From assembly GCA_965223265.1 (NCBI GenBank), contig OZ244999.1, positions 4,704,001 to 4,768,000 on the forward strand: a stretch of 64,000 bases of DNA. Reading direction: 5' to 3'. How positions within the stretch are numbered: position 1 is the stretch's first letter; each line of letters begins with the position of its first letter. Positions 1 to 64,000 of the stretch are shown piece by piece. The translations under genes were made by a program, and so were the position numbers. Origin of the DNA: Planctomycetota bacterium (GTDB taxonomy: Bacteria; Planctomycetota; UBA8108; SXIK01). Under the pieces are notes generated by a model. It was not told the origin of the DNA, did no database searches, and was given only the letters and a program-made list of their open reading frames with translations.

Positions 1-368
1 TTCATCGGCAGGCAGCCCTCGGTCTCCGCATTGAAGAGCGGCTTTCCCGGATAGGCTTCGCGGTCAATCCACATCGCAGCGACGATGAGATGATCGTCGG
101 CGAGCAGCGTCGCATAGGCGACGGAAAGCGTGCCGCGTCGTCCTTCGACATGGCTTTCAAACGGAGACGTCGGCTCACTCCAACTGTAGCCGCCATCCGA
201 TGAGCGACGCAGTTCGATGCCCTGGTCGTCGCAGTCTTTCGTCGAGCCAACACGATAGAAAGCCAGGAGCTCGCCACTCGGCAGCACCGTGACGGCGGGA
301 AACGTTGATACGGCGCGCGGTCCGCCGGGAGACCCGCTGTTGACGACACCGCGATCGATGATGCGCAT
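1..368 (-). CDS. Sialidase/BNR (Asp-box) family protein, 3' end beyond the window edge
   Basis: Not in the ORF track. Hand translation from ATG 368 (GGAGAG upstream): MRIIDRGVVNSG...STFPAVTVLPSGELLAFYRVG...RRSSDGGYSWSEP, with an SxDGGxSW Asp-box. Frame stays open to base 1. Confidence 0.8.
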   Translation of the reverse strand, partial: MRIIDRGVVNSGSPGGPRAVSTFPAVTVLPSGELLAFYRVGSTKDCDDQGIELRRSSDGGYSWSEPTSPFESHVEGRRGTLSVAYATLLADDHLIVAAMWIDREAYPGKPLFNAETEGCLPM

Positions 369-490
369 GAAAACTCTCCAGCACTGCGGTTCAATGTCAG
401 GTTCAAGCTGTCAGGATGGTAGACCCTCGCGCGAGTCAATCTGCCGACATCGGCCGACCCGATCAAGCCGCTGCTTCACCGATCAGCGCA

Positions 491-1327
491 TCAAAACGAG
501 TTCGACAGCTCCCGAAGGTACCCCTGACTCGTCTCGAGCGCACTCCACACGTCGGCCGATGGTGCGATCTCGAAGAGTAGCGGTCCCGCATACCCGATGG
601 CCCCCAAGGCCTCGAGCTGCTGCCGCCAATCCACGTCCCCGTGCGTGAGGTGAGGCAGGTGCGCTCCGGCGCGCACCTGCTTCAAATGCACCATGGCGAC
701 GCGCGCAGAGTCGAGGGTCTCCGCAACGCGCCGTGGATCCGCCGGCACCGGCGTGCCCAGGAGGTTGCAAGGGTCAAAGCAGAGCTGGAGAACCTCGGCA
801 TGACGTCCAAGAGCTCTTCGGGCCGCAACAAGGCAAGGCGCGAACAGACTCCAAGACTGCCGCCCATGTTCAAGCGAAAGAGTGCTGCTCGCGCTCGAGG
901 CCAACGCCGCCAAACGCGCGATGTCGGCGCCGATCGCCGCGGCGCTGCGACACGCGAGATCGGCGTCAGTCGTCGTCAGGTCGACGAGGCGCAAATGTGG
1001 CCGTCCATGAGGCGCGAGTGCTGCGGCGGCGTCGAGCCCTCGCTTCACCTGATCGAAGAGCTGATCCCCAGGCGACGTTAGGAACGCAGCCGGCACTGCA
1101 GCGTTGAACTCGACAGCCGAAAACCGCTGCGCCAGCCTCGCGAGACCAGCGGCATCGCTGCGGCCGTCGCCGCCTTCGAGAGCGCCAAGGCTGCCCTGGC
1201 GGAGCTCGATGCAGCGGTAGCCACGATCAACCGCCGTGCTCACAAGCGCGTCGAGCGAGGCACCGGAGCGCAGCTGCTGCTGGAAACAGTTCGAGACGAT
1301 GCCGAGTCGTTGCGCCCTGTTCTCCAT
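491..1327 (-). CDS. Sugar phosphate isomerase/epimerase (xylose isomerase-like TIM barrel)
   Basis: Metal-ligand motifs LSLEH, CFDPCN, MVHLKQ, GDVDW, GYAGPLLFE. Start taken at ATG 1327. Confidence 0.8.
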   Translation of the reverse strand: MENRAQRLGIVSNCFQQQLRSGASLDALVSTAVDRGYRCIELRQGSLGALEGGDGRSDAAGLARLAQRFSAVEFNAAVPAAFLTSPGDQLFDQVKRGLDAAAALAPHGRPHLRLVDLTTTDADLACRSAAAIGADIARLAALASSASSTLSLEHGRQSWSLFAPCLVAARRALGRHAEVLQLCFDPCNLLGTPVPADPRRVAETLDSARVAMVHLKQVRAGAHLPHLTHGDVDWRQQLEALGAIGYAGPLLFEIAPSADVWSALETSQGYLRELSNSF

Positions 1328-1449
1328 GGTCTCCACGCGATGATATGTGTGCGCGATGAATTCGCGATGAAGATGAATACGTGTGAGGTGCTGCCACGGT
1401 CAACGCGGTGTTGCCTCGCGGTGCGCTCTTCTCCAGCTGACGGCCGGAC

Positions 1450-1557
1450 AAAAAAAAGCTCCCGCAACTCCGTTGGTGGGCGACTCCGTGAGGAGTCAGC
1501 TATGGTTAACCGGGCAGGGGGGAAACCACAGCGACCAACCGCTGAGAGTAGCGGGAG
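1450..1557 (-). ncRNA. Candidate structured RNA or leader ending in U8 (unassigned)
   Basis: Nested pairings 1459-1470/1546-1557, 1472-1477/1534-1539, 1482-1487/1492-1497, 1499-1507/1524-1532. A8 at 1450-1457. A G-U pair favours the minus strand. Confidence 0.45.
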
Positions 1558-2020
1558 ACATTCCTTACTTGCAGCCTGACATGCGGCCCAAGCTACTGAC
1601 AGCTTTGAGGCCTGCCGGAGCGACCGCGAACAACAGCTCGCTCTCGACCCGGCTGCGAGCACATTTGCGATCATACCGTCAAGGCGAAGCGGCGACCAGA
1701 AAAAATGGCGGCGCCGATCAGTCTCTCTGGGCCGGCGGCGGACTCATGTCCTCCAAATGAAGGACAACCGTGAGTGAGCGGCGTGTAGCCCCCGCACGTT
1801 CCCCAAAGCGGAGTTGTGGATACAGCGATCGAGGAACAAGTTGACGCCCTGGCGTCCGAAAAGCGCTGCCGCGAAAACGATGGATCGTTAGGATGCCAAC
1901 GAATTGGCGCTGCGGGCAAGCCCCGCCGGAGAAGACTAGCAGCGCTCATCCCAGACAACGCCATGCGTGCTCGACTTCTTTCGCAAGTTGTTCGCGACGA
2001 TGACCACGAGGAGGATCAAG

Positions 2021-3370
2021 ATGACACGACACAAAAGCGGGACGAATCGGAAACCACACGGGACGGTTAATGTCGGAGTGCCTCTCGGAGCGACTCTCGG
2101 AGTGACTCTCGGAGTAGTTGTCGGAGCGGCTGTCGCCCTAGTCGCGACACTGATCACAGTTTCCGACGCTATCGGGCAGGCAGCACCGCAGAGCGGCTAT
2201 CTCTCTCGAGGCGGAGAACGCATCTTCCCGATCGGCAGCTATGAACTCCCAAGCCAAGACGCCGACCTCGCAGCCATGGGCAGACACGGTATCAACCTCG
2301 TACGCTGTGGCAATCGCACAGACCTCGATCGCGCTCAGGCCGCAGGTGTACTCGGCTGGGTCTCCCTTGGGATCACGTCGGGTCCGACAGCCGACCTGCG
2401 ACGGCAGATCGTCGCGCTCCGGGACCATCCGGCGCTCGCTGTTTGGGAAGGACCCGACGAGATCGTGTGGAACTTCACCGCCTACAGCGGCTTGGCGAAA
2501 ACAGCTGGCTTCACGCGCGAAGATTGGCGCAACCAGACGCCGAAGGCCGTCGCCTACGCTCGCGAGCGCGCAGCGGATCTCATGCCGAAAATGAACGCCG
2601 CAATCGCACTGGTGAGGGAGCTCGACCAGAGCGATCGTCCCTTTTGGATCAACGAAGCTGGTCGCAGCGACGTCAAGTACTGTCGCCAGTATATGGATTC
2701 CATCGACATCACCGGCTGCGACTACTACGCAGTGCGCCCAACGCACACCGATCTCGAGGCCATCGGTCGCATGACGAGACGCTGGTCGCTGGCCGGACGC
2801 GGCCGTCCGGTGTGGATGGTTCTGCAAGCGTTCTCGTGGCACAAGGCAAACCCGGCACGCTACTTTGAGCCGCGCCACCCAACGTTCGCCGAAACCCGGT
2901 TCATGGCCTACGACGCCATCGTCCACGGCGCGCGCGGCATCATGTATTGGGGCTCGTTCTTGATCGAAGTGCCGGCGTTTCGTCAGTCAATCTACGCCCT
3001 GACCGCCGAGCTCGCAGCACTCCAGCCGTTTCTGGTTCAGCCGGACGAGGACGGCGTCACCGTCACCTTGATCGAGGCGCCGCGCGACGACCGCGTCCAG
3101 CGCGGCGTTCGCGCCAGCGTACGTCGCCGCGGCGATGACTGGCTTGTGATTCTCGTCAACGAGGACAACTACCGCCACCTCGCCGTCGAAGTCACCGGGC
3201 TCGAAGCCCTGAGCGGCCGCGACCTCGTCCTCCTCTACGGCGACGAGAAGGAGAGGATCCAGCGCGGCGAGTTGCTGACGCGCATGCAGGCCTACGAGAC
3301 CAAGGTCTTTGCCACGTCACGCAATTTCGAAACGAAGCTCACTGAAGGACGTGACTTTTTGATGCGATAG
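2021..3370 (+). CDS. Exported glycoside-hydrolase-like TIM-barrel protein
   Basis: GAGGAGG RBS before ATG 2021; hydrophobic N-terminus; motifs AVWEGPDE, ITGCDYY, VWMVLQAF, AIVHGARGIMYWG. Confidence 0.6.
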   Translation: MTRHKSGTNRKPHGTVNVGVPLGATLGVTLGVVVGAAVALVATLITVSDAIGQAAPQSGYLSRGGERIFPIGSYELPSQDADLAAMGRHGINLVRCGNRTDLDRAQAAGVLGWVSLGITSGPTADLRRQIVALRDHPALAVWEGPDEIVWNFTAYSGLAKTAGFTREDWRNQTPKAVAYARERAADLMPKMNAAIALVRELDQSDRPFWINEAGRSDVKYCRQYMDSIDITGCDYYAVRPTHTDLEAIGRMTRRWSLAGRGRPVWMVLQAFSWHKANPARYFEPRHPTFAETRFMAYDAIVHGARGIMYWGSFLIEVPAFRQSIYALTAELAALQPFLVQPDEDGVTVTLIEAPRDDRVQRGVRASVRRRGDDWLVILVNEDNYRHLAVEVTGLEALSGRDLVLLYGDEKERIQRGELLTRMQAYETKVFATSRNFETKLTEGRDFLMR

Positions 3371-3446
3371 TCACCTGGTACACAGCAGCGCTCCGATTTC
3401 GAGCGGAGCGGCAAACGACAAGCTGTCTTCGGTCCCTCGCTACGGA

Positions 3447-3481
3447 CCGATCGGTAGGGCCGATCGGTAGGGCCGATCGGT
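3447..3481. repeat. 13-bp tandem repeat (CCGATCGGTAGGG x2.7) with palindromic core
   Basis: Read directly from the sequence between convergent genes. Confidence 0.7.
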
Positions 3482-3539
3482 GTGCTGCCCTTGCCGGCGA
3501 CGAAGCCAGACAGCTTTGAGCCACACCGGGAGACGCTCT

Positions 3540-3578
3540 AAAAAAAACGGCGGGCCGACGTGTTCGTCGGCCCGCCGT
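3540..3578 (-). terminator. Rho-independent terminator of the Cys-rich repeat gene
   Basis: Perfect 14-bp stem ACGGCGGGCCGACG-TGTT-CGTCGGCCCGCCGT next to an A8 run. Confidence 0.85.
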
Positions 3579-3612
3579 GTGACCCGCCGCAGTACAGCAG
3601 ATCCTCTTCCTC

Positions 3613-5922
3613 TTACTCGAAACAGATGTGAAGGTCCGACGTCGGGTCGTGACCTTCCGTGAATGGCCCTGGGGACGGCGGCTCAGCGCCGTTCGAGAAG
3701 AGCCAAACCAGGGTGAAGATCGAGTCCGAGATGTCGACATCGCCATCGTCGTTGGCGTCGAGACGATCGCGACAGATCACCTCAAGCGCGTTCCCCTTGT
3801 TTTGGAAGAGCGCGAGCAGGGTGTTGATGCCATCGGCGAGGTCGATCACGCGGTCGCGATTCGAATCGCCGCGGATGAATGGCCGCGGCGGCGCGGCGCG
3901 AACCAGCTCGAGCCAATCTTCGATGCCGCCGAGCTCGACCGCACAGACTTGCTCAAAACTGAAACGAAACGCCTGGCAGGCAGGAGGAGTCATGCCCAGG
4001 TCACTGCAGATCGACATCAGCTCGAGCGAACGCTCGCTGCAGATCACCTCGGAGTTGGTCGCGGCCACTCCCCCGCCGCCGCCGTCGACACCGTCGCCAT
4101 CGTCGTCGCTACACAGCCTCTCGCAGCGTGCGAGGAACGCAGCCACAGCTTCGTCGCACGCCGCTTCGTCACCACCGCGCGCCGCACAGGCATCGCGCAG
4201 GCGGCTCGCCGCATCGCTACAGCGAACACGACAGTCCGGAGCCGAAGGCGGTTCGCGGTCGCAGCCGCTCGTGCAGCCTTCCAAGACGCGATTGGAGATC
4301 GCAGCGCACTCCTCATCCTCGAGTCCGGCGGCTTCGCAGCGCGAGAGAACCTCCCGGGCGACCTGCGCGCAGCGCTCGCCACAGTCGAGAGGCGGTTCTG
4401 CAGCGCAGCGCGACAGGCAGGCGTCGAGAACGCCGTCGGCACGGGCGCGGCAAGTCTCGTCGTCGCCGCCGGCAGCAATGCAGCCAGCGAAGACCTTGTC
4501 ACCGGCTGCCTCGCACCGTCCTTCACAGCTTGGCGGTTCTGCGTCGCCGCCGTCACAGCGCGACAGGCAGGCGTCACGGGCCTCAACAGCGCTGGCATCG
4601 CACTCGGCCTCGTCGCCACCGGCTGCGATGCAGGCAGCGCGGATCGAGCCGGCGACGCGATCGCAGCGCGTCTCGCACGACGGTGGCTCCGGCGGCGGTT
4701 CCGCACAGCCGCCGCGGCAGTGCGCGAGGAAGGTCGAAATCTCAGCGCTACACTCCTCCTCAGAAAGACCGCGCGCCTCGCAGCTGCGCGTCAGTCCGCG
4801 CACACCGTTTTCACATCGACTGACACAATCCGACGGGAAGATACCTTCACAGCGCCGCAGGCACTCGCCGCCGACGCGCGCCGCAAGAGCGTCGCACTCC
4901 TCGCCGTCGCCGCCGCGCTGCAGACACCGCTCGCGCACGCGTTCAGCAGCTGCCGCACAGCTGGCGCCACACTGCGGCGGAGCCGGCGGTCCGGCGCAGC
5001 GCGTCAGGCAACCCTCAAGAATCGCCTCCATGCGCGCACGACAACCTTCCTCGTCTCCCGTGGCGTCGATGCAGCGAGCGAGGAATGCACTGGCGATGCC
5101 GTCGCAGCGATCTTCGCAGGAAGGACGATCAGGTGGCTCGCCACCGTTGTCGCAGCCGTCCAGGCAAGCAGCCAGCTCGCCGTCGACCGTCGCCTGGCAC
5201 GTCTCTGCGTCACCGCCATCGGCAAGACAGGCGGCAAGACTTTCACGCGCATCAATGTGACATCGTGCCGGACACGATGGAACCGGCAAACCTTCGCAGC
5301 CGCGCAAACAACTCTCCAGCACGCTCTCACCGCGCGCCGCGCACGTCTCGGCATCGCCGCCTGCCGCCTCGCACGCCGCGACGACGGCGTCAGCTGCTTG
5401 GTCGCAGCGATCGCCACACGTCGGCCGCACGCCATCGCAGCGGGCGATGCAGCGCTCGAGGTGAGACGTTGCCAACAGTTCGCACGATTCAGCATCGCCT
5501 CCTGCGATCTCGCAAGCGGCGCGGATGCCGTCGGCACGTGCCTGGCAGCCTTCACCACACGAGGGGGCATCTGGAAGATCGCAGCGCTGCATGCAGAACG
5601 ATACGGCGGCCAGCACGAGCGCATCGCACTGCTCGCTCGTGGCGCCGAGAGAGTCGCACATCATCGCTACCTGCTCGCCGATGCCAGTGCAGCCGTCCTC
5701 GCAGCTGCCGGGAATCGTATCGGGTGGCGGCTCGTCGCTCGTGCAGCGCTCAAGCACGTCTGCGGCAACCTGATCGCACGTCGCCGCGTCACCGCCACGG
5801 GCCAGGCAAGACTCCCGGGCGGATTCGGCGATGCGCTCACAGTTGACAAAGATTTCCTGGGATTCGAGCTGCCCGGCGAAGAGACAGGCGAAAGCGATCA
5901 AGCAAAAACCTTTTCGTAACAT
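3613..5922 (-). CDS. Secreted Cys-rich tandem-repeat protein with C-terminal dockerin-like/EF-hand domain
   Basis: Signal peptide MLRKGFCLIAFACLFAGQLES; 11 full and 2 partial six-Cys repeats; C-terminal FIRGDSNRDRVIDLADG...DANDDGDVDISD. Confidence 0.85.
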   Translation of the reverse strand: MLRKGFCLIAFACLFAGQLESQEIFVNCERIAESARESCLARGGDAATCDQVAADVLERCTSDEPPPDTIPGSCEDGCTGIGEQVAMMCDSLGATSEQCDALVLAAVSFCMQRCDLPDAPSCGEGCQARADGIRAACEIAGGDAESCELLATSHLERCIARCDGVRPTCGDRCDQAADAVVAACEAAGGDAETCAARGESVLESCLRGCEGLPVPSCPARCHIDARESLAACLADGGDAETCQATVDGELAACLDGCDNGGEPPDRPSCEDRCDGIASAFLARCIDATGDEEGCRARMEAILEGCLTRCAGPPAPPQCGASCAAAAERVRERCLQRGGDGEECDALAARVGGECLRRCEGIFPSDCVSRCENGVRGLTRSCEARGLSEEECSAEISTFLAHCRGGCAEPPPEPPSCETRCDRVAGSIRAACIAAGGDEAECDASAVEARDACLSRCDGGDAEPPSCEGRCEAAGDKVFAGCIAAGGDDETCRARADGVLDACLSRCAAEPPLDCGERCAQVAREVLSRCEAAGLEDEECAAISNRVLEGCTSGCDREPPSAPDCRVRCSDAASRLRDACAARGGDEAACDEAVAAFLARCERLCSDDDGDGVDGGGGGVAATNSEVICSERSLELMSICSDLGMTPPACQAFRFSFEQVCAVELGGIEDWLELVRAAPPRPFIRGDSNRDRVIDLADGINTLLALFQNKGNALEVICRDRLDANDDGDVDISDSIFTLVWLFSNGAEPPSPGPFTEGHDPTSDLHICFE

Positions 5923-6244
5923 TTCTCTGTCCTCGTTTCCCTCTACAAAGCTGAATCGACGACTCAACTCGACCGCGAATGACCCGCGTAGATGTCGAAG
6001 ATGGTAGACCATGCAATTGGACGACCAAATGCATAAGTCGCGCCCCCGCCCAGACCCGTGTAAAATCGAGTTTACACCGCCGACGACGCGCCGCGATGCG
6101 ATTTTTCACTCCGCCGGCACGTCCGCAGTCAACCCCGCCAGCAAGCTGCGAAGACAAGATTCCCACGAGCCGGCCGCAACGCGTAGAATACTCCAGATTT
6201 CGGTGTCCTGACGGGGCAGAAGCGAGACGCGACCCCGGTGCGAG

Positions 6245-7651
6245 ATGTTTGGGCCTCAAAACGACAAACTGAGCCGTCCACTGCGGCGACGCGAGTTCTT
6301 CCGTCTTGGCGGCGGCCTTACGATGGCCGGCGTGACGCTACCTCACCTGCGGAGGCGGGCGACGGCAGCGCAAAACGCGGCTGTCGGTCCAAGCGCCGGC
6401 CAAGCGAAGTCGTGCATTCTCGTCTACTTGCTGGGCGGCCCGCCGCATCTCGACACTTTCGACCTCAAGCCGGAAGCGCCGTCGGAGATTCGCGGCCCGT
6501 TTCGGCCGATCCCGACGACGGTGCCTGGTTTTCAGGTGTGCGAGCACTTACCGCGGTTGGCATCGATGGCGCACAAGTATTCGGTCATTCGATCCGTAAC
6601 GCATGCCAACAGCAATCACACGCCGATGATCTACTACACCCTGACCGGCCACCACGTCGCGCAGCCGGGACGGGATAACGACATCAGGCCGCCTCTACGG
6701 ACGGACTTTCCGCACCTCGGCTCGATCGTCGCACAGCAAAAACCTTCGCCCATCGACCCAGGCTACGTCGCCATTCCAGAGGTGGCGATTCGCAGCAGCA
6801 TCGAAGGTGAATACAAGCGCGCTCGCCTGCCTTTGCGCGGTGGTAACGGCGGCTTTCTCGGGCCGCGCTACGACCCGTTCACGATCAATGATGCGCCGGG
6901 TGAGAACCGTGCGGTTCCAAGCCTGACACTTCCTCCCGCCGTGCGTGAGGTTCGATTCGAGCGCCGTCGCGCGCTGCTCGACGTGCTCGATCGCGGCACA
7001 CCGGCAGCGGCGGCGATGCGAGAGTACGACACGTTCCGTGACATGGCCGTGACCCTCACGGGACAGGCGAACGATCGCCGCAGCAGTCTCTTCTCCGTCG
7101 ACACAGAACCTCCGCGCATCCGCGAGCGCTACGGGCGCCACCGATTTGGGACGACGCTACTTTTAGCGCGCCGCCTCGCAGAAGCGGGCGTGCCAATGGT
7201 GGCGGTCCACTTCAACGAGATGACGGTGTGCGACGGTTGGGATACGCACAGCAAGAACTTCGAGGCGCTGAAGAGCGAGTTGCTGCCGCTTCTCGACCAG
7301 GGACTGTCAGCGTTGATCGAAGACTTGGAACAGCGCGAGCTCCTGCCGGAGACGCTGGTAGCGTGTTTCGGCGAGTTCGGGCGGACGCCGAAGATCAACC
7401 GCAATGCCGGCCGCGACCACTGGGGCCCGTGCTCGTCGACGCTGCTGACGGGAGGAGGAATCCAGGGCGGGCGCGTCCTCGGCGCCTCCGATGCCACCGG
7501 CGCACTCCCGACGCGCGACCTTGTCGACCCGGTGGATGTGCACGCGACGCTCTACCATTGCCTCGGCCTCGAAGCCGAGCAGACGATCCACGACCACCGC
7601 GGACGGCCTTATCCGATCAGTAGCGGCCGGGTAATCGACGCACTGTTGTGA
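6245..7651 (+). CDS. DUF1501 domain protein
   Basis: RRREFFR N-terminus; AKSCILVYLLGGPPHLDTFDLKP, LLARRLAEAGV, WDTH, GEFGRTPKIN..AGRDHW. Confidence 0.92.
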   Translation: MFGPQNDKLSRPLRRREFFRLGGGLTMAGVTLPHLRRRATAAQNAAVGPSAGQAKSCILVYLLGGPPHLDTFDLKPEAPSEIRGPFRPIPTTVPGFQVCEHLPRLASMAHKYSVIRSVTHANSNHTPMIYYTLTGHHVAQPGRDNDIRPPLRTDFPHLGSIVAQQKPSPIDPGYVAIPEVAIRSSIEGEYKRARLPLRGGNGGFLGPRYDPFTINDAPGENRAVPSLTLPPAVREVRFERRRALLDVLDRGTPAAAAMREYDTFRDMAVTLTGQANDRRSSLFSVDTEPPRIRERYGRHRFGTTLLLARRLAEAGVPMVAVHFNEMTVCDGWDTHSKNFEALKSELLPLLDQGLSALIEDLEQRELLPETLVACFGEFGRTPKINRNAGRDHWGPCSSTLLTGGGIQGGRVLGASDATGALPTRDLVDPVDVHATLYHCLGLEAEQTIHDHRGRPYPISSGRVIDALL

Positions 7652-7965
7652 CCGGGAGTGCGTCTGCTGTGCAGTCTCGACGCGATCTCAAAGCGAGACG
7701 TCGCCTGAGAGTCGCTGTTCTCCGCCTGAAGCCCGTGCTCCTCGGCGGACAGAGCCGGCGACGTTGCGGCGCATGCACGGCGCGCAAAGCCGAGACGGTT
7801 CGAGCACGGAGCACTTGTCTGCTGGTTAAACCGGTTCGTCACGGCGGCCGACAGCGGATTGAACCGTTGGCAGGAGCGGCAGTTGCGCGCCTCGACGTGC
7901 CCGCTTGACAGTCAGTCGCCCTGAGGTAACATTGCCCCCTTACGAAACTGGCAGTGTGCGCCGAT

Positions 7966-8043
7966 CGGGGTGTAGCTCAGCTTGGCTAGAGCGCTACGTT
8001 CGGGACGTAGAGGTCGGAAGTTCAAATCTTCTCACCCCGACCA
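7966..8043 (+). tRNA. tRNA-Pro(CGG)
   Basis: CGGGGTG/CACCCCG acceptor stem; anticodon arm CTACG-TTCGGGA-CGTAG; GTTCAAATC T-loop; encoded CCA. Confidence 0.96.
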
Positions 8044-8048
8044 ATCTG

Positions 8049-8087
8049 AATCCTTTCGCAGACCTTGGTCGCGGAGGGATTTTTTTT
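8049..8087 (+). terminator. Terminator after tRNA-Pro
   Basis: AATCCTTTCGC...GCGGAGGGATT hairpin followed by a T-run. Confidence 0.7.
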
Positions 8088-8185
8088 GGACGGGATGGGG
8101 GAGTTTTAGGGTGGTGAACGCGACACGACGATCGAGCTCGCGCGCCCTCGAGGTGTTCAAGGTCGCTGGTTTCGCGCTGGACGAA

Positions 8186-11100
8186 TCATTCACAGCCGAG
8201 TTCGTCCTGAGTTGGATCGGTACCGATGATCGGCGCCGGCGGAGGGATCGTGGCACCGCCTCGGAACAGGAAAATGAGAATTCTGATCGCGTCAGAGATG
8301 TCAACAAAGCTGTCGTCGTTAGAATCCGCGGCGTCCGAACAATAGAGTGGTTCGTTCGTGAGGAAGAGACTTTGAAGAATGAAAATGCCGTCAGAGATGT
8401 CAACGGATTCGTCCCAGTTGATGTCGCCACGGAGAAAGAGCGGCTCAGGGGTCAGGGCCTCGAACTCCGCCAGAGAGAGGACGACCGTGGCGCCGCCGGC
8501 TCCACCACCCAGGCCTGCCGGGCAAACGGTGGAGTCGAAATTCTGGCCGTCGTCCGTGCAGTCGGCGCCTAGACCCTGGTCGTGAGGGACGCAAAAGGTC
8601 ACCGAGCCAGTACATTCACCACCGTTCCCATCGCTGGCGATGAAGCTGATATTGTAGACTCGCCCGTTACCCGGTACAGCAGGATTCCCGGCGCGCTCGC
8701 AGCGGACTCCGGCCGAATCGGCACTTCCGTCGCCGCTGACATCGACGAAGACTCCATCCGGGCAGGTGGTACCACTGCCGTTACCTACATGCTTCACCGG
8801 CTCATCCTGTGTGATTCCCGTGACCTCGATGGTGACCGCGTCGCCGTCCGGGTCAGTCACGCCGAGGACGTCGAGCAGGACGAATTTGTGGTTCGGCGGC
8901 CAGCAACCGGTCATGCTCGCCTGAGCCGCCGAGCAGTCCGGAGGCTGGTTACAGCCACCGGGCGCCTCCGCAACCGTGACCGTGAACTCACAGGGTGAGC
9001 TCTGGCATCCGCCGGCTTGCGTGGCGATGCAGGTGACGTCGGTTTCGCCCAGCGGGAACACACTGCCCGACGGCGGATCGCAGGCGACGATGGCTCCCTC
9101 GGGACAGAAGGCCTCCACCTCAAACTCGACGGGAGCACCACTCCCGCGATCGCACTCCACCGCGATGTCGTCAGGGCAGAAGATGGTACATTCCTTGCCG
9201 AACACCCGCGGGGTCAAGGTCAGGACTGCGAGTGAGGTCTCGAACGAAGGTCCTCCTTCCTCCGACAGGTAGGTGCCTTGGTCCCAGCGCCCTCGCTCCA
9301 ATGGGACGCTCGTTGTATCCTGGGCGTCGACCAGGAACGGGAAGTACCCTTGGCGTGGAGATCCAGTGCTCGGGACGTTGCCCGAGCCGTTTTCCTCCCC
9401 GGTTTCCCAGTCGAACTGCACTCCTCCGTTGGTCAAAAGCACCTTGCCGCCGGAGGGCAGACCGAGCGCCACCGCGGTCAGTCGGAGCGCCCGGGCCGTC
9501 GTCCACATAGCGTAAAAATTGCCGCGGTTGGCACGGCCAAGGAGTTCGCTATCTGCCGTGACACCCCACTTCTCACCGAGATAAGCGAGCGCCGCGTCCC
9601 TCTTGGCGGTAACGGTATTGAGGGGCGGACTGGCAGTGGCGATCACCTGACCGACCGGCACTCCAGTTACGGTTTCCACCAGCGCGAGACCCGACAGGCC
9701 TCCGGACGTCGTCGCCTGACCGTTGTCCGTTCCAGCCAAAGGAGTCTCATCGCTGTAGCCGAAAGGCTGCGGGCCAGAGGCGTTTCTCTGGTGGAAGACC
9801 AGCGCGTATTCCGCCTCTTGCTTGATCCAGTCGGGAACGGCGACCCCAAAAACGACTTCGGCGCCTTCCAGCGCCACGTAGTCCCAGCTGTTGATCGACA
9901 TGTCGCTGCGGTTAGTGGGCCCGACGTAGTCCCAACCTCCCCGTCCCTCAGGACCCGGGTTCTGGCGGGTACCAATGTAGTCCACGACATCTTCGATGAC
10001 CGTCCTGTAGGTCTCCCCTGCGAAGGGGCCCACCGTCACCAACCGGCGCGGCGCCAGACTGGCCAGGATGCCGGCGCAGGAAATCGATGTGGAATAGTGA
10101 TCGTCGAAAGGGCACGGATTGACGCTACGGCCATTGCGGTTGAGATCGGAAACACCACTTGCCGAGGCTCCGCGCGCGACATCGGCCCTGGTCGCTACGG
10201 TGCCGCCTTCCACAGCCGCATTCCTGAAGAGGAAGTCCAGCCCTCTTTGTACGAACTCGGCGTAAATGTCTTCGCTCGAGTCGTTGGTGGGCAGGTGCCC
10301 CTGGTTTTGCAGAGCCCAGAGGGCAAATCCGGCTCCCGCGCAGCGCCGAGAGTCCGGCCAGCCGCCGTCGACCTCCTGCAGCAGGTAGAGATGGCGGAGG
10401 CCGTCTTGAATCGCAACATTCACGTCGATCTGTAGATCATCGAGGGGAGCGATGGAAGTGGGATCGGTACGATCGATGATCCTGAGCTGCACGGTATCGG
10501 AATCGACGCCGGCAGCACCGCCATCCACCGTCAGCGTGGCCGCGATATCCTCCAGCGTACTTCCATTCAAGAGCTGGAACGTAACCTCTTCATAGATGAA
10601 CTTGTCGTCGACGACGGCGCCGGTCAAACCGTTCCCGTCGTCGATGATAGAGACGTTTGGGTTGGCGGAGAACGTCCAGGTGTAGGTGGCCCCGATCGCC
10701 GTACCCCGCCCGCCGTTGGCGTTGCCAAAAACGATGACGGGCGTACCGGGGCGCACCGGCCGTCTCTGGTGCGGGCAAGAATTGGGAGCATTCGGGTACC
10801 CGGGCATGACGTTGACACAAGTCATCTGCGCATCGCAGGTATCGCCAACTCCATCGCCATCACAGTCCCTTTGATGCGGGTTGAAACTGACGGGACAGTT
10901 GTCGCAGACATCGCCTAAGCCGTCGCCATCGCCATCCTCTTGGCCCGCGTTGGCATCGATGGGACAGTTGTCGCAGACATCGCCCAAGCCGTCGCCGTCG
11001 GTGTCAGCTTGGCCTGCGTTGGCATTGGTCGGGCAGTTGTCGTCGGAATTCAAGTGACCGTCGCCGTCGGCATCGGGGTCACACGCGTCACCGACGCCGT

Positions 11101-12169
11101 CTCTGTCGAGGTCTTTCTGCAGTGGGTTGACGTCGGCGGGACAGTTATCACAGAAATCCGCGAGACCATCGCCGTCGGCATCAATCCCGTCGTCCCCGCC
11201 GGCACAGACGTCACATGCGTCACCGACACCATCGCTGTCACCATCCTCCTGGCCCGGGTTGGCCTGATTCGGGCAATTGTCCGCACCGTTCAAGGCGCCA
11301 TCCCCGTCGACATCAGGGTCACAAACATCACCGACTCCGTCTCCGTCGCCATCTTCCTGGCCTGGATTGACGTCGTTCGGGCAGTTATCACAAGCGTCTC
11401 CGAAGGAATCCCCATCGGAATTCGCTTGGTCCGGGTTGGGAACCTCGGGGCAGTTCTCACACTCGTCCCCCACACCATCGCCGTCCATGTCGTCAAAGCC
11501 ACCGGGGAAACCTGGGCAGTGGTCGCAAGCATCCCCAACACCATCGAAGTCGCTGTCGGTTTGGCCTGGGTTCGAATCTTCCGGACAGTTGTCACAGTCG
11601 TTTCCCAGACCGTCGCCATCGAAGTCTCCGAAACCGCCGGGGAGGCCGGGACAGCTGTCGCAAGCGTCTCCAATGCCGTCGAAGTCGCTGTCGGTTTGGC
11701 CCGGGTTCGAATCTTCCGGGCAGTTGTCACATTCATCCCCCAGGCCATCACTATCGGAGTCCATGCCGTCGGGGACACCGGGAGAGCCATCGCAGACATC
11801 ACCGATGCAGTCTCCATCGGCGTCAGCTTGGTCGGCATTGGGATCGTCGACGCAGTTGTCACACTGATCCCCCACACCGTCACCGTCGGAGTCGTCAACG
11901 CCAGAATCAAGGAGGAAGGGACAGAAGTCACAAGCATCCCCTAGATCGTCGCCGTCGCTGTCAGCTTGGTCTGAGTTGGCGTCGTTCGGGCAATTGTCCA
12001 GGGAGTCGATCACACCGTCGCCGTCGGAATCCTGAGCACGCACAGTGGCCGCCGACGAAAGTACCAACACGAGCACGAGCAGGGTGCCCGCTCCATGAAG
12101 AATCCCCGCTCCTTGAAACCGTGGCGATGAGGGATAGGCCCAGCGCGGCACGTGACGTTCTTTTTGCAT
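8186..12169 (-). CDS. Secreted multidomain protein: thrombospondin type-3 repeats, prenyltransferase-like alpha/alpha barrel, HYR-like domain, C-terminal dockerin-like domain
   Basis: GAGGAGG RBS; signal peptide; many DxDGDG..D.CDNC repeats; LYLLQEVDGGW, GGWDY..RSDMS; CDPPSGSVFPLGETDVTC; FLRGDINWD tail. Confidence 0.85.
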   Translation of the reverse strand: MQKERHVPRWAYPSSPRFQGAGILHGAGTLLVLVLVLSSAATVRAQDSDGDGVIDSLDNCPNDANSDQADSDGDDLGDACDFCPFLLDSGVDDSDGDGVGDQCDNCVDDPNADQADADGDCIGDVCDGSPGVPDGMDSDSDGLGDECDNCPEDSNPGQTDSDFDGIGDACDSCPGLPGGFGDFDGDGLGNDCDNCPEDSNPGQTDSDFDGVGDACDHCPGFPGGFDDMDGDGVGDECENCPEVPNPDQANSDGDSFGDACDNCPNDVNPGQEDGDGDGVGDVCDPDVDGDGALNGADNCPNQANPGQEDGDSDGVGDACDVCAGGDDGIDADGDGLADFCDNCPADVNPLQKDLDRDGVGDACDPDADGDGHLNSDDNCPTNANAGQADTDGDGLGDVCDNCPIDANAGQEDGDGDGLGDVCDNCPVSFNPHQRDCDGDGVGDTCDAQMTCVNVMPGYPNAPNSCPHQRRPVRPGTPVIVFGNANGGRGTAIGATYTWTFSANPNVSIIDDGNGLTGAVVDDKFIYEEVTFQLLNGSTLEDIAATLTVDGGAAGVDSDTVQLRIIDRTDPTSIAPLDDLQIDVNVAIQDGLRHLYLLQEVDGGWPDSRRCAGAGFALWALQNQGHLPTNDSSEDIYAEFVQRGLDFLFRNAAVEGGTVATRADVARGASASGVSDLNRNGRSVNPCPFDDHYSTSISCAGILASLAPRRLVTVGPFAGETYRTVIEDVVDYIGTRQNPGPEGRGGWDYVGPTNRSDMSINSWDYVALEGAEVVFGVAVPDWIKQEAEYALVFHQRNASGPQPFGYSDETPLAGTDNGQATTSGGLSGLALVETVTGVPVGQVIATASPPLNTVTAKRDAALAYLGEKWGVTADSELLGRANRGNFYAMWTTARALRLTAVALGLPSGGKVLLTNGGVQFDWETGEENGSGNVPSTGSPRQGYFPFLVDAQDTTSVPLERGRWDQGTYLSEEGGPSFETSLAVLTLTPRVFGKECTIFCPDDIAVECDRGSGAPVEFEVEAFCPEGAIVACDPPSGSVFPLGETDVTCIATQAGGCQSSPCEFTVTVAEAPGGCNQPPDCSAAQASMTGCWPPNHKFVLLDVLGVTDPDGDAVTIEVTGITQDEPVKHVGNGSGTTCPDGVFVDVSGDGSADSAGVRCERAGNPAVPGNGRVYNISFIASDGNGGECTGSVTFCVPHDQGLGADCTDDGQNFDSTVCPAGLGGGAGGATVVLSLAEFEALTPEPLFLRGDINWDESVDISDGIFILQSLFLTNEPLYCSDAADSNDDSFVDISDAIRILIFLFRGGATIPPPAPIIGTDPTQDELGCE

Positions 12170-12196
12170 CCCAAGGTCCTCCTCTCGAGGGCTATC

Positions 12197-13285
12197 TCAC
12201 CGCCGAACTGCTGGAGGCTGTGATGCGGCGTCACGACACCTTCTAAGGGCTAGCATCGCGTAGGACGTTGCCAAAACCGGCTCCTCCTGCCACGCTTTTC
12301 CAGGTGATGGCGTCGATGGGGTTGCCCAGTATCCCTCATCCGTCTGCAGGTTCAGGAGGCGCTCCGCGAGCTCGCGAGGCCAATCATGTTCCCCTCCCCC
12401 GGGATGCTGAATCACGGGCTTCGTAGAGAGGTCCAGGGCTTTCGCCAACGCCAGGTAGTAGAAGTACAGGCTCCCTGAGTGCGGCAACAACTTCCCCTCC
12501 GCGAAGCTCGTCGTCAAAGGCGAGGGCGTATCCAATGAGTAGTTGACAAGCGCAGCCTGGTAGAGACGGACAGCCCGCGGCTCGGGCATGACCATCTCGG
12601 TGAACACAAAAGGCGCAAGATTCGCGACCAAGGAGGCATCCTTCCCTCCCTTGGTGGCGCCCGGATAGGTTTCCCGAGACGGCTTGATCCGCGTGAGAAA
12701 ACTCATGGCCTCGGATTCTCCCGCCGAGAGCTTGTGCGCCTTCTCGATGAGTCCGTCCACTGCCGGCGACCAGGCTCTTCCCAACAGACCCTGGTCGACA
12801 AAGTTCTCTGCACCCTGGAGAAACTCAGCGATCTGTCGCGAGTCGGTTTGCCTGTTGACGCTGCGAAGCGCTTTGGCGACGACCCCAGTGGTATAAACTG
12901 CAAGTCCGCGGTGTGGATCGTAAAACCCGCCGTCGGACTGGCGATGGCGACAGAGATAGCCAACCGCCTTGAGCCGCCGCGATTGCGGGAACACCGGGCT
13001 GTCCACTTCAGCGATTGCCCAGAGGCACATGCCGGTTAAGAGTACCGGGCAAAGCTCGCGGTGAAGCTCGGGAAGGATCGCGCCTCGATCGTCTTGGCGG
13101 ACGGTGAGCCACTTCGCGGCACGACGCATGGCAGAGTCGATGGCTCTGCGTTCTTCAGAGCTGACATGGTAGGTGCGATCCGCGCCAGAGATCGGTGCAC
13201 TAACGGCAAACTGCACCGTGGGGAGGCAGAGGAGCAAAAAAGCCCTCAGCCTGATCGGGCCCAATATCGTGTGAAGCCTCCACAT
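12197..13285 (-). CDS. Prenyltransferase/squalene-oxidase repeat protein
   Basis: QW-like repeats WLTVRQDDRGAI, YLCRHRQSDGGFY, LLNLQTDEGYW; signal-like N-terminus. Confidence 0.75.
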   Translation of the reverse strand: MWRLHTILGPIRLRAFLLLCLPTVQFAVSAPISGADRTYHVSSEERRAIDSAMRRAAKWLTVRQDDRGAILPELHRELCPVLLTGMCLWAIAEVDSPVFPQSRRLKAVGYLCRHRQSDGGFYDPHRGLAVYTTGVVAKALRSVNRQTDSRQIAEFLQGAENFVDQGLLGRAWSPAVDGLIEKAHKLSAGESEAMSFLTRIKPSRETYPGATKGGKDASLVANLAPFVFTEMVMPEPRAVRLYQAALVNYSLDTPSPLTTSFAEGKLLPHSGSLYFYYLALAKALDLSTKPVIQHPGGGEHDWPRELAERLLNLQTDEGYWATPSTPSPGKAWQEEPVLATSYAMLALRRCRDAASQPPAVRR

Positions 13286-13704
13286 GACGACCCTTTTACG
13301 ACCAACACGAGTCGCGTAACACCCAAAGGAAGACGACGGCTACCCACCAATCTCGTATCAGAATCCCGCGAGACACTCAACCCCGCGCTCCATTTTCACT
13401 CCCTTGTCCCACGCTCTCGGCATAGAATGCGAGGGCGTCCGAGGTAGACGGAGCGTTCCTCTCATCTCCGCATCCCGTGATCTACCTAACGTCCAGCGCC
13501 GTGATCAGACGGAAACCTCCGATCCGAGGGAGTCCACACGCCCTGAGCCGTCGTCTCGATCGAGGAGATGCGCCTGGGCGGCGCCAGGTGGCTTTCAGCA
13601 AGCCTCAAGGCACACGAGGCCCTCAATGCGCGTGACGGAACAAGAGCGTTCCTTCGCGTTGCGATGGCAGTGGCAGTTAGGTTAGTCGACGCCAAGGAGT
13701 TTTG

Positions 13705-14808
13705 ATGACGTACTTAACGATTCTCGTCCTCGTGGGTCTCATAGAGGGGACCGATGGTGACGAGCATCAGGAAAACGACACCTACCACCTCGAGCCACCT
13801 CGGCGAGCACGCATTCAAGAAGCCGTCGACAAGGCCGCCAGCTGGATTGTCCTACATCAGAGCGAGGACGGCGCAATCCGCTCGGAGAAGGTGGACGGAG
13901 TGCCGGCTCTTCCCCTGACCGCCATGGCGCTCTGGGCCCTTTCGGAGCTTGGTGAACGACCTGACCTCGAGGCCAGTTGCAGCGCGGCGGCGTCCTACCT
14001 CCTCTCCTTTCAGCAATCGGATGGAGGTATCTACGCGCCGTCCGGCGCACTGGTGTACTCCACGTCGGCTATCGCTCGTCAGGGGCTCCAAAACTGGCTT
14101 TCTCGCCGGCCGGATACAACGCTGCGGTCTGCTGTGAGTCGGCTGAATCTGTTCCTGGAGCAGCGGCGACTCGTGCAATCTGTAGAACCCCCCAAGCCGA
14201 AACCTGCGGCTAGCAGACGAGGTAAGGAGGTCGAAGCGCTACTGAGGCGGAAGGATTTACCACAGGATCTCGGGAGAGCCCTGGAATTCCTTCGCAGCGG
14301 CGACAAGGCCTCAAGCGGCGCAGTCACGCCGCAGCGGAACAAGGCTTTGTGCGGGCAGGGGAAGATGAAACTCACTTACGACGAGCTGCTCGGCTGCATT
14401 TACGAAACGATGCGCGAAGACAACCCGACGCTCCAGCGTGCCTACCAGGCAATTCAGGCTTCCTACACGATGCGCCGAAATCCCGATCTCACCGGACGAC
14501 TTGCCGGACGATTTGCCGGACAATATGGCGACGATCGATTCCGACGCGGGAAGTCCGGCCTCTACTACTACTACCTAGTCGTAGCGAGGACGCTCGGAGC
14601 GATTCCCACTGCGAAGCTGCAAACAACCGAGGGCCGGACCCACGACTGGTCGAGAGAGCTGAGTGAGCGGCTTCTGCTTCTGCAAGCAGATGAGGGCTAC
14701 TGGGTCAACGAGGACCAACGGTGGTGGGAAGGTGACCCCGTGCTGGTCACTTCGTACGCTATACTCAGCCTACGAGTGTGCCGTGATCTGAAAGGGAAAA
14801 CGAACTGA
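13705..14808 (+). CDS. Prenyltransferase/squalene-oxidase repeat protein (paralogue of 12197-13285)
   Basis: AAGGAG RBS; WIVLHQSEDGAI, YLLSFQQSDGGIY, LLLLQADEGYW...WWEGDPVLVTSYA. Confidence 0.78.
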   Translation: MTYLTILVLVGLIEGTDGDEHQENDTYHLEPPRRARIQEAVDKAASWIVLHQSEDGAIRSEKVDGVPALPLTAMALWALSELGERPDLEASCSAAASYLLSFQQSDGGIYAPSGALVYSTSAIARQGLQNWLSRRPDTTLRSAVSRLNLFLEQRRLVQSVEPPKPKPAASRRGKEVEALLRRKDLPQDLGRALEFLRSGDKASSGAVTPQRNKALCGQGKMKLTYDELLGCIYETMREDNPTLQRAYQAIQASYTMRRNPDLTGRLAGRFAGQYGDDRFRRGKSGLYYYYLVVARTLGAIPTAKLQTTEGRTHDWSRELSERLLLLQADEGYWVNEDQRWWEGDPVLVTSYAILSLRVCRDLKGKTN

Positions 14809-15680
14809 TGCCGCGGGTGCCGTCGAAGCTTTCTTTCCGTTCGGCAGCTCGGGCGGGAATCGTAGCATCTTTAGCGGTGTTGTGTGACTGCCGTCACGTT
14901 CAGGACGAAGGTTCACCGGTAGAGACTGACGTTTCTCTAACCGACAGCAGTCCTGAGGTATCGTCAGCCCACGAAATGGACGATGCACCAGAGATTCGTT
15001 CGCCAGTAGGACTAGAAACTCCGCGCGTCGATTCGCCAGGAAGCTCCGGCAGTGGCGAGGAACAAGGCGAGTCCGCGGAGGAAACTTTTCGGAGGCTCCT
15101 TGCGGGCATGGGCGTCCAGTACTTTCGTGAGGAGCGTAAGCTGGAGGTGGCAGGGCGCGTCAACATGCAGAGGGGTCTGGTGGAGGTTTTCGCCTGCGCT
15201 CCGGGAGGCAAGACTCACGAAGCAGTCGTTGTTCTCGACTGTGTACCGAGTGGCCTCCATGCCGGGCTCCTGGCCCTTGGATTGAAACCGGGGACCGCCG
15301 TAGAGCTTGGCACTTCGGGAGGCTACAAGCCACCTACGGGAGATCGCGTCGAGATTCAGATCCGATGGCCTGGAGAGGATGGGAGGGTGCATACGGCGAG
15401 AGCGGAAGAGTGGGTCTGGAACCAGACGGAAGGTCGCCCGATGAGGTCCGGGCCATGGATTTTCGCCGGCTCGTTCATGCAGCGCGTCGCTGGTGATCCA
15501 GAGGAAGTCACCTACGCGGCGAACTACGTCAAGAGCCTTGTGACGACCCATCACGACGCTACCAGCATCCTCGAGAATCCGTACCCTGAAGGCATCGATG
15601 ACACTGTCTACTACGCCAACGAGAAAGCGGTACCGCCAGTGGGGACCCCCGTGACGGGCATCTTCTCCGCGTTCAAGTAG
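14808..15680 (+). CDS. YdjY domain-containing protein
   Basis: TGATG coupling to the upstream gene; EVFAC..GGKTHEAVV...LHAGLLALGLKPG and WIFAGS motifs. Confidence 0.75.
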   Translation: MPRVPSKLSFRSAARAGIVASLAVLCDCRHVQDEGSPVETDVSLTDSSPEVSSAHEMDDAPEIRSPVGLETPRVDSPGSSGSGEEQGESAEETFRRLLAGMGVQYFREERKLEVAGRVNMQRGLVEVFACAPGGKTHEAVVVLDCVPSGLHAGLLALGLKPGTAVELGTSGGYKPPTGDRVEIQIRWPGEDGRVHTARAEEWVWNQTEGRPMRSGPWIFAGSFMQRVAGDPEEVTYAANYVKSLVTTHHDATSILENPYPEGIDDTVYYANEKAVPPVGTPVTGIFSAFK

Positions 15681-16092
15681 TTCAGTTTTGAATTGGAGTG
15701 GCAGACCCTTTGTCGCGTTCGTGTAGTCAAGACACTTCTCGTGCTGACGCCGAGAACCGAACTGCCTGTCACGACCAGATGGACAAAATGCGGCAAGTTC
15801 CCTGCACTGCAATGAAAAGAGATACGGCACTTAGCCTCGAGTTTGGCCATTTCGCGCCGGCCTGGCCGGACGAGTTTCACGGGGGTTCCGAGGCCCTTTC
15901 GACTTTTTCGTACCCTGAGAACTCTTGTGCCCATTCAAAAACTCCTGTCCGGCCCTTCGGGGAACGCCAGGAGCGCCGATGCCTGCGTCACTCCTCCGCC
16001 ACGATCGCAGCGGGATCGCGTTGTCGTCGTTCCTTGGCCTCGACGCTCCTGGCGTTCCCAGGCTCGACGCGAAATGGCCAAACTCGAGTTAG

Positions 16093-16270
16093 CAGCCTGT
16101 TGAAAAAGTGCTTCGAGCCGAAAACTGGTCTCTTCGCGTCCAGATCGGCTGCGGCAAACGGAGGCAATCTTCGGGCCCTCTTCTTTCGATTCTGATGGCG
16201 AGTATTGACGCGGCCCGTCTGGGCGTGAAGAGGCCAGTTTCTTCGGCCGAATGACTTTTTCAACAGGCTG
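16093..16270 (+). mobile_element. MITE copy 1 (178 bp)
   Basis: TIR CAGCCTGTTGAAAAAG / CTTTTTCAACAGGCTG; TTAG on both flanks; no transposase. Confidence 0.88.
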
Positions 16271-16345
16271 TTAGGTTAGGGAATCCGGTCAAGTTGGACG
16301 TATTCCTCAAGTCACGAATGGGATGGCCGCCTCCCTGAGAACGGT

Positions 16346-17122
16346 GTGTCGATGTTCCTAAGGGTCGTCCTCAACGCAGCCCGCATGCAGTTCCTCATGG
16401 CCCGTCGCAATGTCGAGGAGCTGTTTCCGATCCTGACGATTCCGCTGTCGTCCGTGATCGCGCTCGCAATTCTGCAAAACTCGGGGCGCGAAGATCTCGC
16501 TGGCTACGCGCTCGTGGCTGCCTGCCTCATGAGCATCGCGCAGATGGCGTTTTTCATCGGTAGTGAGATTCTCGCCAACGAGCGCGAAGGGCAGACTCTG
16601 GAGCTCGTGGTGGCGAGCCCAACGGACTACTACGTGCCTTTGCTCACGCGCATTTCCGTCCTCACGTCGGCGGGAATCGTTGGATTTCTCGAAGCCTGGG
16701 CGATCGCCCGTTTCGCGTTCGGAATCGATCTCACGATCCATTATCCCGGCATTCTACTAGCGACCTTGGTGCTGACGATCTTCGCTGGATCCGCGACGTC
16801 TCTGATCACCTCCACACTCTTCTGCTTCGGCAGGTCGACGCGGACGTATCAAAACGCCATTTCGGGTCCGCTGTTTCTGCTCAGCGGCGTACTGGTACCC
16901 GTGACTTTCTTGCCGGAGGTCCTGCAGCCCGTCAGTCGATTCATCTTCCTCTACTGGTCGGCCGATCTGCTGCGCGATGCGCTTCAGCCTTCGCCGCCGG
17001 AGAACGCGGCTCTGCGCCTTGGAGCGATCTTCATCCTCGGAACGGTGGGAGGCATCGTCGGCGGGGTGCTTTTTAGACGTTTTCTCCATCACCTGCGCCG
17101 GGAAGGAAGCCTCGGGTTATGA
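16346..17122 (+). CDS. ABC-2 type transporter permease
   Basis: About 6 TM segments; EREGQTLE; LLSGVLVPVTFLP. Confidence 0.88.
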   Translation: MSMFLRVVLNAARMQFLMARRNVEELFPILTIPLSSVIALAILQNSGREDLAGYALVAACLMSIAQMAFFIGSEILANEREGQTLELVVASPTDYYVPLLTRISVLTSAGIVGFLEAWAIARFAFGIDLTIHYPGILLATLVLTIFAGSATSLITSTLFCFGRSTRTYQNAISGPLFLLSGVLVPVTFLPEVLQPVSRFIFLYWSADLLRDALQPSPPENAALRLGAIFILGTVGGIVGGVLFRRFLHHLRREGSLGL

Positions 17123-17913
17123 GCTGGCTGCGAGTCCTCCGGCACGGTCTTCTCTTGGGTCGAGAAGACTTCCGCGTCTTCTGGAGCAGTTGGCGTGTTT
17201 GGCTCATGACGCATATCCTGCGCGTCACAACAAGCGCCGCGATGTGGGTCCTGCTCGGACGTCTTCTCGATTCGCAGGATCTCGTCCACTATCTTCTCGT
17301 CGGCCAGATCGTGATCGCGGGTCCGCAGCAAGCCGGCTGGGCTGTGGCGGCGTTCACTTGGGATCGAATGTTCATCGGAACGTATCCCATGCTCGTGGCC
17401 GCACCGATGAGCCTGGTGCCTGCTTTCATGGGCCGCACGTCCATTTGGCTGCTCAACGGAATCGCAACGTCGCTGATGATGCTCATCGTGCTCGTGCCCC
17501 TGTTCGGACTGCGACTATCCCCCGCCGCCGTCGTTGGGATCCCGGCGATCATCGCGCTGGTGTGCGCCAGCTCCTACGCACTGGCGTTCTGCATTGGGAC
17601 TCTGATCAACTGGGCGCCGCGACTGCGTAACGTCGCACACAACACTGCGTCGTTGATCATGGCAGCGATCTGTGGAGTGGTGGTACCGGTGACTTTTTGG
17701 CCCGGTTGGGTCGAGAGCGTAGCCAAGGTTTTGCCTGTGACGCACGGCCTCAAATCCATCCGTCTGCTCGTCGCTGGCGCGCCGGTCGCCGAAATCGCCG
17801 TCGGCGCGGCGCTCGAGGCTCTGGTCGGGCTCTGCTGGCTGTCTCTCGGTATCGTCACGCTGGACCGCACTGTTAACGTAGCGAGGCGCACTGGCGCGAT
17901 CGACATCCTGTAG
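17119..17913 (+). CDS. ABC-2 type transporter permease
   Basis: ATGA overlap; about 6 TM segments; CGVVVPVTFWPGWV...LPVTHG. Confidence 0.88.
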   Translation: MSWLRVLRHGLLLGREDFRVFWSSWRVWLMTHILRVTTSAAMWVLLGRLLDSQDLVHYLLVGQIVIAGPQQAGWAVAAFTWDRMFIGTYPMLVAAPMSLVPAFMGRTSIWLLNGIATSLMMLIVLVPLFGLRLSPAAVVGIPAIIALVCASSYALAFCIGTLINWAPRLRNVAHNTASLIMAAICGVVVPVTFWPGWVESVAKVLPVTHGLKSIRLLVAGAPVAEIAVGAALEALVGLCWLSLGIVTLDRTVNVARRTGAIDIL

Positions 17914-17931
17914 CGAATCCCCGGCATCTGC

Positions 17932-18912
17932 ATGAACGCAATCACAACGCGAGACCTCACCAGAGTTTTTAAGAATCGCAATCATCGAGACGGCATCGTC
18001 GCGCTCGACAGCGTAACGCTGGACATCCCGCAAGGGGAGGTACGTGGGCTCCTCGGTCCCAACGGCGCGGGCAAAACGACTCTGGTGAAAATCCTCTCGA
18101 CACTCTTGACTCCAACTACGGGCTTCGCTTCGGTCCTGGGTCGCGATGTCGAGCGCCAGCCGAAGGCGGTCCGACCGCTGATTGGCATCGTGCTCGGCGG
18201 AGAACGCGGGCTCTACTGGAACCTTACCGGGCGGCAAAACCTGGAATATTGGGCGGCTCTCTACAACGTCCCGCTGCGAGAGACACACAGCCGCATCGCC
18301 GCGCTCCTAGACCGCGTTGGCCTTCTCGACCGCGCCGACGATCTCGTCGAAACCTTCTCCCGCGGCATGAAACAGAAGCTGCACCTGGCGAGGGGGCTGA
18401 TCGGCGACGCGCCGGTCCTCTTTCTCGATGAGCCGACCACAGGAATGGACCCGGTCGCGGCGCGCGACTTTAGGAATCTGGTGCGGGAACTGCGGTCGGA
18501 GGGACGGACGATCCTACTGGCGACCCATGACATGGCGGAGGCCGAAAGCATTTGCGACCGAGTGACACTGATCGATCACGGAAAAGTGCTGGCGGAGGAG
18601 ACGCCACAATCTCTCGCCGCGATGATCGCGAAGTTCGAACGCATCGACTTCGAATGGGAGGAGCCGGAACTCATGGACCGCCTCCGCCGCCAACCGGGCG
18701 TCGCTTCCGCGTCCCGCCTCGAAGCGCGCAACACTTTTCGAGTCGAGCTCTCCGAGGAAACGGCGGCGGAGGCGGTTCTCAGAATCTTGGTCGAGGCCGG
18801 AGTCACGTCAATCCGCACGTCGCGCCCAAGCTTGGATGAAGTCTACTTGCATCTAATGGGTGGATTGAAAACTGAGGACGGCGGTCAGGAGCGCCGAGAG
18901 TCCACCCCATAG
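17932..18912 (+). CDS. ABC exporter ATP-binding protein
   Basis: Walker A GPNGAGKTT; signature FSRGMKQK; Walker B LFLDEPT; H-loop ATHD. Confidence 0.95.
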   Translation: MNAITTRDLTRVFKNRNHRDGIVALDSVTLDIPQGEVRGLLGPNGAGKTTLVKILSTLLTPTTGFASVLGRDVERQPKAVRPLIGIVLGGERGLYWNLTGRQNLEYWAALYNVPLRETHSRIAALLDRVGLLDRADDLVETFSRGMKQKLHLARGLIGDAPVLFLDEPTTGMDPVAARDFRNLVRELRSEGRTILLATHDMAEAESICDRVTLIDHGKVLAEETPQSLAAMIAKFERIDFEWEEPELMDRLRRQPGVASASRLEARNTFRVELSEETAAEAVLRILVEAGVTSIRTSRPSLDEVYLHLMGGLKTEDGGQERRESTP

Positions 18913-19101
18913 GCCGCCACGAACGCACGTCTCGTCAACCTAACAGCCCGCCGCGGCGTCAGCAATCAGCCGGTGCTCGATCATGTCACAGTTCGCCACG
19001 AATGGAATCCGCTTGAATCGTTCGCTGTGACCAGGGACCATTCCCTCACGACTCGCGATGCCGCGAGTCGCGGCATCCATCGTGGGGTGGGCCCTGTCTC
19101 A

Positions 19102-21672
19102 ATGGTACAGCACGCACGATCCATCGTCCTCGTCAGCGTGGCGCTGACACTCGCTGTGATTGCACTCGGATGGCGCCCGCTCCGCGACGCGGCGCGGGAG
19201 TACTGGTATATCCACAAACTCGCGGCCGACGACTCGTCTGAGCGCCACCGAGCCATCGATAAGTTACGCCGGCTGGACTCCGTACGCGCCGTGCCACGGT
19301 GGATCGAAATGGCGGCAACGAACCTTCGTGCTCCGCGAGACGGGGACGATGAACTGGGCTGGGCGGCGTGGGAAGCCATGCGGCAGTTGACACGCACTCG
19401 CCCACGATCTGCTGCAGCAGCGTTCGCGCGCTGCATGCAGGACAAGGACCATACGGTACGTCAAGTGAGTGTCGAGTTTCTCGGCGCCCTCGGCGACACG
19501 CACGCTGCAGTCTTCCCGGTCCTGGAAAACGCTTTGTACGACTTGGATCCAGGCGTTCGCGCGCTCGCTGCGGCAGGAGTGCGAACGCTGCCAGAAAGCG
19601 TTCGAGAAGCGACGATTGAGCGCCTCTCCGAGCTGCTCCGCGATCCACACAATACCGTGCCTCTCGAGGCCGCGCGAGCCCTCGCGAACGCCGGCGCAAA
19701 GGCACAGTCGGCGACGTTGGCTCTTACCGACGCGCTCACCGACGCGCGCGATCGCGTCCGTGGACACGCGGCCGAAGCGCTCGTCTCGATCTATCTCGCC
19801 GTCAAGAGAGATCGACCGATCGATGAGGTCACGAGCTTTCGTACGCTCCTCGTCGATCGGCTCGTTTCGCTTCTGGGCTCTCTCGTACCGCGAACCCGAC
19901 GCGCTGCGGTTTACACTCTTGGCCGACTGGGCCCAGACGCGCGCACGGCCCTGCCGCAGGTGTTGGCACGGCTCGACGACGACAGTCCTATCGTGCGCGG
20001 ACCCGCAGCCCGCACGGTCAGCTCTCTGCTTGAAGGTAGCAGCCAAGTTGATGCGTTCGTTCTCACGGCCCTGAAACGCCTCGCGCTGAGTATCGACGCG
20101 GATCGCGAGGTATCTCGGCAAGCCGCCCGTAGCTTCGCGCGACTGATCGCTCGAACCGACAATCCCGATGCGGAGCTGAACGATCTCTTGAACTCCTGGG
20201 GTGAACTCGACGATGACCAAGTTCGCTTCCTTCTTTGCAGCGCGATCGACTCTCTGTTGCGCCTGGCACGCAGCGGCTCAACACGCTCGACAGATCCAGC
20301 GGGAGCGACCAGGCGCACAGTGGAGGCGCTCGCCGCAGCTCTCCACGAACGTGGTGGCGCTCACGCTACCCGCCGACGGCGCCGAGCTCCGTCGGGTCGC
20401 GGCTCGCTCCTGTGGGCTTGCGTTTGGCTTTTAGATGGCCTGGGTGCAGCCTCCACCGATGCTGGTGCAGCCTCCACCGATGCTGCCGTGACCGTTCGGT
20501 CGATCGCGCTGAAACACAGCTCATCGAGCATCCGCATCATCGCAGCCTGGCTTCTCGGCAAATCGGCAGGCACTCCAGAATCGGCCGCCGCTCTCACGTC
20601 ACTGCGAGAGGTGCTGCGAAGCGATCGCAGCTCACACGTACGGGCACGTGCTGCTGAGGCACTCGCGCGGCTCGCCCCGTCGGCAGTCGACGATGAGATG
20701 CTCGCGCCCTTGAGAAGAACAACTTTTCACGCCTCAATTTCGAACGCCGACCCCGGGCGACGCGAAGGCAGCGCCGAAAACTACCCGATCGACGCGGTGA
20801 AGCTACCTCCCGGATTCGCGGCGACGATTTTCTATAGCGGGATCCCAAGCCCGGACGGAGTCGCAGTGCGCGATGACAATACACTCTTCGTCGTCAACGA
20901 GAGTGACCCGACGGGAGTCTTCGTCGCCAGGCGAGGCGATTCGTTCGATCCAGCCGACGCGTTCTCGGCGATCGGCCCTCCGTTCGTCAGTCCCGACGAC
21001 ATTTTCCTTGCAGCCGACGGCACGATTTTCGTCTCCGATATCCAAGCACGCGTCGTCTTCACGCTCCCACGCTGGGGTGGGCAGCCGCTGCATTTTGCCG
21101 CGGTCGGCGCGGCATTTGCGCCGCACGGTATGGTCGAAGCGCCGTTAACGTTCCGCGGTTCGCGGGTTCGTCCTGGCGATCTCATCGTTGCAGATAACGG
21201 CTATGGTCAACCAGAAAGGTGGGCAGTGTGGGCGCTCGGCAGTTCATCGCCACGCGCGATCGCGCAAGGCCGGGTGTTTGTCGACCACGGCCCGTCGCAG
21301 GTCGCGTTCACGCCCACGCGCGAACTCATGGTGTATCAAAATCGCGATGCAGCCACAACGCGCATCGTAAAACTCGCGAGCGACGGCACGGTGACGCCGC
21401 TTGTCGTCGGCATTCGGGACCGCGGTGGCATGGACGTTCACCCCGTCACCGGCGACGTCTATTTTGGTCTACAAGAAAAGGAACGCGAAATCTGGTGGGC
21501 GCCGCCTGCGGGCGGTACAGGCACGGTTTTCGCCATCGGTTTCGACGACCGCATCCAAGATCTCCACTTTCGACGCGACGGCCGCGCGCTTTACGTCAGT
21601 GTGAGAAACCGGATCCTGGAAATCACCGGACCATTCGAACGTCACACGCCGCAGCCACGCCCGCGGCGGTAG
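19102..21672 (+). CDS. Membrane-anchored HEAT-repeat protein with C-terminal beta-propeller (SMP-30/NHL-like)
   Basis: N-terminal TM; repeated D..VR..AA.AL units; C-terminal PDGVAV, SPDDIFLAADGTIFVSD, QDLHFRRDGRALYVS. Start uncertain. Confidence 0.72.
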   Translation: MVQHARSIVLVSVALTLAVIALGWRPLRDAAREYWYIHKLAADDSSERHRAIDKLRRLDSVRAVPRWIEMAATNLRAPRDGDDELGWAAWEAMRQLTRTRPRSAAAAFARCMQDKDHTVRQVSVEFLGALGDTHAAVFPVLENALYDLDPGVRALAAAGVRTLPESVREATIERLSELLRDPHNTVPLEAARALANAGAKAQSATLALTDALTDARDRVRGHAAEALVSIYLAVKRDRPIDEVTSFRTLLVDRLVSLLGSLVPRTRRAAVYTLGRLGPDARTALPQVLARLDDDSPIVRGPAARTVSSLLEGSSQVDAFVLTALKRLALSIDADREVSRQAARSFARLIARTDNPDAELNDLLNSWGELDDDQVRFLLCSAIDSLLRLARSGSTRSTDPAGATRRTVEALAAALHERGGAHATRRRRRAPSGRGSLLWACVWLLDGLGAASTDAGAASTDAAVTVRSIALKHSSSSIRIIAAWLLGKSAGTPESAAALTSLREVLRSDRSSHVRARAAEALARLAPSAVDDEMLAPLRRTTFHASISNADPGRREGSAENYPIDAVKLPPGFAATIFYSGIPSPDGVAVRDDNTLFVVNESDPTGVFVARRGDSFDPADAFSAIGPPFVSPDDIFLAADGTIFVSDIQARVVFTLPRWGGQPLHFAAVGAAFAPHGMVEAPLTFRGSRVRPGDLIVADNGYGQPERWAVWALGSSSPRAIAQGRVFVDHGPSQVAFTPTRELMVYQNRDAATTRIVKLASDGTVTPLVVGIRDRGGMDVHPVTGDVYFGLQEKEREIWWAPPAGGTGTVFAIGFDDRIQDLHFRRDGRALYVSVRNRILEITGPFERHTPQPRPRR

Positions 21673-21916
21673 ACTCCGCCCCCGCGCACTCGCCGAAGTG
21701 GACGCCTTTTGATCGTTCCCACCGTTGCGAATGGACCCGAACCGTCATAGAATGTCCTCCAGATCACTGTAGGGCGTCTCGCGGCCGAAAACGCCGTCGA
21801 GAATCGAGAGCGCGAAAAGCGTGGCGACCCTCGGCACCATCTCGGGATGACCATCTCCGGATGACATCCTCCGGATGACTTGGAGTCGCGGACGCGCAGT
21901 TTGGGAGATCGAAGCC

Positions 21917-22888
21917 ATGAGACGGATTCGCTTCGGAGCGGGTTTCTTGGCCGCTGGCGTTGTTGGATGGGGTCTTTGGGTGTTGAGCCTCGGCGCGCTT
22001 GGGACGTCGGCGGCCAACGCCGACCAGAGAAAGGACGTGCCCGCACCGGCGTCGATTCTGGCGCAGGCCTACAAGAATTTGGTCAAGTCAGGGTCGTACG
22101 AAACAACCATCGCAATCACCGGCGGGGTGACGAAGCGCGACGACCATAAGGTGACGCACCCGACGGTACGACAGAATTACGAAGCGGCGGTGGTCACCTC
22201 GCCACGTCGACCGATCATGAAGGTCACACGGCCGCGGGCGTACCGCACACCCTCCGGCGGCGCGATCGAATCGGCCGGGATCTGGCGCAACATTCATTCC
22301 GACCGGCAGGGGAAGCGCATGGATCGACTGTTCGCGTTTCCTGAAACCGTGCTCGCTCGAGCACTGAAGCACAAGAGGGCTGCTGAGTGGGTCGAACGTT
22401 CTAAGAAAAAGAAGAAGGGCGCGAAGCGATCCAAGGGGAAAAAAGACGAGAAGCTCTCGAGCGATGCGAAGACCAAGAAGAAAGGCAAAACGTCGGTGGC
22501 CAAAGGCCGCGACGCTGAGAAGCCGCCGCTCCCCGGCTACATACGCGTCAATGCGCCGACCAAGGAAGCTCTGCAGCACTTCATTGAGGTCGAGAATTCC
22601 GGCTGCTTCGGTGGCGGCTGAGGTATCTCCAGATTCTTGTCCCGTGTGGACAAGACGATCGCCAACGCCTACTACGAGTTTCTCATCGACGACGAAACTT
22701 TGCTCCCGAAGCGCATCCGCGTCACTGTCCTGACAGGGAGAAAAGGCGGTACGGAAAAAGAAGGCAAGAAGATCGTCGGCGGCGAGCACGTGGTCTTTCA
22801 GTTCTCGTACGCGCTGAAGAAGTTCGGCAAGGTTGAAAGGCCAGAGATCCCGGCACCTGCAAAAAAGCTCCTGGCGAAAGCGAAGTAG
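21917..22888 (+). CDS. Exported protein with in-frame TGA at 22619-22621 (candidate selenoprotein, 323 aa)
   Basis: ORFs 21875-22621 and 22637-22888 share a frame and are separated by one TGA (GCFGGG-TGA-GISRFLSRVDK). Signal peptide present; hairpin just downstream. Confidence 0.6.
22635..22655 (+). promoter_or_regulatory. Putative bacterial SECIS hairpin
   Basis: Perfect 8-bp stem TCTTGTCC/GGACAAGA; loop CGTGT has G at position 2 followed by T; 21 nt between the TGA and the loop. Confidence 0.55.
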
Positions 22889-22933
22889 GTACTCCCTTTA
22901 GCCCGTCGCCGGATCGTCAGCGACGCATCGAAG

Positions 22934-22963
22934 CATGACATGGCAAATCATGACATGGCAAAT
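22934..22963. repeat. 15-bp perfect tandem duplication CATGACATGGCAAAT x2
   Basis: Read directly from intergenic sequence. Confidence 0.7.
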
Positions 22964-23404
22964 CGCTGCGACGCGACGATGATGATGTTGTTGTTGAGCG
23001 CTCGCCGTTCTGGCGACGACGCGCAGACGCCGCGACGCGAAGGGCCCGCGGCTGCAGAAGATCGTCAGCGACGATGGGCGATCTGACATCTGCGCGGCGG
23101 CAGCCTCAGCCATCGCCGCGCCGCGCCCCAGAGGACGACGACCTCGCGCGCCGGCAACGTCCCAGCAGCCGCACACCCTCGACGTCCCTTGAGAGGCTTG
23201 CAGCGATTGCTTCGAGTTTCACGATGCGCGTCGAGTCTGCCGGACGACCTACGAGATCGGGAACCGAAACTCATAGAGTCAGTTGTCCGCAGCCGGCTCG
23301 GTGCTAAGATACTGAAATCAGATATAGAGACAGCGAGCTCAGCAGTGCTGCGGCGGCGCAGGCCGTAGCAACGGCGTGCGCAAGAACCCGCGGGCGGAAG
23401 ATTG

Positions 23405-26350
23405 ATGGCGACGACTGGGACTGCACGAGGATCGCTCTGCTACTGCAGCGGCGTTGTAGTCAATACCGCGACAGCTTTTCTTGGGCTCGCGCTCGCTGCA
23501 GCGCCGGCGCTCGCCGCCGAGAGTGACCTGGTCATCTCCGAGCTCATGGCTGCGAATCGCTCGACGCTCCGCGATGCCGACGGCGACAGCCCCGACTGGT
23601 TTGAAATCCACAACCGCGGGGAAAAGTCTGTGCTCACGACCCTGTACGTCACGGACGACCCCGCCGTGCCAGCCAAATGGAAGCTCCCGCCGACACGGCT
23701 CGGCCGCGGGGAGTACCTCGTGGTCTTCGCCTCCGGAAAAGACCGCCGCGACGGCGACGAGTTCCACACGAACTTCCGTCTGCGTCGAAGCGGCGAATAC
23801 CTAGCGCTCGTGGCGGCCGACCGCACGACGGTGATCTCAGAATACAAGACTTTCCCGGCGCTCCCAGATGGCGTCTCCTACGGTCTCGATCGAAAACTAC
23901 GTCTGCGGGCGTTTCAGCGCCCGACGCCAGGAACTCGCAACGAGAACGGCATTGAGGTCGCCGCGACACCGGTTTTGACTCCAACTGGCACGCTATTCGG
24001 CTCCAAGGTCACCGTGCGCCAGATAACCGAAGCCGCGGAAACGACGTTTCGTTACACGACCGGCGGAAACGAGCCGACCCGAGGGTCACGCGTCTTTCCT
24101 GAAAAACTCGTTCTCAACTCGAGCACTCTTCTGCTCGTCAAAGGATTCCGCAAAGGAGCGCTCCCCAGCCAGACGGTGACGCGCGGCTTCATCGGCATCG
24201 ATCGCAGCCTCGCCAAAGTGAATTCGAACGTGCCGCTGATCCTGATCGACACGTTCGGGAAGCCCTTAGCCGGCAAACGGCGACAACGATTTCGGGTGCT
24301 CGAGTATCAGCCCGCGATGATGGCAGTGTTCGAACCAACCACGAAGACGGCGCGCGACGGTGACGATCGAAAGGGCAAGAACAAGGGCAAAGAAGAAAGC
24401 AAAGGCAAAGGCAAAAAACCCAAGAGGTCCACCGCTCGACTTACCCCAGGCTTGGCCGCCGACGCGTTCTCGCAGATCGCCATGAGGGTGCGCGGTGCGA
24501 GCACGGCGATCCGCAGCAAAGTGCCGAAGCGTTCATACCGAGTGGAACTGCGTCGCCCCGACGGGAGCGACCGCAAGTTGTCTCTGCTCGGCATGCCGAA
24601 GGATTCAGACTGGATCCTCTACGGCTCGCATCTTTGGGATCGCTCCCTGGTGCGCATGCCGTTTGCCTACAAGCTCAGCCGTCAGATCGGCCGCTATGCG
24701 GCCCGCACGCGGCACTGCGAAGTCTTTCTCAACCAGGACGGTGGACGCATCTCACGCGATGACTTCGTTGGCTACTACACGCTCATGGAAACGATCAAGC
24801 GCGGCAGAAAACGAGTCGACATCGAGCGCACGACAGAGTCCGACACACGCGGCGCAGGCCTTGCCGGCGGGTATCTGTTCAAGCTCGACCACATTCGCCC
24901 TCACGAGGAGCACTTCTCGGCAGGCGGCATGACGTTCTCCCACGTCTACCCAAAACGCGACAACCTCACGGCGGCACATCGCGAGTGGATTCAAAGTTAC
25001 GTCGACGGCTTCGCCAAGGCTCTGTACGGCCGCGCCTTTCGCGACGCGGGTAGGGGCTACGCCAAGTACATCGATGTCGATTCCTGGATCGATCACCACA
25101 TGTTGAACGTCCTGACCATGAACGTCGATGGCCTGCGCTTGAGTACGTATCTGTTCAAAGAGCGCTTCGGACGTCTCGCGATGGGACCGATTTGGGACCT
25201 TGATCGCACCATCGATTCGACCGACAAGCGGGATGACGATCCGATCGGCTGGAAGGGCGCGAACGACGCCACGGACTACTTCGCCTACGGCTGGTGGAAG
25301 CGTCTTTTCGAAGACCCCGACTTCATGCAGCGCTGGATCGACCGGTGGGCAGAGCTCCGCGAGGAGCAGTTCTCTGTCAAAAACATGCACGACATCCTCG
25401 ACCGTGCGGCGGACAAGCTCACGGTCGTGGCGCGGCGCAACTTCAAAAAGTATCCGACAATCGAGCCTTCGGGGGGCTGGAAGACGGAGATCGAGCGCAT
25501 GAAGGAGTGGCTGGAGGAACGCGTCGGGTGGATCGACCGGCAGTTTCCGGAGCCACCACGGTTCGGTCGCAAAGGCGGACAGATTGAGCCGGGGTTCAAG
25601 CTCGAGATGCGAGCCAAAGGCGGCAGGATTCTCTACACGCGCGACGGGTCTGATCCAAGGCAGCCCGGCGGCGGGCGCGCGAAGAGAGCAAAGGTGCTGC
25701 GTTCAGGAAAGACGATCACACTCCGGAAAAACACCAAAGTGACCGCGCGGACCTTGCAGGCATCGGGCAAGTGGAGTCCGCCACGGAGCGCAACGTTCAT
25801 AGTCTCTCCCTTGCCCGTTGTCATCACAGAGATCATGTTTCACCCCACCGCCAGAAACAGTACGGCGAACGCCGGTCCCGCCGCGAGTGCCGACGAGTTC
25901 GAGTTCGTTGAGCTGTTCAACCGCGGCACTGAGACGGTGAACCTCGCGGGCGTACGGTTTCAAAAAGGCATCGAGTTTAAGTTCCCAAAGGGAAAGAAGT
26001 CGTCACTTGAAGCCGGCGAATACGTCGTCATCGTCGGCAGTCTGGCCGCGTTCAAAAGACGCTACGGAACGCGTGGAGTTCGCATCGCCGGCGAATACCG
26101 CGGTCAGTTGAGCAACGCGGGCGAGACGCTGGAGCTCGTCGGGCCGCTGGACGAGACGATCCAGAAGCTCCGCTACCACGACGACTGGTACGAGGAAGCT
26201 GACGGCAGCGGCCGCGCGCTGACGATCCGCGACCCCCACGGTCCGCTGGAGAGCTGGAAGAAACCGGCAAGCTGGCGCGCCGCGGAGGCTTCGCCCGGGC
26301 GGGCGGCGGTCCCAAGCGAGGAGGAAGCTGCAGACGGGGCAGAGTCATGA
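23405..26350 (+). CDS. CotH kinase family protein with lamin-tail domains and chitobiase/Fn3-like domains
   Basis: LVISELMAAN..DADGDSPDWFEIHN; RVRGAST; LLGMPKDSDWIL; NVDGLRLSTY; MGPIWDLD; VVITEIMFHP. Start uncertain. Confidence 0.88.
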   Translation: MATTGTARGSLCYCSGVVVNTATAFLGLALAAAPALAAESDLVISELMAANRSTLRDADGDSPDWFEIHNRGEKSVLTTLYVTDDPAVPAKWKLPPTRLGRGEYLVVFASGKDRRDGDEFHTNFRLRRSGEYLALVAADRTTVISEYKTFPALPDGVSYGLDRKLRLRAFQRPTPGTRNENGIEVAATPVLTPTGTLFGSKVTVRQITEAAETTFRYTTGGNEPTRGSRVFPEKLVLNSSTLLLVKGFRKGALPSQTVTRGFIGIDRSLAKVNSNVPLILIDTFGKPLAGKRRQRFRVLEYQPAMMAVFEPTTKTARDGDDRKGKNKGKEESKGKGKKPKRSTARLTPGLAADAFSQIAMRVRGASTAIRSKVPKRSYRVELRRPDGSDRKLSLLGMPKDSDWILYGSHLWDRSLVRMPFAYKLSRQIGRYAARTRHCEVFLNQDGGRISRDDFVGYYTLMETIKRGRKRVDIERTTESDTRGAGLAGGYLFKLDHIRPHEEHFSAGGMTFSHVYPKRDNLTAAHREWIQSYVDGFAKALYGRAFRDAGRGYAKYIDVDSWIDHHMLNVLTMNVDGLRLSTYLFKERFGRLAMGPIWDLDRTIDSTDKRDDDPIGWKGANDATDYFAYGWWKRLFEDPDFMQRWIDRWAELREEQFSVKNMHDILDRAADKLTVVARRNFKKYPTIEPSGGWKTEIERMKEWLEERVGWIDRQFPEPPRFGRKGGQIEPGFKLEMRAKGGRILYTRDGSDPRQPGGGRAKRAKVLRSGKTITLRKNTKVTARTLQASGKWSPPRSATFIVSPLPVVITEIMFHPTARNSTANAGPAASADEFEFVELFNRGTETVNLAGVRFQKGIEFKFPKGKKSSLEAGEYVVIVGSLAAFKRRYGTRGVRIAGEYRGQLSNAGETLELVGPLDETIQKLRYHDDWYEEADGSGRALTIRDPHGPLESWKKPASWRAAEASPGRAAVPSEEEAADGAES

Positions 26351-26425
26351 CGAGGACGTTGAGCGGTCTCGGGCAAGGATCGGGATTGCGTCAGCCTCCA
26401 TCCGACTGGCAGCAGCGAACCGGTG

Positions 26426-26944
26426 TCATTTGGCGTTCGATTCCTCGAGGAAGGAGAGAAACGCACTCTCGTCGTGAATCCAGAGTGTCTGTGCGTCAAG
26501 AATCACAAGAAGCGGAAACTCTTTCTTCATGTGCTTGTAGAGATCGAGCACGTCGTACCAAGACCCCGTCATGTCGAGTTTGATGCCAAGAAGCGCGTGG
26601 CGCCGGGTTTCGGCCGACACCAGCTCGTCGAGTTGGTCCACCGAAAGAGAGCCCGCGCCGAACTCCTGCGCCCAAGTGGTGATTTTCTCCATTGAGTCGG
26701 CGGAGTGGTCGTGCACTGGATCCACGTCGAAGCCGGAGCCTGGAAACTTGATCCCGTCGCATCTCCAGTAGGATCCGTTCCGTCGCATCTCGGGGAATAT
26801 AGCCAGGTGAGCCCAGAATCGGTCTGGATCATCGACCTCGACCGAGGCAAGCAGCGGCTCGTCACCAAAGAGCCCCTCCGCATTCACTGGAAACGCACTG
26901 CCCGCAGGAACAGTGATCTGCTGAATACAAAAGTCGTAGCCCAT
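26426..26944 (-). CDS. Hypothetical protein
   Basis: GGAGG RBS; 172-aa ORF with protein-like composition; no recognised motif. Confidence 0.65.
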   Translation of the reverse strand: MGYDFCIQQITVPAGSAFPVNAEGLFGDEPLLASVEVDDPDRFWAHLAIFPEMRRNGSYWRCDGIKFPGSGFDVDPVHDHSADSMEKITTWAQEFGAGSLSVDQLDELVSAETRRHALLGIKLDMTGSWYDVLDLYKHMKKEFPLLVILDAQTLWIHDESAFLSFLEESNAK

Positions 26945-27204
26945 GGTGTCCTCCGATTGAGCCTATAGGTCCGCAGATCAATCCCGGTCCGCCCATCGGA
27001 ACGCAACATACGAATCCGACGATCTGCGCCTGAACCTGTCACTACCGGTGCACAGAATATCCAAGATTTCGAGTGTCGACGAAACCCGATGCAAGAGAGC
27101 GCCCCTTGCTACCTAGTCGCTGGAGTGAAAATGCAGGACGCTCAGGGAGACGCGCGAACCGTTTAGTGGCCGCCTCGAAGTGTGACCTACCGATGCGTGC
27201 CAGG

Positions 27205-30200
27205 TCAACGGCACAATGCCGCCGCCGCACATCCAAGCTCCCCGTCCCCCACCGTGAATCCCGCACCGCAGAGTGGAAACGGCGCTGCTGGAGCCGGGCC
27301 GCTGCGGTAGAGGTAGAGGAGCAGTCGTACCGCGTCGGCGACGCTGAGCGTCCCATCACTGTTGGCATCAGCGGCAGCGGCGCATGGCACGGCGTCGCCG
27401 CTCGAAAAGAGATAGCGTAAGAGAAAGATCACGTCGGACGGGCCGCGGAGCGCGCCGTCGCCATCGACGTCGCCGCGCACGAACGGACCGATAGCGTTTA
27501 CGGCAGTGATGTCGAAACGAAACTCGCTGAGGTCACTCCACTTGCCCGAGTCGAAATCCTGGGCGCCATCACCGCTCTCGAAAGCGGCGACTCGCAGCAT
27601 GGACGACGTAGCGATCTCGATCGCTCCACCCGTGAACACACCGCGCGCCTGAGAAAGACGCGGATCGCTGCCATCTGTTGTGTAGACGGCAGTCCACCCC
27701 TGCGGCACCGACAGCGTCACGTCGACCGGGGCCGCGGCAAACACTCCGCCCGGCGGATCCGCCACGGGGAGCACCTCGCGCCCTGGTAAATTCTCACCGG
27801 CAAGCACTTCAACCATGGAAGCGTGCTGCATCGTCATGACGTTTTTCATCTCAGCCGTCGACTCTCGCATCATGCGGAATCTTGAGTTCTCCGCTTCGCG
27901 ATCAACGGCGAGGCGAGCGAACTCGCTGTCCGCCAGCGCTAAGAGCGATTCCAAGTCGTAGACACCGCCCAAGAGCTCTCGCATCTTCAGCAAATAAATC
28001 CGCCGCAGCGTCGCGTTCCGACTGACGCGGAGGCACAGCTTATTGCGCTGCCAATCCGGGTTGTCGCCGACGCCATCGCCGTAAAGCGCGCGCAGCGCTC
28101 CAACGCGCCCGAACGTCAGACCCGAGTCGAAGTCGTAGGCCAGCTGCTTCCACTTACGCGTCTCTGCATCGCCCTCGGGGTCTCGGTAGAGGTAAAAATT
28201 GTGGCCGCCAAAGTCATCGATGTTGAGAAGGATGTAGAGCGACCAGCGCGTAAAAAACTGATCGAGATCGAAGTTGCGATCGAGCCACGGAAGGAGCTCA
28301 GCGTCGTCGACGTCGTTAAGGACGCGCGTCAGCTCTCGGATGTCATCGGGCGGCTCAAGTGGACGCATCTTCTTGTTCCAAGCGCCCCAAAAATCCAAGT
28401 CTTCAACCAGTTGATTCGTGAAAAGATCAGAGTTCTTCCACTGACTCGACGTCTCGACAGAGCGAGCCTTATAGATCTCGGTGCTTGGTGAAAGACCTCG
28501 GCTCTCTGTCCAGGTGCGATTCGGCGACTCGAACGCAATGTAGACGCCCCAGAACCCTCCATTCATTTGGACTCGCACGAGCTCTGAGCCGAGATTCTCG
28601 ATGCCGGCGCGCTCAAAGACCTGAAAGGCAAAGCGCTGCACGAACGGAATGTTGATCATGGTGTCGAGCGTGCGTTGGCCTTCGAAGAGGCGATCGCGGT
28701 TGAAACGGAACTTCCACTGGTTCTTGGCGTGCGCACGGCTGCGGCGACCGCGGCGGCGCAGGTCGATGTGCGGATAGGCGATGCCGTCAATCGCGACGCT
28801 CGCATCTTGATAATCGAGACGCGGATTCCTCGAGATCGCATCGAGCACGTCTTGTGTCACGAAGAGATGAAACACGCGCAGCTCCGTGTCGATGTCGCTC
28901 TTACCGTGAATCGAGTCATCGTGAAAGTACGCCGCGGTCGGCGACGGGTCGGAATCGTAAGGAAAAACCGTCTCGTTGCCCTCGACGTCGGCGACGCGCA
29001 CGCGGTAGTGAACCAACGTGTGGTTCGGCTGGGGCGGCAAGCGCACGCCAAAGATTCCATCGCCGGCGGCGCTGTCGCCCTGATGGCCATCGTCCACCAT
29101 GTCGACGGTGAAGACTTCCGGTTCGACGCCGAACGAATACTCGAGCGCCGCGGTGTCGAGCGCCGCGGCAGCTGTCACACGCGCCGCAATCGTCACTGCA
29201 TCAGTGGACGACGGCGTCTCGGGCGTGTGGCGGAGATCTTCGACGAGAGGTGGAAGGCCCTGCGCAAGCTGCGAGTTCGCCGCGCTCGGCGTCCCCAAGC
29301 CCGCAGCACCGGCGAGCGGCGGCGCGGGCGGCAGGAAAATCGCCGTTTGTGCCTGGATGCGCAGATCGATCGCGACGAAGTCGGGCGCCCCACCATCCTC
29401 AGGCTCGACGTAGCACTCGATGCTCTCACCTGCAAAGAGAAACGACTCGATCGGGTTGCCGTCGTCCGCCGCGATCGGCGTTGGGCTCGCGGCGCTGACG
29501 CGCGCGTCGCCAGCCACGAGCGTCCCCGACGCCAACACGTGATCGCCTTGCTGCAGACGCCACACCTGATTCGCGTCGCCGCTGGCGCGCGGCAGGTAGG
29601 CTGAGCCGGAAATGGTGACGAGGTTCTCGCCACGCGACGTCCAGCGGACGATCGACGGGCCACGCGTTGCGATCGTACCCGCAGGCAGATCGAGAAGCGG
29701 CGCCGCGCCGCTGCCGCGTAGCCAGCCGACCGCGCCGTCTTCCTCACCGCTGGTCCACGCTGCTTGCGCTGGCCCCAGGTCAGCCGGCGACCAATTCTCC
29801 GTCGGCTCCAGGATCCTCCCGTCGCCGGCAAGCAGAGACCAAGGCCCACGCGGATTGAACTCATCGCTCCAGTTGGATGCAAGACGCATGTCGCGAGGAT
29901 CGATGCCAGCCACGAGCTCGGTGCGTAGCGTGCCGGCCGCGAACCGCAGGGTCAGCCGTGGATCCCCTACAAGATGTTTGACCCAACCTGAAAGGACGTA
30001 CGGCTCACCGAGCTCCAAGTCGTCGACGCTCGGAAACTGCAGAACGTTCGCCGCATTGCCGCGTCGCGTCGCGACAAGGTGCTCGCTGCCGACACCAACC
30101 TTGGCGTCCTCGGTCGTCTGAAAACTGCCGGAGTGGCTGCCGCGTTTCGACCATCCCTCGTCGTCGGTTTCAAAACTGCCGTTCGGGAGAACGTTGTCGC

Positions 30201-31464
30201 CCGTGCCATCTCGACGCAGTTCGAGGCCATCGATCAGCCATTCGGACTCGCCGCCAGCCCAGATGAAGAAACGTCTCGATGTCGGCACCCCGGAAATCGA
30301 AAATCTGAACCAGCCGTCGTCGGCGGTGTTGCCACTTTGCGGTGCGTCGTCAACGTAGACGACCTCAGGCGGAATCGGACGAAACGCAGCGCGACTCGCT
30401 CGCCAGTTGGCCGGCGTGCCGTTGTCGGCGTTCACGTCGAGGCACTCGAGAGAGTCGCCGAACTCATCCGGCGCCATGGGCCATGGGTGGCGATCGTCGT
30501 AGCACAGTGTGTTGACGAGCCTGCCGCTGGAATCCTGCAGCGTGATGCGCTCACCCGCATCGCTCAGCCGACCGGAGAACGGACCGAAGACGCGCTCGAC
30601 AGCGTGGCGCTCCGCCGTGATATCGGGGTGACTGGCGACGGTCGCGAATGCGCCGGGAGCGAGCACGGAGCCGCTCGGGAACTCGTAGCGCACACCGTCA
30701 CTGAGTCGCCAACCCGAGAGATCCACCTCGGCAGCGGAGCGATTGACGAGCTCGAGGTACTCGCCGAACGCGTCGTCACCCTCCTCGACATAGGGCCCAC
30801 CGTTGACGGCATCGAAACGCATGCGCGGCTCGGTCCGTAGAGGCTTGTACATGATCTCGCTGATGACCACGGGACCCGCCACACCCGGCATTGCGGGCGC
30901 GTTCGGAGCACCCGGGCTGTAGGGGTCGCCGAGCCCCCAGCTCGCCGCATCGCTATTGTCGCGAGCGGCGTCGACGAGCTCGAGCGAAACACCACCGCCG
31001 TCGGCTTCCTGCGGCCACGGCGGCGAATCGGTGTATTCGACCTGGTCGATCAGCTCGCCGCTCGCAGCGCGGAGTTCGATCGAGTCACCGCCGTTGGAGA
31101 GCGCGCCGCTGTATTCACCTGCGATCAAGATGTCGCCGTAAAAGTCACCCGCATCGTCCAAATTGCGTACGACGACGGCATAGCCCCCTGCGGCGAGAGT
31201 CGTCCCAAGGGGAAACTCAAAGTCGACAGCGACCGCAAGCGTCCACCCGCTCAGGTCGACGGGAGCTCGGCCGCGGTTGTGAAACTCGATGAACTCGCCG
31301 CCAGAGTTGGTCGGGTCGGCGTTGTAGAGGACTTCAGTGATGACGACGTCGCCTGGAGCCGCGGTGAGCGGCGTGGCGCTCAACCATGCGGCGAGTAGAA
31401 GGACCGGGCAAATGACCGCGACCGGCGACAGAGGTTGAAACTTGAAAACGGCGGACAGCGGCAT
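27205..31464 (-). CDS. Secreted lamin-tail/CotH-like protein with C-terminal dockerin-like domain
   Basis: Two LTDs (VVITEVLYN, VVISEIMYKP); RRRGRRSR..KNQWKFRFN; HNFYLY, AYDFD; FVRGDVDGDG tail. Start set at MPLSAV (uncertain). Confidence 0.85.
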   Translation of the reverse strand: MPLSAVFKFQPLSPVAVICPVLLLAAWLSATPLTAAPGDVVITEVLYNADPTNSGGEFIEFHNRGRAPVDLSGWTLAVAVDFEFPLGTTLAAGGYAVVVRNLDDAGDFYGDILIAGEYSGALSNGGDSIELRAASGELIDQVEYTDSPPWPQEADGGGVSLELVDAARDNSDAASWGLGDPYSPGAPNAPAMPGVAGPVVISEIMYKPLRTEPRMRFDAVNGGPYVEEGDDAFGEYLELVNRSAAEVDLSGWRLSDGVRYEFPSGSVLAPGAFATVASHPDITAERHAVERVFGPFSGRLSDAGERITLQDSSGRLVNTLCYDDRHPWPMAPDEFGDSLECLDVNADNGTPANWRASRAAFRPIPPEVVYVDDAPQSGNTADDGWFRFSISGVPTSRRFFIWAGGESEWLIDGLELRRDGTGDNVLPNGSFETDDEGWSKRGSHSGSFQTTEDAKVGVGSEHLVATRRGNAANVLQFPSVDDLELGEPYVLSGWVKHLVGDPRLTLRFAAGTLRTELVAGIDPRDMRLASNWSDEFNPRGPWSLLAGDGRILEPTENWSPADLGPAQAAWTSGEEDGAVGWLRGSGAAPLLDLPAGTIATRGPSIVRWTSRGENLVTISGSAYLPRASGDANQVWRLQQGDHVLASGTLVAGDARVSAASPTPIAADDGNPIESFLFAGESIECYVEPEDGGAPDFVAIDLRIQAQTAIFLPPAPPLAGAAGLGTPSAANSQLAQGLPPLVEDLRHTPETPSSTDAVTIAARVTAAAALDTAALEYSFGVEPEVFTVDMVDDGHQGDSAAGDGIFGVRLPPQPNHTLVHYRVRVADVEGNETVFPYDSDPSPTAAYFHDDSIHGKSDIDTELRVFHLFVTQDVLDAISRNPRLDYQDASVAIDGIAYPHIDLRRRGRRSRAHAKNQWKFRFNRDRLFEGQRTLDTMINIPFVQRFAFQVFERAGIENLGSELVRVQMNGGFWGVYIAFESPNRTWTESRGLSPSTEIYKARSVETSSQWKNSDLFTNQLVEDLDFWGAWNKKMRPLEPPDDIRELTRVLNDVDDAELLPWLDRNFDLDQFFTRWSLYILLNIDDFGGHNFYLYRDPEGDAETRKWKQLAYDFDSGLTFGRVGALRALYGDGVGDNPDWQRNKLCLRVSRNATLRRIYLLKMRELLGGVYDLESLLALADSEFARLAVDREAENSRFRMMRESTAEMKNVMTMQHASMVEVLAGENLPGREVLPVADPPGGVFAAAPVDVTLSVPQGWTAVYTTDGSDPRLSQARGVFTGGAIEIATSSMLRVAAFESGDGAQDFDSGKWSDLSEFRFDITAVNAIGPFVRGDVDGDGALRGPSDVIFLLRYLFSSGDAVPCAAAADANSDGTLSVADAVRLLLYLYRSGPAPAAPFPLCGAGFTVGDGELGCAAAALCR

Positions 31465-31703
31465 GGGCAGAACGGATTTCCGTTGGGAAAGACAAAGCGT
31501 CACGACGATCGACGCGACTCCCATCATAAGGCGGGTGAGACGGCGACCCAATCGCAATCGAGCCCCGCACGGGGCGGTCGCTCCGGGCGCCTTCAATTCG
31601 CCGCAAAAGTGGGTAAAATCTGAGCCGCAGAAGCCGAGACTCGAGCGGATCCGCAGCCGAGCGCCCCACAGCCGTAACGACACCACCTGAGGACGATGTA
31701 TCC

Positions 31704-32456
31704 ATGGAGCTCCGACCGAATCGATTGAAACGAAAGCTGGCAGCCGGGGAATTAGCGTACGTAGCAGCCGGCATCACGGATCCCGATGATATCGACGCCT
31801 TCGGCCCGATCGATTTCGACGCAGTCTGGCTGGAGGGCGAGCATGGCGCGGTCGACGCCTCGGATCTCGGCGACTTGACGCGCGCCTGCGATATTTGGGG
31901 GATGACCTCGCTGGTCCGAGTCAACCGCAACGATCAGTCGCTGATCTACAGGACGTTCGACCGCGGTGCCCAGGCGGTGATCGTGCCGCACGTCAACACG
32001 CGGGCAGAAGCTGAGAATGTCGTCGCAGGCGGAAGATTCGCCCCGATCGGTCAACGCGGTCTTTTTGTCAGTCGACAAGGATACGGTGTCCCCGGCTACC
32101 TGAAAAAAGCCAACGACGAGACCGCGCTTGTCGTCTTGATCGAGGACATCGCGGCGTGGGAAAACCTTGACGAGATCTTGACTGTAGATCACATCGACGT
32201 GTTTTTTGTGGCGCCATCTGACTTTGCCGCGTCGATGGGACACATCGGCGACTGGAAGCACCCGGAAGTGCAGGAAAAAGTTGACGATGCTCTGCGGCGC
32301 ATCGTCGCAGCAGGGCGGCGTGCGGGAACGCTGACGACGAACGACGACGTCGCCAGATTCGCGGGCATGGGAGTGCAGATGCTTTTGGTCAACGTCCAGG
32401 AGTGGCTCGCCGCGGGTGCGGCGCAGTACCGGGCACGGGCGGAGGCAGCACGCTGA
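31704..32456 (+). CDS. HpcH/HpaI aldolase family protein
   Basis: DAVWLEGEHG, DRGAQAVIVPHVNT, LIED, IDVFFVAPSDFAASMG. Confidence 0.9.
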   Translation: MELRPNRLKRKLAAGELAYVAAGITDPDDIDAFGPIDFDAVWLEGEHGAVDASDLGDLTRACDIWGMTSLVRVNRNDQSLIYRTFDRGAQAVIVPHVNTRAEAENVVAGGRFAPIGQRGLFVSRQGYGVPGYLKKANDETALVVLIEDIAAWENLDEILTVDHIDVFFVAPSDFAASMGHIGDWKHPEVQEKVDDALRRIVAAGRRAGTLTTNDDVARFAGMGVQMLLVNVQEWLAAGAAQYRARAEAAR

Positions 32457-32742
32457 GGACGTTCGCCTTGGATCTTCGGTAGCCAAACACAGCGCGTCGG
32501 GCAGCAGTAGTGATGAACACACGTTCCCCGCCGCCTGCAAAAAATCAGAGCAAGAGACGACCTTCGGCTCGGCACTTCTGTCGACGTTGAGGTCAAAAGT
32601 GGTTGACGGTGTTGATGGAAAAGGTGGTTGCAGTGTCGGCGATTTGGCCCGCGCGCGGCTCGACTTGACGCCCGTGCTATGATTCCCCCACCGGCTCTGA
32701 CTGGATCTGTTTTGCTCGCTTCGTGAACGCACCCGGGACGCA

Positions 32743-34044
32743 ATGAAACGAACGCTTCGCTCACGTCAAAACCTTGGGAAATACCGCATCGAAAAACTCC
32801 TCGCCCAGGGCGGTTTTGCGGAGGTGTACCAGGCTTTCGACACCATCGAAGGCCTGCGCGTAGCGCTGAAGATTCCCTACGCTCACCTGATGGACAGTGG
32901 CGTCCTCGAAGACTTTCGTCGCGAGGTGAGGGTGACGGCGCAGCTCGAGCATCCGAACATCCTGCCGATAAAAAACGCCGAGTTTGTTGACGGCCACTTC
33001 GTGATCGCGCTGCCGCTGGGAGAACGCACGCTCGCCGACCGGCTCAAGAGTCGCATGTCGATGCCGCTCGCCGTGCATCTCGCCGGACAGATGCTCGAGG
33101 CACTTGGGTTCGCACATCACCGGCGCATACTCCACTGCGATGTGAAGCCCGAGAACTTCATACTCTTTTCGGGCAACAGGCTGCGCCTGTCAGATTTCGG
33201 CATCGCCAAGGTGTCGCTGCACACGGTGAGCGCGTCGGGCTCGGGAACGCTCGGGTATATCGCGCCGGAACAGGCGATGGGGAAACCGTCGTTTCGTTCG
33301 GACGTGTTTTCGCTCGGGCTGATCTTCTACCGCATGTTCGCAGGCGTCTTGCCGCAGTGGCCGTTCGTGAGGCCGTTTCCGGGCAGTGATCGCCTCAAAG
33401 AGAGAGTGCATCCAGAGTTCGCGGCGCTGATCCACCGGGCGACCGCGCTGGAGCCGAAGAAGCGGTTTGAAAACGCCGACCAAATGCGGCGCGCGTTTCA
33501 AAAGCTGCGACAGAAGACGTCGGCGAAGCAGCGACAGCGAAGGAAGCGATCGCGCCCGCCGCGCCAAGACTGGAAGGAGGTTCGGTGGCGGCAGTTTTTG
33601 CGGCAGTACGGCGCTGTGCTGGAGGTGCGGGGCGAATGTCCGAAATGCGCCGGCCCGGTGGCCGAGTGTATGCCGTCGTGCTGCTGGTGCGGCGTGTCGA
33701 TCGCGAAGTACCGCGGCAAGGCGCGGTTCGGGCGCCAGTGCAGCCGGTGCAGGCGCAGTCTCAAGGCGGATTGGCGCTTCTGTCCATGGTGCTTTGGCGC
33801 CTCGCTCAGCGGCACGAGTGAGCGCGCGCTCAGCGACCGTCGCTACGAGGCGAAGTGCCAGAATCCAGCGTGCACAAGAAAAACGCTCATGCCGTTCATG
33901 CGTTATTGCCCATGGTGCCGGCACAAGGTGCGTAGGCCGTGGGCCATCCCGGGCGCGTCCCGCAAGTGCGCCAAGTGCAAGTGGGGAATCGTGGACGCGT
34001 TCTGGGACCACTGCCCGTGGTGCGGGGTAGGGATCAAGGCGTGA
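32743..34044 (+). CDS. Hanks-type Ser/Thr kinase with four C-terminal zinc ribbons
   Basis: GGFAEVY, VALK, HCDVKPEN, DFG, APE, DVFSLG; four Cx2-4C...CxWC units. Confidence 0.92.
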   Translation: MKRTLRSRQNLGKYRIEKLLAQGGFAEVYQAFDTIEGLRVALKIPYAHLMDSGVLEDFRREVRVTAQLEHPNILPIKNAEFVDGHFVIALPLGERTLADRLKSRMSMPLAVHLAGQMLEALGFAHHRRILHCDVKPENFILFSGNRLRLSDFGIAKVSLHTVSASGSGTLGYIAPEQAMGKPSFRSDVFSLGLIFYRMFAGVLPQWPFVRPFPGSDRLKERVHPEFAALIHRATALEPKKRFENADQMRRAFQKLRQKTSAKQRQRRKRSRPPRQDWKEVRWRQFLRQYGAVLEVRGECPKCAGPVAECMPSCCWCGVSIAKYRGKARFGRQCSRCRRSLKADWRFCPWCFGASLSGTSERALSDRRYEAKCQNPACTRKTLMPFMRYCPWCRHKVRRPWAIPGASRKCAKCKWGIVDAFWDHCPWCGVGIKA

Positions 34045-34112
34045 GAGGGAAGCAACCAAGCGCACAAAAGCTCTTGCCGAGGGGCGAGAGCACGGCAGAA
34101 TAGTGGCTCCAC

Positions 34113-34186
34113 GGGCGTGTAACTCAATTGGCTAGAGTGCCACCCTTACAAGGTGGAAGTTCCCAGTTCGAGTCTGGGCACGCCCA
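34113..34186 (+). tRNA. tRNA-Val(TAC), CCA not encoded
   Basis: GGGCGTG/CACGCCC acceptor stem; anticodon arm CCACC-CTTACAA-GGTGG; GTTCGAGTC T-loop. Confidence 0.95.
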
Positions 34187-34538
34187 TTCTTCTTAACCCC
34201 CTCTGGGGACTCGATAAGTGCCTTGTGCGCCTGGGACTTATGCCCTGGACCAGGAGCCTCAGCGACCGGCTCTTCATCGCAGGCCATCGCGCCGTTTCGC
34301 CCCGTTTCGTGCTCTGAGGGGGTGCGAATCTGGTAGCGTCTGTCGGATGCATCGCCCGGCGCACCCGCCCCCCGCAGGGGGTGGAAGCTCATCCCCTTCG
34401 AGGTAAACGCGGCAACGATCACCAAACAACTGGGTGCGACCGGGTCGAATCCGCGCGTCGAGCGTCGAGAACCGGGCCGCATCGGGCGTTGCTCCGGTTC
34501 AAGTTGTGCTTTCTGCCCGCTAACCGGCCTCGACTGTA

Positions 34539-35060
34539 TCACCTGAAATCATTCTCCTCCTTTTCGAGCTCCTCCAAGAGCTTGTCAAACTCCTCCTCAG
34601 TCTCTTCGTCGCCAGGTGCTCCCTCGACGTCGACTCCGTCATCGTCGCTCCCGAAAACGCGTGCGTCAGCAGAAATCGGCGCAAACCAGCGAGCGATGTA
34701 CGAACCGAGCCAGACGAACGGGGTGCCGAGATACTTGGGCACGACGATCGTGCGGTGGAGCATGATGTTGTCGTCGGGAACCGGCATGTCGAAGTAATCC
34801 GCTGCATCACAGGAGGCCGGGACGACGATCTCCCCAGTACGTATCGTCTGGTCGATGGTCGCAGACACCGCCAGTCCTGTGCCGTGAAAGGGCACGAGAA
34901 CAGGCCAGGTGACGAGCACTACACGCGTGTCATCGGGCCACAGCGGATCAAGGACATGCTCTTCGTAGAATTCGCAGGTACGGGCTTCGTCGGTGAATCC
35001 GCAGCCGACGTTGGACGATACTACCCCCAGAACAAGGCTCAGTACGGCAAGGCGCTTCAT
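34539..35060 (-). CDS. Putative lipoprotein (third of a triplet), acidic tail
   Basis: MKRLAVLSLVLGVVSSNVGC lipobox-like signal; ATGA overlap with the previous gene. Confidence 0.72.
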   Translation of the reverse strand: MKRLAVLSLVLGVVSSNVGCGFTDEARTCEFYEEHVLDPLWPDDTRVVLVTWPVLVPFHGTGLAVSATIDQTIRTGEIVVPASCDAADYFDMPVPDDNIMLHRTIVVPKYLGTPFVWLGSYIARWFAPISADARVFGSDDDGVDVEGAPGDEETEEEFDKLLEELEKEENDFR

Positions 35061-35590
35061 GGCGGACTCTCCGTTGTGAAGCCAGCCTCTGATGAAGGAG
35101 GAGAGGAGACTTCGTCGTTCGTTGTCTCCGGCGGGATCGGTCGTCCCTGAGCATCTCGCCTCCAAAGGTAGCCCCACCGCGGCCATCCCCACGCCGCTTC
35201 CTCGCGCACTTCGATCGCAAAGACTGAGCGGGCGCTCCAATCTCCGAGGAAGACGAACGGCGTCAGCAATACTTTCGAGGGAAAAAAACCCCACCAGGAA
35301 TAGAGATCCTCCTCATAGCGCGCGTCCGAAAAATGCCGCCAGAACTTCTTGGTGTCGACGTAGGCACTCGGCGCGGAGGCGGCGGGGGCGATGAGGACGT
35401 TGTCGACCGCAAGGGTCACCAGGCACGTGGGCACGAGGAGCGGTGTCATTGCCCATTGTCCGACCTTATTTTCCGGCACGATCGTGCGGTCGACCCAGTT
35501 CGTCGTCGACAGATGGTTGCGATCGACGACGGCACAGCCGCTGACGGCGGCGACGATCGCGCAGCTGAGTAGGACCGTTTCAAGACGCAT
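35057..35590 (-). CDS. Putative lipoprotein (second of a triplet)
   Basis: GGAGGAG RBS; MRLETVLLSCAIVAAVSGC lipobox. Confidence 0.75.
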   Translation of the reverse strand: MRLETVLLSCAIVAAVSGCAVVDRNHLSTTNWVDRTIVPENKVGQWAMTPLLVPTCLVTLAVDNVLIAPAASAPSAYVDTKKFWRHFSDARYEEDLYSWWGFFPSKVLLTPFVFLGDWSARSVFAIEVREEAAWGWPRWGYLWRRDAQGRPIPPETTNDEVSSPPSSEAGFTTESPP

Positions 35591-36062
35591 TCGCGCTCTC
35601 CTCCGCGTCATCAGCTTCGGGGTGTGCACCCTCCTCTTCGAGCTCGCCATCTCGACGGGGTGACTCCTCGACGGGAACAATACTGAGAACGACCTCGGCA
35701 CCGACGAACATCACCGCTGCGGTCAACACGCGCATCGGCATGAGAACCACTTCGAACACTCCTGCGTCCTCCACCTCCGTGAATGGCCACTCAGCGAGCT
35801 CCCTAGCTTCAGACAACTGCTGGACGGGATTCACGACGGTGGCGTCCACCAAAAGCGTCGAAAGCCCTATGGGCACGGCCACAGGGGTGAGCGCCGCACG
35901 GCCGGCGTCGCTCTCAGGCGCCAGGTGCCGGTCGATGAATTCGGTCACCGGACGGTTGTCCCAGTTAAGAACAGCACAACCGGAGAAGAGGAGAGCCAGG
36001 AAAAGAACGGTGACGCGGCGAAGCAACGCACGATGTTCAGACACAACATTCAATCGATTCAT
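35580..36062 (-). CDS. Putative lipoprotein (first of a triplet)
   Basis: RRVTVLFLALLFSGC lipobox; 3' end overlaps the next start. Start uncertain. Confidence 0.72.
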   Translation of the reverse strand: MNRLNVVSEHRALLRRVTVLFLALLFSGCAVLNWDNRPVTEFIDRHLAPESDAGRAALTPVAVPIGLSTLLVDATVVNPVQQLSEARELAEWPFTEVEDAGVFEVVLMPMRVLTAAVMFVGAEVVLSIVPVEESPRRDGELEEEGAHPEADDAEESANAS

Positions 36063-36903
36063 GAGAAGGTCTCGCGAAATGGAATCTGCACTTTCGAGTT
36101 GCGCCCCGCAAAGAGGTGAAGACGGGAAATCTCGCTCCACGGCGGTCGTTTCCAGATTGATCCCTTCGATGTCGCCGCGGCTTCTCTCCCCGGCCGTTAG
36201 TGAGAACTGCTCCAAGCCGACGAACAGCGTCGGCGATGAATTGCGCAGCTGCCCTACACGCGTCTGCACACCGCAAACAGGAACAGCAAATCCGTGGCCA
36301 GGCTCAAGAAGAGTCTATCTGGCGCTCCGACGGCCTCTCCAAGCAGGGAATATTGTCTGGGAGGCGGAGAAAACCCGCAGCAAGGCAGCAAAGACATCGC
36401 TCAGCGAGAAGCATGCGCCGAGTCGCTTAGACGCATCGGGAGACCAGCGTGAAGTGAGCGCGGACATTCTCGCTCGCGAGTCGACGAACTTGCCACCGGT
36501 GTGAACGGAACGCTAGCGCTTTTGAGCGAACTATCATTAGCACAGGCGCTTCTTAAGGGGCAGCTGTCGGAGCCTTACCGGCACCTTCTGAGCCGCCGAA
36601 ACAGTCTCCGGGACGGAATTCGTACGCACAACTGGGAAAAAACTCCGCGGTCCGGCCAACACGAGCTCCTGTCGAAAGAAAAGAACCATGCGAGAGTGAA
36701 TCTCGCGTTGGTATGTCGTTTGCTTGCTCGTCCATGGTTCTCGGGTAGTGAGTGCTGACAGAGAGATTACGATTCAGGCGCCGGACGCCAAGCGCAGGCT
36801 GCGATGACACGTTGGGGAGCCGAAGCGTCGGTGCGACTCCACCTCAGGTGCTGCGAAGTTGATGCAAGTGAACCTCAATCGCGTCAGCGATGGATAGCTC
36901 CGA

Positions 36904-38457
36904 ATGACAGCTACACCTCCAGCAAGCGATTTCAATGTCATCGTCATCGGGTCCGGCATGGGAGGGATGACGACGGCCACCGCGCTGTCTCGATTGGGGC
37001 ACAAAGTCCTGCTTCTTGAGCAAGCACAGACCATCGGAGGATTGACTCACACCTTCTCTCGGAACGGTTTCACCTGGGACGTCGGCCTTCACTATTGTGG
37101 CACATTTGGTCACGATCAGCCGGCAGGACGGGTCTTGGACTGGCTGAGCGGCGGAACGATCGACTTCCGCTCCCTCGGCACCGTCTACGACACGCTGCAC
37201 TTCCCAGATGGATTTGAAATCTCCGTGGCGCGCCCCGCCTCAGCTTACAAGATGGAGCTGAAAGAGCGGTTTCCCGACCACGCGGCTGAAATCGACGCCT
37301 ACTTCGAAGCGCTGCAGTCCGCGCAGGCGGCAGCATATATGGTCGCCGCCGAGCGATCGATGCCTGAGCCCTTCCGCTCCGCACATCGCTGGTGGAACAA
37401 GAAAAGAATCCAGCGCTGGTGTGGTCGGACAACGGGCGAAGTGATCGCAGACATTGTCACCGACCCGAAACTCGCGGCGGTGTTGTCGGCGCAATGGGGC
37501 ACCTACGGAGGCAAACCGAAGGAAGGAAGCTTCGGCGTCCACGCCACCGTCATCGGCCACTATCTAGAGGGCGCGGGTTATCCCGTCGGGGGCGCCGCCT
37601 CGATTGCGAGGGGACTTGTTCCGGTGATCGAACGGGCCGGCGGTAGCGCCCGCGCGGCGACGCCAGTGAGCGCGATACTGGTTGAAGATGGAAAAGCCGT
37701 CGGCGTTCGCACCAGCTCCGGCGAAGAAATCAAGGCGCCCTTCATCGTCTCGGCAATTGGCGCCGGCGAAACAGTGAAACGCCTGCTGCCTCAGGACATC
37801 CGCCAACAGGAGTGGGCTCGCGAGATAGCCACCTTCAAGCCGTCGATCTGCCACTTCGAAATCTTTCTCGGCTTCGAAGGAGACATTGCCCGACACGGAG
37901 CGACGCGCTCGAACCACTGGTTTTACGAAAGCTGGGAAACCGATGATGCTATCTGGTCGGCGGCTGCCAACGGCCCGGTTCCGATGGCGTTCGTCTCGTT
38001 CCCGTCTCTCAAGGATCCTGCACACGACCCTGGTCCATCGAAGAGGCACACAGGCGAATTGTTGGTTTGGGCCGATTGGTCCTCCGTGGCGAAATTCGCA
38101 GATGGGGAGGCCGAAAAGAGCGAAGCCGAATGGGCGACATTCAGGCAAGACGTCGAAGCCAAGTTGATGGCATCCTTCACCGCAAAGTTCCCGGCGCTGG
38201 CGCCGCTTGTTGTCTATCGCGAACTTGGAACCCCGCTCGCAACCGCGTCATTCACCGGCCACGAGAAGGGCGGGTTCTATGGCGTCGAAACGACGCCGCG
38301 CCGTATGCTGTCGGAAGCGCTCAGAGCCCGTACGCCGATCCCCGGCCTATTCTTGGCGGGCCAAGACGTCATGATGCCCGGCATCGCTGGGGCTCTTTGG
38401 GGCGGCATGCTCGGGGCTGCGGCGGTCGATCCACGTGTCTTTCAGCAGTTCAAATGA
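36904..38457 (+). CDS. Phytoene desaturase-like / retinol saturase-like FAD oxidoreductase
   Basis: VIGSGMGG; LLEQ..IGGLTHTF..GFTWDVGLHY; YPVGG; TPIPGLFLAGQD. Confidence 0.9.
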   Translation: MTATPPASDFNVIVIGSGMGGMTTATALSRLGHKVLLLEQAQTIGGLTHTFSRNGFTWDVGLHYCGTFGHDQPAGRVLDWLSGGTIDFRSLGTVYDTLHFPDGFEISVARPASAYKMELKERFPDHAAEIDAYFEALQSAQAAAYMVAAERSMPEPFRSAHRWWNKKRIQRWCGRTTGEVIADIVTDPKLAAVLSAQWGTYGGKPKEGSFGVHATVIGHYLEGAGYPVGGAASIARGLVPVIERAGGSARAATPVSAILVEDGKAVGVRTSSGEEIKAPFIVSAIGAGETVKRLLPQDIRQQEWAREIATFKPSICHFEIFLGFEGDIARHGATRSNHWFYESWETDDAIWSAAANGPVPMAFVSFPSLKDPAHDPGPSKRHTGELLVWADWSSVAKFADGEAEKSEAEWATFRQDVEAKLMASFTAKFPALAPLVVYRELGTPLATASFTGHEKGGFYGVETTPRRMLSEALRARTPIPGLFLAGQDVMMPGIAGALWGGMLGAAAVDPRVFQQFK

Positions 38458-38676
38458 GGCCTCGCGGGTGTCATAGGATAACGGAGCCGTGGGGATGGGG
38501 TCCCAAAGGCTGTGACAAGCAGAAGACCAAAAAACCTCGCAGGGGAAAATGGACTACCAGTTGTCGCGCGCCGTTTTGGCGGTCGTCCTGGAGCTCGCTC
38601 GTCAGGATCTCCTCCATGAGCTTGCCGATGACCGCCTGTGCGTCGGAGCGCGAATCCCTGGTAGAGGCGGCGAGCC

Positions 38677-40473
38677 ATGAGCTTTCCCCGCACGCTTCGC
38701 GCCACACTCCTGGCCTTTTCGGCCGTTCTTTTTCTCCACTCCTGCTGCGGGCCTCCGGAAGCCGATCCACTGGCGCCGGGGGACTGGGACGGCCTCGCCC
38801 GCGCGCTCACACGTCGCATCGAATACGAGATGGACGCGGCGGACGTCGTAGGTCTGAGCATCGCGATCGTGGAATCCGGAGGCGTTCGCTGGTCAAGTGG
38901 ATTCGGCCTGGCCGACCGCGAGGCGAAGCGACCAGCCACCGATCGAACGATCTACCGCGTTGGCTCCATGTCCAAGCCGTTCACCGCTGCGCTGGTGATG
39001 ACCCTCGTCGAGAAGAGCGGGCTGGATCTCGATGCGCCCCTCGAGACGTATCTCCCTGCCTTCTCGATTCGTTCGCGGTTCGAGGAGGCGGGTCCGGTCA
39101 CGCTGCGCGGAATCCTCACCCACCGATCGGGACTTCCCAACGTCTGGAGGAAGACCGGGCCCGACGGCCGACCCGTCCATTACGACCGGCTCGTTCACGA
39201 GATGCCCCAGGCCTCGCTCGCCCACCCCCCAGGCTTGGTCTCCAAGTACTCGAGCCTCGGGTTCGACCTCGCTGGCCACGCCGCGGAAAGCGTTGCGGGC
39301 CGGCCTTTCGTCGAGCTCGCCGACGACTTACTGAAAACCATCGGGGTAGAGACGGCAACGTTCGCGCCGTCCGAAGTCACGAAACGCTTGCTCGCCCGTC
39401 CGTACCGCCGGGGACGCCTCGAGTCGGATCTTCCCGAACTCGACGGGGAAATCCCTTCGGGCGGTCTCCACTCCAGCGTCCTGGACTACGCCCGGTTCTG
39501 TCGGCTCTTTCTCGAAGGCGGAGAGGTAGATGGAGCACGTGCGCTGTCGGAGCGATCGGTCGGAGAGATGCTCACGGCGGAGACGCCGAGCCGCCTCGAC
39601 TTCGGGGCGATTTGGGGACTCGGCTGGAGCCGAGGAACGCCCGAGGGTCTCGCTTATGCTGGCTCCTTTGCATCTCACGGCGGCGCCACGTTCCTCTACA
39701 ACTCCCTCGCGATTCTGAGCCTGGACCACGATGTCGGGGTCGTCGTGTGCGCGAACACCCAGGAGGCCGCGCAGGCGGTCGCCCGCATCACCAGGGAGGC
39801 CATGAGACTGGCCTTTGAGGTGAAGGGACTCCGGAAGCCAAGCGCGGTCGAGGACCCGGTCCCTTCCAAGCCGGTGGCCTCTTGGAAGAAATTCGAAGGC
39901 CGCTATCAGACCATCGCAGGAGTTCTTGACGTCACGGTCGGCGACCACGTCGAGGCGTGCCTCCTGGGCCGTCGCGTCCGGCTCGTCGACGAGGGCGGAA
40001 ACTGGTCCTCCCTTCGCTACCTCCTTCTCGGCAGCCTTCCGCTCACAGTGGGCGGCCGAGGCGACGTCCGGTTCGCGTTTGCCGAGGTCGCAGGACGGAG
40101 GGTTATCGTTCGCGACGAGCGTGGATATCGCATCCGTTTCGGAGACCGAATCGAGCCGTCACCGATTCACTCCGCCTGGCGCGACCGGCTGGGAGAGTAC
40201 GACCTCACGAACGAGAGGCTGGCGAGGATCACGTTTCGGTGCACTCCGAACGTCGAGCTGGGGATCGACGGGGAGGACCTCATCCTGACCTTCTATCCAA
40301 ACGTCCAGCCCACCATCGAGCTCTCGTGGGCGGTCCGGACCCTATCGGACGACGAGGCGGTGTGCGAGGGGCTCGTCGACTACCTCGGCGGGGAAACCCT
40401 GCGGATCGTCCGAGTTGACGGCCGGGAACGGATCACGATGTCCGGCTACGAGTTCGAGAGGGTCGAGGATTAA
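38677..40473 (+). CDS. Serine hydrolase (beta-lactamase class C-like), exported
   Basis: SMSK, LTHRSG, YSS and HGG motifs; signal peptide with Cys. Confidence 0.88.
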   Translation: MSFPRTLRATLLAFSAVLFLHSCCGPPEADPLAPGDWDGLARALTRRIEYEMDAADVVGLSIAIVESGGVRWSSGFGLADREAKRPATDRTIYRVGSMSKPFTAALVMTLVEKSGLDLDAPLETYLPAFSIRSRFEEAGPVTLRGILTHRSGLPNVWRKTGPDGRPVHYDRLVHEMPQASLAHPPGLVSKYSSLGFDLAGHAAESVAGRPFVELADDLLKTIGVETATFAPSEVTKRLLARPYRRGRLESDLPELDGEIPSGGLHSSVLDYARFCRLFLEGGEVDGARALSERSVGEMLTAETPSRLDFGAIWGLGWSRGTPEGLAYAGSFASHGGATFLYNSLAILSLDHDVGVVVCANTQEAAQAVARITREAMRLAFEVKGLRKPSAVEDPVPSKPVASWKKFEGRYQTIAGVLDVTVGDHVEACLLGRRVRLVDEGGNWSSLRYLLLGSLPLTVGGRGDVRFAFAEVAGRRVIVRDERGYRIRFGDRIEPSPIHSAWRDRLGEYDLTNERLARITFRCTPNVELGIDGEDLILTFYPNVQPTIELSWAVRTLSDDEAVCEGLVDYLGGETLRIVRVDGRERITMSGYEFERVED

Positions 40474-40653
40474 CAGCCCGCCTGAAAAAGTCATTCGGCC
40501 GAGAAACTGGCCTCTTCACGCCCAGATCGACCGCGGCGAGCCTCGCCAGTTCTGTCTCATAAAAGAGGGCTCGGAGATTACCTAAGTTCGCCGCGGCCGA
40601 TCTGGACGCGAAGCGACCAGTTTTCGACTCGAAGCACTTTTTCAGGCAGGCTG
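40474..40653 (-). mobile_element. MITE copy 2 (180 bp)
   Basis: CAGCCCGCCTGAAAAAG...CTTTTTCAGGCAGGCTG; TTAA on both flanks, the left one containing the hydrolase stop codon. Confidence 0.88.
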
Positions 40654-40737
40654 TTAACTTCGACGGCTCGTCCGCATCCTGTAGTCGGTAGGATCGCAAC
40701 GAGCGACCGCAAACCACTTGATCGTTGCCCCTTGATC

Positions 40738-41427
40738 CTATTTGTTCTTCTTGGGCTGCGACCCGGAGCTGACATGCGGCGCAAGCTTGTCCCATTCACT
40801 CGACGCCACGCAGTATAAACAGAAGTCGCCGTGGTCGTAGATCGAACAGTTCAAGGGTCCGCGCCTATCCTCGTGCACGTCGGCTCCAACAAATGGCGCC
40901 CTGGTCGGTCTCACCGGTCTGGTCAGCACCCACGTGATGCCATCCGCTCCGTTCTCCCCTGTGAGCAGACTGTCGCGCTCCCATTCGTTCTGTTCCAGAA
41001 GGTCAACGCCAAACAGCTTTAGAATACTCAGCAAGGGGTACACAGTGCGTTGGAAGCCCCCCGGCTTCTCGCTCGGCATCATCATCGCTCCGGAGCCCAT
41101 GCCGATATACTTCGTCACGCCGGCAGCCTTCATCGCACTCCAGACGTGTGGAAGGTTGTGAGTTTTGGGACGTGTCTTCCTGTCGTCGCCGAGCGCCGAG
41201 ATCACGCCGTCGCAGCCTGCAAACGCCTCCTTCAACTTCTCCTCTTCGTTCAGCTGCGCCTCGACCACGGTAGTCGTCGGCTTCACATCTTTGAACTTGT
41301 GTGGAGACCGCGTGATCACCACTGCGTCGATTCCGATCTCCTCGGCTCGCGCGAGGATCCCCTTGCCGTAGGTCCCGCTCGCACCAATGATCGCCACCTT
41401 GGCCGGTTTCGCGATGCTGGTGCTCAT
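40738..41427 (-). CDS. NAD(P)H-binding Rossmann protein (flavin/biliverdin reductase-like)
   Basis: KVAIIGASGTYG, CDGVISALG, ITWVLTRP. In frame with the upstream CDF coding region. Confidence 0.75.
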   Translation of the reverse strand: MSTSIAKPAKVAIIGASGTYGKGILARAEEIGIDAVVITRSPHKFKDVKPTTTVVEAQLNEEEKLKEAFAGCDGVISALGDDRKTRPKTHNLPHVWSAMKAAGVTKYIGMGSGAMMMPSEKPGGFQRTVYPLLSILKLFGVDLLEQNEWERDSLLTGENGADGITWVLTRPVRPTRAPFVGADVHEDRRGPLNCSIYDHGDFCLYCVASSEWDKLAPHVSSGSQPKKNK

Positions 41428-42171
41428 CTCGTTCATGTTCCGATGGTTGGTCGCCGCGGGAGTGTGTGTTTCTGCCGAGTTCTTCCTCTCTGTTTTCATT
41501 TGGGTACTCACCCCTTCCCAGCCTTCTCGTATCAACCAAGGAACCATGAGCATGGCTGCCGCCGGATCAGCCCACCACCAGCCAAGAACAGCGTGGGCTC
41601 CAAGTCCGATGAGAAGCGTAGCGGAAAGATAAGAGCACGCTAAGGTTTCTAACGCCTCGGCCTGCAGGGCACGGCTACCCAACCGCCTTGCGACGCGAAG
41701 TTTCGCCCACGACAACGCCGGCATAACCACGAGCGAGACAGAGGCAAGGATGATCCCAAGGAGACTTTCCTGTGGGAGCTCTTTAGCGAGCAGTGCCCAG
41801 ACAGCATCGACCACGACGTATGATGCGAAGACGATAAAGGTCCAGCCGATCAGACGGTGAGCTAGAAATTCCTGTCTTTCCGTTGACCCCTGATCGGATC
41901 CTTTCTCCGAGAGAATTCGCCACAAGGCAACACCCGCAGCAACCGTCTCGATTCCACTGTCGAGACCAAAAGCCACAAGAGCAGAACTGTCCGCCGTCGA
42001 TCCCCACCAAATTGCCAGGACCCCCTCAACGACATTGTAGATCAGGTTGACTCCGACCAGCCAGACGGCGAGACGAAGGAAGCGAGCTCGATCCGTCGCG
42101 GCAGATCTTCCTGGCAGAATCGGTCCTCGGCTGCCGCGTTCGTGCGCTTCTCGCCGGCGGTCGTTGCCCAT
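41428..42171 (-). CDS. Cation diffusion facilitator TM domain, lacking its own stop (reads into the downstream gene)
   Basis: YNVVEG, SSALVAFGLDSGIE, LGSRALQAEA, LGWWWADPAAA. Confidence 0.72.
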
Positions 42172-42204
42172 TTTTGTTGCCTTGACCCAGCTTGTTGGAC
42201 TGTG

Positions 42205-42771
42205 TCAACAAGTACACTCATCTGCTGTCTTGCGGTCGAGGAATTGGTCGACAGCCTCGATGGCATGAGTTGCATAGACCACACCGGTCCCACCGCTCAT
42301 GAGGATCGCCACGCCCAATGCATCCGCGATCTCTTCCCTGGTGGCACCTGTTTCGAGAGCGTCATAACGTAACAGCCCGCCTGAAAAAGTCATTCGGCTG
42401 AGGAACTGGCCTCTTCACGCCCAGCTCGACCGCGTCGAGCCTCGCCGTGTATATCTTATAGAAGAGGGCTCGGAGATTGCCTACGTTCGCCGCGGCCGAT
42501 CTGGACGCGAAGCGACCAGTTCTCAGCTCGAAGCACTTTTGCAACGGGCGATAAGTGTGGTGTGCAATGCAGTCGTCGCGCGTGTGGCAACACTGATTGC
42601 CAAAGCGATCAACTCCTTGGTTTTCGTGTCGAGTGCACCGGCAGCCACAACGTTCTTATGAAGGCCCCAAAAAGCCTCCATCACCGCCGGCAGAGTGGCT
42701 CGAAGGGTTCGAACGTTTCTCTCGAAGTTCTGCGACCTGCCGGGATGGCCTTGCACCGTCGTCTCACGCAT
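42205..42771 (-). pseudogene. Carboxymuconolactone decarboxylase/AhpD family pseudogene
   Basis: GALDTKTKELIALAISVATR and GATREEIADALGVAILMSGG halves are separated by a MITE; 1-bp deletion near 42579 in the CxxC motif. Confidence 0.88.
42373..42550 (-). mobile_element. MITE copy 3 (one degenerate end) inside the CMD gene
   Basis: Close to copy 2 in sequence; ATAA at 42364-42367 and 42551-42554. Confidence 0.85.
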
Positions 42772-42800
42772 GGGTCACTGTCCTCCGATTCCATCCCCGT

Positions 42801-42975
42801 TCATGCCCCAGAGAAGAACTGATCCATTGAGCAGAGCCCTGCAATCGCCACAAACGCCCCACCGACAATGAAGCCGACAGCCATCACGAGGAGCCAGGCA
42901 GCTAGGTAGTTACCCCATTTCCTGCGACTGCCTTCGGCAAAACCAGCCGCAAACCAAATGAGGTATCTCCACGTA
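42801..42975 (-). pseudogene. Start-less remnant of a small membrane protein
   Basis: Hand translation WRYLIWFAAGFAEGSRRKWGNYLAAWLLVMAVGFIVGGAFVAIAGLCSMDQFFSGA*; no start codon found that would include the N-terminal part. Confidence 0.4.
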
Positions 42976-42990
42976 GTGACGATCGAGGCA

Positions 42991-43227
42991 TTACGCGCAG
43001 GAGTTCTCCCCCATCATGTCACAACACATTCGCATCATTTCGCTGCACATCGCCATCGGATCCTCCGACGCCTTCATCTTCTTCATCATCTCCGTCAAAT
43101 GCTCCTTCATGGGACCAGAACAGCATTCTTCTCGGGACGCCCCTTTCGCCACGATTTCAGCTCGAATCGACTCTTGATCCTCCGCGGACATTTCCTCAAA
43201 AGCTTTCAGGAATTCCTCTTTCTTCAT
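42991..43227 (-). CDS. Small Met/Cys-rich protein (possible metal binder)
   Basis: GGAGG RBS; EECCSGPM...MAMCSEMMRMCCDMMGENSCA. Confidence 0.7.
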   Translation of the reverse strand: MKKEEFLKAFEEMSAEDQESIRAEIVAKGASREECCSGPMKEHLTEMMKKMKASEDPMAMCSEMMRMCCDMMGENSCA

Positions 43228-43857
43228 CGATCGTTCCTCCATGACACGCTGCGAACGAATTTCTGCGGCAACGGCAACGCGACTTCAGTGCAAACGTTGT
43301 TCCAGAGGAAAGACTTTCGACAGCCGAAAGATATATAGAGATCCGATAGGCGGGATCTCTGGCAGGCGGTGTGCAGAAGCTTTGAGCCAAGCCGTCGCTG
43401 AGAGATTCCTCCTGACTGCAGTGAGAGAAAAACCACCGCTTCAGGGAAATTCTCACGATCAGAGCATCGCGAGATGTTTCCACCATGGTGGCCGCTGAAG
43501 GCGTCGAAGACCGTCTTCGACCCCCGCGGAGGGAAGGCGCCTGCAGCTCCCTCGATGGACCGAGTTGCGTGCAGTTGCTGGTTGGATCTTCTGCAGCGCC
43601 ATTACGGGGATCGGCCGCGAGTTTCTCTCCATTGGGACGACGTTAGTCATCCGCGCGGTCGGAGCACCCGTGGTCTTTGCACTGATCGAGCTGCATAAAC
43701 TTGTATACAGCCGCGCGTTCCAGTTCTTTGACCACACGGGCAACCATCGCAGCGATCGTTGCTGGTGTGAACATCAAAGTGCTACCCGTTCACATTACCC
43801 CTCGATGGGCATACTGCGAACCTGCTGGATGTTCATGACTTCGTTGCGCTGGCTGGT

Positions 43858-45162
43858 TCAGACCAGCGGTGTCTTTCCTGGCATCGCGACGGGTGCCACC
43901 GCCAGGGGACCGAGCTCTAGCTTCGGCGGAAGAAGGTTCAGCTGAGACTCTTTGAGCGCCCAATCGTAGCGAAGGGCTTTGCCGGTATAGGCGCTCATCC
44001 GCCCAACGATCGCCGTCATGGTCGTCTCGGCAAGACGTCGGCACTCGTTGATGGGCTTCTTCTCACGGATGCTTCGGATGAACGCGCCGTGCATCTCAAG
44101 GTCACCCGTGGTGTGCTTGCCCTCGTACGTCCATGGCTTCTCGCCTTCGATGCGCGCGCCGCGGCGGGTGACGTGCGCGACACCTTTGGTACCTTCGATC
44201 ACGTTGCTGACGTTGGTCGTGACGCCGTGAATCTGCGTTGCCATCGCGAGCATCGATGGGCCGTTCTTGTAGGAATAGTCGACTGCGAAGTGATCATAGA
44301 TATGTCCATACTCATCCCCGGTACGCACCTGGCGACCGCCAACTCCGGCGCATGACTCCGGCGTAGATTTCATGATCCAGTTGCAGACATCGAGGTTGTG
44401 GCAAAGCTGTTCGACGAGATGGTCGCCGGAAAGCCATGTGAAGTACGGCCAGCAGCGAATCTGCCACTCCATATCGCTCCACTGCGCCTGACGCGGGTTG
44501 TTGTGCCAGTCAACCGTCGTGCCGAGCCAGAGAGCCTTGAGCAGCCTAATCTCGCCGATCTGTCCATCCCAAATACGGTTGATGATCTCGTGATAGTGCG
44601 GGACGTAGCGTTGCTGCGTTCCGACGACGATCGAAAGCCCCTTTCGATCCGCCTCGTCGGCGGCCGCCAGTAACGTCCGGATGCCCGTTGGACAAACCGC
44701 ACCCGGCTTTTCCATGAAGACGTGCTTACCGGCCTTGGTGGCGGCAGCGACATGGGTCGGTCGAAAACCCGGCGGCGTGGCATGGAGGACGATGTCGATC
44801 TCGTCCATGGCGAGGACTTTCTTGTACGCGTCGAATCCGATGAAGATTCGCTCCGGTGTGACGTTCACCTTGTCAGGTACTTCCTTGCGAATCGTCTCGA
44901 GGCCGACGTCGACGTAGTCGCGAAACATGTCGGCGACTGCATAGAGCTCGACACCGGGAGCCGAATTCAGGTGATAGATGGCGTCGCGCGTACTCCTTGA
45001 GTTGGCGCCGCAGCCAATCATAGCAACCCGTAGGGTGTCCGACCCGCCGGCATGCACCCCGACGCCCGATGAGGCGAGCAACGTCGCGCCCGTGGCCGTA
45101 GCCGTGCGGGAGAGAAAATCACGCCGAGAAAGGTCGTGCTTACGCTCAGTCTGCTTTTTCAT
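43858..45162 (-). CDS. Tat-exported Gfo/Idh/MocA oxidoreductase
   Basis: SRRDFL Tat signal; MIGCG; ATPPGFRP; HVFMEKP; VEQLCHNLD. Confidence 0.92.
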   Translation of the reverse strand: MKKQTERKHDLSRRDFLSRTATATGATLLASSGVGVHAGGSDTLRVAMIGCGANSRSTRDAIYHLNSAPGVELYAVADMFRDYVDVGLETIRKEVPDKVNVTPERIFIGFDAYKKVLAMDEIDIVLHATPPGFRPTHVAAATKAGKHVFMEKPGAVCPTGIRTLLAAADEADRKGLSIVVGTQQRYVPHYHEIINRIWDGQIGEIRLLKALWLGTTVDWHNNPRQAQWSDMEWQIRCWPYFTWLSGDHLVEQLCHNLDVCNWIMKSTPESCAGVGGRQVRTGDEYGHIYDHFAVDYSYKNGPSMLAMATQIHGVTTNVSNVIEGTKGVAHVTRRGARIEGEKPWTYEGKHTTGDLEMHGAFIRSIREKKPINECRRLAETTMTAIVGRMSAYTGKALRYDWALKESQLNLLPPKLELGPLAVAPVAMPGKTPLV

Positions 45163-45291
45163 ATCGACACCTCGGGAATGCTGATCGCGGATGAATTTGC
45201 CGAGTAACAGGATACTGCGGAAGTACCGGGAAGGCTACAGTGCCGAGCCTCTCGAAACATCCGCCTCGTTGGGGAGACTGGTCTTTCACGG

Positions 45292-45456
45292 TCACAAAGC
45301 CGGCCTAAAATCGATCACCGCGCGCCCCATCGCTCCGGTCGCAACATCCCGCACGACGACCGTCCAGCGGCCCGCGGCATCGCTGAACGCGAACGGAATC
45401 TCGAACGTGCACGTTCCAGTCGCAACGCTGGCGAGGGTGATCAGCAGGAGCTGCCA
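45292..45456 (-). pseudogene. Probable C-terminal remnant of a larger protein (Ig-like end)
   Basis: Hand translation ...TFEIPFAFSDAAGRWTVVVRDVATGAMGRAVIDFRPAL*; no convincing start. Confidence 0.3.
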
Positions 45457-45667
45457 GGTGAATTGTGCTCATTCTGACGACGTAATCGACTCGGCTTCGA
45501 GCCAGCAAAGGCGGCCAGTCCAGTTGGCGCCGTGCGAGTTTTTGGACACGACCGGAACAGCCCGCCGGCGCTCGTCCGTTTCCGCAACATCTCGATCAAA
45601 GCGTTCGAGTAGTCGTGGGGTCGTTGCCGTCGAGCGAGACGGTAACGGGCTGTGCAGCCGAGAGCGG

Positions 45668-46468
45668 TTAGTTGACCTGCGGCGACGCGGCTGGCAGTGA
45701 GAACGATCCCTCGCGCAGTACGGCGCGGACGCAAATTTTCCGGCTGCAGAGGAGTTCTCGCGACAAAGCGAACCCTTCGAGCTCAGTGTTGAGTGTTTGG
45801 GAGGCGGTTTGCTTGCGTCCTTGCTTAGGAGCCTTTCTGGCGCGACGGCGGACGGCTCTCCGGATGAGGAGGCGCGACACCGGCCGGACGAAAGGATAGA
45901 GAATCGCCGAGGTGGTACTCTTCCCCAGACCTTTGAGGACGATCTCATCAAACTGGGCCACGCGCAGAAAGTAACGTATCTGGAAGAACGGCAGCGAGAA
46001 GACGTGGCCGTGGTAGAAGCGATCGCCATCGCCGCCCCACACGGTCGTCTCTTCGTTAGGAAACCCCGTGTGGAAGCTCTTCATGCCGGTCAGGAAGTAG
46101 CTGAGCCGACCGCTCAAGTCCATGAAGTTGGGCGTGGTGATCCACAGATAGCCTCCGTCACGCAGCACGCGGCGGCACTCGCGAAAGAAGGAAGCCAGGT
46201 CCTCGACATGCTCGACGCCTTCTTGGCACACCAGCCCATCGAAGCTGTCGTCGTCGAAGGGCAGGCGTTCGTTCATGTCGGCACGCACCGCTTCGTGCCC
46301 GGGTAGCTGAAACTCCTCCGGGAAAAGATCCGCCGCGGCGATGTCGTATCCTGCTTCGTTCAATCGGCGACACAGCGTGCCATCGCCGGCGGGAATGTCG
46401 AGCACCTTGCCCTTGCCCAGCACCGCGTTGACGTCGTCGAGCAGAAAATGATCGACGCGTTCCGCCAA
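45668..46468 (-). CDS. Class I SAM-dependent methyltransferase
   Basis: VLDIPAGDG, LPFDDDSFD, EGVEHV, RVLRDGG.LWITTPN. Confidence 0.9.
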   Translation of the reverse strand: MAERVDHFLLDDVNAVLGKGKVLDIPAGDGTLCRRLNEAGYDIAAADLFPEEFQLPGHEAVRADMNERLPFDDDSFDGLVCQEGVEHVEDLASFFRECRRVLRDGGYLWITTPNFMDLSGRLSYFLTGMKSFHTGFPNEETTVWGGDGDRFYHGHVFSLPFFQIRYFLRVAQFDEIVLKGLGKSTTSAILYPFVRPVSRLLIRRAVRRRARKAPKQGRKQTASQTLNTELEGFALSRELLCSRKICVRAVLREGSFSLPAASPQVN

Positions 46469-46780
46469 ACTTCTTCTCCCTTACAGAGTCTCAGAGCACC
46501 TCCCACCGTCACCGAAAAACATACGTGAGCTACTTTGGGATGTCCAACAAAATGGGTTTCTCTAGACGATGCAGCAAGTCGTCTTGTTGAAGGGCCTTCA
46601 CGCTTGCGAGATCGATCTTGGTTTTTTCTTCGTGTTCGAGTCGCGCGAACCTTTCCCTGTATCGTCATGTACTACTGATCGCAGTCTATCTTCCGTTGCG
46701 ATAGAAACGGCACAGCTTGATGACGACGACGATGCAATCGCTCGCTTCGACATCGCCGCGGGAGGTTAACCTCGAGTTAA

Positions 46781-46960
46781 CAGCCCGCCTGAAAAAGTGC
46801 TTCGAGCCGAAAACTGGTCTCTTCGCGTCCAGATCGGCTGCGGCAAACGGAGGCAATCTTCGGGCCCTCTTTTTTCGATTCTGATGGCGAGTATTGACGC
46901 GGCCCGTCTGGGCGTGAAGAGGCCAGTTTCTTCGGCCGAATGACTTTTTCAGGCGGGCTG
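46781..46960 (+). mobile_element. MITE copy 4 (180 bp)
   Basis: Perfect TIR CAGCCCGCCTGAAAAAG / CTTTTTCAGGCGGGCTG; TTAA on both flanks; interior nearly identical to copy 1. Confidence 0.9.
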
Positions 46961-47139
46961 TTAACAGCGTTCGTTGTCTCATATGTTCCTGTTGAAACTG
47001 GCGCATATCAGCGCGTTCCGATCGATCGCCCATTCCCCGTTCGCGGTGTTCAGGGCGGTCAGTTGCACGAGTGCCGAAGCGCCCACGAACCGCCACCAAA
47101 TGTTCTGATGGTGGCTTGAAATCCGGGGAGGACTCCCGG

Positions 47140-48786
47140 TCACTCGCCGCGTCCCCGCAGACGGATCGCAAACGACCCCGCGTTGGTGCTCGAGTTTGAC
47201 GTCGCCTCGAACGCACCCACAGCGGTGGGCGTGAAGCGGAAGAAGTACTGGCAGCTCGCACCCGGCGCGACGCCGCTAGCGCAGTTCTGTGACGCCGTGA
47301 ACTGAGCGTCGGGGGGTACCCCACCAACGAAACTCTCCAGCGTGGACAGACCGAGATTCGTGATCGTGACGGCTTGGGGAGGACTGGTGACGCCGACCGG
47401 GACGGTACCGAAGTCGAGCTCCAGCGGCGTGACCCAAAGCTTGGGACCGACGCCGCGTCCCCTGAGTCGGATGACAAAGGGTCCGGCGTTGGTCGACGAT
47501 TCCGATGTCGTCTCGAAGCTGCCGAGCTTCGTCGGCGTGAAGCGGAAGAAGTACTGGCAGCTCGCGCCCGGTGCGACGCCGCCAGCGCAGTTCTGTGACG
47601 CCGAGAACTGGGTGTCGAACGGTACCCCGCCGGCGAAATCCGTCAGTGTGGAAGAGCTCGTGCTCCGGATGGTAACCGCCTGTGGTGGGCTCGTGACGCC
47701 GAGGCCAACGGGTCCAAAGTCGAGCTCGAGCGGCGTCACTGTCTTGTCCACTAATGGGCTGGGGAAGGGAGGCGAGACACCTCGTCCGCGGAGGCGTACG
47801 ACGAAGGACCCTGCATTGGTGGAGGTAGTCGACGTCGTCTCGAAGACGCCGCTCTTGGTCGGCGTAAACCGGAAAAAGTACTGGCAGCTCGCACCCAGCG
47901 CGACGCCGCTAGCACAGTTCTGTGAACCCGAGAACTGAGTGTCTGGGGGCAGCCCACCAGCAAAGCTCTCCAGTCTCGCCAGGCCGGTGTTCCGGATCGT
48001 CACCACCTGCTGCTCGCTCGAAGTGTGCAGCACGACGTTGCCGAAGTCGAGCTCAAGCGGGCTGGCCGTGAGCGATGCGCCGACCCCCGTACCGCGCAGC
48101 CGGATGACAATCGGCCCGGCGCTCGTGCTCGTCGTTGAGACCGTCTCGAACTCGCCCGTGGCATTCGGCGTCAACCGGAAGGAGTACTGGCAGCTCGCAC
48201 CCGGCGCGACGCCGCCAGCGCAGTTCTGTGACGCCGAGAACTGGGTGTCGGCCGGTGAGCCGCCGGCAAAGTTGGTCAGCAGTGCGGTTCCCTGGTTGGT
48301 GAAGGTGACCGTCAGCGGCGGACTGGTGACGCCGACGCCTACGCAGCCAAAGTCGAGATCCAGGGGGGTAACACGGATGGACTCGGGCGGCGGCGGGATG
48401 CATGGGAAGTAGACGACGCAATCGAGTCCATCGGGTGTGGGATCGTTACCGCAGCTCCCCGAGGGGAGGGGCGGCGGCTGCCCGTCAACGAACAGAAAGC
48501 TGAGGAGGTAGATGGGGTCAGCGATGTCGATGGAGCCATCATCGTTCACATCGGCGGCGTCTCGACACGGGATCTGGGCGGGAGATCCCACAAAGAGGAA
48601 GCCCAGAATGTGGATTGCGTCGCTAATATCCTCGGCCGAGTCTGCGTTCGAGTCACCGCGTCTGAAGTCCGCCGCTGGTGCAGACGATATCGCCACGGAC
48701 GCGACCAGTAGGACAACAAGAAAAAGCTGCGCTGAGGTGGCAGTCCTCGGGCGCCAGGCGTTCATCAGGAGCTTGATAGTACTCAT
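47140..48786 (-). CDS. Secreted protein: N-terminal dockerin-like domain and four Ig-like (ASH/choice-of-anchor D-like) repeats
   Basis: Signal peptide; FRRGDSNAD...CRDAADVNDDG; four ~100-aa repeats PLELDFG...SQNCAGGVAPGASCQYFFRFTP...IRLRG.G. Confidence 0.85.
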   Translation of the reverse strand: MSTIKLLMNAWRPRTATSAQLFLVVLLVASVAISSAPAADFRRGDSNADSAEDISDAIHILGFLFVGSPAQIPCRDAADVNDDGSIDIADPIYLLSFLFVDGQPPPLPSGSCGNDPTPDGLDCVVYFPCIPPPPESIRVTPLDLDFGCVGVGVTSPPLTVTFTNQGTALLTNFAGGSPADTQFSASQNCAGGVAPGASCQYSFRLTPNATGEFETVSTTSTSAGPIVIRLRGTGVGASLTASPLELDFGNVVLHTSSEQQVVTIRNTGLARLESFAGGLPPDTQFSGSQNCASGVALGASCQYFFRFTPTKSGVFETTSTTSTNAGSFVVRLRGRGVSPPFPSPLVDKTVTPLELDFGPVGLGVTSPPQAVTIRSTSSSTLTDFAGGVPFDTQFSASQNCAGGVAPGASCQYFFRFTPTKLGSFETTSESSTNAGPFVIRLRGRGVGPKLWVTPLELDFGTVPVGVTSPPQAVTITNLGLSTLESFVGGVPPDAQFTASQNCASGVAPGASCQYFFRFTPTAVGAFEATSNSSTNAGSFAIRLRGRGE

Positions 48787-49764
48787 GGGAGTGCTCGAAT
48801 CGAGATGGCGCGGTGAAAACAGGCGGGCGTGTCCCCATCATACGACGTTACTGCCGCGGCCCGCAATTGTGAGATCTGCGCGGCCGGCAGTCTCCACGCG
48901 GTTGTCGATCTGCTCGAGTCAGATGTGATTCCCTTCGACGCCGGCGTCGGCAGGTCGACACCTGGGGTGAGGGCGACGGGAAGGAGGGCGGAAGCCTCAC
49001 CCATTCTCTCGCGAATTCGTCGATCGTGGCCGCGCGAGCTCAGATCGGTTACAACGATCTTATGACTGAGCCGAGCGAGACTTCTCACGCACGCCACAGA
49101 GCAACCAGTCGATCACGTAGAAGCGTGGCGAGGCAAGCGCCTCGTAGCGGACCGAGAGGGCTTGATGTTGAATCAAACGAACGGCTGACCAGGTTCAAAA
49201 CTCTTTCCAGACGAGCGCCACCCGCGTCAGGTCACCCGGACGAGGCCGGACGTCGAACGGAACAGCGAAATCGTACAGCCATCGTGGAAGCAGCGAAATG
49301 ATGCGCACGCCCTCCTCCACAAAGAATTCTCGATTCCACGTCTTCAGAAGAGACTCCGCCTCTTATTCTGGTCTTCATCGCGGACGTACTTTTGGAACTG
49401 CGATGTGTGCGCGCAGATTCATCCAATCAACGTTGGTTTCCTCTCGAACTTGGAGCCGCGTCGTGTCTGTTCGACGGACGAGAAGGGTGGGAAGTCTTGG
49501 TGCTTGGTCGGGAAAACGAAGTCTTTCACCCAAATCGAATGGCCCTTCCGGCGATGTCTTCTCATGTGTGCGATGAGTGTTGCGATCGCCGGGTGCACCA
49601 GAGAGCCGCCGTCGACATCTCCGCCCGTCAGGGATGCCCTGCGGCGACCTTTCAGGGAATCTTCCCTTGCCAAGAAACCCGCAGTAGAATGCGGCTTTCT
49701 AGTGAATGCGCCTTGAAACGAGTCGCCAGAGCGCTGGCGGCCTCGAGCTTCCGGAGAGACCAAG

Positions 49765-52700
49765 ATGGTTCCGGGGTATTCCATCCTCGAAAAGCTTTAT
49801 ACCGGACGAAGGCGTGTAGTCTATCGCGCTCTACGGGAGGAAGACCGAAGCACGGTTATCTTGAAGTCCCTCCTAAAAGAGCTTCCGTCTTCTCAGGACC
49901 TGACCAACCTCAAGCACGAATTTGACGTTCTCACGAGACTCCAGGCTCCTGGCGTCATCAAGGCCTTCGATCTGGCGCAGTCCGGCAAGAGTGCGGTACT
50001 GGTCCTAGAGGACATCCAAGGCCAACCGCTCTCCGAGTTGATTGGTCTGGGCGACGTCGATCTGCCAGCGTTCCTTCGGATTGCGTCGAAGCTTGCCGCC
50101 ACCCTCGAAGCGATCCATCGCCACGGCGTCGTGCATCGAGATCTCAACCCGAAGAACATCATCTTCAACAAGAAAGACGAGGAGCTGCGCATTATCGATT
50201 TCGGCATCTCGTCCCTGTTCTCTGAGGGAGCGCAAGGGCTTCATCGGGCGAGCGCCCCCGAAGGAACGCCCGCGTACATGTCTCCGGAGCAGACCGGGCG
50301 AGTGAACAGGGCTGTTGATCAACGGACCGACTTCTACTCGCTGGGAATCAGCTTCTACGAGATGCTCACGGGGCGCCTACCGTTTCGTACGGACGACCCG
50401 CTCCAGCTATTGCACGCTCATATCGCCAAGCAGCCACCCGCACCTCATGAGGTGAAGACCGACATTCCTCCGGTCGTTGCCTCGATCGTGATGAAGCTGC
50501 TCGCTAAGGCGCCGGAGGACCGTTATCAGAGCGCCGAAGGGATCCAAGTCGACCTTCAGGAATGCCAGCGCCAATGGAGCGCTGCCGAGAAGATCGAAGA
50601 CTTCCCACTGGGAATCAATGATAGGACAAGTATTTTTCAAATTCCACAGCGGCTATACGGCCGCGGAGTCGAGACAGAACGACTCCTCTCCGCTTTTCGT
50701 CGAGCCACCAACGGAAGTGCCCAACTCCTCCTTGTGAGAGGGTACTCCGGCGTCGGAAAGTCAGCCCTCATCAACGAAGTCCAAGTTCCCATACTCGACG
50801 CGCATGGGCACTTCATTGCCGGGAAGTTCGAGCAGCTACAGCGAACGGTTCCCTACTCAGCCATCGCCACAGCCTTTCAGCAGCTCATTCGACAGCTTTT
50901 GACCGAGAGTGAGTCCGCGTTGGAATCCTGGAAAGGCAGACTTCAAACCGCTCTGGGGAGCAACGCGCAAGTCATCGTGGACGTGATTCCCGACGTTGAG
51001 TTGGTCATCGGTCCACAGCCGCCTGCGGCAGAGCTCGGGCCCACCGAAAGCCAAAACCGCTTTCGTCTCGTGTTTCAAAATTTTACGCGTGTGTTTTGCT
51101 CGAAAGAGTCGCCCCTCGTTCTTTTCCTCGACGACTTGCAGTGGGTAGACGCCGCCTCGCTTCGTCTTCTAGAGTTCATTCTCACCGACGAGGACACGCG
51201 CCATCTGCTCGTGATTGGAGCCTACCGAGACAACGAGGTAGGTGCTGACCATCCGCTGTCTCGCGCGCTGCAGAGATTGCGGGACGACAACGCGACGACC
51301 GAAGAAATCTCCTTGTCGCCGCTGGGCGCAGACCACATGTCGCAGCTCGTTGCCGAGACCCTGTATCGCGACGGCGCAGACGTCGGGCCTCTCGTCGAAC
51401 TTCTCAAGCGAAAGACTGATGGGAATCCGTTCTTCCTGCGGCAGTTTCTCCGAACACTGTGCCAGGAAAAGCTGTTTGGCTTCGATCCCGACAGTCGATC
51501 CTGGCGCTGGGGCATCGAAGAGATCGAGGCGATGGACATCACGAACAACGTCGTCGATCTGATGGTCCGAAAACTGCGTAGGCTACCGGAGGCTACGCAG
51601 GTCACCCTGCGACAAGCAGCTTGTATCGGACACGGGTTCGATCTTCCGACCCTGAGCGTCGTGTCCGGCACCAACGCAGACACGACCAGTGGAAACCTCC
51701 AACCGGCGCTCGCTGAGGGTTTGATCGTGAGATCCCGAGATCCTCTTCGTGCGTCCCAGCGGGATGGTGAGACAGAACAAACTCCGACGGAAGCTCCGCG
51801 AAGCGCTTTTCGATTCCTCCATGACCGGGTCCAACAAGCGGCCTACGAATTGATCGACGAATCGGAGCGCGATGCAGTTCACCTTCGGATCGGCCGACAA
51901 ATGCTTTTCGGTTTGAGCGAGTCAGAGAAGCGCGATCGGATCTTTGAGATCGCCGATCACCTCAATTTGGGGCGACGTCTCATCGAAGACGATCGCGATG
52001 ACATTGACTTGGTCGGCGTGAATCTCGTCGCCGGCGAGAAAGCAAAGGAATCGACGGCGTATGCCGCGGCCCGCGAGTATTTTCGAGCTGCGTTGGAATG
52101 CTTAGCGCCGGACTCCTGGTCGACAGACTACGATCGGTGCATGGAGCTCCACACGCGCCTTGCCGAGTCAGAGTACCTCAATGGCGAATTCGATCGTTCC
52201 CGGGAGATGACCAATGAGGTCCTGAAGGAGGCGACCTCGGCGACTGACCGGGCCACCGTCTACGATTTGCTCGTTCGCCAGTACACACTCAGCGGAGAGT
52301 ACGAAACCGCAATCGAAACTGTCAGGAAAGCCCTTTCCGAACTTGAGATCGATTTACCCGAGGATGACCTCGCTACGGCTCTGACCGATGAATTAGGACG
52401 AATTCGTTCGCTCATCGGCGATCGCTCAACCGCTTCTCTGATCGACGAGCCTGAGATGACTGAAGCTACTAAGATGATTGCGGCTCGCCTCCTCGCGAGT
52501 TTGTGTCCGCTCGCCTATATCGCGAGTCCCGAGCTGTGTCGACTTGCCGGAGCGAAACTTGTCCGTCTGTCGCTGGAGCATGGACACACACCAGACTGCG
52601 CTCTCGGCTACTCATTTCTCGGGCTCACGTATGCTTCCGGCCTCGGAGAGTATCGGAAGGCGTTCGACTACGCGCAACTGGGTATTCGTCTCAGCGAGAG

Positions 52701-55269
52701 ATTTCAAGACGACGCCCAAAAATGCAGGACGACACACGTCTTCATAGCCTTCATCAACCATTGGTCTCGCCACATCAAATTTATGAAGGCCGTCAATGAT
52801 CAAGGGTTTCAGGCAGGCCTCGCGTCGGGTGAGTTACAATTCGCCGGATACCATCGGTACAACCGGGCCCTGTGTTTGTACTACGAGGGGAAGCCTCTGG
52901 CCGAGCTCCTTCCTGAGCTCGACGAGCTTGCTCAGTTCAGCAGGAAGACGAAGAATCAACACGGCACGGATCCCATCGTCGGTGTTCAGCTTGTCGCGAG
53001 GAACCTTACTGGCAAGACAACCGAGACGCTGGGTTTCGATGGGGAGAGTTTCTCAGAGTCCGACTTCAAGCGCGACCTTCAGGCGCGCAATGCCCGACCT
53101 GCCTGGACTCATTATCACGTGGTCAAATCGCACGCGCTGTACCTTCACGGCTCAATGAATGACGCTCTGGAGTGCAGCCTGGAAGCTGAAAAAACGCTCT
53201 CCTACGTGTCCGGGCACTTTTCTGTCGCTGCACACAACTTCTATCAATCACTGATTTTGGTTTCGCTTTGTCGAGCGACGTCGGGAGAGGCTCGGGAAAA
53301 ATATTTGGCAAAGGCTCGACGGAACCAAAGCCAGATGAAGACTTGGGCAGAACACTGCCCGGAGAACTTCCAGCACCGGTATCTACTTGTCGAGGCAGAA
53401 TTAGGCCGCCTCGAATCTGACAGCTGGCAGGCGGCTATTCTCTTCTCAAAGTCCATCGCTGCGGCCGAGAAACACAACTTCATCCACGACGAAGCGGTCG
53501 CGAAGGAGCTCGCTGCAGAGTTCTGGCTTGAGCATGGAAACGAGAAATTCGCGCACGTCTATCTGCACGAAGCGTCGCATGCGTATCAACAATGGGGCGC
53601 CACGCGCAAGGTTGCAGATCTCGAGGTTGCGCATCCGGTACTCCGGAAGTCCACTAGAGCCCCCGACGACGAATTCAGTGGAACGGTGACGATGAGTCGT
53701 GGATCGGGCGTCGTGCTCGACCTAGAGACCGTGATGAAATCCTCGCAGGCGATTTCGGGCGAAATTGCTCTTCCAAGCCTCTTGGAGCGAGTCATCGAAA
53801 TCGCGATCGAGAACGCGGGCGCTGAGCGCGGTGTGCTTGTTCTCGAACGGGACGGCCGGCTTTTTGTGGGAGCCGAGGAGGACGCGCAGAAACGGACAAA
53901 CACACTAGATTTCGACGAATTGGAAGCACGGGGAAATCTTTGCCTGGCGGTAGTGCATCTAGTTCGACGAACCGGTGAAAGCGTCATCGTCGCGGACGCT
54001 TGTCGCGACACTCGTGTTGCAGGTGACCCGTACGTTTCGGACAGGGCTCCGAAGTCTATTCTCTGCGTGCCCGTGCATCAGCACGGAGAGATCATGGGGC
54101 TTTTCTATCTAGAGAACAATCTCACGACACACGCCTTCACACCTGACCGTATCGAGATCATCCAAGTCCTCGCAGCTCAGACAGCGGTCTCGCTGAAGAA
54201 CGCGGGGCTCTATGAAGATCTCCAGGAGGCCCTTTCCGAAGTTGAGAGACTCAAGGATCGTCTCCAGGCAGAGAACATCTATTTACAGGATGAGATCAAG
54301 TCAGGGCACAACTTCGATTTCATCGTCGGTGAAAGCAAAGAGCTCAAAGAGCTTCTCGGTCAGCTCGAGCAAGTCGCAGAGACAGACGCCACCGTTCTGG
54401 TTCTCGGCGAAACCGGCACCGGCAAAGAGCTGATCGCCCGAGCCGTCCACAGCCTTAGCCATCGGAAGACCCGCCCGTTGATCAAGGTCAACTGTGCGGC
54501 GCTACCCGCAAATCTCGTCGAAAGCGAGCTCTTTGGACACGAGAAGGGGGCATTCACGGGCGCCATCGCGAAAAAGATCGGGCGCTTCGAACTGGCAAAC
54601 GGCGGCACTATCTTTCTCGACGAGATCGGCGACCTCCCTCAAGATCTTCAAGCGAAACTTCTCCGAGTTCTTCAAGAAGGAGAATTCGAACGTCTCGGCA
54701 ATCCGCAGACAATCCAGGTTGACGTCCGGGTCATCTCAGCGACCAATCGCGACCTCCTCAAGCTGGTATGGGCGGGAGACTTTCGCCAGGACCTCTATTA
54801 CCGACTCAACGTCTTTCCACTTTCCGTCCCTCCGCTCAGAGAGCGCGACGGAGACATCCCTCTTTTGGTTCAGCATTTCGTCAAAGGCTTTTCCCGCAAG
54901 CTCGGCAGGGAGATCCAAACGATTCCTCAGGACGTGATGGCCACTCTCTCGAAGTACCGCTGGCCCGGCAATGTCAGGGAGCTCGAGAACGTCATCGAGC
55001 GAGCCGTCATACTCACTCGGGGTTCCAGCCTTCAGATCGATCGCAGTCTGAGTGAGAGGGAAAGAGAAAGCGACAGCGTTCAGGGGCAACTGGCGCCCCA
55101 GGGTACGTTGGCAGAGGTCGAACGTTCGCACATTGAGCGCACCCTCGAGACCACCAACTGGAGGATCGAGGGAAACGAGGGTGCCGCCAAGCTTCTCGGC
55201 CTCAACCCCAGTACGCTTCGATCTCGAATGCAAAAGCTGGGTCTGAAGAAGCCCTCTCAAGCCAACTGA
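49765..55269 (+). CDS. Sigma54 enhancer-binding protein with Ser/Thr kinase, AAA ATPase, helical repeat region, GAF, AAA+ and Fis-HTH domains
   Basis: [19 protein letters not shown]; [16 protein letters not shown]; YLENN (GAF); [22 protein letters not shown]; C-terminal HTH. Confidence 0.93.
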
Positions 55270-55286
55270 GTCGCCTTCCAAGGAGC

Positions 55287-55339
55287 CCGCGGTATTTCGC
55301 GGCCGCGATCCTTCGAGGCCGCCGGCGGCGATTCCGTGG
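55287..55339. promoter_or_regulatory. Putative upstream activator sites (tandem imperfect palindromes)
   Basis: CCGCGGTATTTCGCGG directly followed by CCGCGATCCTTCGAGG, plus a weaker CGGCGATTCCGTGG, 80-130 bp upstream of the -24 box. Confidence 0.45.
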
Positions 55340-55419
55340 GGGCCGTCCTCCACCCTAGTGTTTCCGTAAGCCCCATTTTGGATTGAGGCTACGGAAGACG
55401 CTCGGGCTCAACTATCCAG

Positions 55420-55434
55420 TGGCACGGGTTTTGT
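55420..55434 (+). promoter_or_regulatory. Putative sigma54 -24/-12 promoter
   Basis: TGGCAC-GGGTT-TTGT versus consensus TGGCAC-N5-TTGC (one mismatch), directly downstream of the activator gene. Confidence 0.62.
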
Positions 55435-55509
55435 TCTTCTCGCCTCGCGTCGTGAACGCCGCTTTGGCGAGCTAAACAGCCAGTACCAAGGAGCCAAGGA
55501 GGACAACAG

Positions 55510-56196
55510 ATGGCCCTGCCGAATCCTGGAATGAAGATCGACCCGCAGCGTACCGCACTGGTGATCACCGATCCGCAAAACGATTTCCTCAGTCCGAACG
55601 GTGTCACCTGGGGTGTCGTCGGTCAGAGCGTCCAAGAGAACAACACGGTCGAGAACATCGAGAGCCTGTTCAAGACAGCAAAGGCGAGCGGACTGCCCGT
55701 GTTCGTCTCCCCGCACTACTATTACCCCGCGGACCACGGCTGGAAGTTTGAGGGTGCCCTTGAAAAGCTGATGCACGACATCAACATGTTCGACCGCAAG
55801 GGCCCCCTCAGCCTGGAAGGATTCGAAGGCTCCGGTCCCGACTGGCTTGAGCCCTACAAGCCATACATCGAGGACGGCGAGACGGTCGTAGTGAGTCCAC
55901 ATAAGGTATTCGGGCCGGAGTCAAACGATCTGGTCCTCCAACTGAGAAAGCGGGGCATCGACAAGGTGATTCTGGCGGGTATGTCCGCCAATCTTTGTGT
56001 CGAGTCTCACCTGCGAGAGCTGCTTGAGCAAGGCTTCGAAGTAGCTGTCGTCAAAGACGCCACCGCCGGCGCCAAAGTCGAAGAGGGTGACGGGTACCAG
56101 GCGGCCGTGGTCAATTTCCGCTTTCTCGCGAACGCGGTGTGGACGAGCGCCGAAGCTGTAAGAGCTGTCGAGGAGAGCTCAGCGATCTCGGCGTGA
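55510..56196 (+). CDS. Cysteine hydrolase (isochorismatase family)
   Basis: AGGAGG RBS; TALVITDPQNDFL; PHK; GMSANLCVESHLR. Confidence 0.92.
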   Translation: MALPNPGMKIDPQRTALVITDPQNDFLSPNGVTWGVVGQSVQENNTVENIESLFKTAKASGLPVFVSPHYYYPADHGWKFEGALEKLMHDINMFDRKGPLSLEGFEGSGPDWLEPYKPYIEDGETVVVSPHKVFGPESNDLVLQLRKRGIDKVILAGMSANLCVESHLRELLEQGFEVAVVKDATAGAKVEEGDGYQAAVVNFRFLANAVWTSAEAVRAVEESSAISA

Positions 56197-56349
56197 AGAT
56201 CAGTCCTTCGTGTCGTCGGGCGGATAGAGAGTTCCTCGCGAGGAACGTCGTCGCCGCCAACAGTCTGTATCGAAAAAAAGAGCGCTGACTGAGTCGGGTG
56301 ACTCGGTCGCAAAGTGCAATCACTAACCATGTCCGAAAGGAGCGAAACC

Positions 56350-56724
56350 ATGAAAGCAGCGATCGTTGTTCTCTCAGATCCCAAGCCCGGTACCGAGGAA
56401 GCGCTCGGTCGTGTCTTCAACGCGTTGTCTGCTGCCTATGACTTCAAGCAGCGTGAAGACGAGGTGACCATCCTCTTCCATGGTCCCGGAACACGTTGGA
56501 TCGGTGAGCTTTCGAAGGAAGAGCATCCTGCCCACGCGCTCTTCGGGGAGGTTAAGGACAAGGTAGCAGGAGTTTCTTGTGGCTGCGCGGACGTATTCGG
56601 CGGCTCCGAAGACGCTGAGAAATCGGGATTCGATCTCGTAAAAGACAATCCCGTCCCTGGCACGTCTGGGCTTCCGAGTCTTCGGAATCTGATCTCCGAG
56701 GGATATTCCATCTTGACGTTCTGA
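56350..56724 (+). CDS. DsrE-like protein
   Basis: AAGGAG RBS; EEALGRVFNAL, ILFHGPGTRW, GVSCGCADVFG. Confidence 0.75.
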   Translation: MKAAIVVLSDPKPGTEEALGRVFNALSAAYDFKQREDEVTILFHGPGTRWIGELSKEEHPAHALFGEVKDKVAGVSCGCADVFGGSEDAEKSGFDLVKDNPVPGTSGLPSLRNLISEGYSILTF

Positions 56725-56788
56725 ACGCGTCTGCGCGCAGACGCGACACCGCTGTGCTGCAGCTCGAAGTAACGACGGAAGATCAATC

Positions 56789-57727
56789 ATGCGACTCGAA
56801 AATCCATACCACGAAGGCGAGCTGTCCGTTCAAGAGCGGCTCGGAGAAGTCGACGAAGGTCGGCGCAACGGCCGGGCGATCTCCGACTCGATATTGAAGG
56901 GAGCTCTCAAGTACATCGAACAACAGTCGCTTGTCGTCTTTGGAAGTCTCGACCAGGAGGACAACGTCTGGGCGTCTCTGCTGATCGGGGATCCTGGATT
57001 CTTGCGAGCATTCGACGAGCGGACTGTCGAAATCAACCTCGAAAAGGCTGCGCAGAATCGAGACGACCCACTCTGGAGCAACTTCGAACAAAACTCGCAA
57101 GTAGGAATGCTGGTGATCGATCTCGGCACTCGTAGGCGACTTCGCATCAACGGGCAGCTACTCCGTTCCTCTCAAGAGCAGCTCCGTCTCGCCGTCAGAG
57201 AGTCGTACCCGAACTGCCCGAAGTACATCCAACGACGACGGATCATAGCTCGCCTGGCGAAGCCGGTCGAAGCTTCAGCCGAATGCAGACACGGCGACCT
57301 ATTGACGCATGATCAACAAAAGTTCATTCGGTCAGCGGACACATTCTTCGTAGCAAGCGCTCACCCCGAGCGTGGGGTGGACGCTTCCCATCGTGGAGGC
57401 AACCCCGGCTTCATACGAGTACTCAGCGATCGGATGATCAGAGTCCCCGACTACGTCGGCAACCGGATGTACAACACATTGGGAAACTTTACGGTCAACC
57501 CACATGCAGGTCTTGTCTTTCTAGATTTCGAACGTTCTCGAACTCTGCAACTGATCGGCCGCCCGGAGATCCGGTGGAGCCTGAACGATTTAGAGAACGA
57601 GACAGGCGGAACTCGGCGGTACTGGGATTTCGAAATTATGCGGTGGTTGGAAACGAATCTGACGACCGAACTCAAGTGGGAGTTTCTCGATTCGTCACCG
57701 GAGAACCCGAGCACGGCCGCTGGGTAG
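56789..57727 (+). CDS. Pyridoxamine 5'-phosphate oxidase family protein (tandem split barrel)
   Basis: YHEGELSVQ, TRRRLRING, YPNCPKYIQRR, DASHRGGNPGF, PDYVGN.MYNTLGN. Confidence 0.9.
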   Translation: MRLENPYHEGELSVQERLGEVDEGRRNGRAISDSILKGALKYIEQQSLVVFGSLDQEDNVWASLLIGDPGFLRAFDERTVEINLEKAAQNRDDPLWSNFEQNSQVGMLVIDLGTRRRLRINGQLLRSSQEQLRLAVRESYPNCPKYIQRRRIIARLAKPVEASAECRHGDLLTHDQQKFIRSADTFFVASAHPERGVDASHRGGNPGFIRVLSDRMIRVPDYVGNRMYNTLGNFTVNPHAGLVFLDFERSRTLQLIGRPEIRWSLNDLENETGGTRRYWDFEIMRWLETNLTTELKWEFLDSSPENPSTAAG

Positions 57728-57790
57728 CCTCCGCACTGGCAGGAGCCACAGAATCTTGAACTCCAACACTCTACGGTAAGGAGAATAGCC

Positions 57791-58324
57791 ATGACGATTT
57801 CTCAAGCAGCAACCGTTCTGCCGCGCCACGAGACAGACTCGAGAGCGCAGCCTGTCATCGACGTCGTCTCTCGGCTCGACGTGGTCGGGTCTGTAGCGAC
57901 GCGATACGGAGTTGTCGGGGTCATCGCGTGGATCGGCGCGATGAAATTCACGGCGTACGAGGCAAACGCGATTCAGGGGCTTGTCGCCAACAGCCCTTTC
58001 ATGGCGTGGGTCTACAACGTTTTCAGCGTCGAAGGCTTCGGAACCACGCTAGGAATCATTGAGCTTGGTATCGCTTTCCTCCTCGCACTGAAACCGGTAT
58101 CTGCAAAAGCCGCTGCGATCGGAGCAGCACTCGCCATCGGGATGTTCGCCGCGACGCTCAGCTTCGTGTTCTCGACTCCTGGTGTCTTCGAGACAAGTCT
58201 CGGCGGCTTTCCGGCTCTCTCGGTGATGCCCGGACAGTTCCTCATCAAGGACATGGCTCTACTCGGTGTCTCCGTCTGGCTACTCGCTGACGCGTTGAAA
58301 GCGATCGCTCGCAGGCGCGGGTGA
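57791..58324 (+). CDS. YkgB/RclC (DUF417) family membrane protein
   Basis: RYG...WIGAMKFTAYEA.AI.GLVANSPFM; GQFLIKD. Confidence 0.88.
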   Translation: MTISQAATVLPRHETDSRAQPVIDVVSRLDVVGSVATRYGVVGVIAWIGAMKFTAYEANAIQGLVANSPFMAWVYNVFSVEGFGTTLGIIELGIAFLLALKPVSAKAAAIGAALAIGMFAATLSFVFSTPGVFETSLGGFPALSVMPGQFLIKDMALLGVSVWLLADALKAIARRRG

Positions 58325-58412
58325 GTGAGGAGGCCTCAGACAGAGCTCATGCTGAGCTGATGTCGATTTTCGAAAGTTTCGTCGGAACACAACTACTCAA
58401 GGAGACCTGGAC

Positions 58413-58943
58413 ATGAAAACTCTCTTTTCTACTGCAGCACTTACCGCCTTCAGTTTCGCGTCGCTCGGATGCTTCTCCAAAGTCGAGTCGGTCGGGAATT
58501 CGTCTGGAGGAGTTGACGCGGTCATAAAAAACGACCAGGAAAGCCGGGCGTACCTGCACTCCTACAATCTCCCCTCTCACGGAGTGGCGATCGAGGGATA
58601 CTGTCCCGTGGCGTATCAGGTTGTTAACAAACCTTTGAGGGGAAAGCCCGAGCACGCATCGACTTACAACGGCGTAACCTACCGTTTCGTGTCGGCGGAC
58701 GCGAAAGATGCCTTCGACAAAGATCCCGAGAAGTACATCCCTGCGTACGGCGGCTGGTGCGCATTCGGTATGGCGATCGAAGACAAGTTCCCGATCGATC
58801 CCGAGAAATTCAAAGTCGTCGACGGACGCCTTTTCCTCTTTCTGAACAACCGGGGCGTCGACGCCCTGAAACTCTGGAATGACGGAAACGAGAAAGAACT
58901 TCGCCGTAAGGCTGACGCTCACTGGAAGAAAGTGCAAGGCTGA
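58413..58943 (+). CDS. Exported YHS domain protein
   Basis: GYCPVAY, YNGVTYRF, DPEKYIPAYGGWCAFG, VVDGRLFL. Confidence 0.88.
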   Translation: MKTLFSTAALTAFSFASLGCFSKVESVGNSSGGVDAVIKNDQESRAYLHSYNLPSHGVAIEGYCPVAYQVVNKPLRGKPEHASTYNGVTYRFVSADAKDAFDKDPEKYIPAYGGWCAFGMAIEDKFPIDPEKFKVVDGRLFLFLNNRGVDALKLWNDGNEKELRRKADAHWKKVQG

Positions 58944-59069
58944 GCTTCGCTTCAGTCGTGCGTCTAAAAGGTTCGTCTGAGGATCGCACGCCGTCCGATA
59001 CGACGCCAGATGACAACAACGGACACGAACGTTATGAGATTTCGAAACGAACTACGAAAGGAAAATCCA

Positions 59070-59390
59070 ATGACCGCGACAATCAAGAATGCTGACTTTG
59101 ATCAAACGGTGCTCGAGTCGAGCGTTCCGACACTCGTCGACTTTTGGGCCCCTTGGTGTCCGCCGTGCATCCAGCTCCACCCTACGATTGAGCAGATCGA
59201 CGAGGCAGCGGACGGCCGCTACAACGTAGTCAAAGTCAATGTTGATGAGGAACCAGAGCTCGCTGAGCGCTACGGAATCCAGTCACTGCCCACGCTCGTC
59301 GTGTTTGACGACGGCGAACCGGTCTCGAGGCTTGTAGGGCTCCAGCCCAAACAGACAATCGTAGATCTCCTCGAACGAGTCGAACGTTGA
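59070..59390 (+). CDS. trxA: Thioredoxin (WCPPC)
   Basis: LVDFWAPWCPPC, KVNVDE, YGIQSLPT. Confidence 0.88.
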   Translation: MTATIKNADFDQTVLESSVPTLVDFWAPWCPPCIQLHPTIEQIDEAADGRYNVVKVNVDEEPELAERYGIQSLPTLVVFDDGEPVSRLVGLQPKQTIVDLLERVER

Positions 59391-59586
59391 TTCGGTCTGA
59401 GGCGCAAGCCTTTCCTTTCGAGTTGATCACGGTTCATTGCGATTTCCGAAAGTGCTAAGTCCCACAGTATCTGGCGCGGAAATCCCAGATTAAATGGCAT
59501 GGTGCTGATTCGCGGGTGCGAGATGCGATTTGCGAGGCGAGAAGGCGCGGGTCGTCGTGTCCCGGACGGCACGACGACCCGGGGAA

Positions 59587-59904
59587 TCACGAAGGGCGAG
59601 GCGTGGCGCGAGCGTCACCGCGACGATCGCGGAGCTCGGCGAGGAACTCGACGGCGTCGACGAAATTCAGCCGCTTGACGATCATGACCAGGTCGATCGG
59701 GTTGAAGTTCGTCTCGCAGCGAAAGCAACGCGCGAGGTTGGTGGACGCCTTCGTCGCGGTGTTGAATTCGCGACACCGCGGACAGAGGAAGCGCACGTAG
59801 CCCTCGGAGATTTTCGCGGGGACGCCGAGCAGATCGAGGAGCCACGCGATCGGTATATCGTTTCTCAACGACCGCAGGAGCTTGCCGGAGAATCGTCCTG
59901 TCAT
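59587..59904 (-). CDS. Stand-alone primase-type (CHC2-like) zinc-finger protein
   Basis: FLCPRC...NLARCFRCETNFNPIDLVM...LNFVDAVEFL. Confidence 0.8.
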   Translation of the reverse strand: MTGRFSGKLLRSLRNDIPIAWLLDLLGVPAKISEGYVRFLCPRCREFNTATKASTNLARCFRCETNFNPIDLVMIVKRLNFVDAVEFLAELRDRRGDARATPRPS

Positions 59905-60194
59905 GCGACGCCACCTCCACCGCTCGGCGCCTTCAAATATCGGATTCGTTGCAGGCTCTCGAGATACTCTTCGAGGACGATCTGGAGCGCTCGCAGCTGA
60001 GCGCCCAAGGCGGCGAGATAGGCGTCTTGCTCGGTGTAGGAGGAGCGTTGCGTGTAGTCGAAGTCGAGATCGGGGTACGCGGCGTTCAGAGCGAACAGGG
60101 CGATCTCGAGGTTCGTCGCGAGGGTCATCAAAACGGCGAGCTCAGGATACTCGGCGAAGTCGTTGACTCGAGGCATCAGGGTCTTGTGGAACAT
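59901..60194 (-). CDS. Small helical hypothetical protein (transposon gene 4)
   Basis: GGAG RBS; ATGA coupling to the zinc-finger gene. Confidence 0.7.
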   Translation of the reverse strand: MFHKTLMPRVNDFAEYPELAVLMTLATNLEIALFALNAAYPDLDFDYTQRSSYTEQDAYLAALGAQLRALQIVLEEYLESLQRIRYLKAPSGGGGVA

Positions 60195-60213
60195 GGCGCG
60201 TCAGTCTCCGTTC

Positions 60214-61005
60214 TCAGGGCAGATGGAACTCGGGGGCGGTGTCGTTGACGAGCGCCTCGGAGATCTTCTGGACGTTCTTGCTCGCGGCCTGAATGAGGCA
60301 GGCGGTGGCGATGTTGTTGATGCGCCGCGGCACGCCGCTTGAGTAGTCGTGGATGAGCGACTTCGCTTCAGGCTCGAAGACTTTCTGCGAGGCGCCGGCT
60401 GCGCGCATCTGAAAGTCGATGTACTCGACCGTCTGCTCCTTGCTGAGCGGCGGCACGTGGTAGCGCACGCTGAGCCGATGCGTGAGATCGGCGTGGCGCG
60501 CTCGGGTAAGCTCCTTTCTCAGGGTCTCTTGTCCGCTGAGGAGGATCTTCAATGGCGGGCCGTCCTCGAGTCCGGAGCTGACCAGAAGTCTCAGATCGGT
60601 GAGCGACTCCGAAGGAAGCAGGTGCGCTTCATCGATGACGAGGATTGTCGTGTGCTCGTTCGCCCCGACGCGATCCAGGATCTGGAGGAAGAGCCGCTCC
60701 TTGCCACGGCGGGGCTGCTCGCCGAGGCTGGAAACCAGGAGCTTCAGAATGCCGTTTGCCCCGACGTAGGTCAGCGAGAGATAGATCGGGTCGTAGAGGT
60801 TGCGGCTCAGCGAGCGCACGAAGAGCTTCACCAGAGACGACTTCCCCACCCCGGTGAGTCCGGTCACCAGGCCGATCGAGCCCGACTTGGCGAGGTACTC
60901 CAGTCGAGCGAGTCCCTGGGTGATGCGCTCGTCGGAAAGAATCTGCTCGACGGGCGCGCGCTCGAGAAAGGGCTGCGTCGTCATCTTGAAATGGGTGGTG
61001 AACAT
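60214..61005 (-). CDS. ExeA-like AAA+ ATPase (transposition helper)
   Basis: TGATG coupling; MFTTHFKMTTQPF; Walker A GLTGVGKS; Walker B LVIDEAH; SGVPRRIN. Confidence 0.9.
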   Translation of the reverse strand: MFTTHFKMTTQPFLERAPVEQILSDERITQGLARLEYLAKSGSIGLVTGLTGVGKSSLVKLFVRSLSRNLYDPIYLSLTYVGANGILKLLVSSLGEQPRRGKERLFLQILDRVGANEHTTILVIDEAHLLPSESLTDLRLLVSSGLEDGPPLKILLSGQETLRKELTRARHADLTHRLSVRYHVPPLSKEQTVEYIDFQMRAAGASQKVFEPEAKSLIHDYSSGVPRRINNIATACLIQAASKNVQKISEALVNDTAPEFHLP

Positions 61006-62567
61006 CAGTCCTCCTTTCTGCCTGCGAGTCGTTGAAGCTCGTAGGCGATGTAGGGAATGGATTTCTCCGGAGCCTTCTCGAAGGCCCTCAGCAAGAGGAC
61101 TTCGGTGAGGCTGGGAGTACGGTTGTAGAACTTCTTGAGTTCCTCGAGCTCCTCGGCGGTGAAGCTCGAGAGGGCGCCCTTGCGCCCCATGAGCCGGCCG
61201 AGAAGGCATGCGAAGTCGGTGAAGGGCCACTGGCGAGAGGCGATGACACGACGGTAGTCGATCCCCTGGGCGCGCTTCTTGAGCTCCTCGTCGTGCTCAC
61301 GGCGAAGAAGCTCCAGATAGTTGTGCTTCGCTTTGGCGGGAGGGGCGGGAGCACCGGCGTCCTCGCCCTCTTCGCGCTCGTGAAGGACGCCCTTTCCGAG
61401 GTACTCTTCGTTGCTGGAGTAGATGAGAACCGTGTCGGGCGCGGAGAAGGGATCGTAGCGGACTTCGACCTTGTCACCGCGCAGACTCTTGTCGACGCGA
61501 TAGAAGCGGCGATCGAGCTGGACGTCGGAGAAGTCCGGGTGAACGCGCCGCGTCTCGCGGCACATGAAGAACTCGGTGACGCGCTGAATGTCGACGTGTC
61601 GGATAGGCCGTTTGAGGCCGGCCTCGGCTCGTGCCTCGGGTGTTTCGCCGGTCTCGGTGTTGACCTGGCGGTGGTAGGCCACGGTCTTCCAGGAATCGAA
61701 GCTTCCGTTGAGCGAGTCGAGAGTGAGGATCTCGCCGGCTCTGACCTCGGCCTCGAACTGGCCCTGTATCGTCTCGATGAGTCGTTCGACGAGACCACCC
61801 GGTGGCGGATCGCCCTTGCCGCGATGGATGAGCCGGGTGACAACGGCAAGGCATGCCGCCTTGAGCGCTTTGGAGATATAGACCTTCGCCTGATCGACAT
61901 AGAGCTCGTCCGAAGCACCGTGCTTGGCCCACGCCCGCAGCAAGCAGTCGATCAAGACCTCGAGATTTTGCCGAAGGTAGTAGCGCCCCTCGACGAGCGA
62001 GCGGCTGTAGCAGTCGATGAGAACACAGAGGAAGGTGGGGACGACTTCGCCGTCGTGCAGCACGTAGGGTCCATCGGCGAAGTCGCCGACCCAGAGGGCA
62101 TGGGTGGAGTCACGAGTCCAGCGTTTCCGGACTTTCCTCCTCTCGACACCGAGCTTCAGCCGCGTCGCGCCGGCGATCTTGAGGTAGCGGAAGAGGGTCG
62201 AACGCGGAATGGTCTTTCCGTGCTGAGCCTGGAGGAACTTGTTGATGGCGAAGTGGGAGCGCAGTGGCTGATCACGCTTCAGCTCGACGGCTTTCTCGAC
62301 GAGCTCTTTGCCGTGGGCACGCGGTTTCCCGCGATCGCTTCGCGGCCTGCGGGCAAGACCCTCGAAGCCCTCCTCGCGATAGATGCGAAGCTTCCGCCTC
62401 AGGGTCGAAAGAGCCGGCTTGCGTCGCGATCCGTCGGGAAAGATGCGCTCTTCTTTGGCGAGCTCGCGGAGAAATCGCGCGGCTTCCTCCTCCGGCACCT
62501 CGCCGATGACGACGGGCTGGAGAAGAGCCGCCCAGAAGATAGCCCAATCGAGATCTTTCGCTTTCAT
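61005..62567 (-). CDS. DDE transposase/integrase (rve core, Mu-like C-terminal domain)
   Basis: GAGGTG RBS; HTH then RSDRG; WVGD, LYVDQ, GLVERL triad; KVEVRYDP. Confidence 0.92.
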   Translation of the reverse strand: MKAKDLDWAIFWAALLQPVVIGEVPEEEAARFLRELAKEERIFPDGSRRKPALSTLRRKLRIYREEGFEGLARRPRSDRGKPRAHGKELVEKAVELKRDQPLRSHFAINKFLQAQHGKTIPRSTLFRYLKIAGATRLKLGVERRKVRKRWTRDSTHALWVGDFADGPYVLHDGEVVPTFLCVLIDCYSRSLVEGRYYLRQNLEVLIDCLLRAWAKHGASDELYVDQAKVYISKALKAACLAVVTRLIHRGKGDPPPGGLVERLIETIQGQFEAEVRAGEILTLDSLNGSFDSWKTVAYHRQVNTETGETPEARAEAGLKRPIRHVDIQRVTEFFMCRETRRVHPDFSDVQLDRRFYRVDKSLRGDKVEVRYDPFSAPDTVLIYSSNEEYLGKGVLHEREEGEDAGAPAPPAKAKHNYLELLRREHDEELKKRAQGIDYRRVIASRQWPFTDFACLLGRLMGRKGALSSFTAEELEELKKFYNRTPSLTEVLLLRAFEKAPEKSIPYIAYELQRLAGRKED

Positions 62568-62607
62568 GATCACACCTCGCATGGGGCGAGCGAGGCGTGA
62601 TTCTCGC

Positions 62608-63276
62608 TCACGCCCAGGCTGCGGAGGTTGCCAAGTCGGGGAAGATCGATCGGCCGAAGAGGGAACGGAACACCTGGTCGATCGAGAGAGCTCGAAGTGC
62701 CGCGACGAGAGTGTCCCGCCGTGATTCGCTTCGGTACTTGGCTGGACGGACGGCGAAGACCTTGCGGAAGATGTCGGACCTCGCCGAGCGCTCTCGGATG
62801 AGGCGGAGAGCCTCCAGGAGCGTGGCGTTGAGAGAGCGAAAGAACGAAAGCCAACGATGAAGTGTTGAGTGCGCGAGGCTGCGCTCGTCGATCGCTCCCC
62901 TGTCGTCACCCTCGTGGAAGACGGGCATGTGTTCGACCTTGACGGCTTCGCGATACGAAAGCTCGTCGATCTGGAGGTAGCGCCGAGCGTGATCGAAAAC
63001 GCAGTCGCGAACGTAGCGTTTCCCCGGCAGCGCGAAGGGCGGGTAGAGCGTGAAGGAGCGCTTACACAGAGGACACTTCCAGCGACTCAGAAGCGACAGG
63101 ACAGGTTCGACCAGACGCCTGACGATAACGAGGAACACGCGCTCTCGGTGACCGCGGTAGCGGAACCGATCTGGCTCCCCGCTGCAATTCGGGCAGCGGT
63201 TACAGGTCGGCTGGATCTCACGGCGGCGAACAGCTTCGCCATAGCTCTGTATCGCGTTGACCAAATGGGGTAGCAT
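62608..63276 (-). CDS. Zinc-ribbon and HTH protein (DUF6431-like; transposon gene 1)
   Basis: CPNC...RWKCPLC..SFT.YP.FALPGKRY; HSTLHRW. Confidence 0.78.
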   Translation of the reverse strand: MLPHLVNAIQSYGEAVRRREIQPTCNRCPNCSGEPDRFRYRGHRERVFLVIVRRLVEPVLSLLSRWKCPLCKRSFTLYPPFALPGKRYVRDCVFDHARRYLQIDELSYREAVKVEHMPVFHEGDDRGAIDERSLAHSTLHRWLSFFRSLNATLLEALRLIRERSARSDIFRKVFAVRPAKYRSESRRDTLVAALRALSIDQVFRSLFGRSIFPDLATSAAWA

Positions 63277-63577
63277 CGCTCTCTCCGTACGGGGACTTGC
63301 GGAGAGAAGTGCACCAACACCGGTCTCTCCGCTCCCCTCTTTACTCGAGGTGAGGCGAGGAGTCGAGCGAAGGTCCAGGGCGCAGCGTCGAACGGGGGGC
63401 GCGGGGTAGGCGGGGTATGATCGGACGGTCGGTTCGGCGGGGTATGCCGGGGCGTTTCCGGGTCAGTGAATCTGAGACTCGTCGCTGCTCACGAGCCAGA
63501 GTTTGTGGGACTCAGCACGAAAGTACTAAAGTCAGTCAGCAGAATCACACCACCGCTTCTCCTGGAGGATACTGATC

Positions 63578-63970
63578 ATGGACCCAAGGTTCATTACCAA
63601 GAAGATGCACGCCTTTCTCGACTACCCGGTGGCCCTCAGTCTCATGGTGCTGCCGTTCGTTCTAGGCCTCGGAACCTCGAGCCCGTCTGCACTGTCGCTC
63701 TCGGTCGTAGCGGGAGTTGCCGCCTTGATCCTAACGCTGCTTACCGATCACGAATTGGGTGCGTTTCGCATTCTGCCGTACCGCGTCCACCTCACAGTAG
63801 ACCTTCTGGTCGGAGTTGTGTTTGTCGCTGCTCCGCTTGCCCTTGGTTTCGAAGGGCTCGACACTTGGTACTACTGGCTAAACGGTGGCGCCGTGCTCGC
63901 CGTCGTCGGGCTGCACCGACCGGATCCGGTGCCGCGTGCCCCAGTTGCGGATGACGCGGCCGCAGCTTGA
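63578..63970 (+). CDS. SPW-repeat-like four-TM membrane protein
   Basis: GGAGG RBS; HAFLDY, LLTDHELG, VHLTVD. Confidence 0.78.
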   Translation: MDPRFITKKMHAFLDYPVALSLMVLPFVLGLGTSSPSALSLSVVAGVAALILTLLTDHELGAFRILPYRVHLTVDLLVGVVFVAAPLALGFEGLDTWYYWLNGGAVLAVVGLHRPDPVPRAPVADDAAAA

Positions 63971-64000
63971 CGTGTCGATCGGCAACTTTCGCCAACAGAT

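Follow-up and report, generated by a model that had tools for sequence, protein, structure and literature searches.

LppX, LprG and LprF are mycobacterial lipid carriers (PDB 2byo, 3mh9, 4qa8), and for LprG a cavity with a loop-lined opening has been described that binds triacylated lipids (PMC4709180). The same type of fold is found in the LolA / LolB / RseB-MucB / DUF6612 superfamily. A separate body of work concerns bacterial selenoproteins such as FdhA, SelD and SelW-like proteins, which have a UGA codon and a bacterial SECIS hairpin, modelled in the legend to Fig 2A of PMC13188914 with a loop of 3–9 nt, a stem of 4–16 bp, a G in the first two loop positions, a distance of 16–37 nt from the UGA and an energy of at most -7.5. 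Here we describe a gene from the window, i.e. the whole 64,000-nt stretch of planctomycete DNA that was analysed, that combines features of both. Its predicted product resembles LppX, LprG and LprF in its half-barrel with helices (Z 10.6–11.5) and is probably likewise exported, but it shares only 10–11% identity with them, has no match to Pfam LppX_LprAFG and carries a long Lys/Asp-rich loop and a C-x4-U motif; no MmpL- or Rv1410-like neighbor of genes of this family was seen. Unlike LppX and LprG it has a putative cleavable signal peptide without a lipobox. With the LolA superfamily it shares the fold (Z 7–10) and presumably a soluble periplasmic location, whereas it lacks matches to the corresponding profiles and no linkage to lolCDE was seen. 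In common with FdhA, SelD and SelW-like proteins it has the UGA, a hairpin conforming to the model and a host with the full Sec machinery, from all of which it differs by a new fold and motif (S-G-C-x-x-x-G-U).

A reading frame interrupted by one TGA

The initial annotation proposed that two ORFs of one frame are separated by a single TGA at codon 235, five residues past the only Cys, and re-reading of the sequence led us to the same description. The frame of 323 codons starts at ATG 21917 and ends with TAG at 22886–22888, the TGA is its sole interruption, and the only Cys (codon 230) lies within the motif S-G-C-F-G-G-G-U-G. The positions of all features are given in Table 1. An alternative in-frame ATG is present at 21875, while the database protein P0002 begins at ATG 21917. 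From the TTG at 22637 an 83-aa ORF runs in the frame shared with the upstream part, and the databases carry the two halves as separate entries. Codon 235 is covered by contigs of four public runs with zero differing letters, these runs coming from one study with at most two samples and possibly from the source DNA; the sequencing-error check suggested earlier thus gave a matching codon. Together with the TGA kept in relatives, these contigs rule out a sequencing error or a pseudogene.

The N-terminus had been read as a signal peptide, in agreement with our inspection by eye and with a hydropathy heuristic, by which the query and 97 of 103 pattern-picked database relatives (a set that includes a few non-truncated rows) are positive. 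A lipobox is absent from the query, and a lipobox-like word occurs in 3 of the 103 relatives. Past the putative promoter and ahead of the start codon (window 21838–21880) we noted a partly palindromic sequence of about 14 nt in three almost identical copies, which are a possible operator, and a short direct repeat is located immediately 3' of the gene (window 22933–22965).

Table 1. Features of the gene and its surroundings, in positions of the window
Feature	Position	Strand	Basis
Sigma-70-like promoter match, 9/12 positions, 17-nt spacer; weak	21725..21753	+	Consensus match only; 1 found, shuffles 0.3 +/- 0.6
Shine-Dalgarno-like GGGAG, 9 nt 5' of ATG 21917	21903..21907	+	Sequence reading
Single gene, 323 aa, Sec codon 235, terminal TAG	21917..22888	+	Frame reading, homologues and model
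Putative cleavable signal peptide, about residues 1–34: basic, hydrophobic, A-x-A, lipobox absent	21917..22018	+	By eye and hydropathy heuristic
His77, beta1-beta2 loop, kept with or without Sec	22145..22147	+	55/59 Sec rows, 20/23 non-Sec rows
Lys-rich low-confidence loop with G-x-T-x-V (22484–22498)	22394..22531	+	pLDDT 52–68 over most of the loop
Cys230, putative redox partner of Sec	22604..22606	+	Cys position counts over 79 loci
In-frame TGA, selenocysteine codon 235	22619..22621	+	Conservation across genomes, pooled loci and metagenomes
Bacterial SECIS hairpin, 8-bp stem, CGTGT loop	22635..22655	+	Folding, SECIS-model test and covariation
C-terminal part, called as a separate ORF by gene callers; last three beta strands and final helix	22637..22888	+	ORF list and structure model
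His291, start of the last strand, kept with or without Sec	22787..22789	+	54/59 Sec rows, 22/23 non-Sec rows

Conservation of the TGA across the family

The earlier proposal of a 323-aa selenoprotein is almost certainly correct, judging from the Sec machinery of the host, the TGA kept in relatives and the conserved hairpin: the locus would be one gene, with SelB binding the hairpin and Sec being inserted at the UGA to give the 323-aa precursor. A match was found in 50 of 60 related genomes, and the best match has an in-frame TGA in 50/50. In the phylum sample 28 of 301 genomes gave a match; two marginal ones (G108 and G334, E ~1e-3) were left out, and each of the 26 kept has a TGA-bearing match. 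Pooling of loci resulted in 79 distinct TGA-bearing sites at the motif, and the internal stop located by script is a TGA in the same motif position in 79/79. In metagenomes 17 of 19 loci span the site, again with TGA in 17/17, and a paralogue in the same genome with 27% identity has a TGA at the aligned position. As the true ends of these genes use mixed stops (TAA 22, TGA 13, TAG 11, with 2 cut off), the internal codon is specifically TGA. The homologue check called for in the initial annotation therefore shows relatives that continue past the site with TGA and not with TAA or TAG. Its other concern, a Trp or Arg at the site, is answered by TGA in the homologues, with a single database exception: the library singleton P0023 is of full length and has Arg in the Sec position in an otherwise intact motif. 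The 150 library representatives are proteins, so that an end at the motif is judged from the protein pattern and not from a stop codon; 100 end at the motif, 94 of them exactly four residues past Cys/Ala, and the rest are made up of 23 short C-terminal pieces, 16 full-length proteins and 11 others.

Two alternatives to Sec insertion were rejected. The initial annotation had cautioned that GAGGT might serve as ribosome binding site for a start at TTG 22637. This caveat found no support, as a Shine-Dalgarno-like word with an in-frame start is present in 25 of 67 sequences and codon +6 is CTG in 30 of 67, and internal restart was dismissed because its signals are not conserved. A general recoding of UGA to Trp or Gly is ruled out because the sole tRNA with a TCA anticodon in the ARAGORN output is tRNA-Sec and TGA also terminates genes.

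A conserved hairpin downstream of the TGA

The 8-bp hairpin with a CGTGT loop 21 nt past the TGA, noticed before, was reproduced: nucleotides 22635–22642 pair with 22648–22655, enclosing the loop at 22643–22647, and the 40-nt fold has an energy of -11.9 kcal/mol. With a loop of 5 nt, a stem of 8 bp, a G at position 2, the 21-nt distance and this energy, the query hairpin falls within the bacterial SECIS model. For the homologues the geometric rules of the model were applied, the energy cut-off being used for the query only; 60 of 67 distinct homologous stretches of TGA plus 45 nt passed compared to 516 of 2010 (26%) synonymous-codon resamples, and because the hairpin sequences are mutually related, this fraction and that from the shuffles below are not probabilities. 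Six of the seven non-passing stretches are predicted hairpins with an internal mismatch and one is the distant paralogue. Codon choice within the stretch is strongly biased relative to the family background: Ser +7 is TCC in 60/60 (background 27%), Arg +8 is CGT in 38/40 (15%) and Asp +10 is GAC in 63/65 (49%). One stem pair alternates between C-G (30) and U-A (24), by a silent Leu change coupled to a Lys/Arg change. The covariation score was reached by 0 of 500 shuffles, and pairing amounts to 90%, as against 31–46% in slid controls. Position, codon choices and compensatory pairs kept across 67 distinct sequences indicate that the hairpin is selected as RNA.

Sec machinery and further TGA-hairpin sites of the host

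The initial annotation advised searching the genome for selA, selB, selC and selD, and all four were found: on the single 9.18-Mb contig of the host, selA, selB and selD score above curated cut-offs and tRNA-Sec is present. The other TGA-bearing genomes carry selA in 58/61 and selB in 58/61 cases, and at least one of both in 61/61. Since 219 of 301 phylum genomes have a selA that scores over the cut-off, the use of Sec seems to be very widespread in the phylum and we gave this co-occurrence less weight. The host selD (G000:C1:3460739-3461653, L003) is part of an uninterrupted open frame of 790 aa and may thus encode a fusion protein of the Cys type, whereas an in-frame TGA is present in the selD of L085 and L123.

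Scanning of the host genome for a TGA followed by the same hairpin core yielded 17 sites, this gene among them. Three of these we take, from their motifs, to be SelW-, FdhA- and thioredoxin-type selenoproteins; SelW-like, thioredoxin-like and formate-dehydrogenase-like frames with TGA and SECIS-like hairpin are located at G000:C1 973905 (+), 1238325 (+) and 8400141 (+), and the hairpins of the SelW-like and FdhA-like genes share the CC-NGTNN-GG core with the query. Two more matches with plausible-looking frames, at G000:C1 7197074 (-) and 638441 (-), may be due to chance or may be further selenoproteins. The paralogue mentioned above (G000:C1:6360943-6362013; L004:5857-7035) has the motif S-C-G-G-W-G-U and a weaker hairpin, and is a probable second selenoprotein of the same family in this genome. 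Nine tRNA genes in a tight cluster, perhaps carried by a mobile element, were noted at G000:C1:5388119-5389466.

Predicted fold

We modelled the mature read-through chain with Sec as Cys from a 118-row alignment, and obtained a pLDDT of 89.8 and a pTM of 0.84. The structural matches are headed by LppX (Z 11.5, rmsd 3.3, 155 residues aligned), LprF (10.8) and LprG (10.6), with LolA at 8–10; the first 13 rows consist entirely of LolA/LppX-like folds, LprG and LppX are among the top matches of Foldseek, and the enzyme VioE appears with Z 7.6. The mature protein is thus very likely a LolA/LppX-type open half-barrel with helices above, going by the model, which shows the open antiparallel half-barrel plus helices of the superfamily. 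The earlier guess of a LolA/LppX-like protein is in this way supported by the structure search. The fused protein had also been proposed for comparison with its halves. The stop product alone is still modelled confidently by AlphaFold (pLDDT 85.0, pTM 0.73), but its best Z is 5.8 and it reaches only 4.0 against LppX, compared to 11.5 for the read-through model. The segment past the UGA provides three long strands and the last helix of the model, and the C-x4-U motif is placed in a less confident loop (block mean 77) leading from a helix to the last three strands.

At the sequence level the relationship is very faint, with only 7–14% identity between the query and LppX or LolA. The query has no match to the LppX_LprAFG or LolA family HMMs, and searching the PDB by sequence gave nothing below E 0.09. 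Faint profile matches occur among the 118 aligned members (DUF6612 in 5, SCO4651 in 2 and LolA3 in 1), none of them to the query, and an atlas search with the N-terminal part yielded only leads under 0.9 (LppX_LprAFG on 11% of one cluster, and DUF6612). The fold it has in common with LppX and LolA does not in itself show a function.

Conserved residues in Sec and non-Sec forms

Over the 79 loci, a Cys is located five residues before Sec in 60, six in 7 and one in 2, and 10 have none upstream; 23 of the 60 loci with Cys at -5 have an extra Cys at +1. In L041 and L043 Ala replaces Cys230 and a vicinal C-U is present. In the clade without upstream Cys, all 15 rows printed (duplicates included) have a Cys at +16 from Sec.

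Non-Sec paralogues account for 23 of 82 rows in a quick tree, midpoint-rooted and with the direction of change unassigned, built from loci de-duplicated at 88% identity plus nine library proteins; they correspond to at least three, at best seven, gains or losses. As these rows lack Sec, the fold can evidently do without it in paralogues. Both forms keep His77 and His291, while Val84 and the Thr of G-x-T-x-V in the charged loop track the Sec forms: Thr192 is found in 57 of 59 Sec rows, and among the 23 non-Sec rows there is Thr in 1, another residue in 5 and a gap in 17. No exact C-x4-C counterpart is present among the 23 non-Sec rows, which may explain why the family was missed; the paralogue L035/P0050 has a C-x8-C that ends one residue off.

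Distribution and genomic context

Among 38 relative loci, 34 are labelled as Planctomycetota or a taxon within, 3 as ‘uncultured bacterium’ and 1 as Bacillota. The Bacillota-labelled contig (L116) has a tandem cluster of planctomycete type, falls within planctomycete rows in the tree and is probably mis-binned or mislabelled. All labelled family records are metagenome-assembled, and 26 of the 301 sampled phylum genomes have a convincing member. The plasmid collection gave no match, and the homologous protein search resulted in 9 matches, all unnamed beyond ‘hypothetical protein’. Among RNA data sets none was listed as carrying the gene, which speaks neither for nor against its expression.

In the window the gene seems to stand alone, with a HEAT-repeat gene on one side and a CotH/LTD gene on the other. 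In G007 the gene directly follows selA and selD on one strand, and in G009, which belongs to a different genus, it lies downstream of selA-selD on their strand with one ORF between. Otherwise the neighbors differ by lineage and include TolC-like arrays, TamB/Omp85, and beta-propeller or cytochrome genes. In six loci (L037, L038, L039, L098, L111 and L113) a TolC-like gene is followed by three paralogues in tandem, one with Sec but no Cys upstream of it, one lacking Sec and one of the C-x4-U-C type; the TolC-like identity was checked with Pfam OEP in L098 and L116. The neighborhood analysis showed no conserved operon, and the 92 neighboring or nearby ORFs scanned, some of which are spurious frames, contained neither a conserved redox or lipid-transport partner gene nor LolCDE or MmpL genes.

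Possible functions

Because a Cys precedes Sec by one, five or six residues in 69 of 79 loci, we favor a redox pair, and regard it as quite possible, though short of probable, that the protein is an extracytoplasmic oxidoreductase whose periplasmic Cys-x4-Sec loop acts on a hydrophobic substrate held in the cavity. The protein would be exported to the periplasm and remain soluble and non-lipidated, and Cys230 and Sec235 would sit on a flexible Gly-rich loop inserted ahead of the last three strands. The pair would cycle between thiol/selenol and a selenenyl-sulfide ring, and the lipid-carrier cavity might present to Sec a substrate such as an oxidised lipid, or a lipoprotein by its lipidated end with the Cys. 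In Plasmodium thioredoxin reductase (PMC6272602) a flexible C-terminal arm bears a Gly-rich C-x4-C pair that is proven to act as a redox shuttle; the resemblance, which is one of motif only, lies in the four-residue spacing and the Gly-rich flexible linker, the folds being unrelated. The TsoB rhodanese/DsbD-like selenoprotein (UxxxxU) similarly has the same four-residue chalcogen spacing on an unrelated fold. More tentatively, this could be the first selenoenzyme on a LolA/LppX fold, one that would extract a lipid or lipoprotein tail on which the C-x4-U loop acts, as an envelope counterpart of phospholipid hydroperoxide peroxidase or as a selenoester-forming acyl transferase.

The conservation of His77 and His291 independent of Sec fits a non-redox ligand site and counts against the redox reading. 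The selenoprotein could hold a metal site at one end of the half-barrel, formed by Sec/Cys, His77 and His291 and used for binding, trafficking or sensing of Cu, Zn, Ni or Hg. The two His are kept throughout the family, and by the predicted topology the Sec loop should be at the end of the sheet where the beta1-beta2 loop lies and the last strand starts; in addition, metal-related selenoproteins listed in Table 1 of PMC13188914 have CU motifs that are similar to the C-U/U-C variants. We nevertheless consider it unlikely, as the His pair stays where Sec and often also Cys is lost, and metal-transport genes do not recur among the neighbors scanned.

Another candidate function is the carrying or sensing of lipids or lipoproteins, in the manner of LolA, LprG or RseB, in which a Cys-Sec bond would be a redox switch for the opening or closing of the cavity, with no turnover of substrate. 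The closest folds are indeed carriers and sensors, the fold residues are kept in non-Sec paralogues, and TolC-like, TamB or Omp85 genes are neighbors in some lineages. Against this, a cognate transporter gene is not adjacent, and several classes retain Sec, while an exact Cys counterpart was not found. Such retention is more typical of catalysis, and the switch appears rather unlikely to us.

Quite improbable is the use of Sec as nucleophile in acyl transfer or hydrolysis, with the acyl chain in the cavity, a selenoester intermediate and assistance by His and Asp. It would agree with a lipid-carrier fold that has conserved His and Asp (D76, H77, D245, H291), with the enzymatic LolA-like member VioE among the structural matches and with the clade that still has Sec without an upstream Cys, but the recurrent nearby Cys points to a redox pair, and D245 is constrained by the SECIS sequence. 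Finally, that the TGA is a true stop (yielding a 234-aa protein and the restarted 83-aa one), or the gene broken, or UGA read as Trp or Gly, is highly improbable: separate database entries for the halves, the RBS-like TGAGGT, a confident truncated model and the Arg of P0023 are outweighed by a TGA that is invariant in distinct and metagenome loci amid mixed true ends, by restart signals that are not conserved, by a C-terminal piece that lacks a signal peptide yet completes the barrel, and by a tRNA set and TGA-terminated genes that speak against reassignment.

Relation to catalogued selenoproteins and significance

The initial annotation recognised no known Sec family, thioredoxin fold or CxxU motif in the gene, and we arrive at the same view. 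Neither the query nor any of the 118 aligned members matches a selenoprotein HMM of NCBIfam or Pfam at E 0.01, whereby membership of a known selenoprotein family was dismissed, and in comparison to thioredoxin-fold selenoproteins (CxxU/UxxC) the spacing is four residues and the model a beta half-barrel. Table 1 of PMC13188914, a 2026 list of 119 families, has no LolA-like entry and no CxxxxU motif, and a word search of that paper found no LolA, lipoprotein or Planctomyc-; LolA and Planctomyc- are likewise absent from the accessible parts of deep-Sep (PMC12013277) and SelCysML (PMC13745706). The families of Haft and Tolstoy 2025 were compared as far as they are represented in Table 1 of PMC13188914 and in NCBIfam, and the family list of BSepDB (PMC13326102), seen in part, may bear on novelty. 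Our literature search, which covered papers outside subscription, found no description of the family. It is therefore very probably an uncatalogued selenoprotein family with a fold new to selenoproteins, while the recoding mechanism itself is standard. Its Sec forms far outnumber its Cys forms, which is the reverse of the rule given in PMC13188914.

As the family is narrow (26 of 301 phylum genomes), its general impact is limited. Through it the bacterial selenoproteome gains a fold, a motif and, probably, the periplasm as a compartment, and the family points to selenium chemistry in the handling of envelope lipids or lipoproteins, which is not described in the catalogues compared, as far as their accessible parts go. 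About 100 database representatives are probably truncated at the Sec codon. Because Cys counterparts are nearly absent, the family marks a blind spot of discovery methods based on Cys/Sec pairs, and if the reading as a lipid-acting selenoenzyme is true, it would be a family that such searches miss because Cys forms hardly occur in it.

Follow-up and report, generated by a model that had tools for sequence, protein, structure and literature searches.

A 64,000-nt stretch of the genome of a Planctomycetota bacterium, called the window here and used for all coordinates, contains five small genes between inverted ends and short direct repeats. This raised the questions whether the locus is an intact transposon, to which family it belongs and which roles its accessory genes may have. 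The element occupies positions 59453-63517, 4065 bp with the tips TG..CA. The terminal inverted repeat at the end of gene E (59453..59478) has its tip TG on the plus strand and carries a motif conserved in relatives; the repeat at the end of gene A (63492..63517) has its tip CA on the plus strand. The inverted ends beginning with TG, described in the initial annotation, were measured as imperfect arms of 27 nt (59452-59478 and 63492-63518) with 81 % complementarity, the longest inverted pair of the region. The exact duplication CGAAAG was likewise borne out. Direct reading and the genomic copies placed its left copy at 59447..59452 and its right copy at 63518..63523, both directly abutting the TG...CA tips from outside. 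The proposed check on the rest of the assembly revealed ten copies of the 4065-bp unit in the 9.18-Mb genome at 100 % identity; one synonymous change was common to two of the ten. Six-bp direct repeats, different at each site, flanked 10 of 10 copies. The identical copies with their distinct duplications confirmed an intact transposon with defined ends, and ten copies, each with its own 6-bp duplication, argue for an active one. The element is far beyond chance. In the contigs of four short-read runs the element appeared as a stand-alone contig (59453-63517 in X2-X4, 59452-63517 in X1) with a depth of about 8-21x that of the flanks. These runs are not independent, because they represent a single sample, from which the assembly was probably made. 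Neither an excision nor a circle junction was seen in the short-read contigs. The five ORFs within the element, all on the minus strand, were confirmed as co-oriented, and the two coupled pairs overlap in TGATG (B stop, C start) and ATGA (D stop, E start).

Gene A (62608..63276, minus strand) encodes a DUF6431-type protein of 222 aa according to Pfam, Atlas, profile search and structure model. The match to DUF6431 (PF20020; E 2.8e-4, 21.1 bits) lies below the Pfam cut-off of 26.6; in the Atlas, 29 of 30 matches belonged to one set of DUF6431 clusters. The protein combines an N-terminal Cys-rich, zinc-ribbon-like beta-hairpin with a C-terminal helical domain. The structure model had a mean pLDDT of 83.5, and the fold comparison gave no clear match. 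At E<=1e-3 the search gave homologues in 822 cluster representatives. Lengths among the best 150 were 132-318 aa, with about 125 falling within 180-260 aa, and no fusion to a larger protein was found among these 150. Gene B (61005..62567, minus strand) codes for a DDE transposase of 520 aa by Pfam, NCBIfam, PHROG and profile matches; its start is an internal Met of the ORF 61005-62909. Behind the HTH come an RNase-H-like core and a beta-barrel of the Mu type, and about 130 aa form a C-terminal tail; the Pfam domains are HTH_32, rve and Mu-transpos_C (PF09299, 32.7 bits, cut-off 21.7). The candidate triad D162, D225 and E261 was invariant in 22 sequences. B matched the PHROG 310 transposase with 8.6e-29. 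A 1-nt frameshift in B was present in all 16 copies of the family in the genome G167. Gene C (60214..61005, minus strand; Pfam, NCBIfam, PHROG and PDB profile) encodes an ATPase of 263 aa, an AAA+ protein of the ExeA/MuB/TnsC type. The motifs Walker A (G49-S56) and Walker B (D125-E126) are invariant in the alignment. C matched AAA_22 (1.7e-17), PHROG 296 'DNA transposition protein' (2.6e-25) and, with 120.8 bits below the cut-off of 324.5, TIGR03015. Gene D (59901..60194, minus strand) encodes a putatively helical protein of 97 aa of no known family, with no match in Pfam, NCBIfam or PHROG and no lead from the Atlas search. Only two other homologues, 86 % and 58 % identical, were obtained in a search of 5.8 billion proteins. 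Judged from these sequences, D is a lineage-specific addition of close kin only.

Gene E (59587..59904, minus strand; 105 aa) encodes a stand-alone homologue of the DnaG primase zinc-binding domain by Pfam and profile comparison. An inverted repeat with an 11-bp stem (59549..59580, minus strand) is located just past its stop codon; no T-run follows, and it was not called by the terminator scan. The match to Pfam Zn_ribbon_DnaG (E 1.5e-4, 22.0 bits) fell just below the cut-off of 24.9, which two paralogues in the genome exceeded with 27.6 and 25.6 bits. Positions 1-91 of the family profile aligned with residues 1-91 of the primase zinc-binding domain 1d0q (E 1.4e-4). The four Cys ligands C41, C44, C60 and C63 occupy the matching columns of 1d0q, with Cys replacing His, and 19 columns were invariant among 23 sequences. 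The homology thus covers the whole domain, a four-ligand ribbon with one helix N-terminal and further helices C-terminal to it. In the source genome, paralogues of E follow two IstB_IS21 genes and also an AAA_25 ATPase gene.

The gene order was compared among relatives. At E<=1e-20, 1282 transposase homologues were obtained among 8000 scored; 161 relatives were found in species-representative genomes, and 80 were kept for the gene-order analysis. Such relatives are frequent in Planctomycetota and Thermodesulfobacteriota and also in other phyla, and multi-copy elements of the family, 3.69-4.32 kb in size, occur in four other genomes. The order A-B-C-E (DUF6431, DDE transposase, AAA+ ATPase, DnaG-type zinc ribbon) was present in 71 of 80 loci; A was upstream in 76 and E followed C in 71. 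Six of the nine loci without E were truncated by the end of the contig or of the element; the other three, all of one clade, had another ORF. Homologues of E follow C-like genes even at 26 % identity of C and 28-29 % of B. In 18 aligned lineages, which belong to several phyla, A, C and E were 26-47 %, 49-70 % and 43-63 % identical in a conserved order. Of the 80 related loci only one had D, located there after E instead of before it. The reading as a five-gene unit therefore held only in part: all five genes are present, but D is confined to close kin and A-B-C-E recurs in 71 of 80 loci, so that the core comprises four genes. This operon of A, B, C and E is conserved.

A second terminal-repeat core lies inside each end: a degenerate copy, TCCCAGATT (59479..59498), about 31 nt from the E-end tip, and AGTCTCAGATT (63463..63480), about 40 nt from the tip at the A-gene end. 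Within 26-45 nt from the tip, 14 of 18 E-ends contained such a core, as did 16 of 18 A-ends, compared with 86 of 602 interior windows; the core is presumed to be a second transposase site. By analogy to Mu, Tn7 and IS21, B would bind the terminal repeat and the second subterminal copy at each end, pair the ends, cleave the 3' ends and transfer the strands with a 6-bp stagger. C with ATP would bind target DNA and hand the target to B, probably via the C-terminal tail of B. A TnsA-like nuclease and a resolvase are not encoded in the element according to Pfam and NCBIfam; hence transposition would be replicative with resolution by host recombination, or would follow a route invisible in the sequence.

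The A-end carries in addition an array of 3-4 (T)ACCCCGC(C) repeats in the same direction (63390..63450, minus strand), about 73-126 nt from the tip. Sixteen of 17 distinct E-bearing elements had 3-6 forward CCCGC motifs in the first 200 nt of the A-end; G167 had one exact CCCGC only, plus variants. In the E-bearing elements the forward motif was absent from the E-end and amounted to 0-0.55 per 200 nt in the interior. A cruder count over the 200 nt upstream of gene A gave no motif for 11 of the 35 E-bearing rows; the tip-anchored count detected the array in three of these, the other eight being not anchorable. Two loci of the E-less clade, L036 and L040, keep A without the array; the tip of L061 is off its contig. 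An IstA/IstB element of the same genome, unrelated to the 4065-bp element, carries a paralogue of E; near its left tip, in the corresponding position, are 3-4 ACCCCGC repeats. For the genome background, 298 of 183,587 windows had at least three ACCCCGC repeats. In two C-E lineages at a greater distance the ends had repeats of other kinds, and an ACCCCGC array was not clearly present. Support for a link of E with the array comes from a single loss event and one further element.

These co-occurrences suggest that E may act together with the AAA+ protein and make it the best candidate for a reader of the one-sided array, with A as the alternative; the array would make the two ends unequal. A different role of E, doubtful but deserving attention, would follow strand transfer: at the forked intermediate of replicative transposition it would help to load or restrain host priming, and the array would be a site for A or for the HTH of B, or an operator of the operon. 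Such a role would suit a full-length primase-type domain in an element that encodes neither a nuclease for the 5' cut nor a resolvase, as well as the paralogues after an AAA_25 ATPase gene, and the array is located just upstream of gene A, the expected place of a promoter. Against it, the E-less clade keeps A and is without the array in the two readable of three loci, while the IstA/IstB element with E has the array and no A gene.

The length of the duplication had been singled out for verification: among 48 copies in five genomes it was 6 bp in 27, 7 bp in four and 5 bp in one, i.e., 6 bp in 27 of 32 intact cases. No matched duplication was present in 16 copies, 11 of them in one genome with flanks shuffled between copies; later recombination could explain the missing duplications as well as replicative transposition could. 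Among the 27 six-bp duplications, position 3 was T in 17 and position 4 was A in 18. The ten insertion sites were scattered round the chromosome, several inside long ORFs, and had no common sequence; seven copies were co-directional with replication and three head-on. Target choice is loose: a central TA is weakly preferred, and there is no tie to replication direction. The initial annotation had considered a replication-fork selector in the manner of TnsE or TniQ. With scattered sites and no replication-orientation bias, a TnsE-like role is unsupported, and the five proteins had no Pfam or NCBIfam match to TniQ, TnsD/TnsE, TnsA or a resolvase at E<=0.1. It is thus improbable that the element is of the Tn7/Tn5053 type, with A or E as a TniQ or TnsE directing it in one orientation to a fixed site or to forks. 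Several features resemble Tn7, Tn5053 and CAST elements: the best solved relative of the B profile is TnsB (1.6e-10), C is a TnsC-like ATPase with a weak match to ShTnsC (9.4e-5), the two ends are unequal, and a small accessory gene comes next after the ATPase gene, which is also the place of tniQ in Tn5053; a primase-type domain reading single-stranded DNA would also suit fork targeting. C had a better score with MuB than with ShTnsC, and B had better scores with IS481 and PHROG 310 than with TnsB. Mu and Tn7-like elements produce 5-bp target duplications, a length seen in 1 of 32 intact cases, and neither site nor orientation specificity was seen in the ten copies.

Even less probable is an ordinary IS481-family insertion sequence in which A, C, D and E are cargo without a role in transposition. 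IS481 elements have a single gene and about 1 kb. IS481 (NF033577) was the best named model for the HTH and catalytic core of B (E 7.9e-30), matched by residues 54-310 to positions 28-280 of 284, but the 104.3 bits are far under the cut-off of 224. B also has the beta-barrel and the 130-aa tail, and the ATPase and two accessory genes are added. The 6-bp duplication with its central TA resembles the consensus NCTAGN given for IS481 in PMC3053399. A, C and E retained their order at 26-70 % identity in 18 lineages, whereas real cargo varies, e.g., D in the present element and a SEC-C/TPR gene in D. suflitae.

Among other two-protein systems, IS21 likewise has a DDE transposase gene that overlaps the next gene, which encodes an AAA+ helper, and the IS21-like element of the source genome carries an E-type gene and the ACCCCGC array. 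However, the scores for IstA (NF033546, 21.8, cut-off 160) and IstB (NF038214, 13.3, cut-off 200) were low, and C belongs to a different AAA+ branch. Tn552 of Staphylococcus encodes the transposase p480, the ATP-binding p271 and the resolvase BinL, contains a res site and generates 6- or 7-bp duplications. Its ends have arrays of repeats according to PMC8649781. By description only, the present element is similar in the transposase and ATP-binding pair, the duplication length and the end repeat arrays; it differs by the absence of a recombinase domain and res site and by the additional A and E. The likeness to MuA and MuB comprises the Mu-type C-terminal beta-barrel of B above the Pfam cut-off, a small AAA+ partner with MuB as best solved relative (6.7e-7), matches of B and C to PHROG transposition families and more than one transposase-site copy per end. 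The present element is non-phage, with a 6-bp duplication and two extra zinc-finger proteins. A remnant of a Mu-like transposable prophage, to which the PHROG transposase and DNA transposition protein matches might point, can practically be dismissed: the 4065 bp hold five small genes and no phage structural or lysis genes, PHROG matches are limited to DNA primase and the proteins of transposition, a tblastn search with B and C against 50,697 phage records gave nothing at 1e-6, and all ten copies have identical compact ends.

A related arrangement is an unclassified DUF6431 / DDE / AAA repeat cassette with 15 copies in Clostridium sp. JS66 (bioRxiv 10.64898/2026.08.16.744336). It shares with the present element the first three genes, their order and the multi-copy state; the passages of that preprint cited here describe no zinc-ribbon fourth gene, ends or duplications. 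The set DUF6431, DDE, small ORF and AAA ATPase is found on a Streptomyces plasmid. The Clostridium cassette was the only related three-gene unit that text searches of the literature brought up, and none of the named IS-family models reached its cut-off with the proteins of the element, in agreement with the earlier view of a distinct family. We regard 59453-63517, with a probability of about 0.8, as an active, autonomous DDE transposon with ten copies in the genome and as a representative of a widespread family that is nameless so far as searched.

The element under study occupies positions 59453-63517 of the window (4065 bp). The longest inverted pair of the region, 27 nt with 81 % complementarity, lies at 59452-59478 and 63492-63518; the tips read TG...CA, and CGAAAG follows immediately beyond each of them. 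The five genes are all on the minus strand: A (62608-63276), B (61005-62567, DDE transposase), C (60214-61005, AAA+ ATPase), D (59901-60194, 97 aa) and E (59587-59904, DnaG-type zinc ribbon). The stop of B overlaps the start of C in TGATG, the stop of D the start of E in ATGA. Ten copies of the 4065-bp unit are present in the 9.18-Mb single-contig genome. Eight are identical; the other two share a single synonymous substitution in B (GGT to GGC). Every copy is flanked by a 6-bp direct repeat of its own, which confirmed the intact transposon with defined ends and a 6-bp duplication described in the initial annotation. The element is an active transposon. In assemblies of four short-read runs from one sample, the unit was obtained as a stand-alone contig covering 59453-63517 in three runs (X2-X4) and 59452-63517 in the fourth (X1), at about 8-21 times the depth of its flanks. 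The genome assembly was probably made from this same sample, thus the limits are confirmed, but by support that is not independent. Circle or empty-site joints were not seen in the short-read contigs. Scans of the element revealed no site resembling a promoter; one resembling a terminator was called within gene D, and shuffled sequences gave more. The copy in the window sits between a thioredoxin-like gene (59010-59390) and a small membrane-protein-like ORF (63578-63970); it lies 57 nt past the stop of the former, and no gene was broken by the insertion.

Protein B was matched by the Pfam models rve, Mu-transpos_C and HTH_32. The IS481 model covered its HTH and catalytic core with 104.3 bits against a cut-off of 224, and the phage-transposase family PHROG 310 was matched at 8.6e-29. 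The best solved relative of the B family profile was TnsB (1.6e-10, core and barrel); D162, D225 and E261 were invariant in 22 sequences. Protein C was assigned to AAA_22 by Pfam, matched an ExeA-like TIGRFAM over its full length under the cut-off, and matched PHROG 296, 'DNA transposition protein', at 2.6e-25. Among solved structures MuB ranked first (6.7e-7) and ShTnsC next (9.4e-5), and the Walker A and B motifs were invariant. The element would work in like manner to the class of Mu, Tn7, Tn552 and IS21. By homology to Mu, Tn7 and IS21, B would bind two sites per end, pair the ends and transfer the 3' ends to the target with a 6-bp stagger, while C with ATP would hold the target DNA and activate B, probably via the 130-aa tail of B. 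Neither a second nuclease nor a resolvase was found by Pfam and NCBIfam among the five proteins, so the element may move replicatively and leave the resolution of the products to host recombination.

Target duplications were pooled for 48 copies from five genomes. The duplication was 6 bp in 27 copies, 7 bp in four and 5 bp in one, and 16 copies had no matched repeat. Position 3 of the 6-bp duplications was T in 17 cases and position 4 was A in 18. Eleven of the 16 unmatched copies belong to a single genome, G167, in which copies have exchanged flanks. Among the 16 copies of that genome (L138-L153), 11 are without a matched duplication, and several have a flank in common with another copy or adjoin the same 351-bp repeat. 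The pattern points to rearrangement between copies or to nested insertion. Later recombination between copies fits the shuffled flanks as well, which are equally compatible with replicative movement. The preference for replication-fork targets suggested in the initial annotation left no sign: cumulative GC skew placed the origin at about 7.9 Mb and the terminus at about 3.5 Mb, the genes of seven copies run co-directionally with replication and those of three head-on, the ten copies are scattered round the chromosome, and at least five of the rebuilt empty sites lie within ORFs of 411-1260 codons. A replichore bias was dropped, seven of ten being no bias.

Homologues of B were numerous (1282 at E<=1e-20 among 8000 candidates scored); the best 120 of the 1282 had identities of 54-76 % and a length of about 520 aa. 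Many lie on contigs of roughly 4 kb, the size that a collapsed repeat would give. An earlier locus scan with single-protein patterns yielded no loci; a profile scan in which each species was represented by one genome gave 161 relatives, of which 80 loci were kept. These were from Planctomycetota, Thermodesulfobacteriota, Chloroflexota, Pseudomonadota and others, with an element size of 3.6-4.5 kb in the family; the cultured Desulfoferrobacter suflitae DRH4 has at least eight copies. The gene content of the 80 loci was read by tblastn with the five proteins. Gene A lies upstream of B in 76 loci, and the contigs of the remaining four begin inside B. Directly behind C, gene E was present in 71 loci. 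Six of the nine loci without E end or are broken ahead of its place; the other three (L036, L040 and L061) have an unrelated ORF of 116-120 aa there. In a tree of 58 transposases, calculated without duplicates and without rows that had stops, <480 or >540 aa, these three loci formed one clade (100/100) nested among E-bearing lines. Gene D was detected in one of the 80 loci (L024), placed after E instead of before; the transposase of the window pairs with that of L024 (91/91). A search of 5.8 billion proteins gave two other homologues of D, with 86 % and 58 % identity, and no family was assigned to D by Pfam, NCBIfam, PHROG or Atlas. An additional gene in D. suflitae (L047, 4686-5294, minus strand), coding for a 202-aa SEC-C motif and TPR protein, lies on the opposite strand between the A-end and gene A; such cargo was not seen in the other lineages. 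From the gene counts over the 80 loci and the rarity of D, the core is therefore the four genes A-B-C-E, D is a lineage-specific addition, and true cargo differs by lineage. The five-gene unit initially proposed thus held for the order of A, B, C and E, kept in 71 loci, and failed for D.

Near-identical transposases occurred in the tree in bins of different phyla, e.g., Planctomycetota with Desulfobacterales, and one bin of a 'Thermoplasmatales archaeon' was among them. This reflects either horizontal spread or mis-binned 4-kb repeat contigs. All 16 copies of the 3790-bp relative in G167 share an identical 1-nt frameshift in gene B, just ahead of the region of the first catalytic Asp. Programmed frameshifting, a systematic error of the assembly or a defective lineage that is mobilised in trans could each account for it.

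Protein A belongs to DUF6431; its Pfam match is weak, and 29 of 30 Atlas hits are DUF6431 clusters. Its profile collected 822 cluster representatives; among the best 150 of these, sizes were 132-318 aa, about 125 being of 180-260 aa, and none was fused to a larger protein. The predicted model is confident (pLDDT 83.5) and has a long beta-hairpin bearing the Cys pairs, followed by a helical domain. Foldseek found no match to this model at E<=0.001, and the profile had none in the PDB at E<=10. A wide structure search stayed within noise (Z <=4.6), with the zinc-ribbon part resembling NrdR (Z 3.4-3.5) and the helical part HTH regulators (about Z 3); thus no fold match rose above noise. Protein E scored marginally below the cut-off of the Pfam DnaG zinc ribbon. 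Its alignment with 1d0q, a primase zinc-binding domain, ran from end to end, its four Cys falling on the Cys-His-Cys-Cys columns, and 19 columns were invariant in 23 sequences. A predicted complex of C and E reached 0.31 against a mark of 0.32. As A and E are kept across phyla, both are presumably needed in some way.

The two ends of the element differ. Each has a terminal repeat of about 22 nt, the core of which recurs in degenerate form 26-45 nt from the tip; this second copy was seen at 16 of the 18 A-ends and 14 of the 18 E-ends, versus 86 of 602 interior windows. Only the A-end has an array of 3-6 ACCCCGC-type repeats, all in the same direction. At least three forward CCCGC were present in the first 200 nt of the A-end in 16 of 17 distinct E-bearing elements; none of the elements had any at the E-end, and interiors had 0-0.55 per 200 nt. 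The A-end of the G167 relative has one exact copy and variants. A cruder count upstream of gene A found no motif in 11 of 35 E-bearing rows; three of these show the array by the tip-anchored count and eight are un-anchorable. The clade without E keeps A, and the array is absent in both A-ends that are readable among its three loci. Near the A-end of one of them (L040, 1-400) are several sequences resembling DnaA boxes of the TTATCCACA type; its close relative L036 is without them.

Matches to the E profile occurred in 14 of 301 genomes of the phylum, the weakest, in frames of 400-617 aa, being taken to be primases. Elsewhere E lies behind a C-like gene, down to identities of 26 % for C and 28-29 % for B; the ACCCCGC array was not evident in two distant C-E lineages. 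The genome of the window has three further E paralogues, two of them behind IstB_IS21 genes, of which the first is full-length (E 5.5e-59) and the second a fragment. The former belongs to an IS21-like element of 6.8 kb (2466751-2473538) that encodes IstA and IstB, contains a nested serine recombinase and other inserts and has an E-type zinc-ribbon gene at its end. Its own inverted repeats are imperfect and about 40 nt long (88 % over 41 nt), its duplication is 6 bp (CCCAAG), and 3-4 ACCCCGC repeats lie at a distance of about 45-115 nt from the left tip, a relative place matching that in the family described here; in the genome background, 298 of 183,587 windows have at least three forward CCCGC. 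The IstB_IS21 fragment is followed at once by an E-type gene of 94 aa (809070-809761; Pfam 27.6 bits). Upstream, a Cys-rich ORF without a family resembles the ORF that comes first in the IS21-like element at 2.467 Mb. The third E-type gene follows an AAA_25 ATPase gene (2477550-2478805), a pair that may be a primase-helicase-like module, not a transposon. The region around the IS21-like element (2464510-2477571) holds a degenerate, more distant DUF6431/DDE/ExeA-like element. Its transposase is split, the IS21-like element and other inserts break up its ATPase gene, and a solo left end of the IS21-like type, bearing three ACCCCGC repeats, sits in its transposase remnant.

Loss of the array in the clade without E and its presence in the E-bearing IstA/IstB element together point to E. 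On one loss event and one second element, E is a tentative candidate for the reader of the array. We consider, with a probability of roughly 0.3, that E is a portable factor for the AAA+ target-capture ATPases of unrelated transposons, reading a one-sided ACCCCGC array that sets end asymmetry or the assembly of the transposition complex. On this reading, the ATPases served would be the MuB/ExeA-like protein here and IstB in the IS21-like element.

Controlled DNA insertion is best understood from transposons that combine a DDE enzyme with an AAA+ protein for target handling (Mu, Tn7, CAST and IS21), and programmable insertion tools are based on transposons of this type. For the two accessory proteins A and E, we know of no counterpart in the studied systems. 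Judged from its sequences, the element appears to be a distinct family within this known class. The distinctness claimed at the outset was borne out, the model cut-offs for IS481 and IS21 not being reached. Unlike Tn7-like elements it is without TnsA, TniQ and a resolvase, and its duplication is 6 bp, not the 5 bp of Mu and Tn7. Neither B nor C had a match by tblastn in 50,697 phage records. Relatives in a plasmid collection had only about 30 % identity; a Streptomyces plasmid carries DUF6431, DDE, a small ORF and an AAA ATPase, a Thermobacillus plasmid DDE and AAA only. In Clostridium sp. JS66, 15 copies of a three-gene repeat of DUF6431, DDE and AAA were left unclassified in the accessible part of a preprint (bioRxiv 10.64898/2026.08.16.744336). 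A table in a paper on R. gnavus places DDE and DUF6431 genes side by side, and the portion of Benler et al. 2021 available to us does not cover the A-B-C-E family. The JS66 preprint was the sole description of the cassette found in the literature, a comparison that did not extend to ISfinder or TnCentral.

Clean ends, a simple duplication and D. suflitae as a cultured host that is not a pathogen make single-gene tests feasible. The family is compact, clearly active and common in environmental bacteria, and one of its accessory proteins is borrowed from primase. It accounts for many annotations as 'DUF6431', 'DDE-type integrase', 'AAA family ATPase' and 'CHC2 zinc finger', as well as for orphan contigs of about 4 kb in metagenome assemblies. 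If E is indeed portable, it would represent a new class of accessory proteins in transposons, one co-opted from the replication machinery.
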